A DNA stretch of 50,800 nt from an uncultured Verrucomicrobiae bacterium (GCA_963788655.1 CAWBHS010000014.1:1-50800); one strand, 5' to 3'. Numbered from the stretch's first letter, positions 1 through 50,800 are shown. The notes: generated from the sequence alone by a model not told the origin. Program-made: numbers and translations.

Positions 1-232
1 TGGAACACAATAATCTTCTGGTTCTTGAAAAAGGACAGAAGTCAGTTGGTTTGCTAATAGAAAACCTGCCAAGACACGAGCATTCTACCGTATCCTGCCA
101 AACCATACGCCACTACTGCCTGCAGGTTTGACCGAGTTCGTTACTGAAGTGTATGCGGTTCAGGAAGTGATATGGCTGTGTTTTGATCACCGTGCATTTT
201 TCGAATTTCTGAAGTCCAGCGTAGCCAGATAA
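1..232 (+). CDS. 3' part of a CheW-like chemotaxis coupling protein (partial, one frameshift)
   Basis: Manual translation gives ...LVLEKGQKSVGLLIENLP... and, after a shift near 80-110, ...LPAGLTEFVTEVYAVQEVIWLCFDHRAFFEFLKSSVAR* (TAA 230-232). This resembles a CheW/PilI-type C-terminus and lies directly before an MCP-like gene. Confidence 0.55.
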
Positions 233-335
233 ATATTTTAACATACGAGTTGTATTTATGAATCGCCTTCAACAGTCTGCTGACAAATACCTGGAGAGTA
301 CTAGTTATGATATCTCTTAAATCAAAAATGTCGAA

Positions 336-900
336 ATGGCGGATATTAAGATAAAGTCACGTAATGTAAAGATTACCCAGAAATTAACTGGCTTATTAAA
401 TAGGTTTGATGGTGGAGTCAAGCTTTGCTGTCATCGGTTTCGCCTACTACCAGGTTCTGGATGCGGAGCAGAACGCGATCACCATTTCCGTAGCGGATGG
501 TTGAGTTCGAAAATGGCATCCATGAGGTCCAGGTCGACCTGTTGAACGCCCGGCGTAGCGAGAGCGAATTCTACCTGAAAAAATATCCGATTTTGCTGGG
601 TAAATTCGACACCCGGATAATCGTAGCCAGCCAGAACCTGAAGGGCCTGACCAGTCTTGTTAAGGGTGAGGAAGACCTGAGTATCATTACCGAGCTTGGT
701 GATGCTTTCGAGGTTTATCGTGAGCGTTTCATCAAGGCGGCAGAGGCGCAGGTGGATATCGGTCTGGATGAGAACACCGGCATGACGGTTGACCTGTTGG
801 CTGCAGCTGACGAGCTGGAGGATAAAATCGCCAAACTTGATTATCCTGAGCTCGATCGTTCATTGTTGAAAATACGCCAGTATGAAACCCTCGTTTATCA
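336..900 (+). CDS. N-terminal part of a methyl-accepting chemotaxis protein (TM1 plus HBM-like sensor domain), frameshifted and truncated at a junction
   Basis: KITQKL followed by a hydrophobic stretch (FAVIGFAYY in a shifted frame), then LLNARRSESEF, IGLDENTG and LLKIRQYE, which match the repeated 'LL.RR.EKDF' and 'GLDEN.G' motifs of helical bimodular MCP sensors. MCP-like sequence stops at about 900. Confidence 0.65.
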
Positions 901-1381
901 ATGGAGCGCTGTCCAACGTCCGATCAATTCCCATCGCGGCGCAGAGTTTGCCCGGACCATTCGTCAAATCGAAGGCGTGGGCAACCGCACGGTTTTGACG
1001 CAAGATCGCGTCGCCGATCACCGGTTCGACGGCGCGCACCAAAACTGCTTCCGCCGTTCCGGCCGGACAGCAAACCGCATTGAAACAATAATGGTTGCCG
1101 TAAATGAAATACACGTACGCATGTCCGGGCGGACCGTACATCGAGCGGTTGCGCAACGTTTCGCGTTTGAAGGCGTGACAGGCCGGATCAGTTGCCAAAT
1201 ACGCTTCCGCCTCCACAATGGGCCCGCCGCAAGGCCCGTCCGGCGTGTTGCGGAGGAGGAAATGCCCCAACAAATGCGGCGCTACAATCTCTGCCGAAGG
1301 CGCGTAAAAGCTGGCGGGTAACGGGCGGTAACGTGCCGGACGGCGGGGCTTCTGATGGGGCATGGTGGTCGGTTCAATCAT
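900..1381 (-). CDS. mpg: DNA-3-methyladenine glycosylase (MPG/AAG family), C-terminus missing
   Basis: Motifs IVEAEAY, DPACHAF, PGHAYVYFIYGNHYCFN, AVLVRAVEP and LTNGPGKLC. The usual C-terminal 'RIGI...WRF' segment is absent because the ORF runs into the foreign segment (called stop at 860). Confidence 0.9.
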
Positions 1382-1407
1382 GTAGTTTCACGAAGTGTCA
1401 GCCATCG

Positions 1408-1510
1408 AAAACACCGGCAAGTCGGACGCAATCCAAACGCTGGCGTGACCTGGGCAGGGCACCGAACTTCGCGAAGCGTTTGGAGTGCGTGGAGCTTGCT
1501 CCCGCATTCG
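1408..1510. repeat. REP-like palindromic element, family A (GCACTCCAAACGCT...AGCGTTTGGAGTGC)
   Basis: Internal inverted repeat. Its reverse complement closely matches 29373-29480. Confidence 0.8.
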
Positions 1511-1630
1511 TTAGACACAGCACGCCACAAAACCAAAAAAATACCCGCCGGCTTTGGCCGGACCTTCCGCCTTCGTAAGCGCCGGCAAGCAGAAGGCATT
1601 CATGGCTGACTTCGGCAAATGCACGGTCGG

Positions 1631-3123
1631 TCACGGACTGACGTATTTGGCCAGTTGTGCCAGTTGCCCCACCAGGAGGTTCGGAAAACAGCCCAACGCC
1701 ACCACTCCGGCAGCCAACAGCAGAACAACCAACCGACTCGCGAGCCGGCACTTTAGGGGAACCGCGTCCGCGGGCGGCTTCTCGACATAAATCTGTTTGA
1801 GCACGATCAAGTAGTAATAAAGGGCCACCGCGCTCATGGCGACGGCCAAGATGACCAGCCAGAGCAGGCCCAGGTTTCGCCCGCTGCTCAGCGCGGATGC
1901 GAACAAATAGAATTTGCCGAAGAAACCCGCCAGCGGCGGAATTCCCGCCAACGACAGCATGAAGATCAGCATGCAAAACGACAGCACCGGTGCCCGCCGG
2001 CTTAGTCCCGCGAAAGACGTGATCGAGTCCGTTCCCAGTTGCTCCTGCACGATGGCCACGACTCCGAAGGCGCCAAGAGTGGTCAGAGCGTAGGTGATTG
2101 CGTAGTACATCAGCGCACTCACCCCAGCCTGGTCATTGGCCAGCAAACCAACCAGCATGTAACCCGCCTGGGCGACCGCGGAATAAGCGAGCAACCGTCG
2201 CACGCTGCCTTGCACGATGGCCGCCAAGTTGCCCAACACCATGGACAACGCGGCCATCACGGCAATCAGCGGCACCCAACCTTCTGCCAACCCCTGCCAA
2301 GCGCCACTGCCGGCGGCGCCTTTCAAACCATAAACCATGACCTTGGCGAGGATGAAGAAGCTCGCCACCTTCGAGCCCGAGGCAATGAACGCCGCGCTGG
2401 GCAGCGGCGCACCCTGGTAAGTGTCCGGCGCCCACAGATGAAACGGCACCGCCGCCACCTTGAAGCCCAAACCGATTGCCACCATCGCCATGGCCATGAG
2501 CAATAGCGGATCGGGATTGACGGTGCCGGCCTTCGCCGCGATGCCGACTAGCGACAATTCGCCCGTGCAACCGTAAAGCCAGCTCAGGCCATACAACATG
2601 AACCCGGCCGACATCCCGCCAAACAGGAAATACTTCAGCGCTGCTTCCGCCGATTGGATTTGGCGTTTGTTGAAGGCGGTCAGGATGTAGAGCGACAAGC
2701 TGACCAGTTCGAGCGAAACGAAAATCATCAACAGATTCTCGGAACTGACCAGGAACATCATCCCCAGCGCAGCCAGCAGCAGCAGGAGGAAATATTCGCC
2801 CAACGTGCTCGGTAAAGTCGGGATTCGCGGGAAAGCAGCCCGGTGAAGATCGTCAACACCAGGATGACTTGTTTGACCAGTAACACCATCGGATCGATGA
2901 CCAGCAGGCCATCCATGATTTTGGTTTGGTGAGGCGAGTAAGCCTGCGCCAGCCACAGGATGGCCACCAAGCATCCCACGGTGGTGATGATCGATGCCAC
3001 CAGCAACCGAGCGGGCAAGGATTTGTGGCGCATTTCGGCCAGGTCAACCGCCAGCACCACCAGGCCGGTGACCAGCACCAGCGCTTCAGGAACCAGGAGC
3101 ACGAGCAGTTCAAAGAAACTCAT
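1631..3123 (-). CDS. nuoN: NADH-quinone oxidoreductase subunit N (frameshift near 2815)
   Basis: Starts MSFFELLVLLVPE (ATG 3123, ATGA overlap with the upstream gene). Motifs EAALKYF, FKVAAVPFHLWAPDTYQGAP, RLLAYS and SLAGIPPLAGFFGKF. Confidence 0.92.
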
Positions 3124-4629
3124 TGTCCGGCTCCTTTCAGGAGATTGGCCATTAACGGCGAATTCAAACTGGGCACAATCATCCGCAACAAGAGCTGCGG
3201 ATACAATCCGATCAGCAGCGTGGTCGCCATCAGGATCACCGCGCCGCAACGCTCCGGCAACGTAATGGGATCCAACGGTGGCGCCGTCGCGGCGGGCGGC
3301 GTTTCGTCTGGTTCCTCGTGAGCGCCCGAATAAAACGACCGCTGCAATCGTGCGGATCATATAGGCAATGCCCACCAGGATGCCGACGCCGGCCAGGACC
3401 GCCAAAACCGGGAAGGCCGTCCACGCGCCGATCAGCACCTGCAACTCCGCCACGAATCCGCTGAAGCCCGGCAGCCCCATCGACGCCATACCCGCCGATG
3501 ACGAAGGTCACGGCCGCAAACGGAATGGCTTTGTTCCAGACGCATCGTGCTCAAGATCGCCAGTTCGCGCGTGTGCGTCCGGTCATAAACCATGCGTCCC
3601 ACCACGGCGAACAGCAGTCCCGCAATGATGCCGTGCGAGAACATTTGCAGCACCGCGCCGCTCAAGCCCGATCGTAGTTCAGCGTGGCCAACCCGAGCAG
3701 CACAAAACCCATGTGGCTCACGCTCGAATAGCCGATGACAAATTTGAAATCCTTTTGCACCAGCGCCACCATCGCGCCATACACAATGCCGATGACCGCC
3801 AGCACCGCGATGGTTTCGCGCCACGCCATCAAGCCCTGCGGAAACAGCGTCATCGCCACCCGCAGACGCGCCGTAAGCGCCCAGCTTCATCACCACGCCC
3901 GGCCAGCAACATCGAAGCGGCCGTCGGCGCGGCCACATGACCGGTCGGCGCCCAGGTGTGAAACGGCCACAAGCCGGCCAGGATGGCGAAGCCGACGAAC
4001 ACCAGCGGAAACGCCCACATTTGAAAACTCGTCGGGAAAGGGAAACTTGGCCAGTTCGAGCAGATCGAACGTCTTCGCACCCGGCCACCACATAAGCGGC
4101 AATCAGCCCGACCAGCACCATCGCGCTGCCAACGAACGAATACAGCGCCAGCTTCATCGCGCCGTATTCCTTCCGCGTCGAACCCCAGATGGCGATGAGG
4201 AAATACTTCGGAATGATGGCGATTTCGTAAAAGACAAACAGCAGGAACAAATCAAAGCTCAGGAACACGCCATACACGCCGCCAATCAGCGCCAGGTAAA
4301 ACGCGAAGAATTCCTTCGTTCGATGCTCGACGTTCCAGGAAAACAAAATGCCCGCCACCGCCGCCAAGCCCGTCAGCAACACCAGCGTCAGGCTGATGCC
4401 ATCCGCCGCCAGGTGATACTCGATGCCCAAGCGAAGGAATCCAGCGCGTCTGGCTGATGGTGGCCACCCCCAAATTGGGATCGTACGCCATTGCCCCGGC
4501 CAGCGCGACGCCCAGTCCGGCGAGCGCCGTCCCGAGCGCGACCACGCGCGCCAACCGCACGTTTTTGCCCGGCAGCAGCATCAGCACCAGCACGCCGAGA
4601 AATGAAATGTAAATGGTCCAGGCAAGCAT
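3120..4629 (-). CDS. nuoM: NADH-quinone oxidoreductase subunit M, second copy (several frameshifts)
   Basis: Fragments in successive frames: MLAWTIYISF; YHLAADGISL..FYEIAIIPKYFLIAIWG; LWPFHTWAPTGHVAAPT; KFVIGYSSVSHMGF; QMFSHGI..YDRTHTR; MASMGLPGFSGFVAE; LLIGLYPQ. Confidence 0.88.
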
Positions 4630-4666
4630 GGTTAGTTGTTGCGAAATTCGTTCATACCCATCTTCC

Positions 4667-6228
4667 TCAACTCCCCAATTGCGCCACCATTTTCAACACG
4701 CTGCCGTTGATCACGCCGAGCACAGCTTGCGGATAGAGGCCCATCACGAACATGAGTGCGAGCGCGGGCACCAGGATGATGCGCTCGCTGATCGTCAAGT
4801 CGCGGAAGCTCCGCCCATTTCGAGTTCAGAGGTCCGTGAAAAACGCGCTGGAGCATCGTCAGGAGGAACATCGCCGTCACCAGCAGGCCCGGCACTGCCA
4901 GGACGGCCGCCCAGGGCGCCAGCGGGAACAAGCCTTTGAAGATCAGGAACTCGCCCACAAAGCCGTTCAGTCCCGGCAAGCCCAGCGATGAGAAGACCGC
5001 GATTCCCATCAGCCCGCAGAACACCGGCGCGACTTTCCGGAGGCCGCCGAAATCATCCAGTCCGCGCAATCCGCCGTCCGCTGTTCGATCAAGCCCACGA
5101 AAAAGAACAACGCCGCCGCGGTGAGGCCGTGATTGAACATCTGCAGCAGGACGCCGTTGAGCGCCGCCGCCTTTTCGGTGGTCCATTGCAGTTCCGTGCC
5201 CGTCAACTGCGCGGCCGCGAAGATGCCCAGCAGGCAATAGCCGAGATGGTTGATCGACGAGTACGCGAACATCCGTTTCAGATCGCGCTGCGCAAACGCC
5301 GCCAGCGCCGAAGCTACGATGGTGATGATGGCCAGCCACAACAGCACCGTGCCCGCCGCCTGCATTTGCGCCGGGAAGATCGGGCAGCAGCATCCGCAGG
5401 AAACCATAGACGCCCATCTTGGACATCACGCCCGTGAGCACCATCGTCACGCCGATGGGCGCTTCGGTGTACGCCGCAGGCAGCCACGTGTGGAATGGCA
5501 TTAGTGGCACCTTCACCGCAAAACCCAGGAAGACCCCCGTGAAGATCACCATGGCCAGGGCTGGCGGCGCGATGGTCCAACCCAAGTGATTGCCATAATA
5601 GGCTTGGAGCAGATTTTGCCGGTCCGGGCCTTTCTCAGCCAGCTCAGTGAAGTTGAACGTGTCCAGCCGCCGGCATCAATGCGGCGAATCCCAGCAACAT
5701 GGCGATGCTGCCGACAAACGTATAAACGAAGAATTGCGTGGCCGCCGGCACCCGGTTCGGGCCGCCCCAGAGCTTGATCAGAAAAAACGCCGGCACCAGG
5801 CTCAGTTCCCAGAAGATGAACCAGTGGAAAAAGTTCAGGGCCGTGAACGTCCCAAACAAGGCCGCCTGCAACGCCAGGAAGAAGGAAACCAGGAGTCTGG
5901 GGTTTTCCTCGATCCGCCACGTTGCCACCAAGGCGAATGGCACCACCAGCGTTGTCAACAAAACCATCAGCAGACCCAGTCCATCAATGCCGACGTAATA
6001 CTGCGCGTGGATAATTGGAATCCAATCGTGTTGTTCAACGAATTGCATCCCGGCGGCATTGGGATCGAACTTTACCCAGAGCACCACCGCCATGGCCAGC
6101 GCTAGCAAGCTGAACAGAAAGCCCAGCCCCCGGGCCAGATACTTGTCCCGCTTCGGTAGCAACGCCGTGGCCAGCGCGCCCACCAGCGGCGTGATCGTCA
6201 GCCAGGTGAACGGCGAAATTCCGTTCAT
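4667..6228 (-). CDS. nuoM: NADH-quinone oxidoreductase subunit M, first copy (several frameshifts)
   Basis: Starts MNGISPF (ATG 6228). Motifs YYVGIDGL, FIFWELSLVPAFFLIKLWGG, AVKVPLMPFHTWLP, KRMFAYSSINHLGY, QMFNHG and SLGLPGLNGFVGEF. Ends ..GLYPQ..KMVAQLGS* at 4667. Confidence 0.88.
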
Positions 6229-8314
6229 GAGCGCGCACCCCCACACAAAGCACAGCGCGAAGATCGCCAGCGCCAGGCCAATGACCCGCAGGTAACGCTG
6301 CACCCGCCCATTTTGCCAAAGCGACAACAGCCGACCGGAAGACCGAACCGAGTCGCACCCCCGATCAAAACCGAGGTTGACCACAAATTCGTCCAACGCC
6401 TGGTTCACCCACGAGAGCCCCATCATCAGATACGCCACCGCCCACACCAGTCCGTTCCAAACGAATTGATCCAGCCAGTTGCTGCCCCGCGCCAGGAGGA
6501 CGTTCGCCTTGACCACCGTCATTTCGTAAAGCTCGTCCACGTAAAACTTGTGGCGCAGCAACGTGAAGAGATCCGGTTGCAACGTTTCCAGTGGATCCGT
6601 TTCCGCCGCGCAGGCGCCCGGCTTCCGCCCATAGAACCACCAGCCTAATCCAATCCCGACGGCGACAAAGCAACTGGACATCAACATCGTCACCAGCACA
6701 CCGGTTTCGACGTGCCCGGCCAGCCGCAAGTCGGGCAAGTGCCCGGTCATGTATTCATGGAACCACGGCCAGAACGGAGTGCCAATTGCGGCGAGCAACA
6801 TCGAGAACGCCGCCAGCACCACCAACGGCAGCGTCATGACCGACGGGCTTTCGTGGGGCTGCCCGGTCGCATGGCCGTGTTTGGAGTTCCGACTTCGCTG
6901 GCGCCGCCGCCGCGCCACGGTACGATCCAAAGAACACATAAAGCACCTGCCGGGTCATGTAGAAGGCGGTCAGCACCACCCCGAGTAAGCCCAGGTAAAA
7001 CGGCCACTTCGAGGGCTGCCAGCCCATGGGCGAAGTGCAGAATTTCATCCTTGCTCCAAAAGCCCGAGAAGAAGAACGGCACGCCGCACAACGCCATCAT
7101 GCCAACCGCGTAAGTCAGGAACGTGAGCCGCATTGGACCTCGCAAACCGCCCATGCGCCGGATGTCCTGTTCGCCATTGCAGCCGTGGATCACCGAACCT
7201 GCGCCCATGAACAGCAGGGCCTTGAAAAACGCGTGCGTAATCAAATGAAACATCCCGACCGCGGGCCGCCTACGGCAAGGCCCATCATCATGTAACCCAG
7301 TTGGGAAACCGTCGAATAGGCCAGAATGCGCTTGATGTCCGTCTGCGCCACCGCAATCAGCGCCGCGAAGAAGGCCGTGATGGCCCCGACCCAGGTGACC
7401 ACCTGCAACGCCGTCGTCTCCGGCGGAAATCCATCCATCCGGGCGCTCATCAGCGGATACACCCGCGCCACCAGAAAAACACCGGCCGCCACCATCGTGG
7501 CTGCGTGGATCAGGGCGCTGACGGGCGTGGGACCTTCCATGGCGTCCGGCAGCCAGACGTGCAACGGCACCTGGCCCGATTTACCAATGGCCCCGCAGAA
7601 GATCAGTAACGAAATTGCCGTGCTGACGGCCATACCCCCGCCCACAGTTAGCGCCACCATTTGCGTCAGCGCCGAATGCTCCAGGCAACCATGGCCCGCA
7701 TCGTAAAAAAGCAACGTGCCCGTTTGCGCATAGAGCCAGAGCATGCCCAGGAAGAAGCCCATGTCCCCAATGCGCGTAACAATGAACGCCTTCTTGGCCG
7801 CCGCCGCGGCGCTGGGTTTGTGATACCAAAATCCGATCAACAAATACGACGCCAGCCCCACCAATTCCCAGCAGATGAACAGCAGCAACAGACTGTTGGC
7901 GATCACCAACCCGAGCATCGCCGCGGCAAACAACGAGAGGAAACAGAAGAACCGCGTGAAGTTCTCGTCGTCCGCCATGTAGCCCACGCTGTAGATGAAA
8001 ATCAGGAGCCCGACCAACGTCACCATCACCAGCATGATTGCCGTCAGCGGATCCAGCACCCAACCCAAACGCAACGGCGCCTGGCCCATTTCAAGCCATT
8101 TGAAGTCAGCCATCTTGCGCCAGACTTCCCCTTCCGGTGAGGGCCCGAACGTGGTCACAAAGGCCCAGAACGCCAGGCACATTGAGACGGCCATCGAACC
8201 AATGGCCAGCGACGCGGCAAACTTGCGCCGCGGTTGACCGGCCAACGCGGTAACCCCGGCTGCCAGTAACGGTAGCACCGGGATCAACCACAGGTTGTGG
8301 ACTATCCACGTCAT
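6225..8314 (-). CDS. nuoL: NADH-quinone oxidoreductase subunit L with extended lateral helix (at least 3 frameshifts)
   Basis: Motifs [103 protein letters not shown] and [19 protein letters not shown] upstream. Confidence 0.92.
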
Positions 8315-8444
8315 GCAGCGTCTGCCTCCTCCTGTCGTCGGGTAGCTGCCGCCTGCAAGCTGGCGAGCCGGAGTTTGCCGCGCAGGGCGACTTCCCGCAG
8401 ATTGGATATGGTTACTGATTGTGTGTTGGGTATAGACATCGGGA

Positions 8445-8852
8445 TCACGTCTCTGGCGGGCAGATTAACGGAATGACCTCCCGCTTGTTGCGCCGATAGA
8501 CGCGGAAATCCTGGCGATCTACCGTGATTACGCTGTGGCGCGGATTCAGCTCACTCAAACACACCAAGCAAAGATCGGCCAAGTCGGGTTTGCGGTCTCC
8601 GTATCGCTCGGCCAGGGCTGCAAGCTGCGGCAAATGATCGTTGCAGTCGAAGGCGAGCGTGATCAGGCCCTCGTGGAGCATCGCCAACACCACGGGGACG
8701 CTTTCCAAGTGAAACGCGGTTTCCGAAAGCACGGCTTCGCAGGTCAACAACGGTTCGGTCACGCTGGCCGCCACGCTCACGGCCCAGTCGTGATAGGTGT
8801 CGCTCCGGCTGGCAAAAGCCACCAGAAAGCCGGTGTCCGCAATGCCCTTCAT
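8445..8852 (-). CDS. vapC: PIN-domain (VapC-like) toxin
   Basis: IADTGFLVA, TCEAVLSET, PDLADLCL and ITVDRQDFRVYR supply the PIN acidic residues. ATGA overlap with the antitoxin. Confidence 0.88.
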   Translation of the reverse strand: MKGIADTGFLVAFASRSDTYHDWAVSVAASVTEPLLTCEAVLSETAFHLESVPVVLAMLHEGLITLAFDCNDHLPQLAALAERYGDRKPDLADLCLVCLSELNPRHSVITVDRQDFRVYRRNKREVIPLICPPET

Positions 8853-9064
8853 CCCTTGGTATAGCCCTTTCGTTTGGAGAGGTCTTTGGGCCGCCCTTTG
8901 ATGGAACCCGCAAGGCGCATGAACGGCTGCCCGCCTCCTCTGGACTTGGCGCGTTCGAGATGTTCCCGAACCAATTGTCCTTGCGACATGCCTGTTTTAG
9001 TAGCGGTTTGTTCCAACCATTCCGCTAGATCGTTGTTAAGACGAATAGTGATCGTATGACTCAT
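8849..9064 (-). CDS. Ribbon-helix-helix (CopG-like) antitoxin
   Basis: MSHTITIRL..LAEWLE..GMSQGQLVRE RHH pattern and a C-terminal GRPKDLS. Directly upstream of the PIN gene. Confidence 0.85.
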   Translation of the reverse strand: MSHTITIRLNNDLAEWLEQTATKTGMSQGQLVREHLERAKSRGGGQPFMRLAGSIKGRPKDLSKRKGYTKG

Positions 9065-9072
9065 GCGTCAGA

Positions 9073-9101
9073 AATGTATTCGGTTGCCGTTTTCGAGGCA
9101 A
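9073..9101 (-). promoter_or_regulatory. Candidate sigma70 promoter for the vapBC module (near-leaderless)
   Basis: Minus strand reads TTGCCT-17 nt-TACATT, 8 nt before the antitoxin ATG. An imperfect palindrome TGAC-GCATGA-GTCA spans the start codon. Confidence 0.55.
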
Positions 9102-9241
9102 GTGCGCGCGCACTGCAACGTGGCGGCATTCGGCGTGTGGTTGGTCGAATCCCCCCGCCGCATCAACAGGGCAAGGAGGGGGTTTTCGGTTATGAGCATG
9201 CCGTGAGAATAATGGTGGAAGCTGGCGCGCATATAACTGTT

Positions 9242-9553
9242 TCAGCCCTTCATGGAATCGATCTGGTCCAGGTTGGTGGTTCGGTAGTGCCGGTAAATGG
9301 CAATGATCAGCGCGAGACCTACTGCCGCTTCCGCCGCGGCGATGGCGATCGAGAACAATACGAACATGACGCCGCTCAATTGGTCCGGATGCGGTAGATA
9401 GCGCCAGAACGCGATGAAATTCAGATTCGCAGCGTTCAGCATCAGCTCGATACCGATCAACACCAGGATGGCATTGCGCCGCGTCAGTGCGCCGGCCAGG
9501 CCGACGGCGAACAGCAGCGCGGATAATATCAAATAGTCATGCAGGGGAATCAT
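9242..9553 (-). CDS. nuoK: NADH-quinone oxidoreductase subunit K
   Basis: RRNAILVLIGIELMLNAANLNF and IAAAEAAVGLAL. Confidence 0.95.
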   Translation of the reverse strand: MIPLHDYLILSALLFAVGLAGALTRRNAILVLIGIELMLNAANLNFIAFWRYLPHPDQLSGVMFVLFSIAIAAAEAAVGLALIIAIYRHYRTTNLDQIDSMKG

Positions 9554-9568
9554 AGGTTCAACCAAGCC

Positions 9569-10087
9569 TCACTTTTCTTTCCTTTCCTGCAGGGCAATGA
9601 GCACGGCACCGAGCATGGCGGCCGTGAGCAAGACCCCGGTAACGAGCAGGGGCAGGATATAACTCTCCGGATTGCCCTCGGGCCGGTTTAACAGTTGTTC
9701 GCCGATCATCTTGACGCTGATTTCCGGCAACGGCGCAGGTCCAGTCGGCAGGACACCACTCGACCGGATGGCCATCCAAAGCCCGACGAACGCCGCCGCC
9801 GCGACCGCCAGACCGATCCACCATCCCGACGCCAGCCGCGAGGTCGGGCCCGTTTCGCCGCTACGCGTCAGCAGGATCGCAAACAGGATCAGGATGGCCA
9901 CCGCGCCGACATAGACAAGAATCTGCGCGAATCCGATGAACTGGGCATCCAGTTGCAGGTACATCGCCGCCAGGCCCACAAACGTGACCGTCAGGCAAAG
10001 CGCGCAATGCACCAAGTTGCGCAGCGCCATGGCGGCAACGGCACTGACGAGGATGAGCGCGGCGATGATGATGAAGGAAATTTCCAT
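9569..10087 (-). CDS. nuoJ: NADH-quinone oxidoreductase subunit J
   Basis: RNLVHCAL, LDAQFIGFAQILVYVGAVAILILFAILLT and a C-terminal YILP..LLTAAMLGA. Confidence 0.95.
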   Translation of the reverse strand: MEISFIIIAALILVSAVAAMALRNLVHCALCLTVTFVGLAAMYLQLDAQFIGFAQILVYVGAVAILILFAILLTRSGETGPTSRLASGWWIGLAVAAAAFVGLWMAIRSSGVLPTGPAPLPEISVKMIGEQLLNRPEGNPESYILPLLVTGVLLTAAMLGAVLIALQERKEK

Positions 10088-10094
10088 GCCGGGC

Positions 10095-11300
10095 TCAATC
10101 CGCGTAACGATACACGCGCGGTCCAGTCGTCGGTTCCACCGCGCGGCCCAGCAGGTAATAACTTGCGCCCAGGATGGCCAGGCAAATTAGCCACCGCAAC
10201 ACCCCGCCGCCTGGCAGACCCCAGTTCCTTGAAAAATGCCAAATCGCTGCCACGAAGATATTGAGGAGCGTCATGGGCAGCATGAATTTCCAGGCAAACC
10301 CCATGAGTTGATCGACCCGCAAACGCGGCAAGGTTCCCCGTAGCCAAATGAAGAACGCAATAAATCCCAGCAGCTTGCCGAAAAACCACACGTAGGCAGG
10401 CACGACGTTCAAAAACGGAAACGGAGGATGGTAGCCGCCCAGAAACAGGGTGATCGCCATGCCGCTGACGGCAAACATGCCGAGATATTCCGCCATGAAA
10501 AACAAGGCATACTTGAAACCGGAATACTCGATCATGTGCCCGGCGATGATTTCCGACTCACCTTCCGGAATGTCAAACGGCGAACGGTTGGATTCCGCCA
10601 CCGCAGCGGTGAGGAACAAAAGAAATCCGGCCAACCCCCACGGCGTGCAAACATTCCAGTGAAGGAAGGAACCTTGCTGCGCATCGACGATATTCACCAG
10701 CGACAACGAGCCCGCCACCATCACCACGGTGACCGCCGAAATCACCAGGGGCATTTCATAACTGATCATTTGGGCAATGGCCCGCATGGCACCAAGCAGC
10801 GAGTATTTGTTGCGGCTGCCCCAACCGGCCATAAAAACCGAAACTTCGGTCGCCGCGCCCACGGCAAAGAAGAACAGCAAGCCCACCGGCATGTCCAGCG
10901 GCACCAAGTTGTGCCCGAACGGCAACACCGAGAACGTGAGGAACACCGGCACGAGCAACGTGATGGGTGCCAGGAAATGCACCACCTGGTCCGCCGCGCG
11001 CGGCACAATGTCTTCCTTGGTCAGCATCTTCAAGCCATCGGCTACCGGTTGGAGAATGCCCCAGGGGCCAACGCGGTTCGGACCATACCGGTTTTGAATG
11101 CGCCCCAATCCCTTACGTTCGAGCAGGGTCGCCACCGCGAACAGCAGCGGAAATACGACCATGATCGGCACCACGGACAGCACGCAGGAAAGCCACGGCC
11201 GGACCGATTCCGGCACCAGCGCCAGAAAATCCCCCTTGGGATTTGGCTGGTCGGCCAGAACCTTCACGATCATGCCCAGCAGGCTTTTAATGAATTCCAT
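10095..11300 (-). CDS. nuoH: NADH-quinone oxidoreductase subunit H
   Basis: ERKGLGRIQNRYGPNRVGPWGILQPVADGLKMLTKED, AQMISYE, ESNRSPFDIPEGESE and LPRLRVDQLM. Confidence 0.96.
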   Translation of the reverse strand: MEFIKSLLGMIVKVLADQPNPKGDFLALVPESVRPWLSCVLSVVPIMVVFPLLFAVATLLERKGLGRIQNRYGPNRVGPWGILQPVADGLKMLTKEDIVPRAADQVVHFLAPITLLVPVFLTFSVLPFGHNLVPLDMPVGLLFFFAVGAATEVSVFMAGWGSRNKYSLLGAMRAIAQMISYEMPLVISAVTVVMVAGSLSLVNIVDAQQGSFLHWNVCTPWGLAGFLLFLTAAVAESNRSPFDIPEGESEIIAGHMIEYSGFKYALFFMAEYLGMFAVSGMAITLFLGGYHPPFPFLNVVPAYVWFFGKLLGFIAFFIWLRGTLPRLRVDQLMGFAWKFMLPMTLLNIFVAAIWHFSRNWGLPGGGVLRWLICLAILGASYYLLGRAVEPTTGPRVYRYAD

Positions 11301-11498
11301 AGTCGGATACAAACCGGCTACCGAGGGAGCACCTCTCCGTCAAGACATAAGCCGGCGCGAGTTTTTTCCCGGAAAATGAGTTGCGGCTCAAGAAATTAAT
11401 TCCAACGGCCTCGTGAATTCATCGCGAACCCTCCTCTTCACTTGCACCTAGAAACCCCGGTCCATCGAGTGGGTCAAGCCTACTTTAGCTGGGCCTGA

Positions 11499-12222
11499 TT
11501 AGCGGAATTTCAAGTTCCATTCTTCGCGGGAATACTTTTCGCGAACCAGTTGTTCAATGGAGTTCGCCGGCAGTTCCGGCAAGCCCTCGTCGGCCTGCCA
11601 GGATTTTGTGAGAGCTGCTTTTACGGGTATCGGCCGGCACCTGGAGATTGGTGAGAAATGCCCGGTGTGCCCGGTCTTGCCGATAATCGGGTTGGTGCGA
11701 CGGGAAACGGAGCAAACGTTCCATCAGGTCGAGATCGAAATCCAAAAGGAACGTGCCGTGGAACATAAGGAACCGTCGCTTCCGGCGCTGCGAGTTTCCC
11801 GAAAACTTCAGGTCATGCACCGTCAGGTCCGTGAAACCTTGCACGCGCACCGGGCGGTTGACTACGGCGGTCAACGCCGCGGCGTGACGTTCCATGATGA
11901 AGCGGTTGGTGTCCGTGATGCCGGCCAATGGAGTCGAATGTTCGATCTTCAAAATCAGATTGTAGTTGAGACATCCCGGCCCTTGCAGGACCGTGCCGCC
12001 GCCGCTGATACGTCGATAGACCGGCACTCCGGCGGCCCGGCAGGCTTCCCAATCGACTTCGCGCTCGGCACCATTGGCGTAACCCAACACCACAAAATAT
12101 TGGCGGGGTTGCCAGAACCGTAACGATTCGTGTCCCACGCCGGTTTCGCTCGTTTCGAGCAGTGCCTCGTCCCCGGCGAGGTTTTCGGCGGGGGTGGGCA
12201 GGGTCAGGTCCAGATAGTGCAT
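11499..12222 (-). CDS. lplA: Lipoate-protein ligase A family protein (frameshift near 11625)
   Basis: [27 protein letters not shown] and HGTFLL. The shifted frame continues [22 protein letters not shown]. Confidence 0.85.
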
Positions 12223-12267
12223 AACCGTTGGCATTTAAGTCTGGCTTTCGTTATTCTTCAACTCGTG

Positions 12268-14991
12268 ATGGACAAGACGAAGCAAAAAACGAGCGAACCC
12301 GCGGCCCGGAAGTCAGCGGTGGCCGCAACGCCGGCAGCGACGGATGGGGCGCGCGACTTGAATGAGGCCTTGAGCTTCGTGGTGGCGGAAACGCTGAAAC
12401 GGCAGAAGGCAGCGCGGGTTTCCGGGTTTCTCAATGACCTGGTGGAACAAGTGTGTGAGGCGGGCGTCGAAGCGCCCAAGCCCATCAACACCCCGTACGT
12501 CAACACCATCCCGGTGGCGGAGCAGCCGCCTTATCCCGGCGACTGGCAGCTCGAGCGCCGGATCAAGAGCCTGGTCCGCTGGAACGCCATGGCCATGGTC
12601 GTCAACGCCAATCGCGAGCGCAGTGGCATTGGCGGCCATATTTCGACCTACGCGTCGTGCGCCACGTTGTACGAGGTCGGCTTCAATCATTTCTTTCACG
12701 GTGGCGAAAAGGGGCGTCCGGCTGACATGGTTTATTTCCAGGGCCACTCGACGCCGGGTATTTATGCGCGGGCTTTTCTGGAAGGGCGTTTGGATGAACG
12801 GCAATTGCACCATTTCCGACAGGAGCTTCGCCCCATGGTGGGTTGTCCTCCTATCCGCACCCGTACTTGATGCCGGACTTTTGGCAGTTTCCCACGGTGT
12901 CAATGGGGCTGGGGCCGATGCTCTCGATTTACCAAGCGCGGTTCAATCGTTACCTTCAGGCGCGCAAGCTGGTGGATTGGACGACGGAACCCAAGGTGTG
13001 GGCCTTCGTTGGCGACGGCGAGAGCGACGAACCCGAGACGCTCGGCCAGCTCACCTTGGCCGCTCGCGAACACCTCGACAACCTCATCTGGGTGGTCAAC
13101 TGCAATCTCCAGCGTCTGGACGGTCCGGTGCGCGGCAACGGCAAGATCATTCAGGAATTGGAAAGCCTCTTCCGCGGCGCCGGCTGGAACGTCATCAAAG
13201 TCATCTGGGGATCGGATTGGGATGAACTTCTCGCCGCGGACCAGCAGGGCTTGCTCGTCAAACGCATGGAGGAGACGGTGGATGGCGAATACCAGAAATA
13301 CTCCGTCGAAGCCGGCAGTTATATCCGGAAGAATTTCTTCGGCAAATACCCGGAACTGCGCGGTATGATCAACCACTTGTCGGACGATCAACTGCGCAAG
13401 CTGCAACGCGGCGGCCACGATTCGCGCAAAGTGTATGCCGCCTACAAAGCGGCCGTGAATCACACGGGCCAGCCGACTGTTATTCTGGCCAAAACCGTCA
13501 AAGGCTACGGTCTCGGCGAAGCCGGGGAAGGCCGCAACATCACGCACCAACAGAAGAAAATGAACGAGAAAGAACTGCGCGTATTTCGTGCGCGGTTCAA
13601 TGTTCCAATCAGCGATGATGAAGTGGCGGAAACGCCGTTCTATCGTCCACCCGCCAGCAGCCGGGAAGCGAAGTACATTTTGAAACGGCGCCAAGAGCTG
13701 GGCGGTTTCCTGCCGAAACGCCTGGTTGAATCCAAGCCCCTCGCGGTACCGCCGCTATCGGATTTCGCCGAGTTCCTCAAGGGCAGCGGGCGGATGGAAG
13801 TTTCGACGACGATGGCCTTCGTGCGACTGCTCAGCAGTTTGTTGCGCCATAAGAAAATCGGCCGCAACATTGTCCCCATCATTCCGGATGAGGCCCGCAC
13901 CTTCGGGTTGGACGGGTTGTTTCGGGAGATCGGGATTTACGCTTCCAAAGGCCAGCTTTACGAACCGGTGGACCGATCGTCGTTGCTGTATTACAACGAA
14001 GCCAAAGACGGGCAGATTCTCGAAGAAGGCATCACCGAAGCCGGTTCCATTTCGTCGTTCATTGCCGCCGGGACGGCCTACGCCAACTTCGGCCTCAACC
14101 TGATTCCGTTTTACATTTACTACTCGATGTTCGGATTCCAGCGCGTCGGCGATCTCATGTGGCTGGCCGGCGACATCATGGCCAAGGGCTTTTTGCTCGG
14201 GGCCACCTCGGGCCGCACCACCCTCAACGGCGAAGGCCTCCAGCACGAAGACGGCCATAGTCCGCTGCTCATGAGCACCATTCCCAACGTGATGGTTTAC
14301 GATCCGGCTTTCGCTTACGAACTGGCCGTCATCATTCAGGATGGGATGAAACGCATGTATGCGGATGGCGAGAACATTTATCTACTACCTCACGCTCTAC
14401 AACGAAAACTACACCATGCCGCCGATGCCCAAAGGCGTCGAGCAGGGCATCCTCAATGGCCTCTACAAATTCAAACCGGGCTCCGCCAATACTGAACGGA
14501 AGGTCCATATCTTGGGCAGCGGTCCCATCCTGCGCAATGCCCTGGTCGCCCAGTATATGCTGGCCGAACGTTACGACATTTCGGCCGACGTGTGGAGTGC
14601 CACCAACTACAAGCAGCTTCGCACCGACGCGTTGCGCGTCGAGCGCTGGAACATGCTCCATCCGGAGGAAGCGCCCCGGCAATCTCACCTCGAAGCCACG
14701 CTCGCCGGAGAACTGGGACCGTTCGTGGCCGTCAGCGATTACGTGAAATCCGTTCCCGACCAGATTGGGCGCTGGGTACCGGGCGGTTTGACGACGCTGG
14801 GCACCGATGGCTTTGGCCGGAGCGACACCCGGGAGAATCTGCGGCGTTTCTTCGAAATTGATCCGCCAATGATCGCCGTGGCCGCTCTCCACGCCATGGC
14901 TCGGCAGGGACTTGTGGAAAAGAAATTGGTGGCGCAGGCCATCAAGGATTTGAACGTTGATCCGGATAAAGCGTTTCCATACTGCGTGTAA
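12268..14991 (+). CDS. aceE: Pyruvate dehydrogenase E1, homodimeric type (frameshifts near 12835 and 14375)
   Basis: [44 protein letters not shown] motif [34 protein letters not shown] and [20 protein letters not shown]. Confidence 0.95.
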
Positions 14992-15062
14992 AATCGCTTG
15001 GATCACCCGCCCGAACCGTAGCGGTGTCTTGGCTGGATCCGCATTAGGAATCCGCCAATGTT

Positions 15063-16176
15063 ATGAAGAATTCACTCATAATGACCCTTGTCGCCACCCT
15101 CAGCGCGAGCTCGGGCTATGGCGCAGCAGTCAAGAATTCGACAAGTGCCTCAACTGCCGCTTCGGTTCCAGTAACCATCGATTCGCGCGTGGAATTGTTT
15201 TGCGTGCTCTTCCGTTTGGCCGGCCATCCGGAATACAACCGCGCCGGCCGTCACATCCTATGCCCGAGCGGTGGACGACCATTTTGGCGCGCAGCGAAAT
15301 CATCCGGCAGTGAAACTGGCGCGCGAATTCCGGCGGACTCGTGGCGTGTCCTATGATGCGCCGATGAGCCTGGTGGTGCATTTGACGGAGCCGCCCGAAT
15401 TGAAGGAACGCATTCCCTTTGAACCGCGCCCGCCTGGTTTGGATCGCCGCTGGCCACAGGATCGGATGCCGGAGTTTTTGGAACAGTTACGCAATTTCAC
15501 TCGGGCCACGCACTTTGCAGGGTTCATGAAGAACCAATCCGACCTATACAAATTAACGGTGGACCGTGCCCGGAAATTGATTCAATCGGAGGCCCACCTG
15601 GAATGGTTTGACCAGTTTTTCGGTGCACGACCTGGTGCGGATTTCAAGATCGTCATTTCCCTGTTGAACGGCCCCAGTAACTACGGCGCCAGTCTTAAGG
15701 TGAAAGGGCGCGAGGAACTTTATTGCATTCTGGGTGCCTGGCGGGTCGATGCGGCGGGCCAGCCGGTTTTCGAGCCGCGGATGCTGGGAACAGTGGTCCA
15801 CGAGTTTTGTCATTCGTACGTGAATCCGCTGGTGTATGCGCACACCGCGCAACTGGAAAATGCCGGACAGAAACTGTTCGCCCAGGTCAAAGGGAGTATG
15901 CAACGGCAGGCCTACGGCAATTGGACCACGATGATGCACGAATCCGTCGTGCGCGCTTCGGTGATCCGCTATACCCAAACCTACAATGGCCTGGGCGCCG
16001 CGGCTCTGGCCACCGCTGGCGAGGTCAGTCGGGGATTCTTATGGATGCCGGAACTGGTCGAATTGCTGGGCCGTTACGAGAAGCAGCGAGAAAAGTATCC
16101 GCGGTTCACCGACTTTTTCGATGAGGTGGTGAAGTTCTTCGATGACTACCCTCAAGCAGTGGAAACGAAATCGTAA
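15063..16176 (+). CDS. Secreted DUF4932-like protein with HExxH metallopeptidase motif (frameshift near 15255)
   Basis: Signal peptide, [46 protein letters not shown] and RGFLWM. Confidence 0.7.
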
Positions 16177-16259
16177 GCAGGGCCGATTGACTGAATAATT
16201 GATCGCGTATCACAGGTCTTGGATGCGGGTGGCAGCGTAGTGGAACTGCTTCAGTCAGC

Positions 16260-16641
16260 TCACTTGGCCACCGCCCGATAGAAAGGCCTGAGCCATTGGC
16301 GTCCACCGGTTCGGAGAACAACAGCGGACTCAGTGGCAAGGCGTTCGTCCAAACTGGTGTCCGTTCGACCAGGTTGAGCATCTTGAGCGCGCACACCTTA
16401 TTCAAATTCGGCTTGCGAGCTCGGTAAACCACACCCATTCCCCCGCGGCCGATCTGATCGAGCAACTCGTAATCCCCACAGAGCCGGGTGCTCCGGGGGC
16501 GCCACCGGAGGCATGGAGGCAATCTCCGGTTTCGTCGTCGTCGAGCAGCGCCCCTTGCAACAGGCAGCCGGGGCAGACTTCCACTGGATGCTCCGCTGCC
16601 AACTGGGCGCTGCATTGTCTGCATGTGCGGTCTGAACTCAC
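16260..16641 (-). pseudogene. Ser/Thr protein kinase 5' remnant fused to the C-terminal tail of a secreted protein
   Basis: CxxC..CPGCLL N-terminus, then a frameshift to [26 protein letters not shown] (subdomains I-II only), then [15 protein letters not shown].. and a shifted FYRAVAK*. Confidence 0.75.
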
Positions 16642-16743
16642 TGGTTACTTCACGGCGGTCGCCATCGGTTATGACGCCACGCTCTATCTCCTAATGTTGA
16701 AAATTTGGTAGCGAGGTAGCAGGAAATCTTACGTGCTGGTTCA

Positions 16744-16935
16744 TTATTCCCGTTGGCGGGTCAGAACCTGTGACAAATAGTGATACTCCTCCGCCACGTC
16801 TTCCTGGTTCGACACCGTTTCGGCGATCCGTGCGCGCAGAACCTCGCGCAACCGGCGGCGCAACCGGCTCACGGCCATCTTAACGGCTTCCTCGCTCATG
16901 CCGAGTTCCTGGGCCACCACCGCGTAAGATGCCTG
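16744..16935 (-). pseudogene. C-terminal remnant of an ECF sigma factor
   Basis: SYAVVAQELGMSEEAVKMAVSRLRRRLREVLRARIAETV..EEYHYL is the region 4 and C-tail of kinase-associated ECFs. No region 2 is present upstream. Confidence 0.75.
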
Positions 16936-17012
16936 GCGGTCAAGGTGCGTGGCATCCGGCGATTGGCGGGCTGCCTTCAACGGTCCAGGCGGAGCGGACG
17001 TCTCCGGATCGG

Positions 17013-18560
17013 CTACTTAAGCGGCGGCGCGGCGGGGGGATTGTTGGTCCCGTGGGGGGTGCGGCCGATCCAATAATTGCCGAGTGCCAAGGCCCACTCC
17101 AACTCGGGGATATGCGGCGGGCCGGCGGCCGGCGACATGGATCTCGGAATTACGAGTCGATCTTGCAGCCGCATTTTTTTTACCCAGGGTTCGTAGGCCT
17201 GGGGATTGCCGAACTGCAACTGCACCTGGCGGAAGACTTCAAGATTATCCGGGGGCATCAATATCGATTCAAAGCCCAAGGCATAACGCCAGGGCGCCTT
17301 TGGATTTTTGTAGAACGTATTGTAAAAAACATCCAGGTCCGTGTTGTAGAGAATGCCGCCTGGTTCTGGCAACCAACCGGTCAACGACGGGTTATCCTCA
17401 CTGAGATATTGATTACCCAGATTCCATGTCCACCGGTTTTCGTAATCGCTCGTGGCACCGAGATAGACCCCGGCGGCCAGTCCGCACGTGATCACCAACC
17501 GTTTCCAGGAATCCCAGGCAAGGAAATGTTCACATTGCTTTTGTAACTCCAATCCCAACCAAACCACCAGCGCGGGAATGCCCCAATCCCACCAGTTGCG
17601 GATGACTTTCAATCCGAGCAGCCAGCCGACGACGATCATCAGGAAAATCGGGCTGAGCAAGTCTTGCGGCTTCCAATCCGGCGAACGCGCTCGCCAAATC
17701 AACACAACCGCGACAACCAACACGGCCGCGAAGTCACCGCCGGACGGCAAATACTCGACCACCAACTGGCGCGTCAGCAGGTGTTCGCCGAAAGTCAGGT
17801 ACACCCATCGCGCCGATTGCAACAAAAACTGGACGGGATGCCCCGTCAACACGCCACCCAAAAAACTGCCTCCCAACCAACAACCACCCAACCACGCTGC
17901 CCGTCGCCACATACCGGTCAGAAAAAACGCCGTCACCGGCAGCGCGAACAGGAACCATGAGCCGTGAATCCAGGCCGCGGCGGCGAACATGAGCAACGTG
18001 GAAATCAGGACGCCTGTTTTCGGCCGCTCATCGCCCAACCGCGACCACAAGAAAAGCAGGGTAATCAAGATGGCCATGCTCACCAGAAAAGGCCGGCCAA
18101 ACGTCAAGCGCAGAATCAGTTTGGGTGCCACCACCACCGCTACCAGCAACGCCGCCAACCAGGCTTCCGGCCGACGCAGCCAGGGCAACGCTGATAGACA
18201 GACCAGAAGCATCAAGGACACAACCGAGAAGACCACCAAGCCGTCGGTGCTGCATTGTGAGGAGTGGTAAATCCCTCCGAGGATGGCATGCCAGCCCGGA
18301 CTGGGATCCATGGCCAGATCGCTACGCATCACGAGAATTTCCGGCCAGGCTTTGCCGGACACAACCTTCGCCGCATGGCGCAACGCATCGTCGGGTGGCC
18401 GGTAACCGTATTGGATGATTTTCAGCGGCACCGTCAGCATGGTGACGATGACCACGATCCAGACGGCCCAGGGAACCCAACGCTGCACGGCGGGGTTGGG
18501 CAGGATTGAACTGCCGATTACTGGCTTCGGGGCCGGTTTGCTGACTGGTTTGGGTTTCAT
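17013..18560 (-). CDS. Polytopic membrane protein, possible GT-C fold glycosyltransferase
   Basis: About 10 hydrophobic segments, an acidic PPDDALRH motif after TM1 and a soluble C-terminal domain. The function is inferred. Confidence 0.55.
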   Translation of the reverse strand: MKPKPVSKPAPKPVIGSSILPNPAVQRWVPWAVWIVVIVTMLTVPLKIIQYGYRPPDDALRHAAKVVSGKAWPEILVMRSDLAMDPSPGWHAILGGIYHSSQCSTDGLVVFSVVSLMLLVCLSALPWLRRPEAWLAALLVAVVVAPKLILRLTFGRPFLVSMAILITLLFLWSRLGDERPKTGVLISTLLMFAAAAWIHGSWFLFALPVTAFFLTGMWRRAAWLGGCWLGGSFLGGVLTGHPVQFLLQSARWVYLTFGEHLLTRQLVVEYLPSGGDFAAVLVVAVVLIWRARSPDWKPQDLLSPIFLMIVVGWLLGLKVIRNWWDWGIPALVVWLGLELQKQCEHFLAWDSWKRLVITCGLAAGVYLGATSDYENRWTWNLGNQYLSEDNPSLTGWLPEPGGILYNTDLDVFYNTFYKNPKAPWRYALGFESILMPPDNLEVFRQVQLQFGNPQAYEPWVKKMRLQDRLVIPRSMSPAAGPPHIPELEWALALGNYWIGRTPHGTNNPPAAPPLK

Positions 18561-18640
18561 CGACGCGGATATTGGATCATTGGTAGAGGTTAGAAGTGCA
18601 GGTGTTTGATGTAAAACCGAAAAACTAAACCGCCAGGCCC

Positions 18641-18737
18641 AATCGAAATCCGATTGCCGGAAAAAGTCCGAAACTCGAGGCCCAAACGACTTGGATTCGG
18701 GCTTCGGTTTTCGGCATTTGAGCTTCGGAGTTCGGTT
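18641..18737. repeat. Inverted degenerate heptamer arrays (CCGAAxx / TTCGGxx)
   Basis: ttcgggc-ttcggtt-ttcggca-tttgagc-ttcggag-ttcggtt, preceded by complementary ccgaaac-type units. A similar array lies at about 19976-20080. Confidence 0.6.
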
Positions 18738-18799
18738 CAATTTGGACAACGCCCTCGACATGCGGCTAAAGGGCGCTCATGATGATGGCCGCCGGTACT

Positions 18800-19963
18800 A
18801 TGGAACAACCACTCGAGCTGACCATTTTGATGCCCTGTCTGAACGAGGCGGAAAGCCTCGGGGCCTGCGTCCAGAAAGCACAGGCTACGCTCGCTCAATC
18901 CGGGATCCGGGGAGAAGTCCTGGTGGCGGACAACGGCAGCACCGACGCCTCGCGCGAACTCGCCCGCCAACTCGGTGCCCGCGTGGTGCCAGTTGGCCCG
19001 AAAGGCTATGGCCACGCCCTGCGCGCTGGCATCGCGGCGGCTCAGGGCAAATGGATTATCATGGGCGACGCGGATGATAGCTACGATTTCTCCCAGCTCG
19101 ACGCATTCCTGGCTCGGTTGCGGGAAGGCTATGAGTTGGTGATGGGCTGCCGCTTGCCCCAGGGCGGAGGCACGATCGTACCAGGTGCCATGCCGTGGAA
19201 ACATCGCTGGATTGGGAACCCAGCGCTCTCGGCTATCAGCCGGTTCTTCTTCAAATGCCCAATTTCGGATGTGTATTGTGGTTTGCGCGGATTCACCAAG
19301 GAGGCCTACGCGAAACTGAATCTTGGGGCCACGGGCATGGAGTTCGCCCCTGAAATGGCGATCCAGGCCACCGTGAAAGGGCTTCGGATTGCCGAGGTGC
19401 CGATCAAGCTTGGGCGCGATGGTCGCTCCGGTCGGCCGCATTTACGAACTTGGCGCGACGGCTGGCGAACGTTGCGGCTGATGTTGCTCTATTCACCGCG
19501 GTGGTTGTTTATTTGGCCGGGATTGGCGTTGTTGGTCGTGGGACTGGCGTTGTTTGTGCCGCTCTGTTTCGGCACGGTTCATTTCGGCCGAATCCGGTTG
19601 GAAATCAACTCGATGCTAGTGGCCAGCATGATGGTCGTGGTCGGCTTTCAAGTGCTGTTCTTCGGCATCTTTACGCGGCTCTATTGCATGCAGCGCGGAT
19701 TGCTGCCGGCGCATCCCAGCCTGACGCGGCTGCTCAAACCGTTCGCGCTGGAAAAGGGCCTGGTTGCCGGGTTGCTGTTCTGCATGGCGGGGGCTGGATT
19801 GTTGGCCGGCGCCGTATGGAACTGGCAAAGTGTCGGATTTGGGGATCTTGCTTATCCGGAAAGTCTGCGGCAGGTGATACCGTCCGTGACCCTGTTGACG
19901 CTGGGGGTGCAGATTGTCTTCTCAAGTTTCTTCGTTAGCATTCTGGGGCTGAAGCACGACTGA
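18800..19963 (+). CDS. Family 2 glycosyltransferase, DPM1-like (polyprenyl-phosphate sugar transferase) with C-terminal membrane domain
   Basis: ILMPCLNEA, VADNGSTD, KGYGHAL, MGDADDSYD (DxD), DVYCGLRGF, GMEFA and PHLRTWRDGWR. Confidence 0.9.
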   Translation: MEQPLELTILMPCLNEAESLGACVQKAQATLAQSGIRGEVLVADNGSTDASRELARQLGARVVPVGPKGYGHALRAGIAAAQGKWIIMGDADDSYDFSQLDAFLARLREGYELVMGCRLPQGGGTIVPGAMPWKHRWIGNPALSAISRFFFKCPISDVYCGLRGFTKEAYAKLNLGATGMEFAPEMAIQATVKGLRIAEVPIKLGRDGRSGRPHLRTWRDGWRTLRLMLLYSPRWLFIWPGLALLVVGLALFVPLCFGTVHFGRIRLEINSMLVASMMVVVGFQVLFFGIFTRLYCMQRGLLPAHPSLTRLLKPFALEKGLVAGLLFCMAGAGLLAGAVWNWQSVGFGDLAYPESLRQVIPSVTLLTLGVQIVFSSFFVSILGLKHD

Positions 19964-20135
19964 CCTGTAATTCTGAAGCGAAGCCCGAAACCTGAAAGCA
20001 GCGCGAGCCGGGCCAAACTCCCGTGGGCCATGTGGCTATGGTTTGCTTCATTCGAATCTCGGATTTCGGCTGTCGGTTTTGATCGTTGTCCTGTTGGTTA
20101 ATTGCTTTGAATTCCAGCGCTCTGGCCTTTCATAT

Positions 20136-20150
20136 TGGCACATGCATTGT
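20136..20150 (+). promoter_or_regulatory. Candidate sigma54 (-24/-12) promoter
   Basis: TGGCAC-ATGCA-TTGT against the consensus TGGCAC-N5-TTGC (one mismatch), upstream of a kinase and sigma54 activator pair. Confidence 0.45.
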
Positions 20151-20375
20151 AGCGTGCTGCCGGTATCCTGCCGGCAGTTTTGGAACGTAGGCCTTCGAAT
20201 TCAACGCGCGCCGGCCAATGGACTGATCGATTGCATTCGTTTCTGTCGGCGAGACGCCGACAGCACGTTGCCGGCAGTTTTGAACCGGGGCGTTCGAATT
20301 CGACCGGCACTGTTCGTTGGACCGGACATGGGCATCCGTTCCTGCCGGCGAGACGCCGACAGCACGTTGCCGGCG
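20149..20375. repeat. REP-like element cluster, family B (GTAGCGTGCTGCCGG..GCCGGCAG / CTGCCGGCGAGACGCCGACAGCACGTT)
   Basis: Two ~100-bp units ending in ggcgagacgccgacagcacgttgccggc. Same family as 43884-44320. Confidence 0.8.
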
Positions 20376-20388
20376 ACAAGATTCTGGC

Positions 20389-21141
20389 GTGGATAACATT
20401 CTTTCAACCGCACTTGGTCAAGACGCGACCCAATTGGCCGCGGCGGAAAAGCGCATGCTGCTCTCACGGTTGCTGGGACGGTTGGCGCACGAGATCCGCA
20501 ATCCGCTCAGTTCGATGGACATTCACTTCCAATTACTGGAGGAGGACTTGATGGAGCTGGAATCTCCGCTCAAAGAGAAAACTGCCAGCCGGTTGGAGAT
20601 CATCCGCAACGAAGTGCATCGGTTGGAAACCACGGTCAAACATTTCCTCAAACTGGCCGGCACCTCGAATCTCGAACTGGAGCCGACGGACTTGTCGGCG
20701 GTCTGCAAACATGTCTGCCGCTTGTTGCAGCCGGACGCGGCAATTCACGGAGTCGAGTTATCATTCCATCTCGAGGAGAATCTGCCGGTGTTCCTGGCCG
20801 ACCCCGGACAATTAACCCAGGCCCTGCTCAATGTCGTCATCAATGCCCTCCAAGCGGTGGGCGAACACGGAGGCATCGAGGTCCGCTGCCGTCACGCCCC
20901 GCCGGCCACGCTCCTGATCGAAGTGCAGGATTCCGGGCCCGGCGTACCGGCGGACCAGCAGCTCACCATCTTCGAACCGTATTATACGACCAAGCCTGAA
21001 GGCACGGGGCTGGGCTTGTGGATTGTGCAGCAAATCATCACGGCGCACGGCGGGGCGGTCCGGGTAAAGAACCGTTCCTCCGGAGGCGCGGTGTTCACCT
21101 TCGAATTGCCGTTGCGCGAACCGGCGACCAACCATGGATAA
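20389..21141 (+). CDS. Histidine kinase (HisKA plus HATPase) with no evident sensor domain
   Basis: H-box LAHEIRNPL, N-box QALLNVVINALQA, DSGPGVP, IFEPYYTTKPEGTGLGL. The start codon (GTG 20389) is uncertain. Confidence 0.9.
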   Translation: MDNILSTALGQDATQLAAAEKRMLLSRLLGRLAHEIRNPLSSMDIHFQLLEEDLMELESPLKEKTASRLEIIRNEVHRLETTVKHFLKLAGTSNLELEPTDLSAVCKHVCRLLQPDAAIHGVELSFHLEENLPVFLADPGQLTQALLNVVINALQAVGEHGGIEVRCRHAPPATLLIEVQDSGPGVPADQQLTIFEPYYTTKPEGTGLGLWIVQQIITAHGGAVRVKNRSSGGAVFTFELPLREPATNHG

Positions 21142-22513
21142 GTCGAGAATCAATATATTGGTCGTGGACGACGAGCCCGGCTTGTGCGCGGGGATTCAGG
21201 AGGCATTGCGGCGCGAAGGGTATGATGTCGCGGCGGCCAACAACGCGCTCACGGCGCTCAAGTTGATGGAGCATCATCTGTTCAACCTGGTCGTTTCCGA
21301 CATCAAAATGCCCAAGCTAAGCGGTCTTGAATTGCTCACTCAGGTCCGGCAAAAGAGCCACGACACGTTCTTCATTTTGATGACCGCTTACGGCAGCGTG
21401 GAAAGCGCCGTCGAAGCAATGAAGCAAGGCGCGTACGATTACCTGACCAAGCCCATCGACATGAAACGGCTGCGCGCCGTGGTGCAAAAGGCGCTCGAAT
21501 TTCAAGCCGTGGTCACCGAAAACCACGAGTTGCGTCTCCGGCTCCAAAATCCGGCGGAACCCAGCTTGTTGATCAGCCAAACCGAAACCATGCGCGCCAT
21601 TCATCGGTTGATCGAGGACGTGGCGCTCAGTGAAGTGACCGTGCTCATTGAAGGCGAGAGCGGCACCGGCAAGGAACTGGTGGCCCGCGAGATCCACTTC
21701 AAGAGCCCGCGTCACCAAGAGCCCTTTGTCATCGTGAATTGCGCCGCGTTGTCCGAGTCCCTGGTGGAGTCGGAATTGTTTGGCCACGTCAAAGGGGCGT
21801 TCACTGGGGCGATGCACCAAAAGCCGGGCCGTTTTCAAATGGCGGACGGCGGCACGTTGTTCCTGGACGAAATTGGCGACTTGCCGCCGAAAGGGCAGGG
21901 CGACTTATTGCGGGTGCTCGAGGAAGGTTGTTTGCGCATGGTTGGCGGGACGGAAGCGGTACAAGTCAATGTCCGCGTCATTGCGGCCACGAACAAGCAT
22001 CTGTCGCAAGCGGTCCAGGCGGGAGCCTTTCGCGAGGACTTGTTTTACCGTTTGCAAATCGTGCCCATCGTCATGCCGCCGTTGCGTGACCGGCCCGAGG
22101 ACATTCCGCTGTTGATCGAATCGTTCCTCCATCATTTTGCCGCCAAGCACAAACGGCATCGCAAGACGTTGTCCGGCGAGGCCCTGCAAGTCTGTCAGCG
22201 CTTTCCCTGGCCCGGCAATGTGCGACAAGTCCGTAATCTCATCGAACGGCTGGTCATCACTTGTCCGGGCAACACGATCGGTCGTGCTGACTTACCCGAT
22301 TTTCTGCGGACCACCGAAGGCGACGCGGCGGAGTTTACGGTGCGTCCCGGCATGTCGTTGGCCGAGGTGGAAAAGTTGTTGATCCGCAACACGCTGGCCC
22401 ACGTGAGCGCCAACCGGGAAACCGCCGCCAAGGCTTTGGGGATCAGCCGGCGCGCGTTGCAATACAAGCTCAAGGAATATGGATTGGGGCGAGCGGCGGG
22501 CAGCGAGAGTTAG
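21134..22513 (+). CDS. Sigma54-dependent response regulator (NtrC/AtoC family)
   Basis: Receiver domain (VVDDE, SDIKMP, YLTKP), AAA+ GESGTGKE, GAFTGA, LFLDEIG, FREDLFYRL, and a Fis-type HTH. Confidence 0.95.
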   Translation: MDKSRINILVVDDEPGLCAGIQEALRREGYDVAAANNALTALKLMEHHLFNLVVSDIKMPKLSGLELLTQVRQKSHDTFFILMTAYGSVESAVEAMKQGAYDYLTKPIDMKRLRAVVQKALEFQAVVTENHELRLRLQNPAEPSLLISQTETMRAIHRLIEDVALSEVTVLIEGESGTGKELVAREIHFKSPRHQEPFVIVNCAALSESLVESELFGHVKGAFTGAMHQKPGRFQMADGGTLFLDEIGDLPPKGQGDLLRVLEEGCLRMVGGTEAVQVNVRVIAATNKHLSQAVQAGAFREDLFYRLQIVPIVMPPLRDRPEDIPLLIESFLHHFAAKHKRHRKTLSGEALQVCQRFPWPGNVRQVRNLIERLVITCPGNTIGRADLPDFLRTTEGDAAEFTVRPGMSLAEVEKLLIRNTLAHVSANRETAAKALGISRRALQYKLKEYGLGRAAGSES

Positions 22514-22591
22514 CGGGCAAAATGGATTAGTGGTTTATAGGAGGACGACGGAGGAGGGTGGTGACTGCTTGCAGTGCGGGCGCCAATGGAC

Positions 22592-22655
22592 ATTCTCACC
22601 CCTCACCCTAACCCTCGCCCCTCAAAGCGTAGAGGGCCGGGTGAGGGGTGAGAAT
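22592..22655. repeat. Palindromic element between convergent genes (REP-like, possible bidirectional terminator or stabiliser)
   Basis: Perfect 17-bp inverted repeat ATTCTCACCCCTCACCC...GGGTGAGGGGTGAGAAT. Confidence 0.7.
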
Positions 22656-22700
22656 CACCCCAAACCATCCGGCCCTCAATCCGCAAACGTCGCAGCCTGA

Positions 22701-24138
<1,438 letters not shown>

Positions 24139-24144
<6 letters not shown>

Positions 24145-24158
24145 GCAGTGTTTGATAT
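24139..24158. promoter_or_regulatory. Candidate SahR-type operator overlapping the ahcY start
   Basis: Minus strand ATATCAAACACTGCATGAAT, a 20-bp imperfect palindrome resembling the ATATCA-N8-TGATAT SahR box. Confidence 0.5.
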
Positions 24159-24176
24159 CGAGTAAATGAAAGGGGG

Positions 24177-25366
24177 TTACTTCAGCGCGCGTTTGAGTGC
24201 AGCCACTTTGTCGGTGCGTTCCCAGGTGACTGTCCAGGTCATCGATTTTGCCGAAGTGACCGTAGTTGGTGGTCTTCCGGTAAATCGGCCGGAGCAGGTT
24301 GAGTTGTTTGACGATGTCGGCGGGCTTGAAACTGAACACCTTCCGCACGGCGGCCTCGATGGTCTTCGTCGGTCAGGCCGCCTTTCGCGGTGCCAAACGT
24401 GTTCACGCTGATCGACACCGGATGCGGATAGCCGATGGCGTAGGCGAACTGGATTTCGCGCTCGTGGCGAGACCCGGCCGCCACAATGTTCTTGGCCACG
24501 TAGCGGCCCATGTAGGCGGCGCTGCGGTCCACTTTCGAGGGATCCTTGCCGCTGAGAACGCGCCGCCGCCGTGCCGGCCCATGCCGCCGTAGGTGTCCAC
24601 GATGATTTTGCGGCCGGTCAATCCGGTGTCGCCCTGCGGTCCGCCGACGACGAACCGTCCGGTCGGGTTGATCAGGAATTGGGTCTGCTTGTCGAGCATG
24701 TTCGCCGGCAATACTTTCTTGATGACTTCCTCGATGATGAACTCGCGGATGGTCTTGTGTTTCGCTTTCGGCGGCGTGCTGCGTGGAAATGACCACGTTG
24801 GTGATGCGGGCCGGCTGGTCATCTACGTATTGAACGGACACCTGCGATTTGGCGTCCGGCCGCAGCCACTCCACTTTGCCGGTCTTGCGGATGTTGGTCA
24901 GTTCGCGGCCGAGGCGATGGGCGAACATGATCGGCGCGGGCATCAATTCCGGGGTTTCGTTGCAGGCGTAACCGAACATCAATCCCTGGTCGCCGGCACC
25001 TTGTTCGGCGGTGGCTTCTTGCCTTCGGCCTCGCGGGCGTCCACGCCCTGGGCGATGTCCGGGCTCTGCTGCGTGATGGCATTCATGATGAGCACCTTGT
25101 CCGCATGAAACACGTCGTCGTCGTTGACGTAGCCGATGTCGCGGATGGCCTTTCGCGCGATGGCGTTGTAATCCAGTTTGGCGCTTGGTGGTGATTTCGC
25201 CGCCCACGACCACCAGATTGCTCTTGGCGTAGGTTTCGCAAGCCACCCGGCTGGTCCTGTCCTGCTCCAGGCAGGCGTCCAGAACGGCGTCGGAAATCGT
25301 GTCGCAAACTTTGTCCGGGTGGCCTTCGCCGACGGACTCGGAAGAAAAGATGTAATTTTTGCTCAT
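24177..25366 (-). CDS. metK: S-adenosylmethionine synthetase (multiple frameshifts)
   Basis: [81 protein letters not shown] and [11 protein letters not shown]. Confidence 0.95.
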
Positions 25367-25412
25367 GTCCGTAATTCTCTATTCGACCGCATCGTCAAAA
25401 GTTCATATTGAC

Positions 25413-25432
25413 GTATCAGGATGCGAAGATAT
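25413..25432. promoter_or_regulatory. Candidate SahR-type operator in the metK promoter
   Basis: GTATCAGGATGCGAAGATAT (20-bp imperfect palindrome). It overlaps the -10 of a minus-strand TTGACG-16 nt-TATCTT promoter candidate. Confidence 0.5.
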
Positions 25433-25527
25433 AACAGTGGCCAGTGCCGTCAACTGCAAAATTTGCTTCTGCGTACATTTACTGAGTTTGGAGTTGCCGA
25501 ACTCAAAATCGGACTGCTGCAATTGAC

Positions 25528-25670
25528 GGGGAGCACAGGCGCCCCGCCTGTCGGTCGGTGCGCCTCGCACCGGTCGCCATTGGAAGGGCGCTTCCGATTC
25601 AGTGGCGGGCGGCGACTTGCGAGCCAACGGCGAGGCGCCGTTGACAGCGCCCGGGGCGGGCGCGCTCCCC
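25528..25670. repeat. REP-like inverted doublet, family C
   Basis: GGGGAGCACAGGCGCCCCGCC..GCGCCTCGC ... GCGAGGCGC..GGGGCGGGCGCGCTCCCC, with complementary ends. Confidence 0.6.
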
Positions 25671-25706
25671 GGCCAAGTGAATGGCGCCATTGATGATAAC
25701 AGATTT

Positions 25707-26636
25707 ATGTCCAACACATTAAAATCGCTACGCGCTCTGGCAGATCCAACCCGCTTGCGGATCATGGCGCTGCTCGAGCGCGACGAGCTTTCCGTCAACG
25801 AACTTCAGGAAATCACCCGCTTGGGCCAGTCGCGTGTTTCCACGCACCTGCGACAACTCCAGGAGGCCGACCTGCTGGAATTTCGCCGGGAAGGTAAGCG
25901 CAGTTACTACCGGTTCAACGCCCCAGCCGACGGGGCCGCCCGCGAATTCACGCAACTGGCCGTTCGGGGAGCAAAGGAAATGCCGGAATACACTGCGGAC
26001 CAGGTCAATTTGAAGCGCATTCTGGCGCGTCGGCTCGACCAGGCGCAGGTGTATTTCAACCAGGTGGCGGGCCGGTTCGATCGAGTGTATGGGCCGGGCC
26101 GTTCCTGGCAGGCCTTCGGGCAATTGCTCTTGCGGGTGCTGCCGCCGTTGGTCGTGGCGGACCTGGGGGCGGGCGAAGGTTTGTTGAGCGAGCTGCTGGC
26201 TCGGCGTTGCAAAAAAGTCATCGCCGTGGACAACTCGGAAAAAATTGTCGCCTTCGGCGCAGCCAAGGCCAAAAAGAACGGCATCAAAAACCTGGAATTC
26301 CGATTGGGCGATTTAATGGACCCGCCGGTTGACTCGGGCTCGGTTGATCTGGTGGTGCTCAGCCAGGCCCTGCACCATGCGGACGATCCGTCACAAGCCG
26401 TGACGGCTTCCTATCGCATCCTGCGGCCCAAGGGACGTTTGATCATCCTGGATTTGCTCAAGCACAAGTTCACCAAAGCGCACGAACTGTTTGGCGACCG
26501 GTGGTTGGGATTTGCCGAAAGCGATTTGCAGCGTTGGCTCGAAGTCGCCGGATTCAAACAGATCGAACTCAGCATTGTGGCCCGCGAGGAAGACGAACCG
26601 CACTTTGCCACGCTATTGGCGGCGGGTGAGAAATGA
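25707..26636 (+). CDS. sahR: ArsR-family regulator fused to a SAM-binding methyltransferase domain (SahR-like)
   Basis: ALADPTRLRI..ELSVNEL..QSRVSTHL HTH, then VADLGAGEG, AVDNSEK and SQALHH. Divergent from metK-ahcY. Confidence 0.8.
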   Translation: MSNTLKSLRALADPTRLRIMALLERDELSVNELQEITRLGQSRVSTHLRQLQEADLLEFRREGKRSYYRFNAPADGAAREFTQLAVRGAKEMPEYTADQVNLKRILARRLDQAQVYFNQVAGRFDRVYGPGRSWQAFGQLLLRVLPPLVVADLGAGEGLLSELLARRCKKVIAVDNSEKIVAFGAAKAKKNGIKNLEFRLGDLMDPPVDSGSVDLVVLSQALHHADDPSQAVTASYRILRPKGRLIILDLLKHKFTKAHELFGDRWLGFAESDLQRWLEVAGFKQIELSIVAREEDEPHFATLLAAGEK

Positions 26637-26889
26637 GCGATGGCGGTGGGGGAAGCGGTGCCGGAGAAGATGGTAAGTCTGCTTGCTGCGAGCTTCAGAC
26701 ATAACTCGGTCCCATTGAACTGCTGAAGCCTCCGAGGCTTTCGGCCGGCTGGTATCCGCAGCGTGCCAAACGTCGAGGCGCGCCTCACGAAACTGCGATG
26801 CCAAAAAAATCACAGCGGTCGTTTTGCCGCCGGCCTTCCGCCTGGGTTCTGGACTTGGAAAAGATTTCGCGCTGGTCAATGATCCCGCC

Positions 26890-28050
26890 ATGAAGACGAC
26901 CATGACGCCCCGTGAACGCGTGTTGACCGCTCTGAACCACCAGCCCCCGGATCGGGTGCCGATTGACCTCGGCGGCAATCAGACCGGCATCCACAAGCTG
27001 GCCTATCAGAAGTTGCTCGACCGGTTCGGCTTTCAGGAAGAGATCACCATCATGGACCTGGTGCAGCAACTCGCCAAACCGTCCGAGGCGGTGCTGCAAC
27101 GGTTGAACGTGGATACGCGTTACGTCTGGGCCCAAGGGGCCGCCAGCTTCAAGGGCGGTGTGGTGCGAAGTCAACGCGACGGGCGCACCTGGCATGATTT
27201 CACCGACGAATTTGGCATTACTTGGTCCATGCCGGAGGATGCGCCGCTGTATCACGACATCTCCCATTCGCCGCTGGCCGGGTTGTCGCTTCAAGCGATC
27301 AAGGATTACCCGTTTCCCAGAGGAGACGACCCAACTCGCTTCGAGGGACTGCGCGAACGCATCCTCACCCTCAAACGCGAGACACCTTATGCCGTGGTCA
27401 GCGGCATTTCCGGCGTGGTTTATGAATTTTGCTGGTATCTCCGCGGACTGGAAAACCTGTTCACCGATATGATTGAGCGCCCGGAAGTGGTAGAAACGAT
27501 CATCGACCGCACGCTCCAGTTCTGGTTGGACTGGTTCCGTCTGTTTCTTGATGAAGCCGGTGACGTGGTGGACATCATCATGATTGGCGATGACCTGTCC
27601 GGCCAGGCCGGGCCGCTGTTCTCGCCCAAAATTTATCGGGCCATCGTCAAGCCGCGTCAGAAGCGCCTCGTGCAATACATCAAGTCCCGGACCAAAGCGA
27701 AGCTCTGGTATCACTCGTGCGGGGCGATAACCGAATACATTCCCGACCTGCTGGACAACGGCATTGACATTCTAAACCCGGTGCAGATTTCCGCCAAAGG
27801 AATGGACCCGGCCAAGTTGAAGTCCCAATTCGGCGACCGGTTGGTGTTCTGGGGCGGAGGCGTGGACACGCAGCATGTGCTGCCCAGCGGCACCCCCGCC
27901 GAGGTGCGCGAAAACGTGCGGCACAATCTTGCGGCGTTCAAACCGGGTGGCGGCTACGTGTTCAACGGCGTCCACAACATCCAAGCCGACGTGCCGCCCG
28001 AGAACGTGCTGGCGATGTATGACGCGGCGCTGGAGTTCGGGGGCTATTGA
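26890..28050 (+). CDS. Uroporphyrinogen decarboxylase/cobamide methyltransferase (URO-D/MtaA) family protein
   Basis: MTPRERVLTALNHQPPDRVPIDLGG, IGDDL, YHSCG, LNPVQ, FWGGGVDTQ and GGGYVF..HNIQADVPPENV. Confidence 0.85.
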   Translation: MKTTMTPRERVLTALNHQPPDRVPIDLGGNQTGIHKLAYQKLLDRFGFQEEITIMDLVQQLAKPSEAVLQRLNVDTRYVWAQGAASFKGGVVRSQRDGRTWHDFTDEFGITWSMPEDAPLYHDISHSPLAGLSLQAIKDYPFPRGDDPTRFEGLRERILTLKRETPYAVVSGISGVVYEFCWYLRGLENLFTDMIERPEVVETIIDRTLQFWLDWFRLFLDEAGDVVDIIMIGDDLSGQAGPLFSPKIYRAIVKPRQKRLVQYIKSRTKAKLWYHSCGAITEYIPDLLDNGIDILNPVQISAKGMDPAKLKSQFGDRLVFWGGGVDTQHVLPSGTPAEVRENVRHNLAAFKPGGGYVFNGVHNIQADVPPENVLAMYDAALEFGGY

Positions 28051-28563
28051 GGCTCCCAGTCTCAGCCTACCATGAGCGGGTTTCGCGCCGCGGCGGAATT
28101 GTCACCCAGGTGAAACTGCGAGCAAAACGTGCTTTGCCGAAATAGCGCGACCGCAGGCGACGTTAGTAGGCTCCATCTTCTCTCGATTAAACATCAACTC
28201 AACCTTCAACCAGCAAATCAGAGTCGTGTCATCCCAATCCTCATCGGGCGCGGCAGCCGGCCGGCTGAAGAGCACGGTATTTGTTTCCGCGGGATGAGGA
28301 TCAGGCCGCCGCGTGCCAAAAGTAACTGTTACCCGGGAAGGGCTTAGCCTGTCGCCGCACCAAAAGGTCTCCTGGGTTGCTCGCTTGTTTTTCAGTGTCG
28401 TGGATAGCGGATGCATAGGAATCAATTTCAAGACAATTACGCAAACCTGCGGAGAGGGGCAGGCCAAGCTTTTGGCTGCCTGCGCCAGGACTCAACCTAC
28501 GCCAGCGGCAGTTGGGTGAAATGTCCGGCGCCTTTGAAAATTCGGAATCGGCGGGCGCATGTC

Positions 28564-29219
28564 CTACTTGTTCCGGTCGTCCGCCAAGGCCAGAGCCCGA
28601 CCGCCGGGGATTCGACCGAGATGAAACTGGAGAAAGCCCTGCAAAAACTGGCGGATCTCCACAGAACTGAGGCTGACTAAGCTGCAGACTCGAAAGCGCC
28701 GGCCAATCAACCACCGTTAAACCGCTTCAACACTTGACGAGTTCCGGGATTGAGCCGCGAAGTCGTCAAGTCTGGCGCCAAACCCAAGTCCGCCAGCAGT
28801 TTCATCTCGAATGCGAACACGGTCTTGGCTTCCGTGGGTTGCCTGCTGACGTGATCAATCAGACCGGCAAACAACTGGTACAATCCGGGCAACGGTGTTT
28901 CGGTCTCGGTCGTTTGTTCGATGAGGGCCGCGCAGTAAGCCGCTTGCCGCAGCCGCCCCAAATCTTGACGCAGGGCCGGATGGGTTTCGCACAAGCTGAC
29001 TTCGCGCAAGACGTGCAACTCCGAGCGGCGACTCCGCGCGAAGCTGAACTCCGCCGCGTAGAACACATCCAGCTTACCGCGTAACGGCGACTTCGGCCGC
29101 CGGGCACCTTTGGCCACCGTAGCGACCCGGCCTGCTTTGATGGTCAGCCATTGCACAATCAGGCTGGTTTCAGTCAAGGGTCGGGTCCGCAAGATCAGGC
29201 CGGTGGCGCGTTCGTCCAT
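28564..29219 (-). CDS. recO: DNA repair protein RecO (two frameshifts near 28720 and 28660)
   Basis: GLILRTRPLTETSLIV..VAKGARRPKS..LDVFY..FEMKLL. Shifted frames continue VDWPAL.. and EIRQFLQGFLQFHLGRIP..* (stop 28564). Confidence 0.88.
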
Positions 29220-29372
29220 GGCGGTTCCTTAGACAAGGCTCTTCAGCCGGATGGCCGACCGTGGTTGCCGCCAGGCGTAGCTCAGATTCTCAATGTGCTG
29301 GCTCGCAGATTTGCCGTCCACTGGGCGTTGGCCAATTTCAGACCCCGCTGAAACATTGCTCGCCCGTTTGCC

Positions 29373-29480
29373 AACGAAAGCGGGAGCAAGCTCCGCGCAC
29401 TCCAAACGCTGGCGCGTCGTTTGAACGGGAGTCGGAAATCGCGAAGCGCTTGGAGTGCGTCCGGCTTGCCGGCGCTTTCG
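29373..29480. repeat. REP-like palindromic element, family A, second copy
   Basis: GCGGGAGCAAGCTCCGCGCACTCCAAACGCTGGCGCG...CGCGAAGCGCTTGGAGTGCGTCCGGCTTGCCGGCGCT, inverted relative to 1408-1510. Confidence 0.8.
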
Positions 29481-29552
29481 CAAGCCAGGTGGGGTGGCTT
29501 CCGTGTGCAGAGGCGTGTCAGTTGCAGTGTCCACGGTGCGTGCCAGAGTCGC

Positions 29553-30266
29553 CTACTTCCCACCCTGCGCAGTAGCCGGTGGCGGATCGGGCAACGTGAC
29601 GAATTTGGCCGCCGGCTCCAATTCCGGACGGTATTCCGGCGACACGGAACCAAGGCTGATGATGAAACGGATGCCTTCGGCCACGGACATTTTCAAGCGA
29701 GTGACCTCCCCCTCGGGCACCAGGATCAGGAAACCAGTCGTCGGATTAGGCGTGGTGGGGACGAACACACTCACGACCTTCTCGCGCGTGCGGGCTTGGA
29801 CTTCTTCGTGTTGCTCGCCGGTGAGGAAGCCCACCGAGTAGTGGCCGGCCCGTGGGAATTGCACCAGCACCACTTGTTTGAACGCCGATTTTTTCGAGGA
29901 AGAAAACGCATCATTCACCTGCTTGATCGTGCTGTAAATTTTGTTCAGCAGCGGAATCCGCATCAGCCCCAGTTCGAAGAAGGCGATGATTTTCTTGCCA
30001 ATATAAAACCGGGCCAGCGATCCGATCAGAGTAACCAGCAGAATCGCCAGGCAGAACGCCACCACGCTCCAATACAAATAGATTGGGCCGGCGCCGTTTT
30101 GGGAATGGGTCCAGGCCTTGGGTAGGAAAAACAGCAGGATGTCGGTGAAGTTCGCCACCGTGCCGAACGACCAGACGACAATGGCAATGGACAGCACCGC
30201 CGGCAAAATCACCGCCAGCCCGGCGAAGAAATTCCGCTGCCACTGCGCCAGTACGTTCACTTTCAT
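29553..30266 (-). CDS. DUF502 (COG2928) membrane protein
   Basis: FFAGLAVILP, RIPLLNKIYSTIKQ, VLVQFPR and VFVPTTPNPTTGFL. Confidence 0.88.
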   Translation of the reverse strand: MKVNVLAQWQRNFFAGLAVILPAVLSIAIVVWSFGTVANFTDILLFFLPKAWTHSQNGAGPIYLYWSVVAFCLAILLVTLIGSLARFYIGKKIIAFFELGLMRIPLLNKIYSTIKQVNDAFSSSKKSAFKQVVLVQFPRAGHYSVGFLTGEQHEEVQARTREKVVSVFVPTTPNPTTGFLILVPEGEVTRLKMSVAEGIRFIISLGSVSPEYRPELEPAAKFVTLPDPPPATAQGGK

Positions 30267-30754
30267 TGCCGCACCGTAGCGGTGCTTTGCAGAGTGCTCA
30301 AGGGAAAGCACTGCGACACTTTTCGCAGACGGCGATTCTCTTCGCGTTTCATGTGCCGTCGGTCGTCCGGATGGTGGTCGTCAAATCCCCGCAAGTGCAG
30401 CAGGCCATGGATGACATATCGCGCGAGTTCCTTTGGCCAGGACGTTCGAAACCGGCGGGCCTGCCTGACGGCTTCATCCAGACACACAAAAATATCACCG
30501 AACAACACCACGTTGGAGGCAGGTTCCGTTTCCTCGCGGTAGTCAAACGTGATCACGTCGGTCGCACCGGCGTGTCGCAGGTATTGCTCATTGAGCCGGG
30601 TCATCTCCGGATCCGCCACCAAATGAACGCCGAGCTCGTACGACTGGCCGTCGGCAACGTCTTCGACGAGCAGGATTTTGATCAGTTGCCGCAACCGGCG
30701 CAAATCAACCGGGCAGGTCCGTTGGCGGTTGCGCAGGGCCAGGTGGGAGTTCAT
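30263..30754 (-). CDS. ybeY: rRNA maturation endoribonuclease YbeY
   Basis: LNEQYL..TDVITF, GDIFVC and the [13 protein letters not shown] zinc motif. Confidence 0.93.
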
Positions 30755-31711
30755 TCCTTTTTGCCGCGATGCTCTTCGTAGGCCGCAATGATGCGTTGGA
30801 CCAGCGGATGGCGCACCACGTCCCGGCGAGTGAACTCGACAATGGCCACGCCTTCGGTCTGCTGCAGGGCATGCCGCGCTTCCACCAGACCGGAGTGTTT
30901 GTGCGCCGGCAAATCCACCTGGGTAATGTCGCCGGTAATGACCGCCTTGGAGTTGAAACCAAGCCGGGTCAAAAACATGAACATTTGCTCCATGGTCGAA
31001 TTCTGCGCTTCATCGAGAATGATGAACGCATGATTCAAGGTGCGTCCCCGCATGTAAGCCAGGGGCGCGACTTCCACGGTGCCACGTTCCATGTGCCGCT
31101 GAACCTCTTCGGGAGGCAGCATGTCGTGCAAGGCGTCGTGGAGCGGCCGCAAATAGGGCGCGATCTTCTCATACAAATCACCGGGCAAAAATCCCAACGC
31201 CTCGCCGGCTTCGACGGCCGGACGGGTCAGGATGATGCGTCCCACCGTCTCACTGCGCAACGCCGACACCGCCATGGCCATGGCCAGATACGTTTTGCCC
31301 GTGCCGGCCGGACCAATTCCAAAGGTGACATCGTGCTGGCGAATGGCCTCGACGTATTTCTTTTGGCCCAGGGTTTTGGGCGTGACGTTGGCTTTCTTGG
31401 GGGACGTTCTGAATGCGTTCGGTCAAAAGACCGTGCAAGACTTCCGCGCCTTCATGTTGGACCACGTTCAAGGCATAATTGAAATCACGCGTGCGGACGG
31501 GAGTCCCGCTCTTGAGCGAGGCCTCGAGCGACTGGAACATTTGCTTGGCTTGCTGCAACGCCTCGACCGGACCTTCGAGCCGAATCCAGCCTTCGCGCGA
31601 GGTGACCTTGAGGCCCAACGTTTCCTCCAACGCCCGCAAGTTCTGCGTGTCGTTGTTGAAAAGCTGTTGGGCAAACCGGGCGTTCTCGTAATGAAGCGTT
31701 TCGGTGGGCAT
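30751..31711 (-). CDS. phoH: PhoH-like ATPase (frameshift near 31410)
   Basis: [50 protein letters not shown] and DVVRHPLV. Adjacent to ybeY. Confidence 0.92.
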
Positions 31712-31734
31712 TTAATCCTCCCAGACGGCGGCGA

Positions 31735-32241
31735 TCATGATTGAACCGTTGCGCCTTCGGACAAAGCTGTGCGCAACCGCTGGGCGACCTCGGCCAGTGC
31801 ATCGGGCAACACCCGGGTATCGCTCAACACGGGCATGAAATTGGTGTCGCCGTTCCAACGCGGAACGATGTGAATGTGCAAATGCTCGGTGATGCCCGCG
31901 CCGGCGCAGCGCCCCAGGTTCATGCCCACATTGAAGCCGTCGGGGTTCATGGTCTGACGCAACGCGTTCATGCAACGGCGGGTCAGTTTCATGAGCTCGG
32001 CCATTTCCTCCTCCGTGAGGTCGTTCAGATCAGCGGTCTGTTTATAGGGGATCACCATCAAATGGCCGCCGTTGTACGGGAACGTGTTCAACATGGCGTA
32101 GCACGTCCGGTCCCGCGCGATGACATGATTGACTACATCCTCATTCGACTGGGCCAGGCGCGTAAACAGCGAGTCCCCGCTGGGCGGCGGTTTGGGCGCC
32201 AGGATGTATTCAATGCGCCACGGCGCGTGCAGTATTTCCAT
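31735..32241 (-). CDS. HIT-family hydrolase (Ap4A phosphorylase-like)
   Basis: LHAPWRIEYI, NTFPYNGGHLMV and GFNVGMNLG..HLHIHIVPRWNGD. Confidence 0.92.
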   Translation of the reverse strand: MEILHAPWRIEYILAPKPPPSGDSLFTRLAQSNEDVVNHVIARDRTCYAMLNTFPYNGGHLMVIPYKQTADLNDLTEEEMAELMKLTRRCMNALRQTMNPDGFNVGMNLGRCAGAGITEHLHIHIVPRWNGDTNFMPVLSDTRVLPDALAEVAQRLRTALSEGATVQS

Positions 32242-32376
32242 GGAGACAGGGTAAGAACAAACCGCGACGCTTGTCAAAGCGCATTGGCCTTCGAAAACGT
32301 TGCGGCGCCTCGGCAGGGCGCCGCAAATGTGCCTGGCTCAGAGAATCGCGTCTCTGAACCAAGTCGTGACTATTCA

Positions 32377-32509
32377 GTAGAACAGGCGTCCTGCCGGTTT
32401 CGAACGACTGCCAACCACCGATTTGCCCCGCGTCGCAGGAGGTCTCTCCAGGTCACCAACAGGGGAGGATGGGCTTGGCGATTCGAGACCGGCGAGACGC
32501 CCGTCCTAC
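32377..32509. repeat. GTAG-type REP-like inverted doublet, family D
   Basis: GTAGAACAGGCGTCCTGCCGGT ... ACCGGCGAGACGCCCGTCCTAC. Confidence 0.65.
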
Positions 32510-32566
32510 CGCGCCGTTACTCCCAGACAACCGTAAACCAACGGCTTGGCAGCGTGCGCTACTCCT

Positions 32567-33451
32567 TTAAGAACCGGGCTCGCATCCCGGCACGACGGCA
32601 GTCCAGACGGGGCCGAATTTGGCTATGAATTGATCTTCCAGATCCCGCGCGATCGCTTCGCTGGCGGTCACGGCATAAGTCGTGGAACCGCTACCGGACA
32701 TTAAGGTGCCCACCGCGCCATGGCTTCGCAGAAACTCCTGATAAAGTTCCAGAACCGGATATTTCACCAGCGCCGGGGCTTCCAGTGAATTGTAAAAGGC
32801 GGCGGCAGCCGTGAGTAACTCGGCAGATTGCAGGAGCGTAATCAATTGACGGGCGCGGCCGGGTTGTCCATTCAAGGCGGCGGGAAATCGGGTCAATTGT
32901 TGGTAGGCCCAGCCGGTGGAGATGCCAAAGCCGGGATGGATCAGCAACAGGGCCGTGCCTCGCAACGCGGCGAATTCTTCGAGCGGCTCGATCTTCTCTC
33001 CGCGTCCGGTGGCGAGGGCGGGTTTGGTTTGCAGGAAGAAGGGGATGTCCGAACCCAGGGCGGCAGCCAGGGTATCGACTTGTCCGAGACGCAAGGGGTG
33101 GCCGAACAGTTCATTGAGGCCCCACAAAGTCGTGGCGGCATTTCCACTGCCGCCCCCCAAACCCGCCGCCAACGGGATGTGTTTTTCAAGGTGGATTTGA
33201 ACCCCGTCCCGAATGGCTGCCGCTTTGAGAAACGCTTCCGCCGCCCGATACACCAAGTTTCGCGAGTCGGTCGGTAAACGCGGGTCACTGCAGGTCAATT
33301 GAATGCCGTTGCCGGCGCGTCGGAAGCTGAGGCGGTCGCAAAGGCGAACCGGTTGCATGACGGTTTCCAGTTCGTGGAAGCCATCCGGGCGTTTGCCAAG
33401 GATGTTCAGCAACAGGTTGACCTTGCACCAGGATGGCTTTTCCAGGGTCAT
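32567..33451 (-). CDS. ispE: 4-diphosphocytidyl-2-C-methyl-D-erythritol kinase
   Basis: KVNLLLNILGKRPDGFHELET, KHIPLAAGLGGGSGNAA, LGSDIPFF and MSGSGST. Confidence 0.95.
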   Translation of the reverse strand: MTLEKPSWCKVNLLLNILGKRPDGFHELETVMQPVRLCDRLSFRRAGNGIQLTCSDPRLPTDSRNLVYRAAEAFLKAAAIRDGVQIHLEKHIPLAAGLGGGSGNAATTLWGLNELFGHPLRLGQVDTLAAALGSDIPFFLQTKPALATGRGEKIEPLEEFAALRGTALLLIHPGFGISTGWAYQQLTRFPAALNGQPGRARQLITLLQSAELLTAAAAFYNSLEAPALVKYPVLELYQEFLRSHGAVGTLMSGSGSTTYAVTASEAIARDLEDQFIAKFGPVWTAVVPGCEPGS

Positions 33452-33523
33452 GCAATAGAAATGGCGCCGGCAAAAATTTGCGGGCGCCAGGCCAAAGGTT
33501 TGACCGCGAACCGTTGAAACCGA

Positions 33524-34021
33524 TCAATTATCAAATATCCGGAAACGGCTGCCCATGATCATCGGGGCAATATCACCGCCGCTGAAGCCCAATGACGTAT
33601 CGGTCGCAAAAATCTGGTCCGCCAGTAAGTTGGGCGCATAACTGGCTGGGTAGGTCGGATTGGCGGTCAGCCGCAGGCCACCGAATGGATAGCTGGCGTT
33701 TTGGACGGTGATGTCGGGATATAGATTATACTTGGGCGTGAGCAGCGGCCGATACGGCGGGAAGGGGAAGGTAACAATATCGTAAACGCCCAGTGCGGTA
33801 CGAACCACGCTGCGATTGAACCCGCGAATGATCCCGGTGGTAAACGCATCAGCGGGACTGTCCCACAAGGCCGTTTGTTCGATGGAACGGCGCATTTCTC
33901 CCATGCGGGCAAACTCCGTAACGTTATTCATGCCGCGGCCCAGTTTGCTCTCCGGCCCGGCACAACCGGTGAAAATCAGACCGGCGGTGACGACAACCAA
34001 AATTGTGAAGTAACGCATCAT
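33524..34021 (-). CDS. Lipoprotein resembling the exosortase-associated TIGR04073 family
   Basis: Lipobox LIFTGC, KLGRGMNN and R...GVYDIVTFPFP. Confidence 0.6.
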   Translation of the reverse strand: MMRYFTILVVVTAGLIFTGCAGPESKLGRGMNNVTEFARMGEMRRSIEQTALWDSPADAFTTGIIRGFNRSVVRTALGVYDIVTFPFPPYRPLLTPKYNLYPDITVQNASYPFGGLRLTANPTYPASYAPNLLADQIFATDTSLGFSGGDIAPMIMGSRFRIFDN

Positions 34022-34107
34022 AATGTTGTTGTTGCGCCCGAGGCTACCGGCATTCGCTGATTTGTAAAGCGCGTTTTCCGGAAATTAGCATTGCGAAAGG
34101 GCGACCT

Positions 34108-35141
34108 CTATTCCGACGCTCCGGGTGGCTGGACTTGTTCTTCGGTGGCCAGGCGTTTGGCCTTGCGCTCCCACATCCAGCAGATGAGCACGCTGATTTC
34201 ATAGAGCAATTGCATCGGGGCGGCCATCACCATCATCGTAATGGGATCGCCGGAGGGCGTCGCCACGGCGGCGATGATCAGGTTGCCGACAATGGCGTAG
34301 GAGCGGAACCCGGCCAGTTTCTGGTAATCCAGCAGCCCGATCTTTACGAGGGTCAGGATGACCACGGGCAATTCAAAACTCGCGCCCATCCCGAGCATGA
34401 ATTTGCACATGAAGCTGATGTAGGCGTCCGCCCGCCATTCGTCGGCGCCAAAGCCCAGCCATTGCGAGAACTGGACGGTGGCTCCAAGGGCAACGGCGGA
34501 CACAATGAAATAGCAAAACGCCACGCCCAGAAAGAACAGGATCGTGCCCACGCCCACCGCGTTGTAGAGCAGTTTCTTTTCGTGAAATTTCAAGGCCGGC
34601 AGGACGAATTGACCAATGAAGAGAAACAGGAAGGGGGCGGCCAGGACCAGCCCGCCATACAAGGCCAGTTTCATCGCCACTACAATTCCCTCGACGGGAC
34701 TGTAGTTCTTGATCATTACGAGCTTGGTCGGACCGGACTTGATGGGCTTTTTCTCGATCTGAACGGTGAGAACATAGTTCGTCCCGGCCTGAATCGGCAC
34801 CAAGCGCAGTGCGCCCGCCCGCGTGTTGGTATCCCAAATTCCAGCGCCAAATTCGCTCAGCCGGACCTTGCCGATTTCATTGGTGCCGGGACCTAACAAT
34901 ATCGGCACCTCACCGGTGTCATTCTGCAGGAAGGTTTCCGCGTTGGTCAAGGGCCACACGAGGATGGCCACCAAATACTTGCCCGCGATCAGGCAGACAA
35001 ACATCGATAAGACGACTGTGGCGATACATTTGATCAGGGTCCAGCGAAATCCTCGAGATGTTCGAGAAAAGTCTTTACCGGACCCCCGCCTTCTTCTTCG
35101 TCGTCAATGGGAGCGGGCCCTTCCTCGGGCTCTTTGTCCAT
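34108..35141 (-). CDS. tatC: Twin-arginine translocase subunit TatC (frameshift near 35050)
   Basis: Upstream frame MDKE..KTFLEHLED joins WTLIKC... Motifs QFVLPALKFHEK, GVAFCYF, FELPVV and TPSGDP..LYEIS. Confidence 0.92.
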
Positions 35142-35164
35142 GCGGAAAAACGTTCAGCCGAGAA

Positions 35165-35485
35165 CTACGAAGATCGCTCGGAAGAAGTCTGAGCGACGGT
35201 CTTGGCCGAGTCTTCGTCGGCGGATGGCCCTTCAGGGTTTTCGGGATCCGCATCGCTACTGACGTTCTTGGAAGAGGTTGGCGACTTGGCCTTGCGAGCA
35301 GGCTGGGACGGTTCTTCTTCAATCGCCTGCTGGATTTCATCCTGCACTTCGCGCGTCGCCTTCTTGAATTCCTTGAGGCCACTGCCCAGCCCGCGCATCA
35401 ATTCCGGAACTTTCTTGGCGCCAAACAACACTAAAACAATGATCAAAATACCGACAATTTCAGGCCAGCCTAACATAGCAAACAA
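35165..35485 (-). CDS. tatA: Twin-arginine translocase subunit TatA/E
   Basis: [32 protein letters not shown]. Confidence 0.93.
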
Positions 35486-35608
35486 AGTTAAAATTCACGT
35501 TTAAACTAACAACAGATTTAAGCTAGACGGCGCTAGCTGATTGTAAAGGAATAAAAACCACGGGGTCTATTCCCGCTTAACGACGCACTGAGGACATGCT
35601 CCTTCAGG

Positions 35609-36208
35609 CTACTTCGGTGGTTCCAAGAGCAGGAATTCCGCGCGGCGGTTCTTCGCCCACGCGGCCGGAGTATGCCCGGGGTCGGCGGGGCGGTCCTCGC
35701 CGTAACTGATGGTGTCGATCATCTGATAGTTGACGCCCAAGCGGACGAGATATTCACGCGCAGAAAGTGCCCGGCGTTCCCCCAAGGCCCGGTTGTATTC
35801 TTCGGTGCCCCGTTCATCGCAATTGCCCTCGACGCGGAGAGCCTTGCCGGGATAATTCTTCATCATATTGGCCACGTGCTCGATCTTCGGCACTTCGCTG
35901 GGGCGAATGCTGGACTTGTCGAAGTCGAAATACACGGTGTCCGCCGTGAAAGGTTGTTCCGCGGCGGGAGTCCACTGGTCCAGCGGCAGATTGCTCGCGG
36001 CGATACCCGTTTCGCTCATCGCCCCTTCATTCACTCCGGGACCCCCAGTCAACGGACCGGTGTTCAACTCCGAGTTCATGTCACTGATCGGGGGAGGGGT
36101 GGACCCGGGGATGTTCGTGAGGCGTTCGGGGTGTTTCTTGCAGCCAACGACACTGGTGGAAATGAGCACGACAACCGCCAGCCAACTCAAGGAAATGATT
36201 TGTTTCAT
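35609..36208 (-). CDS. pal: Peptidoglycan-associated lipoprotein (OmpA C-terminal domain)
   Basis: Lipobox VVGC, VYFDFDKS, EGNCDERGTEEYNRALGERRA, ISYGEDRP and NRRAEF. Confidence 0.93.
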   Translation of the reverse strand: MKQIISLSWLAVVVLISTSVVGCKKHPERLTNIPGSTPPPISDMNSELNTGPLTGGPGVNEGAMSETGIAASNLPLDQWTPAAEQPFTADTVYFDFDKSSIRPSEVPKIEHVANMMKNYPGKALRVEGNCDERGTEEYNRALGERRALSAREYLVRLGVNYQMIDTISYGEDRPADPGHTPAAWAKNRRAEFLLLEPPK

Positions 36209-36232
36209 GGTTAATAGTTTTTTCGAGTTCAC

Positions 36233-37420
36233 TTATCGCGCCCAACTCGGCTGCGAATTGCTCTGCAAAAATCGACCGATAGTTTTATGTTCTTTAGTGG
36301 GCACGTCAAGCAAAGACAATGATTTCGCGTGATCCGGGCCTTGGCAGTAAATAACTGCCCGTGAATTGGCCGCCCACGTGGGATCTTCCCCGGCCACCAC
36401 CACCTGCGCGATTCCCCCGCTGGCCTTCACCAGGCAGATATTAAAGTCCCGCATTTGCGTGGTGAAAATGATCCACTTCCCATCCGGCGACCAGTCCGGT
36501 TCGGTGGCATTGGGCACGCCCGTGGTGGGGATGCGTTTCATCGGACCGCCGCTGGCCGAGACCACAAACAGGCTCGCCGGCCCGCGCACTCGGGAAGTAA
36601 AGCAGATGGACGTACCGTCAGGGGACCAACAGGGTGAAGACTCTGCCTCGCGGGTCTTGGTCAACTGCCGCAAGTTGCTGCCATCCCGGTTGGCCACATA
36701 CAGGTCCGGACTACCGCCCTTGCTGAGGATCATTGCCACCTGCCGGCCGTCCGGCGAAACCGCCGGGCTCATGCTCGATCCGCCGTACGGGGTAATGCAG
36801 CGGCGCGTGCCGGAATTCAGATCATGGTAGAAAACATTCAGGCGTCCCAGTTTGTAGGAATCGTAGTACAACGCGGAGGTTCCCGCCCAAGCGGGCGCCG
36901 CCGCAATCGAGCTGTCTTGCGTGACGGACTGGGCGTTTTGACCGTCATAGTCCGAAATATAAATCTCACTTTTGCCGGCACCGGTCTCGACGCGGAAGGC
37001 AATCTTGGTTTGAGCAATACCGGGTTTGCCGGTGAGTTCCTTGGCAATCTCATCGGCCAGCGCGTGGGTTTGGGCTCGGATCGTCCCGCCATTGTAAGCT
37101 TTGGCCAGGCGCTGTTGCTGGTTGAATTTCTCGAGGACGCGCCCTTCCACGTGCCCTTGATTACTGCCCGTGATCAGGAACTTGGCTTCGGCAGCGCTGA
37201 CATTGACGATGCCCATGAACAGTAGATCGTTCTTCAAGACACCGTCCGCTTCGCCCGTGAAGCCGGAGATGTTCACCGGAATCGGTTTCAAAAAACCATC
37301 GACCGTCAGACTTCGACTGATATCGATTTGGGTTGAGGAGGCGGCTTGAACCGCGCCGGCAAACGCGATTCCAACCGTGATCAGGGCGACGGCAATGAAG
37401 GCAACAGGTTTCAATTTCAT
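36233..37420 (-). CDS. tolB: TolB beta-propeller protein
   Basis: Signal peptide, TKIAF, IYISDYDG and PD40 repeats (SPAVSPDG, SPCWSPDG, PDWSPDG). Confidence 0.9.
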   Translation of the reverse strand: MKLKPVAFIAVALITVGIAFAGAVQAASSTQIDISRSLTVDGFLKPIPVNISGFTGEADGVLKNDLLFMGIVNVSAAEAKFLITGSNQGHVEGRVLEKFNQQQRLAKAYNGGTIRAQTHALADEIAKELTGKPGIAQTKIAFRVETGAGKSEIYISDYDGQNAQSVTQDSSIAAAPAWAGTSALYYDSYKLGRLNVFYHDLNSGTRRCITPYGGSSMSPAVSPDGRQVAMILSKGGSPDLYVANRDGSNLRQLTKTREAESSPCWSPDGTSICFTSRVRGPASLFVVSASGGPMKRIPTTGVPNATEPDWSPDGKWIIFTTQMRDFNICLVKASGGIAQVVVAGEDPTWAANSRAVIYCQGPDHAKSLSLLDVPTKEHKTIGRFLQSNSQPSWAR

Positions 37421-38268
37421 CCAACCAGACTTTTTGCTTTGAGGTTAAAATTAATGGTGAACGTGCGGGAGGCTTCGGTAGCCCCTTTGGGAAAGGGCGG
37501 TAACTTTTTGACTTTGTCGAGGGCTTTTTGCACGGAGCGGTCCAACAACGGATTCCCCGACCGCCGGGAAATGTGCGCAGAAATCACGGTGCCGTCGCGG
37601 GCAATGACGATCGTGGCGGTGGCGGTCGAGTCTTCGTCCTCGAAATCGCCGGACACCACCCAGGCATCTTCGTACACTGACCGCACGAACTGGGCGTAAT
37701 TTGCATAAGCGGCGCCTCCGGGACCGTAGGTCTTCACGACCGTGCCCTGTTCAAAACCTTCCCGGAGCTTGCCAACGATTTTGTCGAATTGTTTGGCGGC
37801 TTGCTGTTGGGCTTTTTTGCGGGTTTTCTCGGCGGCTCGCTCGCGCGCTGCATTCACGTCCTCGTGGCGGCGGACAACCGGTGTTATTTCAATTTTGGGT
37901 ATCTCCACCTTTTTCGGTTCGGGACGCGGCTTGGGCGGAGCCTTTACCGTTTGCTTAACCGTTTCTTTCGGAGGCGGAGTCACCTTCTTTGGTTCCACCT
38001 TTTTCGGTTTCGGTTGGGGTGGTTTAGGCTGAGGCGGAGGTTCGACTTGCTTCTTGACCTGCTCGTCCGTCTTGGGGGCGGTCGGATCGCCACCGCCACC
38101 GGACATGGCTTGGTCGATGAGAATGCTGGGGATTACGTTCAGGCGCTCCGTTAGGACAGGCCGTTTTTTGTCAGAGGACAAAAACGCCGTGCCGGTGACC
38201 AGCAGCAGCACCAACACGGTGTGCATGCCGGCCGAGGCCAATAGACATTTTTTTTGCATCCGACTCAT
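37417..38268 (-). CDS. tolA: TolA/TonB-family energy transducer
   Basis: N-terminal TM with a SxxxH motif, Pro/Lys-rich linker and C-terminal IARDGTV..SGNPLLDRSV..LPPFP. Lies between tolR and tolB. Confidence 0.8.
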   Translation of the reverse strand: MSRMQKKCLLASAGMHTVLVLLLVTGTAFLSSDKKRPVLTERLNVIPSILIDQAMSGGGGDPTAPKTDEQVKKQVEPPPQPKPPQPKPKKVEPKKVTPPPKETVKQTVKAPPKPRPEPKKVEIPKIEITPVVRRHEDVNAARERAAEKTRKKAQQQAAKQFDKIVGKLREGFEQGTVVKTYGPGGAAYANYAQFVRSVYEDAWVVSGDFEDEDSTATATIVIARDGTVISAHISRRSGNPLLDRSVQKALDKVKKLPPFPKGATEASRTFTINFNLKAKSLVG

Positions 38269-38271
38269 AAA

Positions 38272-38691
38272 TCAGCGACGTGGCGGTCGCGTGCGCAAGG
38301 ACACATTCTCGACGCCCGCCTGCTCCAACCGGTCGAAGATGGCCGCCACGTATTTGTAGGGTGCATTCTCGTCCCCCCGAATGTCCACAATAAGATTTGG
38401 ATTTTGCCGGGCCTCCGCCACGAGCCCTTGCGTGATTTGGTCCAGATTCAAGTGGCGGCCGTTTATCATGTAATCGCCCTGCGGATTGACTTCCACCGTG
38501 CGAATGTCTTGCCGTTCAATTTTGCGCGTGTCCGGTTTACCGCCTTCCGGCAATTGCAGGTTCATTCCCTGCTCCAACAGCGGGGTGGTGATCACGAAAA
38601 TGATCAACAACACAAACGCCAAGTCCAGCAGCGGCGTGAGATTGATCTCTGCCAGCGTGACCAAGTGACTGCGTTGGGAAAATCGGCGCAT
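38272..38691 (-). CDS. tolR: TolR/ExbD
   Basis: AEINLTPLLDLAFVLLIIFVITTP and IRGDENAPY. Confidence 0.88.
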   Translation of the reverse strand: MRRFSQRSHLVTLAEINLTPLLDLAFVLLIIFVITTPLLEQGMNLQLPEGGKPDTRKIERQDIRTVEVNPQGDYMINGRHLNLDQITQGLVAEARQNPNLIVDIRGDENAPYKYVAAIFDRLEQAGVENVSLRTRPPRR

Positions 38692-38706
38692 GGGAGGCTA
38701 GAGAAT

Positions 38707-38808
38707 GGATGCCGGATGCCGGATACTGGATACCGGATAGTGTCCCGCAGACCATCCCGGTTGACATCCGGTATCCATCCGGTATCCGGTATCCGGCATC
38801 TGGTATCC
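38707..38808. repeat. Inverted heptamer tandem arrays (GGATRCC)n ... (GGYATCC)n
   Basis: GGATGCC GGATGCC GGATACT GGATACC GGATA, then the complementary atcc ggtatcc ggtatcc ggcatct ggtatcc. Can fold as a long hairpin. Confidence 0.8.
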
Positions 38809-38837
38809 CTCTTCTAGCATCGTGTCTTGCATTCCTT

Positions 38838-39569
38838 TCATTCGACGTCTTCGTCCTTCAAATACTCCGTCTCCATCCGGGAGACCAGCTCTTGCGCGAA
38901 GTTGTCCAGTTCGACGGTCATCGTGCGCAAGGTATGCACCAGCCAATTATAGCCAAACATGGAGGGGATGGCGACCAGCAGGCCGGCCACAGTGGTAATC
39001 AACGCGGCAGCCACGCCCGGCGCCATGGTTGCCAGGTCGGCATGTCCGCCCTTCGCCGCCGCCATGGCCACGTAGCTGAACGCGCTCATCACGCCCCACA
39101 CGGTGCCGAGCAAGCCCAGGAACGGCGCGCCGCTGACCGCAATGGCCAGCAGGATCAGCCCGGATTCGAGCTTGAGCGATTGCTGGGCGACGGCATTTTC
39201 CAACGTGCGTTTCACGTGTTCCATGGTTTTCAAGGACACGTATTTCTTCCGTTCTTCGTCGCCGCCGGGACGCAAGCGGGCGTCTATTTCCCGACAACCT
39301 TCCTGGTACACCACGTACAACGGGCAATCCGGCACTTGAATGCGCCGGTTATAGACATCGAGCACGTGACGCTGGGTGCGAAACTCGGCGTCGAACAAGT
39401 GATTCAACCGCTTGCCGCGGCGCATTTGCATGGCTTTGGAGGCCATCACCGACCACGCAAAAATGGAGAAGATCACCAAAATGATGATGATCGCCTTGCC
39501 TTCGGGGGTGGCCTGATCCCACACAAAGGGCAAATCAGCCATGGCCAACATGTACAACGGAACGTGCAT
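38838..39569 (-). CDS. tolQ: TolQ/ExbB/MotA proton channel
   Basis: APFLGLLGTVWGVM and APGVAAALITTVAGLLVAIPS..YN. Confidence 0.9.
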   Translation of the reverse strand: MHVPLYMLAMADLPFVWDQATPEGKAIIIILVIFSIFAWSVMASKAMQMRRGKRLNHLFDAEFRTQRHVLDVYNRRIQVPDCPLYVVYQEGCREIDARLRPGGDEERKKYVSLKTMEHVKRTLENAVAQQSLKLESGLILLAIAVSGAPFLGLLGTVWGVMSAFSYVAMAAAKGGHADLATMAPGVAAALITTVAGLLVAIPSMFGYNWLVHTLRTMTVELDNFAQELVSRMETEYLKDEDVE

Positions 39570-39817
39570 TATTAATTACGATTGCCAGTCAATCCCGTAC
39601 AAGCCATTGGTGTAACCGGCGTCGGTCAAATGGTCAAAAGATTTCCCGCGTTTCTTTTGTTTGAACGACTCCATGTCCATTGCCAATCAAGCTGGACTGA
39701 AATGTTGCCTTTGTCCCGGTGGCAGGACGCCAGGAAACGCCGCTTCAATGCGAAAGGCTGCCCGTGCTGAGGGCGACGGTTGTGCTCCGCGTATTCGCCT
39801 GGCGGCATGGATCGGGA

Positions 39818-41704
39818 TTACCAGAAGTATAGGTATAAACCCAACGTCAGCAACACGACCACCCAACCCCAAAACTTGGCCAGCCCGGAGGACTCCAGAC
39901 TGATGGTCGTGTTCTTGGGCAATACGAACGGCTGGCCCAGCGGCTTGAGCATGGTGATCACACCCATGACCAGCAGCACACAACCAAACGTGAGTGCCAT
40001 CCGATCCAGGAACGCCCAGGAGGTCAAGACCACCGCCAACAAGCCATAGACCAACGGGGTTAAAATCAATCCCACCACGCCGCAGACCGGCGGGGCCTTG
40101 GGCGCGAGCAGACCAAACACAAACACCGCCAGGATGCCCGGGCTGATGTACCCTTGAAATTCCTGAATATAATTGAAGATGCCACCCAGTTTCGGATTAC
40201 CGAGTTGCGGCGCGATGATGCAGCCGATGGCCAAACATACGCCCACACCCATCCGGCCCACCGAAACCAAATTCGTTTGGGACGCGCGCGGATTGAGGTA
40301 TTTGCGGTAAATGTCCATCGTGAAAATCGTCGAAGCCGAGTTCAGCATCGAGGCCAGCGAACTGACGACCGCTCCCATAATCGCCGCGAGCATGAAACCC
40401 CGCAATCCGGGCGGTATCAGCTTCTTGATCAGCAACGCAAACGCCGAATCGTGTTTGTAACCGATGAACGGCTTTTGCACTTCGATGGACACACCTTGCT
40501 CGTTCTTCGCGGCAATGGCTTTGAGCGCGATTTTGTTGGCATCGTCCAGCGACACATCCTGCGGCACCGGAATGCCCGCTACGGCGCAATTGTAAGCCAC
40601 GATTTCCCGGGCGGTCTGCTCGTTGACTTCGGCAAAGTTGCCGGTGAACGCGAACGCCACCTTGGCTTCGGCCGGATTGGCTTTCACGGACGCGAACAGT
40701 TCGAGCCCGGGACGATTGTCCACCGCCGCTTCCTGCTGCATGTCCTTCGAGAACAAATTGAAGGCGATGATGCCGGGCACCACGATGATGAAAGGAACGA
40801 TCAACTTCAGTGCCGCCGCAAACACAACTCCCTTCTGCCCCTCCGCCAGCGACTTGGATCCCAGTGTTCGTTGGGTGATGTACTGGTTCAATCCCCAATA
40901 ATAAAAATTGGGAATCCACAAGCCGATCACCAGCGCCGTCCAAGGAATGGCCGGATCGGTGGCCGGTAGGACCATGTGCAGTTTGGCCGAATTGAGGGCC
41001 GTGAATTTGTGCAGCGCGCTGGCCGTGTCCGGAATGTTTGCCGCCGCGAGAGCCGGGACGGTGTCCGCCGTCGCAGCACCGAGCGCTTGCATGGCAAAAT
41101 AGACGACGACCGCGCCGCCGGCGATCAACGCCGAACCTTGGAGCAAGTCCGCCCAGGCGCAGGCTTTCAAGCCACCTGCCGCCACGTAAATACCGGCGAT
41201 GATACCGATGCTCCACGACAAGGGCCCCAGTTCATACCCGAACAACGTCCGCAACGTCAGCGCCCCGGAATAGACCACTGCGGGAAACGTCACAAAGGTG
41301 TAAATCAGCACCATGAACAAGCCCATCAGCATGCGCGCATAGTGATTATACCGGTATTCCATGTATTCCGGGATCGTGTAAATGCCGGCTCGCAAGAACA
41401 GCGGCAGGAAGACAAACGCCACCACCACCAGGGTGATGGCCGCCATCCATTCGTAACTGGCGATGGCCAACCCCAGCCAGTTGGCGGCGCTGCCGGACAT
41501 GCCGATGAATTGTTCGGTCGAGATGTTGGCAGCGATCAGCGAAAATCCAATCAGCCACCAACTCAGTCCGCGCCCGGCCAGGAAGTAGGATTCACTGTCC
41601 TTTTCGTGGCGGCTCTTCAAGGTGCCAATGGCCACCACGGCCACGATGAAACCGAAAAAGATGATTAAATCGATGGGCAATAATTTGAACGTGTCAGTGC
41701 TCAT
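39818..41704 (-). CDS. Sodium:solute symporter (SSS/SGLT-like, probably sugar)
   Basis: YFLAGRGLSWWLIGFSLIAANISTEQFIGMSG, YTIPEYMEYRY, YYWGLNQYITQRTL and SSLASMLNSASTIFTMDIY. Confidence 0.93.
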   Translation of the reverse strand: MSTDTFKLLPIDLIIFFGFIVAVVAIGTLKSRHEKDSESYFLAGRGLSWWLIGFSLIAANISTEQFIGMSGSAANWLGLAIASYEWMAAITLVVVAFVFLPLFLRAGIYTIPEYMEYRYNHYARMLMGLFMVLIYTFVTFPAVVYSGALTLRTLFGYELGPLSWSIGIIAGIYVAAGGLKACAWADLLQGSALIAGGAVVVYFAMQALGAATADTVPALAAANIPDTASALHKFTALNSAKLHMVLPATDPAIPWTALVIGLWIPNFYYWGLNQYITQRTLGSKSLAEGQKGVVFAAALKLIVPFIIVVPGIIAFNLFSKDMQQEAAVDNRPGLELFASVKANPAEAKVAFAFTGNFAEVNEQTAREIVAYNCAVAGIPVPQDVSLDDANKIALKAIAAKNEQGVSIEVQKPFIGYKHDSAFALLIKKLIPPGLRGFMLAAIMGAVVSSLASMLNSASTIFTMDIYRKYLNPRASQTNLVSVGRMGVGVCLAIGCIIAPQLGNPKLGGIFNYIQEFQGYISPGILAVFVFGLLAPKAPPVCGVVGLILTPLVYGLLAVVLTSWAFLDRMALTFGCVLLVMGVITMLKPLGQPFVLPKNTTISLESSGLAKFWGWVVVLLTLGLYLYFW

Positions 41705-42095
41705 AATTCATTACGTGCTTCCTGGATCAGGGCCTTCGTCGCCGTTGCGCAAAGCCAACTCGCCACCGGGAACCGCCCCATGGTCCGACCTGCTTGTCCG
41801 CCGGATGCCACCGGGAGACGCATGCAATCCTGCCGAGTTGCCCGCTCTGCACAAAATGATTCGGGATGGTGTAGTGGATTTTGCAGGGCCTTGTCAAACC
41901 CTAGCCCGGATATTTCATAAGCCCTTCGGATTTTTGGGGCGAGCGCGGATTTGGGGAGCAGAATTCGGCAACAAGGAGGTGTTTTTGCCGCACGATGGAC
42001 AATACGGACGCTAAAACCTTAAAAATTGAAAATTAGGGCCGGTTTTGTACACACCTCTTCCGTAGGGCTGCCTCATCAAAAGTCGTTGCTTGGAT

Positions 42096-43532
42096 TTAAC
42101 CCGCCGGGGACGACAGCCGCATCAGCCGCCGGTGGCAAAGGGCAAAGAGCTCTGGCAGTGGGAAGGCGCTGCTCATTTGCACATAGACGCGCCGCACGCT
42201 CACTTGCACTTGGGCGGCGATCTTCAACAGTTTCAACCGCAGACTTCCCGCCGTCGCTCGCTCCAACTCCGTTCCCTTCAGCCCCAGCGTGCGCAACCGC
42301 TCCAACAACAGGTAAGCGAACATCGCCTCCCACAGCCGAAACTGATTGCTGGCCAGATGGTGCGTGCTCATCCGGTCGGCCTGCAAATCCAACACCTGCT
42401 GCTTGAGTTTGTTTTCCATATCCCCCCGCGCGCAATAGAGTTCTTCGTAGAGCCGCGCCGGACAGAAGCGCGTCTTGTCCCGTTCCTTTTTAAACCCGTT
42501 GGCCGGTAAATTGGTCACGATGAAGCGCGGATTTTCCCCCTCCCGCATCACCTCCGCCTTGCCAATGACCCGGCGCTCCCGACTCCAACTCTTGCGTGTC
42601 CGATACCGAAACTCGGTGAACTCCCGCACGCGCTCGGCCCCGCTCAGACAGTGGCGCGCCCGCGCCTGGGCCAGCGCCGGCCCCAGCTTCTCAATCAGCA
42701 CCGGGTTCTTGGCCAAGCCCAGGCAGTAGTACACCTCTCGTTGACTCTCACACCAGGCCATGATCTCCTCCCGGCCAAACCCGCTGTCCCCGCGAATGAT
42801 GATCCGCGCCTTGCGGCACCGTTGCCGGATGGCCGCCACGATTTTCTCCAGTGCGGGCACCGCCCCATGCGCCGCCTCGTGCTCGGCGGTGCGCAGTTGC
42901 GCCCACAACGGGAAGTCCCCGACAAACGCGTAGAGCGGCAGATAACAATAATCGTCATAGTAGGCGTTGAAATGCCGCCCCTCCTGCAAGCCGTGGAGCC
43001 GATGCCCCATCGCATCCAAATCCACCACCACCTCCGTGGCGTGTTTGGGCAGGCAACGCGTCCCCATTTTCAGCAGGCACGCTTCGATCTGGGCGGGGTT
43101 GTGGGGCAATTTGTGGCAACGCGTCTCCTTGTTATTCGACAACTCCAGGCGGTTGAGGGTCGCGGGACCCGCCAGCGCGATGCCCCGATGTTGGGGCAAC
43201 ACCCGCTGTTCCCCCAGCGGATCAGTCTTGCCGCAGGCCGCGGCCAGCAGCGGGTCCAAGCGCAAGCGTTGATGATCATTGAGGTCCTCGTAGCCCAGCG
43301 CCACGCCGAAGAGGCGCTGACACAACAACTCCGGCACTGAATGGTCCACCCAGATCGGATTGCGCCCGTCGGCAAAGCAACGGGCCAGTTCGGCGCTCAA
43401 CCCGAGGCTCCGATCGACCTGGCGCAGGAGCAACGCGCCGGCGTCGGTGGAGAGGGTGCCGCCAGAGAAATCGGCTTGCACGCGCCGCGGTCCCAAATCC
43501 TCAAACAGAAAGCTTTGACTTGCGTTAGCCAT
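42096..43532 (-). CDS. IS1380-family DDE transposase, intact
   Basis: FSGGTLSTDAGALLL, GYEDLNDH..LRLDP, DLDA..HGLQEG..FNAYY..CYLPL, IRGDSGF, NPRFIVTNL and YCARGDMEN. Confidence 0.95.
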   Translation of the reverse strand: MANASQSFLFEDLGPRRVQADFSGGTLSTDAGALLLRQVDRSLGLSAELARCFADGRNPIWVDHSVPELLCQRLFGVALGYEDLNDHQRLRLDPLLAAACGKTDPLGEQRVLPQHRGIALAGPATLNRLELSNNKETRCHKLPHNPAQIEACLLKMGTRCLPKHATEVVVDLDAMGHRLHGLQEGRHFNAYYDDYCYLPLYAFVGDFPLWAQLRTAEHEAAHGAVPALEKIVAAIRQRCRKARIIIRGDSGFGREEIMAWCESQREVYYCLGLAKNPVLIEKLGPALAQARARHCLSGAERVREFTEFRYRTRKSWSRERRVIGKAEVMREGENPRFIVTNLPANGFKKERDKTRFCPARLYEELYCARGDMENKLKQQVLDLQADRMSTHHLASNQFRLWEAMFAYLLLERLRTLGLKGTELERATAGSLRLKLLKIAAQVQVSVRRVYVQMSSAFPLPELFALCHRRLMRLSSPAG

Positions 43533-43554
43533 GTATCTAGTCTATAGGCTAGAT

Positions 43555-43773
43555 ATGGAAAATCCAGTGAAATATTCACTCAAAGTGCAGGCCATTCGCC
43601 CCAAAGGCCAAACGCCCAAACGGTATGTCTATTTTCCCATTCCCCTGGCCGCGGCCATTGGGCTGCAACCCGGCGAAGCGGTGCAGTGGGAGTTGCTCGA
43701 CCGGGGCGAATTGCATCTGGTCAGAAAACAGGTTCCAGCTCCCAAGGCCCGGCAACGCTCCCGAAAGGATTAA
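43555..43773 (+). CDS. Small AbrB/MazE/SpoVT-fold DNA-binding protein inside the IS
   Basis: 72 aa, KVQ..YVYFPIPLAAAIGLQPGEAVQWELLDRGELHLVR, fitting the swapped-hairpin pattern (xxPxxlxxxlgLxxGdxvxw). Basic tail. Confidence 0.7.
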   Translation: MENPVKYSLKVQAIRPKGQTPKRYVYFPIPLAAAIGLQPGEAVQWELLDRGELHLVRKQVPAPKARQRSRKD

Positions 43774-43883
43774 CACACTGTCGGTGGCGGTTGCTTAAAC
43801 CGAACGGGGTGGAAAACCGCGTCAACAGCGGGTGGAATCGCGTTTTGACCCTCAATTATGAACGCCCTTATGAAATATCCAGG

Positions 43884-44320
43884 CTAGCGTGCTGCCGGCA
43901 TCTTGCCGGCAGTTTGGAACGGACGCTGCGGAGTTAAGCCCCACGGTTGGTGTTTGGCGCGGGCTGCCCCGTTCGTTTCTGCCGGCGGGACGCCAGCAGC
44001 ACGTTGCTCCAGCGTGCTGCCGGCATCTTGCCGGCAGACCGAACGGAAGAAGGCGCCACGAGTTGCCAAGCAACTGCGAGCGCACCAAACGCCGCGGCAG
44101 TTGGGATCGGCTCGGAGGTTCTCGTGCGTTCGTTTCTGCCGGCGGGACGCCGGCAGCACGTTGCTCCAGCGTGCTGCCGGCATCTTGCCGGCAGACCGAA
44201 CGGAAGAAGACGCCACGAATGGCCCAGCAACGTCGAGCGCACCGAACGCCTCGGAGTTGGGATCGGTTCGGAGGTTCTCGTGCGTTCGTTTTTGCCCGCG
44301 GGACGCCGGCAGCACGTTGC
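43884..44320. repeat. Tandem array of three REP-like inverted doublets, family B (BIME-like)
   Basis: AGCGTGCTGCCGGCATCTTGCCGGCAG at 43886, 44011 and 44168, each paired with a downstream near-complement CTGCCGGCGGGACGCCGGCAGCACGTT. Periods are 125 and 157 bp. Confidence 0.9.
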
Positions 44321-44511
44321 TTCAGCTAGTTGACGGCAGTTCGAAACGGTCGTTGCAACGTTTAGCCCCGGTTAATATTCGGTACGCCGTTGCAGCCACC
44401 AGCGCCCCCAGCGAACGGGCTCTCGGACCACGCGCGTTTCTTGACTTTGTTCCGGGCAGTCTTCATTTTTCACAACCCGCCGGCGCGAACCGACGGGAAC
44501 CAGAGAACGTT

Positions 44512-47383
44512 ATGGCAACATCACACAATCAATTTAACTCGCTGAAATCTTTCGATTTGGGAAACGGGCAACCGGGCCATCTCTATTCACTGCCGGCCTT
44601 GGAGGAGGCCGGTTTGGGCAAAATTTCCCGCCTGCCGGTTACCATTCGCATCGTGTTGGAATCGGTCCTGCGCAATTTTGACGGCCAGAAAATTACCGCT
44701 GACAACATCCAGGCACTTGCCGGCTGGCAGCCGAAAGCGCCGCGCACGGCGGAAATCCCCTTCGTGGTGGCCCGCATCGTCCTGCAGGATTTCACCGGGG
44801 TGCCGCTGCTGGTGGACCTGGCGGCCATGCGTTCAGCCGTCCAACGCACCGGCAAGAATCCCCAGTTGATCGAACCGCTGGTGCCGGTGGACCTGGTGGT
44901 GGATCATTCCGTGCAAGTTGATTTTGCCGGTTCGCCCCAAGCCTTTGCCCGCAATTTGGACATGGAGTTTCGCCGCAATCGCGAACGCTACCAACTGCTC
45001 AAGTGGGGCATGCAAGCGTTCGAAACCTTCAAAGTCGTGCCGCCCGGCATCGGCATCGTCCACCAGGTCAATCTCGAATACCTCGCCAAGGGCGTGCTCT
45101 CCACCCAATCCACCGTCAACGACCAACCCGCGACCATCTACTATCCGGACACGCTGGTCGGCACTGATTCGCACACCACGATGATCAACGGCCTGGGCAT
45201 TGTCGGCTGGGGCGTGGGCGGCATCGAAGCCGAAGCCGGCATGCTGGGGCAACCGGTTTATTTTCTCACGCCGGATGTCGTGGGCGTGCATCTCACCGGA
45301 TCGTTGAGCGAAGGCGTCACCGCCACCGACCTGGCGCTCACCGTCACGCAAATGCTGCGGCAGGCGAAAGTCGTCGGCAAGTTCGTCGAATTCTTCGGCC
45401 CCGGCGCGGCGGCGCTTGCCGGTGGTGGATCGCGCCACCATCGCCAACATGGCGCCCGAATACGGCGCCACGATGGGCTTCTTCCCGATCGACGAGGAGT
45501 GCGTGAACTACCTGCGCGCCACCGGCCGCAGTGAAGAATTGTGCCGCACCTACGAAAATTATTATCGCGCGCAGGGAATGTGGGGCATCCCGCAAAAAAG
45601 GCGAGATGGATTATTCGGTGGATTTGGAACTCGACCTGGCCACCGTGGTGCCCAGCGTCGCCGGCCCCAAGCGGCCGCAAGACCGGATCGAATTGCCCAA
45701 CTTGAAAACCGAATTCTTGAGCGCGCTAAAGCGGCCGATCACGGAAAGCGGGTTCGGCAAACAGGAAGCCGATCTGGCAGCTCAGTGTCCACGTAGCGAG
45801 CAATGGCCGTCCGCCCGAGGAAGCGAATCCATCCTACGGCGACCGCCCCGTGCCGACTTCCAGCGAATCGGAAATGCGCGATCAACATCCGACGCCGGAT
45901 CGGCCGCAGGAAATTCCGGGCTCGGCATTCCCCAATTTTGAAACCGACGTGCATCACGGCAGTGTGGTGATTGCCGCCATCACGAGCTGCACGAACACGT
46001 CCAATCCCAGCGTGATGCTGGCGGCCGGTCTTGCTCGCGAAGAAGGCGGTCGAGCGCGGCCTGCGGGTGAACCCGGCGGTCAAAGCGTCGCTGGCGCCCG
46101 GTTCGCGCGTGGTCACGGATTATTTGAACAAAACCGGGTTGCAGCCGTACCTCGACCAACTCGGCTTCAACCTGGTGGGCTACGGCTGCACGACCTGCAT
46201 CGGCAATTCCGGCCCGCTGGCTCCGGCGCTGGAACGAAGCCATCATCCAGCACGACCTGGTGGTGGCTTCGGTGTTGTCCGGCAACCGCAACTTCGAGGC
46301 GCGCGTTCATCAAAACATCAAGGCCAACTTCCTGATGTCTCCGCCGCTGGTGGTCGCCTTTGCGCTGGCCGGCCGCGTGGACATCGACCTGACCCAGGAA
46401 CCGCTGGGGCAGGGGAGGACGGGCAGCCGGTTTACCTGCGCGACATCTGGCCGACGCTCGCGGAAATCCGCGGCGCAACTGCAGTCGGCATTGCAGCCGG
46501 AAGTCTTTCGGCAACTTTACCAGGATTTTGCGGAACAGAATCCGAAATGGAACGAGATTCCCGCCAGCACCGGCAGCGTCTTTGCCTGGGACGCCAAGAG
46601 CACCTACATCCAGGAACCGCCGTTCTTCGAGCACTTTTCGTCTGGAACCGGGCAGCCATGGAAGAAATTCACGGCGCGCGCGCGCTGGGAATTTTTGGTG
46701 ACTCGCGTCACGACCGACCACATTTCACCCGCCGGCAGCATCAAGAAGAGTTCGCCCGCTGGCACATACCTGCGTCGAAAACGGCGTGGCCGTCGAAGAG
46801 TTCAACAGCTACGGTTCGCGCCGCGGCAATGACCGCGTGATGACGCGCGGCACGTTTGCCAATGTGCGCATCAAGAATCTGATGGTTCCCGGCGTGGAAG
46901 GCGGCGTGACGAAGTTCCAGCCCGACGGCGAAACGATGAGCATTTACGACGCGGCCATGAAATACGCGGCCAACCAACGCCGCTGGTGGTGATCGCCGGC
47001 CAGGAATACGGCACCGGCAGTTCGCGCGACTGGGCGGCCAAAGGCACGCTGCTGCTCGGCGTGAAGGCGGTGGTGGCGCAAAGTTACGAACGCATTCACC
47101 GCTCGAACCTGGTGGGCATGGGCGTGTTGCCGCTGCAATTCAAAGAAGACACCAACGCCCAAACGCTCAAGCTGGATGGCACGGAGACTTACGATGTCAT
47201 CGGCGTGAACGCAAAACCTGAAGCCGCAGCAGGACCTGACCTTGCGCGTCACGCGCGCCGATGGCAAAACCGAAGACGTTCAACGTGACCTGCCGCATTG
47301 ATACGCCCGTCGAGATCGAATACTACCAACACGGCGGCATCCTGCCCTACGTGCTGCGGCAGTTGCTGGCGGGAGCCGCTTGA
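44512..47383 (+). CDS. acnA: Aconitate hydratase A (many frameshifts)
   Basis: [99 protein letters not shown] and [12 protein letters not shown] (TGA 47381-47383). Confidence 0.95.
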
Positions 47384-47414
47384 GCTGCGGAAGAACTGCT
47401 GGCAGCTTTCGTGT

Positions 47415-47774
47415 ATGAATTCGACTGCGCTGACGCTGAACGACCTGGAATCTGACTCGCTCTTCGACACCTTGCTTGAACACCTGAAGTTCTCCGAGGT
47501 GGTTGCGGAGTGGAGTCGGTGCCGGCAAAAACTGACCCAATGGGAGGACGCGCATTTGCTGGTGGATAACACGTACAATCGCCTTTTCCAGGAAGTTGCT
47601 ACTCGCCTGCCGGCAGGCCGCATCCAGGAGGAATTACAGGCCGCCATTCGCGTCCGTGCGCGGCAAATGAAACTTGCCAGAAAGCAGCCCCCGTCCCATC
47701 CCGCCCACCGCTTGAGCCGTTTCGCACGAAACACGGCGGAGGAGCCCGCAATTGTCGAATCGCCTTGCGGTTGA
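47415..47774 (+). CDS. Hypothetical protein
   Basis: ATG-started 119-aa ORF between acnA and the TA pair. No motif recognised. Confidence 0.4.
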   Translation: MNSTALTLNDLESDSLFDTLLEHLKFSEVVAEWSRCRQKLTQWEDAHLLVDNTYNRLFQEVATRLPAGRIQEELQAAIRVRARQMKLARKQPPSHPAHRLSRFARNTAEEPAIVESPCG

Positions 47775-47830
47775 AACTTGCGTCTATTTCTGCTCTTGAA
47801 TCGCACTGTGAGCGTGGTAAATGGAAACGT

Positions 47831-48067
47831 ATGTCAAAAGCGGAATTAAAATTGGAGTTGCCGGTCGAGGAGATTGAGTTTCTCGAAGCCTATGCGAATC
47901 AACACCGCACCCCCGTCTCCGACGTGGTGGCGGGCTTGGTGAAGGGGCTACACCGTCCGCCACGACGTGAGATTCATCCAGAGGTTCAGAAGATCACCGG
48001 CATCATTCCTCCAGAAGTTGACGTGAAAGAAGCCCACCTCCAACACATCCTTGAAAAGCACAAATGA
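47831..48067 (+). CDS. Antitoxin, DUF6364-like (RHH)
   Basis: KLELP..LEAYA..VSDVV..IHPEVQKITGII..HILEKHK. ATGA overlap with the PIN gene. Confidence 0.75.
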   Translation: MSKAELKLELPVEEIEFLEAYANQHRTPVSDVVAGLVKGLHRPPRREIHPEVQKITGIIPPEVDVKEAHLQHILEKHK

Positions 48068-48519
48068 AGATCGTGTTGGACTTGAATGTCTTGCTGGACG
48101 TGATCCAGAACCGTCCGCCGCATTACTTGGATTCTGCTGATGTTTTAAGCCGTGTCAGAACGGGAGAAATAGACGCGATCCTGCCAAGCCACGGCGTCAC
48201 AACGCTGTGGTACATCCTTGCCAAAAGCGCGAATCCTGCGACCGCGAACCAGACGGTGGAATGGATGTTAAGCCACTTTGAAATCGGCGGTGCGGATAAA
48301 GCCACCTTTCAAAATGCCCGCCAGTTGCCGGTAAACGATTTTGAAGACGCGGTTGTGGCCAGCGTGGCCCGGAGCGCAAATTGCGACTACATCGTCACCC
48401 TGAATGTGTCAGACTTTGCCGGTTCGCCGGTGCCTGCGGTCACTCCGGCGGACTTTTTGAAGTTGTTCGCCGCGGCGGGTCCAAGTTCAGCCGGAAAGGC
48501 GCCCGGCCAAAGCAAATAA
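48064..48519 (+). CDS. vapC: PIN-domain toxin
   Basis: IVLDLNVLLD, TTLWY, DFEDAV and DYIVTLNVSDF..VTPADF. Confidence 0.88.
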   Translation: MKIVLDLNVLLDVIQNRPPHYLDSADVLSRVRTGEIDAILPSHGVTTLWYILAKSANPATANQTVEWMLSHFEIGGADKATFQNARQLPVNDFEDAVVASVARSANCDYIVTLNVSDFAGSPVPAVTPADFLKLFAAAGPSSAGKAPGQSK

Positions 48520-48772
48520 ACCGTGAAATACTTCCGCTGGCTCAAAGCCTCTGATCCAATTGGCGCCTCAAACCGGCTGTTCTGCGGCAATTCGCTGGGG
48601 TGCAGGTTTATTCGAATGCCTGCTACTGTTGTCGTTACCTGAAGAAACGGGATTAGTCGCTCCAACTGTTGGTGAGACCGTAACGGTCCGCGGAAATTGT
48701 TGGCGGGAGCGTGAGAGTCGGGGAGGCCATTATTCAATTGCGCCGCATCCTGCCAGAGCGTACAGGTTTTTC

Positions 48773-48985
48773 ATGAAAGTCATCATTAATCTGACCGAGC
48801 AAGATGAGGCCAAGGCCTTGCCGATTCTGCTACGCCATTCTCCGGGGATGATTCTGCCTGAGCGTAATTGCGTGCTCTCCGAAGATGCGCGAAGAGCGTT
48901 GCGAATGGCCGGCATCCGATTTACCGAGCTGAGTCGTGAAGCCAATGCCCCGGGGCTGGAGGAGGTTGCCGGTGAAAGAGTATGA
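48773..48985 (+). CDS. Small hypothetical protein (possible antitoxin-like partner)
   Basis: 70-aa ATG ORF whose end overlaps the GTG start of the next gene, with GGAGG upstream of that GTG. Confidence 0.55.
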   Translation: MKVIINLTEQDEAKALPILLRHSPGMILPERNCVLSEDARRALRMAGIRFTELSREANAPGLEEVAGERV

Positions 48986-49279
48986 TTTTTTATTCCTCTT
49001 TACTACAACGATGGGTCTCCCATCGAAGCAACCAAGTTGCAAAACCTGCAGAACCGGCTTCTGGAGCGATTTGAGGGATTAACCTATTTTCCGCAGCCCA
49101 ATCAAGGATTCTGGAAGTTTGGGAATATGACTTATCGCGATGAAATTATGATTTAACGGGTCATTAGTGAAGACCCAGGCAGTTTACGGGATTTCATGGC
49201 CAACCTGAAGGAGCATTTGAAACGAGATTTTCAGCAACAGGAGGTTTTGATTATTGAACGTGAAGTTGGTCTGCTGTGA
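48972..49279 (+). pseudogene. Disrupted ~100-aa hypothetical gene not in the ORF track
   Basis: GTG KEYD, a slip in a T-run, then IPLYYNDGSPIE..RFEGLTYFPQPNQGFWKFGNMTYRDEIMI*RVISED..LKRDFQQQEVLIIEREVGLL*, with an internal TAA at 49154-49156. Confidence 0.6.
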
Positions 49280-49640
49280 GGGCGCTGGCGATGGATTTAA
49301 CGATCCTTGCGTGGCGTGCCCGGGGGGGGAGCGCCGTTATGCGAAACGCGGTTATGAGCCAAGAGCCGTTGTATCGCCTCGTTGGTAAACCTTCGGATTG
49401 GTGCTGGACCAAAATGTGCGCGTTTTGCGGGCGAGGCGTTATGGCCGGGCGCAGGTGGTCTTCAGTTGGTTTAGAAGACTGGAGTTGTTCCGGCAGGCCG
49501 AGCAACAGCGTATGTTCGAATGCAAACCCGCTCCGCTGAACAGGCCAATAGGCAAGAAGTCGTCAAAAGGGAAACTGGATGCATTTTGGAATTCTTGTGT
49601 TTGACGAAGGAGGAAATGAAATTGCAGGAGCCTGCCTGCC

Positions 49641-50800
49641 TCAATGCTGCCTCAGACGGAAAAACCGTGTTGGCTCGCTCCACGTGTGTGGTGACGAGGT
49701 AGCTTCCGGCCCAAATCGCCGGCACGTTGGACACAGCCAACCAGTTGGGGGCCCCAAGTTTTCTGCCGTCTCCAGGACATAACCATTTGCCGTGCTCGGC
49801 CACGAAAGTTGGGTGATGCCGTTTGACTGCGTAACGGCAAGAGTCGGTGTGGCCAGCGTGTAGAAACGGATGCCCTCGATTTGCACTTCGCAGTTCGTTG
49901 AGGTGCCGCCCATGATGCCGAAGAATAACTCGTTTGTGCTGCCAGCATAGGCTGAAACATCGATCAGAGGGCTCGTCGAAAACTCGCCATTGGCAGCATA
50001 CTTTGCTTCCAGACTGAATACTTTGGTAGTGTTAATGCCAAACGCCAACGAATCGAACTTGCCGTCCCCGAAAATGGCAAAGTCGAATGCCATTGCTTCC
50101 GCGCCTTGTGGCACCGAAACAGAAAGCCAAACGTATGCCGGGGAATTTGCGCTAATTTCTCCCGCCGTAACGGTATTTGGCTTCACGCTGTCGTTGCCAT
50201 TTGCCTGGACATTGTTGCGATCAAGTCGGATTCCAGTCCGGAGTATCAGTCGGAAGGTCGTCTGACTCACAAGATCGAAGACCTGTTGTCCAGCTTCCGC
50301 TACTTCATTAACCACATAATTTACGCCGTCATATACGCCCGTTGCCACGCTCTCGGCGCCCTCAACATGAGAACGTCTCCGACTGTCTTCCCACCTTCGA
50401 TCACAGAATCCACAAAAAAATCCGCGCCAATTCTTAGGTCATTGCGCAAGGCGTCCAGAAGTTGCTTCTTTGTAGTCTGCTTTAAAACCAAATCGTTGTT
50501 GTTATCTATGTCTTGTTCGTAACTTGATGGCGCATTGAGTTCCATTGTTTGTGGCGGGAAAGGACCTGAAACCTCGGGGATGATGTTGTTGGCTTCAAAA
50601 GAGCGCCGGAAGAACAGCTCGCTGCGGGAAGGCTGCGAGATGCTGAATTGATAGAGGTCAACACCGTAACCATGCATGAACGCAAGATCGGGAAAGAAAT
50701 TGGCGACTTTGTTCAAATAAACATTCACGGCCTCGTCGTGAAAAAAGCCCACCAATGAGACGTAATTGTCCAGCCATGCGGTGTGTTTTGGAATTGGATT
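49641..50800 (-). CDS. 3' part of a large secreted protein (partial, frameshifted)
   Basis: Consecutive ORFs 50321-50755 and 49641-50348, with a beta-rich domain followed by PTLAV..LSWPSTANGYVLE..L..W....FFRL*. Confidence 0.6.

Follow-up and report, generated by a model that had tools for sequence, protein, structure and literature searches.

Why should an insertion sequence carry, inside its own ends, a second gene divergent from the transposase, and what does the palindrome between the two genes do? The question is raised by an IS1380 element of 1,979 bp at positions 41905-43883 of the window, by which we mean the whole 50,800-nucleotide stretch of DNA from an uncultured Verrucomicrobiae bacterium that was analysed. 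The initial annotation had proposed that this is a self-regulated transposon in which a small AbrB-fold protein represses or tunes transposase expression; its coordinates proved exact. The principal features are:

41901..41904, no strand: target-site duplication CTAG on the transposase-3' side; other copies are flanked by CTAG or CTAA
41905..41921, plus strand: terminal inverted repeat of 17 bp at the transposase-3' end, kept in relatives
42096..43532, minus strand: intact IS1380-family DDE transposase of 478 aa (NF033539, PF13701), predicted to be leaderless from its geometry
43536..43553, no strand: palindromic site of 18 bp with the core TAG-N8-CTA, a predicted operator
43555..43773, plus strand: AbrB/MraZ-type swapped-hairpin protein of 72 aa with a basic tail, a predicted repressor judging from family members and modelled structure
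43867..43883, minus strand: terminal inverted repeat of 17 bp at the small-gene end
43884..43887, no strand: target-site duplication CTAG on the small-gene side

The two terminal repeats are identical at 16 of 17 positions, and CTAG lies just outside both ends of the element. A genome search returned four matches: three full copies, 99.2-100% identical and differently flanked, and one damaged partial copy on contig C115, which has lost its start codon and contains indels that could be assembly errors. The target duplication of the full copies is CTAG at C14 and C87 and CTAA/CTAG at C85, and most differences between the copies are synonymous (5 of 7 for C85, 13 of 16 for C87). Being present at several sites with different flanks, the element has evidently been mobile, as is characteristic of the IS1380 family; a relative in genome G404 has ten copies. 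The short inverted repeats and 4-5 bp target duplication that define IS1380 membership are also present. The layout is not the canonical one of a single ORF with the transposase starting ~85-115 bp from the inverted repeat, because a second conserved gene lies inside the repeats; control IS1380 loci have the canonical layout. The nearest named relatives are from Verrucomicrobiota. Rfam gave no match to 41700-44500, and no conserved outward promoter was seen by eye at the transposase-3' end among the IS1380 loci listed.

The transposase, which reads from 43532 to 42096 and is intact as first annotated, scores 342 bits against the IS1380 model NF033539 (cut-off 180) and matches PF13701 with an E value of 7e-128. 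Residues D171, D173, D249 and E373 are near-invariant. It is matched by 681 records in a plasmid collection, and the IS1380 transposases that accompany the small gene form one clade (support 0.92 in a 23-row tree).

Comparison with relatives indicates that the small gene is real and under purifying selection. Constraint on this ORF, a check proposed by the initial annotation, was found: median dN/dS is 0.053 against 46 relatives of the same layout (42 pairs computable), and the frame has no stops in any of the 46, against 46 and 18 relatives with stops in the other two plus-strand frames. An overlapping ORF at 43686-43937 was rejected as a gene, since its frame has stops in 25 of the 46. Relatives of the small protein make up at least 2,962 clusters at the 90% level and 228 at the 50% level, almost all unnamed. 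Residue 23 is a nearly invariant leucine across the family; it is leucine in the C85 copy and arginine in the window and C87 copies.

The window's small protein matches no Pfam or NCBIfam model, and searches of PADLOC and PDB sequences returned nothing significant. Among its relatives, 32 of 86 match PF04014 (MazE_antitoxin) weakly, at E values up to 0.1 (best 1.1e-4), and the nearest named cluster in the Atlas is AbrB/MazE at 0.88, a lead only. The AlphaFold2 model (pLDDT 82) has a beta-beta-alpha-beta-beta topology. AbrB/MazE/SpoVT/VapB types fill the first 13 of the Foldseek rows listed and the ten best of VIA, and pSSVx C68 (3o27) and pSSVi C56 (7xi6) are also among the fold matches. By itself no single-chain match reaches significance, with Foldseek E values of 0.26 or worse and VIA Z scores of at most 4.6. 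Tandem duplications occur naturally among the homologues, and the model of a tandem-domain homologue aligns with MraZ (1n0e) at Z 9.8 (rmsd 4.8, 106 residues aligned; next row 6.5). For that model, the top Foldseek ranks went to helicase barrels. As a modelled structure, the swapped-hairpin fold is well supported, and the AbrB-like fold first claimed is borne out by predicted structure and by family members, though not by a profile match of the protein itself. The tandem duplications lend indirect support to a predicted homodimer or oligomer with sequence-specific DNA binding.

The small gene was followed through 133 loci from three sources: GTDB genomes, a set of 401 genomes of the phylum, 37 of which were positive, and metagenomes, where the best 80 of the 455 hits were taken. 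Removal of 11 redundant copies left 122. These loci were chosen by likeness to the window protein and are interrelated, so counts are not independent. In the window the two ATGs are separated by 22 bp, of which 43535-43554 are self-complementary at 18 of 20 positions, just as initially described, and the symmetry extends to 20 of 22 (43534-43555). The 8.96-Mb host genome contains 468 equally good 20-mer palindromes, 50 of them at a GC content of 40% or less; quality alone is not rare, so the significance of the palindrome lies in its conservation. Of the 130 loci with sufficient flanking sequence, 111 have TAG-N8-CTA no more than 200 nt upstream, against a mean of 4.9 and a maximum of 13 in shuffled sequences. 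The motif is kept in 103 of the 122 de-duplicated loci; the consensus of the palindrome is GCTAGTCTATAGRCTAGM. Homologues prove to stand head-to-head with IS1380 transposases, a further check that the initial annotation had suggested, and 58 of these 59 de-duplicated loci have the palindrome. The site is likewise kept in 18 of 21 loci with IS1182-like partners, all 16 with ISNCY-like and all nine with IS701-like, in none of three with other partners and in two of 14 without a partner. The small gene and the site are both absent from 26 IS1380 control loci drawn from 15 further genomes of the phylum sample; the transposases of these controls are only 33-55% identical.

With a weight matrix derived from 59 distinct sites, each of the four IS copies reaches 29.4 and the best other site in the host genome 14.3, so the motif has no host regulon. 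For a non-circular rescoring, 149 distinct upstream regions were scored with mirrored positions 5 and 14 ignored. A site is present in 116 (shuffle mean 12.8), and 33, including the distant stand-alone subgroup described below, have none at the chosen score. Positions 5 and 14 are the free positions of a -10 box. In the 116 sites they are occupied by G-C (110), C-G (3), T-A (2) and T-C (1), and five of the six departures from G-C are symmetric, against 25% in shuffles; the symmetric changes stem from three lineages. Below the threshold, the pair is symmetric in L048 and L049 and asymmetric in L053, L177, L185 and L205. This covariation is suggestive, not strong, and may point to a site read by a protein. 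No simple protein-to-site code emerged at positions 5 and 14; L048 and L049 share the same loop sequence and have different sites.

Four predicted promoter boxes lie on or near the palindrome:

43515..43520, plus strand: predicted -35 box of the small gene, TTGACT, inside transposase codons 5-6
43538..43543, plus strand: predicted -10 box of the small gene, TAGTCT
43539..43544, minus strand: predicted -10 box of the transposase, TAGACT, at -12..-7 of its ATG
43561..43566, minus strand: predicted -35 box of the transposase, TGGATT, in small-gene codons 3-4 with a 16-nt spacer

The initial annotation had placed TAGACT 6 nt before the transposase ATG and had seen no ribosome-binding site for either gene; both observations hold, with no Shine-Dalgarno sequence at either ATG, and the 6-nt spacing recurs in 52 of 57 IS1380 and 9 of 16 ISNCY-like loci. 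Its suggestion that both genes are leaderless stands, by geometry, for the transposase, with a predicted start at 43532, and probably fails for the small gene, whose best-supported promoter, TTGACT-17-TAGTCT, is predicted to start at about 43550, ~4-5 nt ahead of the ATG. TTG(A/C)NN lies 17 nt ahead of TAGTCT in 44 of 47 clade members, and transposase Gln6 is encoded by CAA in 43 of 43, compared with 363 of 873 Gln codons elsewhere (42%). The transposase -35 box is TTGATT, TTGCTT or TTGACT in 29 of 47 relatives. A stricter consensus scan returned no promoter, because it demands four of six matches in each box. Two RNA runs (X1 and X2) matched 5% of words; their contigs are diverged relatives and are uninformative on expression.

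The facing -10 boxes resemble those of the commonest class of bidirectional promoter, in which start sites lie 18 bp apart (Warman et al., 10.1101/2020.01.31.928960). A promoter of this class accounts for the left half of the palindrome, and to that extent the symmetry can arise with no protein involved. It leaves unexplained the right half, the fixed N8, the G/C positions and the persistence of the site in other layouts, namely in the IS1182-like loci, mostly with leaders of 14-39 nt (18 of 21), and in all nine IS701-like loci, where a divergent transposase is absent.

The cassette first described as part of an IS1380 element is indeed found in IS1380 but is not specific to it, being common to at least four transposase families. 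A transposase adjoins the small gene in 107 of the 122 de-duplicated loci. Divergent partners are IS1380 (59), IS1182-like (21), ISNCY/IS5-like (16, one of them hand-labelled) and IS630 (1) transposases, and the small gene lies upstream of an IS701-like partner in nine loci and of an IS66 partner in one. In one locus a plasmid Rep gene follows. The remaining 14 lack a recognised partner, and several of these are truncated or lie at the end of a contig. Families were assigned by best match, with IS1182-like and IS701-like scores straddling the cut-offs and ISNCY-like scores below them. In IS1380, IS1182-like and ISNCY/IS5-like elements alike, the terminal repeats enclose the small gene. In seven hand-picked element pairs the 51-residue core of the small protein is 78-90% identical, and the transposases of the same pairs give no significant BLASTP alignment. 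A tree of 112 small proteins (11 redundant, 3 short or broken and 7 lacking a nearby in-frame ATG were excluded) mixes the families, with 7-8 label changes per family; its well-supported branches force only two per family, so the tree does not fix the number of swaps between families.

Outside the phylum the gene is rarer: in the phylum to which G401 belongs it was found in 3 of 301 genomes, a figure that includes the seed and a weak match that is probably unrelated. No homologue was found in the plasmid collection, with either subgroup as the query, or in viral contigs. A distant subgroup in G313, G379 and G397 is stand-alone, with neither transposase nor palindrome. In G404 the carriers comprise ten IS1380 elements, five ISNCY-like elements and three with a variant site, two of which were matched to IS1182-like transposases.

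A subterminal motif bears on how the cassette may have entered IS1380:

43773..43781, no strand: ACA-N3-TGT motif, conserved in its spacing to the inverted repeat

This motif lies 109-112 bp from the end of the inverted repeat in 42 of 49 IS1380 loci, whatever the position of the small-gene stop. In canonical IS1380s it falls within the first codons of the transposase (14 of 26 control loci, in 7 of 15 genomes), so the cassette was apparently inserted at the transposase start and the motif left behind; ACA-N3-TGT likely marks the insertion point. Gene and palindrome together add ~240 bp between the motif and the transposase start.

The IS701-like relatives are arranged differently: at a run of 7-9 A there is a -1-frame overlap between the small ORF and the transposase. 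An in-frame A_AAA_AAN is present in eight of the nine; among divergent loci the figure is 5 of 96. Of 20 longer database matches, 5 are in-frame fusions to DDE_5. It is likely that the two ORFs are joined by a -1 frameshift, which suggests that some IS701-like transposases have been annotated without their N-terminus. Alternatively, the A-run overlaps may reflect errors in homopolymers, and at some loci stop and start overlap in a way that would allow translational coupling.

From these comparisons we consider it probable that the small protein is an autorepressor, whose predicted palindromic operator covers both overlapping promoters and which would cap expression of the transposase and of itself. 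As in IS-encoded accessory repressors, the gene lies inside the IS ends and a conserved site lies over the predicted transposase promoter. Two overlapping sigma70-type promoters would fire from the palindrome, producing a leaderless transposase transcript and a short-leader transcript of the small gene. The small protein would dimerise into a swapped-hairpin barrel and bind TAG-N8-CTA symmetrically, blocking RNA polymerase in both directions and thereby creating negative feedback. Such feedback would permit a burst of transposase when the element enters a new cell and silence later. Being diffusible, the protein may extend this repression to further copies of the element and to members of other families that possess the site.

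This last step leads to a broader proposal, which we hold tentatively and at somewhat less than even odds: that AbrB-fold repressor and operator are a plug-in module which has moved among at least four DDE families, whose members share one repressor pool. Since both protein and site barely change from family to family, carriers in one cell would be expected to draw on a common pool. The IS1182-like carriers of G404, with their symmetrically changed site and diverged protein, look as an escape variant would. In the IS701-like elements, the AbrB-type domain of such a module would likely be the frameshift-fused N-terminus of the transposase.

Other explanations place the function elsewhere. The palindrome might be merely a compact bidirectional promoter, with the small protein helping the transposase, binding the ends or similar. 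The predicted -10 boxes do face each other as in the 18-bp class, and the ATGs, counted as 23 bp apart, fit another listed class (10.1101/2020.01.31.928960); the likely IS701-like fusion hints at a role for the small protein in transposition. We nevertheless regard this as unlikely, because the fixed-N8 site persists in the nine IS701-like loci that have no divergent transposase and where leaders and register differ, and its conserved G/C positions run against the -10 consensus. The small protein is moreover nearly identical beside transposases with unrelated ends and targets, which a shared DNA site fits better than a shared partner. Slightly less probable again is that the small protein does bind the palindrome, acting there as an activator or as a direction switch favouring one promoter. 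Some AbrB-fold proteins, such as SpoVT and pSSVx C68, do activate, and both are fold matches of the small protein; the site also falls in the 17-bp spacer of the small-gene promoter in L019-L022 and upstream of the -35 box in L008. Members of the clade of the window, by contrast, have the site lying across both -10 boxes and the start predicted for the small gene; in the IS701-like loci the predicted -10 box falls within it. Overlap of this kind between site and promoter usually blocks polymerase.

It is very improbable that the element carries the small protein as a passenger with the role of an orphan antitoxin or anti-addiction factor, and that the palindrome serves only the autoregulation of that protein. 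The fold of the protein is common to MazE, VapB and PrlF, some homologues are automatically annotated as PrlF-like, and toxin-antitoxin pairs do ride Tn3 elements (10.1101/848275). Against this, the adjacent co-transcribed toxin gene typical of type II systems such as MazEF, VapBC and PrlF-YhaV is not found: as the initial annotation had remarked, no toxin partner follows the small ORF, only 93 bp separating its stop from the inverted repeat, and with 45-132 nt from stop to repeat end across 49 IS1380 loci, no toxin fits inside any element examined. A PADLOC search gave no match, and the site is held at a fixed 6 nt from the transposase start codon. Type II antitoxins have their toxin-binding region in the C-terminal tail. 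The tail of the small protein is short, basic and variable. Just as improbable, taken together, are the readings that the palindrome is the site of a host regulator, that it works as a hairpin or cruciform, or that the protein steers insertion to CTAG. The stretch is foldable, at -11.4 kcal/mol as RNA, and both half-sites are CTAG, which is also the target of the element and is ~20-fold depleted in the host genome. With the predicted start sites, however, neither mRNA would include the whole palindrome, and IS1182-like carriers have other duplications. A role in CTAG targeting was rejected, since most IS1380 controls that lack the gene likewise end at YTAR, and so was a host-regulator site, the motif having no host regulon.

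How insertion sequences limit themselves through accessory proteins is a question whose answers are only beginning, with Arc in IS605. Autorepression by the small protein would offer a function hypothesis for thousands of clusters of 'hypothetical protein', and natural variants of protein and site make binding, repression and cross-repression testable with a 72-aa protein and a 30-bp oligonucleotide. If the shared pool is real, insertion sequences would have in it a copy-number sensor and immunity group spanning families. Regulation would then pass between unrelated IS families, and models of transposon load and of bursts after horizontal transfer would change accordingly.

Among known regulators, AbrB, MazE, SpoVT and MraZ (1yfb, 1ub4, 2w1t, 1n0e) share with the small protein a beta-beta-alpha-beta-beta topology, predicted in its case, and a palindrome at their own promoter, and its natural tandem versions are predicted to fold like MraZ. 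Unlike these regulators, the window protein has no profile match and no toxin, and its family is almost always found beside a transposase. IS1 (InsA/InsAB) and IS3 (OrfA/OrfAB) have an upstream DNA-binding ORF that shares a -1-frame overlap with the catalytic one on A-rich slippery sequence, and OrfA is a helix-turn-helix or zinc-finger protein that binds the element ends. The IS701-like relatives resemble this layout, from which they differ in the predicted AbrB fold and the internal palindrome; the window element, with divergent genes, has no such overlap.

The element resembles the IS1380 members ISEcp1 and ISPme1 (PMC9330008) in its NF033539 transposase, short inverted repeats starting with CC, 4-bp duplication and multiple copies, and differs from them in its extra gene and palindrome. 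Transporter ISs and gene capture by IS1380 are treated there, and the passages concerned describe no such regulator. Element-encoded restraint of transposase expression is known from Tn3, where TnpR acts at res, between divergent genes (10.1101/848275), and from IS91 Orf121 and CAST CvkR (10.64898/2026.09.24.754181). TnpR is a recombinase, CvkR is MerR-type and Orf121 overlaps tnpA, and the relevant passages of these sources describe none as moving between IS families with its site. Within a literature search that covered few subscription journals, no AbrB-fold IS regulator came up among the papers listed.

The closest precedent is Arc, which in IS605-family elements binds an intergenic region and represses a divergent promoter there (Moon et al., a preprint of 2026, 10.64898/2026.09.24.754181), a case of an IS-encoded repressor acting on divergent promoters. 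Both systems have a small accessory gene of DNA-binding type within an IS and an intergenic region with two predicted divergent promoters. The main text of that preprint mentions neither AbrB, MazE, IS1380 nor IS1182. Arc is a ribbon-helix-helix protein of HUH/TnpB elements; the model of the window protein matches AbrB types instead, and this predicted AbrB/MraZ protein occurs in DDE elements of at least four families. The palindrome common to these families also has no counterpart in the Arc system as described in the main text. Relative to that precedent, the locus would add a second fold, in DDE elements, with a predicted operator defined to the base.

Members of the AbrB-fold small-protein family also occur beside partners other than the IS1380 transposase. 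At L048/L212 (G085:C24), a family member lies immediately 5' of a Rep3 plasmid initiator, and the accompanying site, TAT-N8-ATA, is symmetric. Because this member directly precedes the initiator, the module formed by the small protein and its site may also control plasmid replication genes. At L053, L184, and L186-L188, the members are positioned 5' of IS66-type transposase ORFs, with palindromes that are degenerate in part. In the IS701-like loci (L036, L041, L043-L046, L050, L051), the AbrB-fold ORF and a transposase of the IS701_3 type are likely joined by -1 slippage. Inspection by eye revealed an additional CTAG-N9-CTAG site closer to the element end in some IS701-like loci.

A tandem, two-domain form of the small protein is encoded at L037 and L038 and is represented by the family entries P0121, P0122, and P0134; L038 retains the palindrome together with a divergent IS1182-like transposase. 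A distant subgroup, found in three genomes (G313, L191-L200; G379; G397), is stand-alone, with neither transposase nor palindrome. G313 contains ten similar copies of this version, several of them located directly 3' of CARDB-domain genes. Carriers can also be nested: at L016 (G404:C30), an IS1380 carrier has inserted into another carrier, one with a different DDE transposase, and splits the latter's small gene.

Within the window's own genome, the sites at which the full IS copies C85 and C87 differ from the window copy C14 are grouped in patches whose changes are synonymous (42824-42861, 43119-43158, and 43212-43272). Recombination with a related element would give such a pattern, as would mixed strains. 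The insertion point of the IS lies on the edge of a REP-like array (43886-44340), composed of units of approximately 157 bp with GC-rich palindromes, whose core 17-mer occurs 135 times genome-wide; Rfam gave no match for the array. The following genes surround the IS:

35609-39569, Tol-Pal-like gene cluster, left of the IS (named by eye)
39818-41704, sodium:solute symporter-like gene, left of the IS
43903-47288, aconitase-like gene (named by eye), split over several frames, ORF ends at 45534, 45796, 46335, 46832, 46992, and 47288
47765-48519, DUF6364 (PF19891) and PIN-domain (PF13470) gene pair, from domain matches

Since the aconitase-like gene spans several frames, its sequence suggests assembly indel errors or a pseudogene. 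The DUF6364/PIN pair, which lies outside the element at a distance of 4 kb, is likely a VapBC-type toxin-antitoxin locus.
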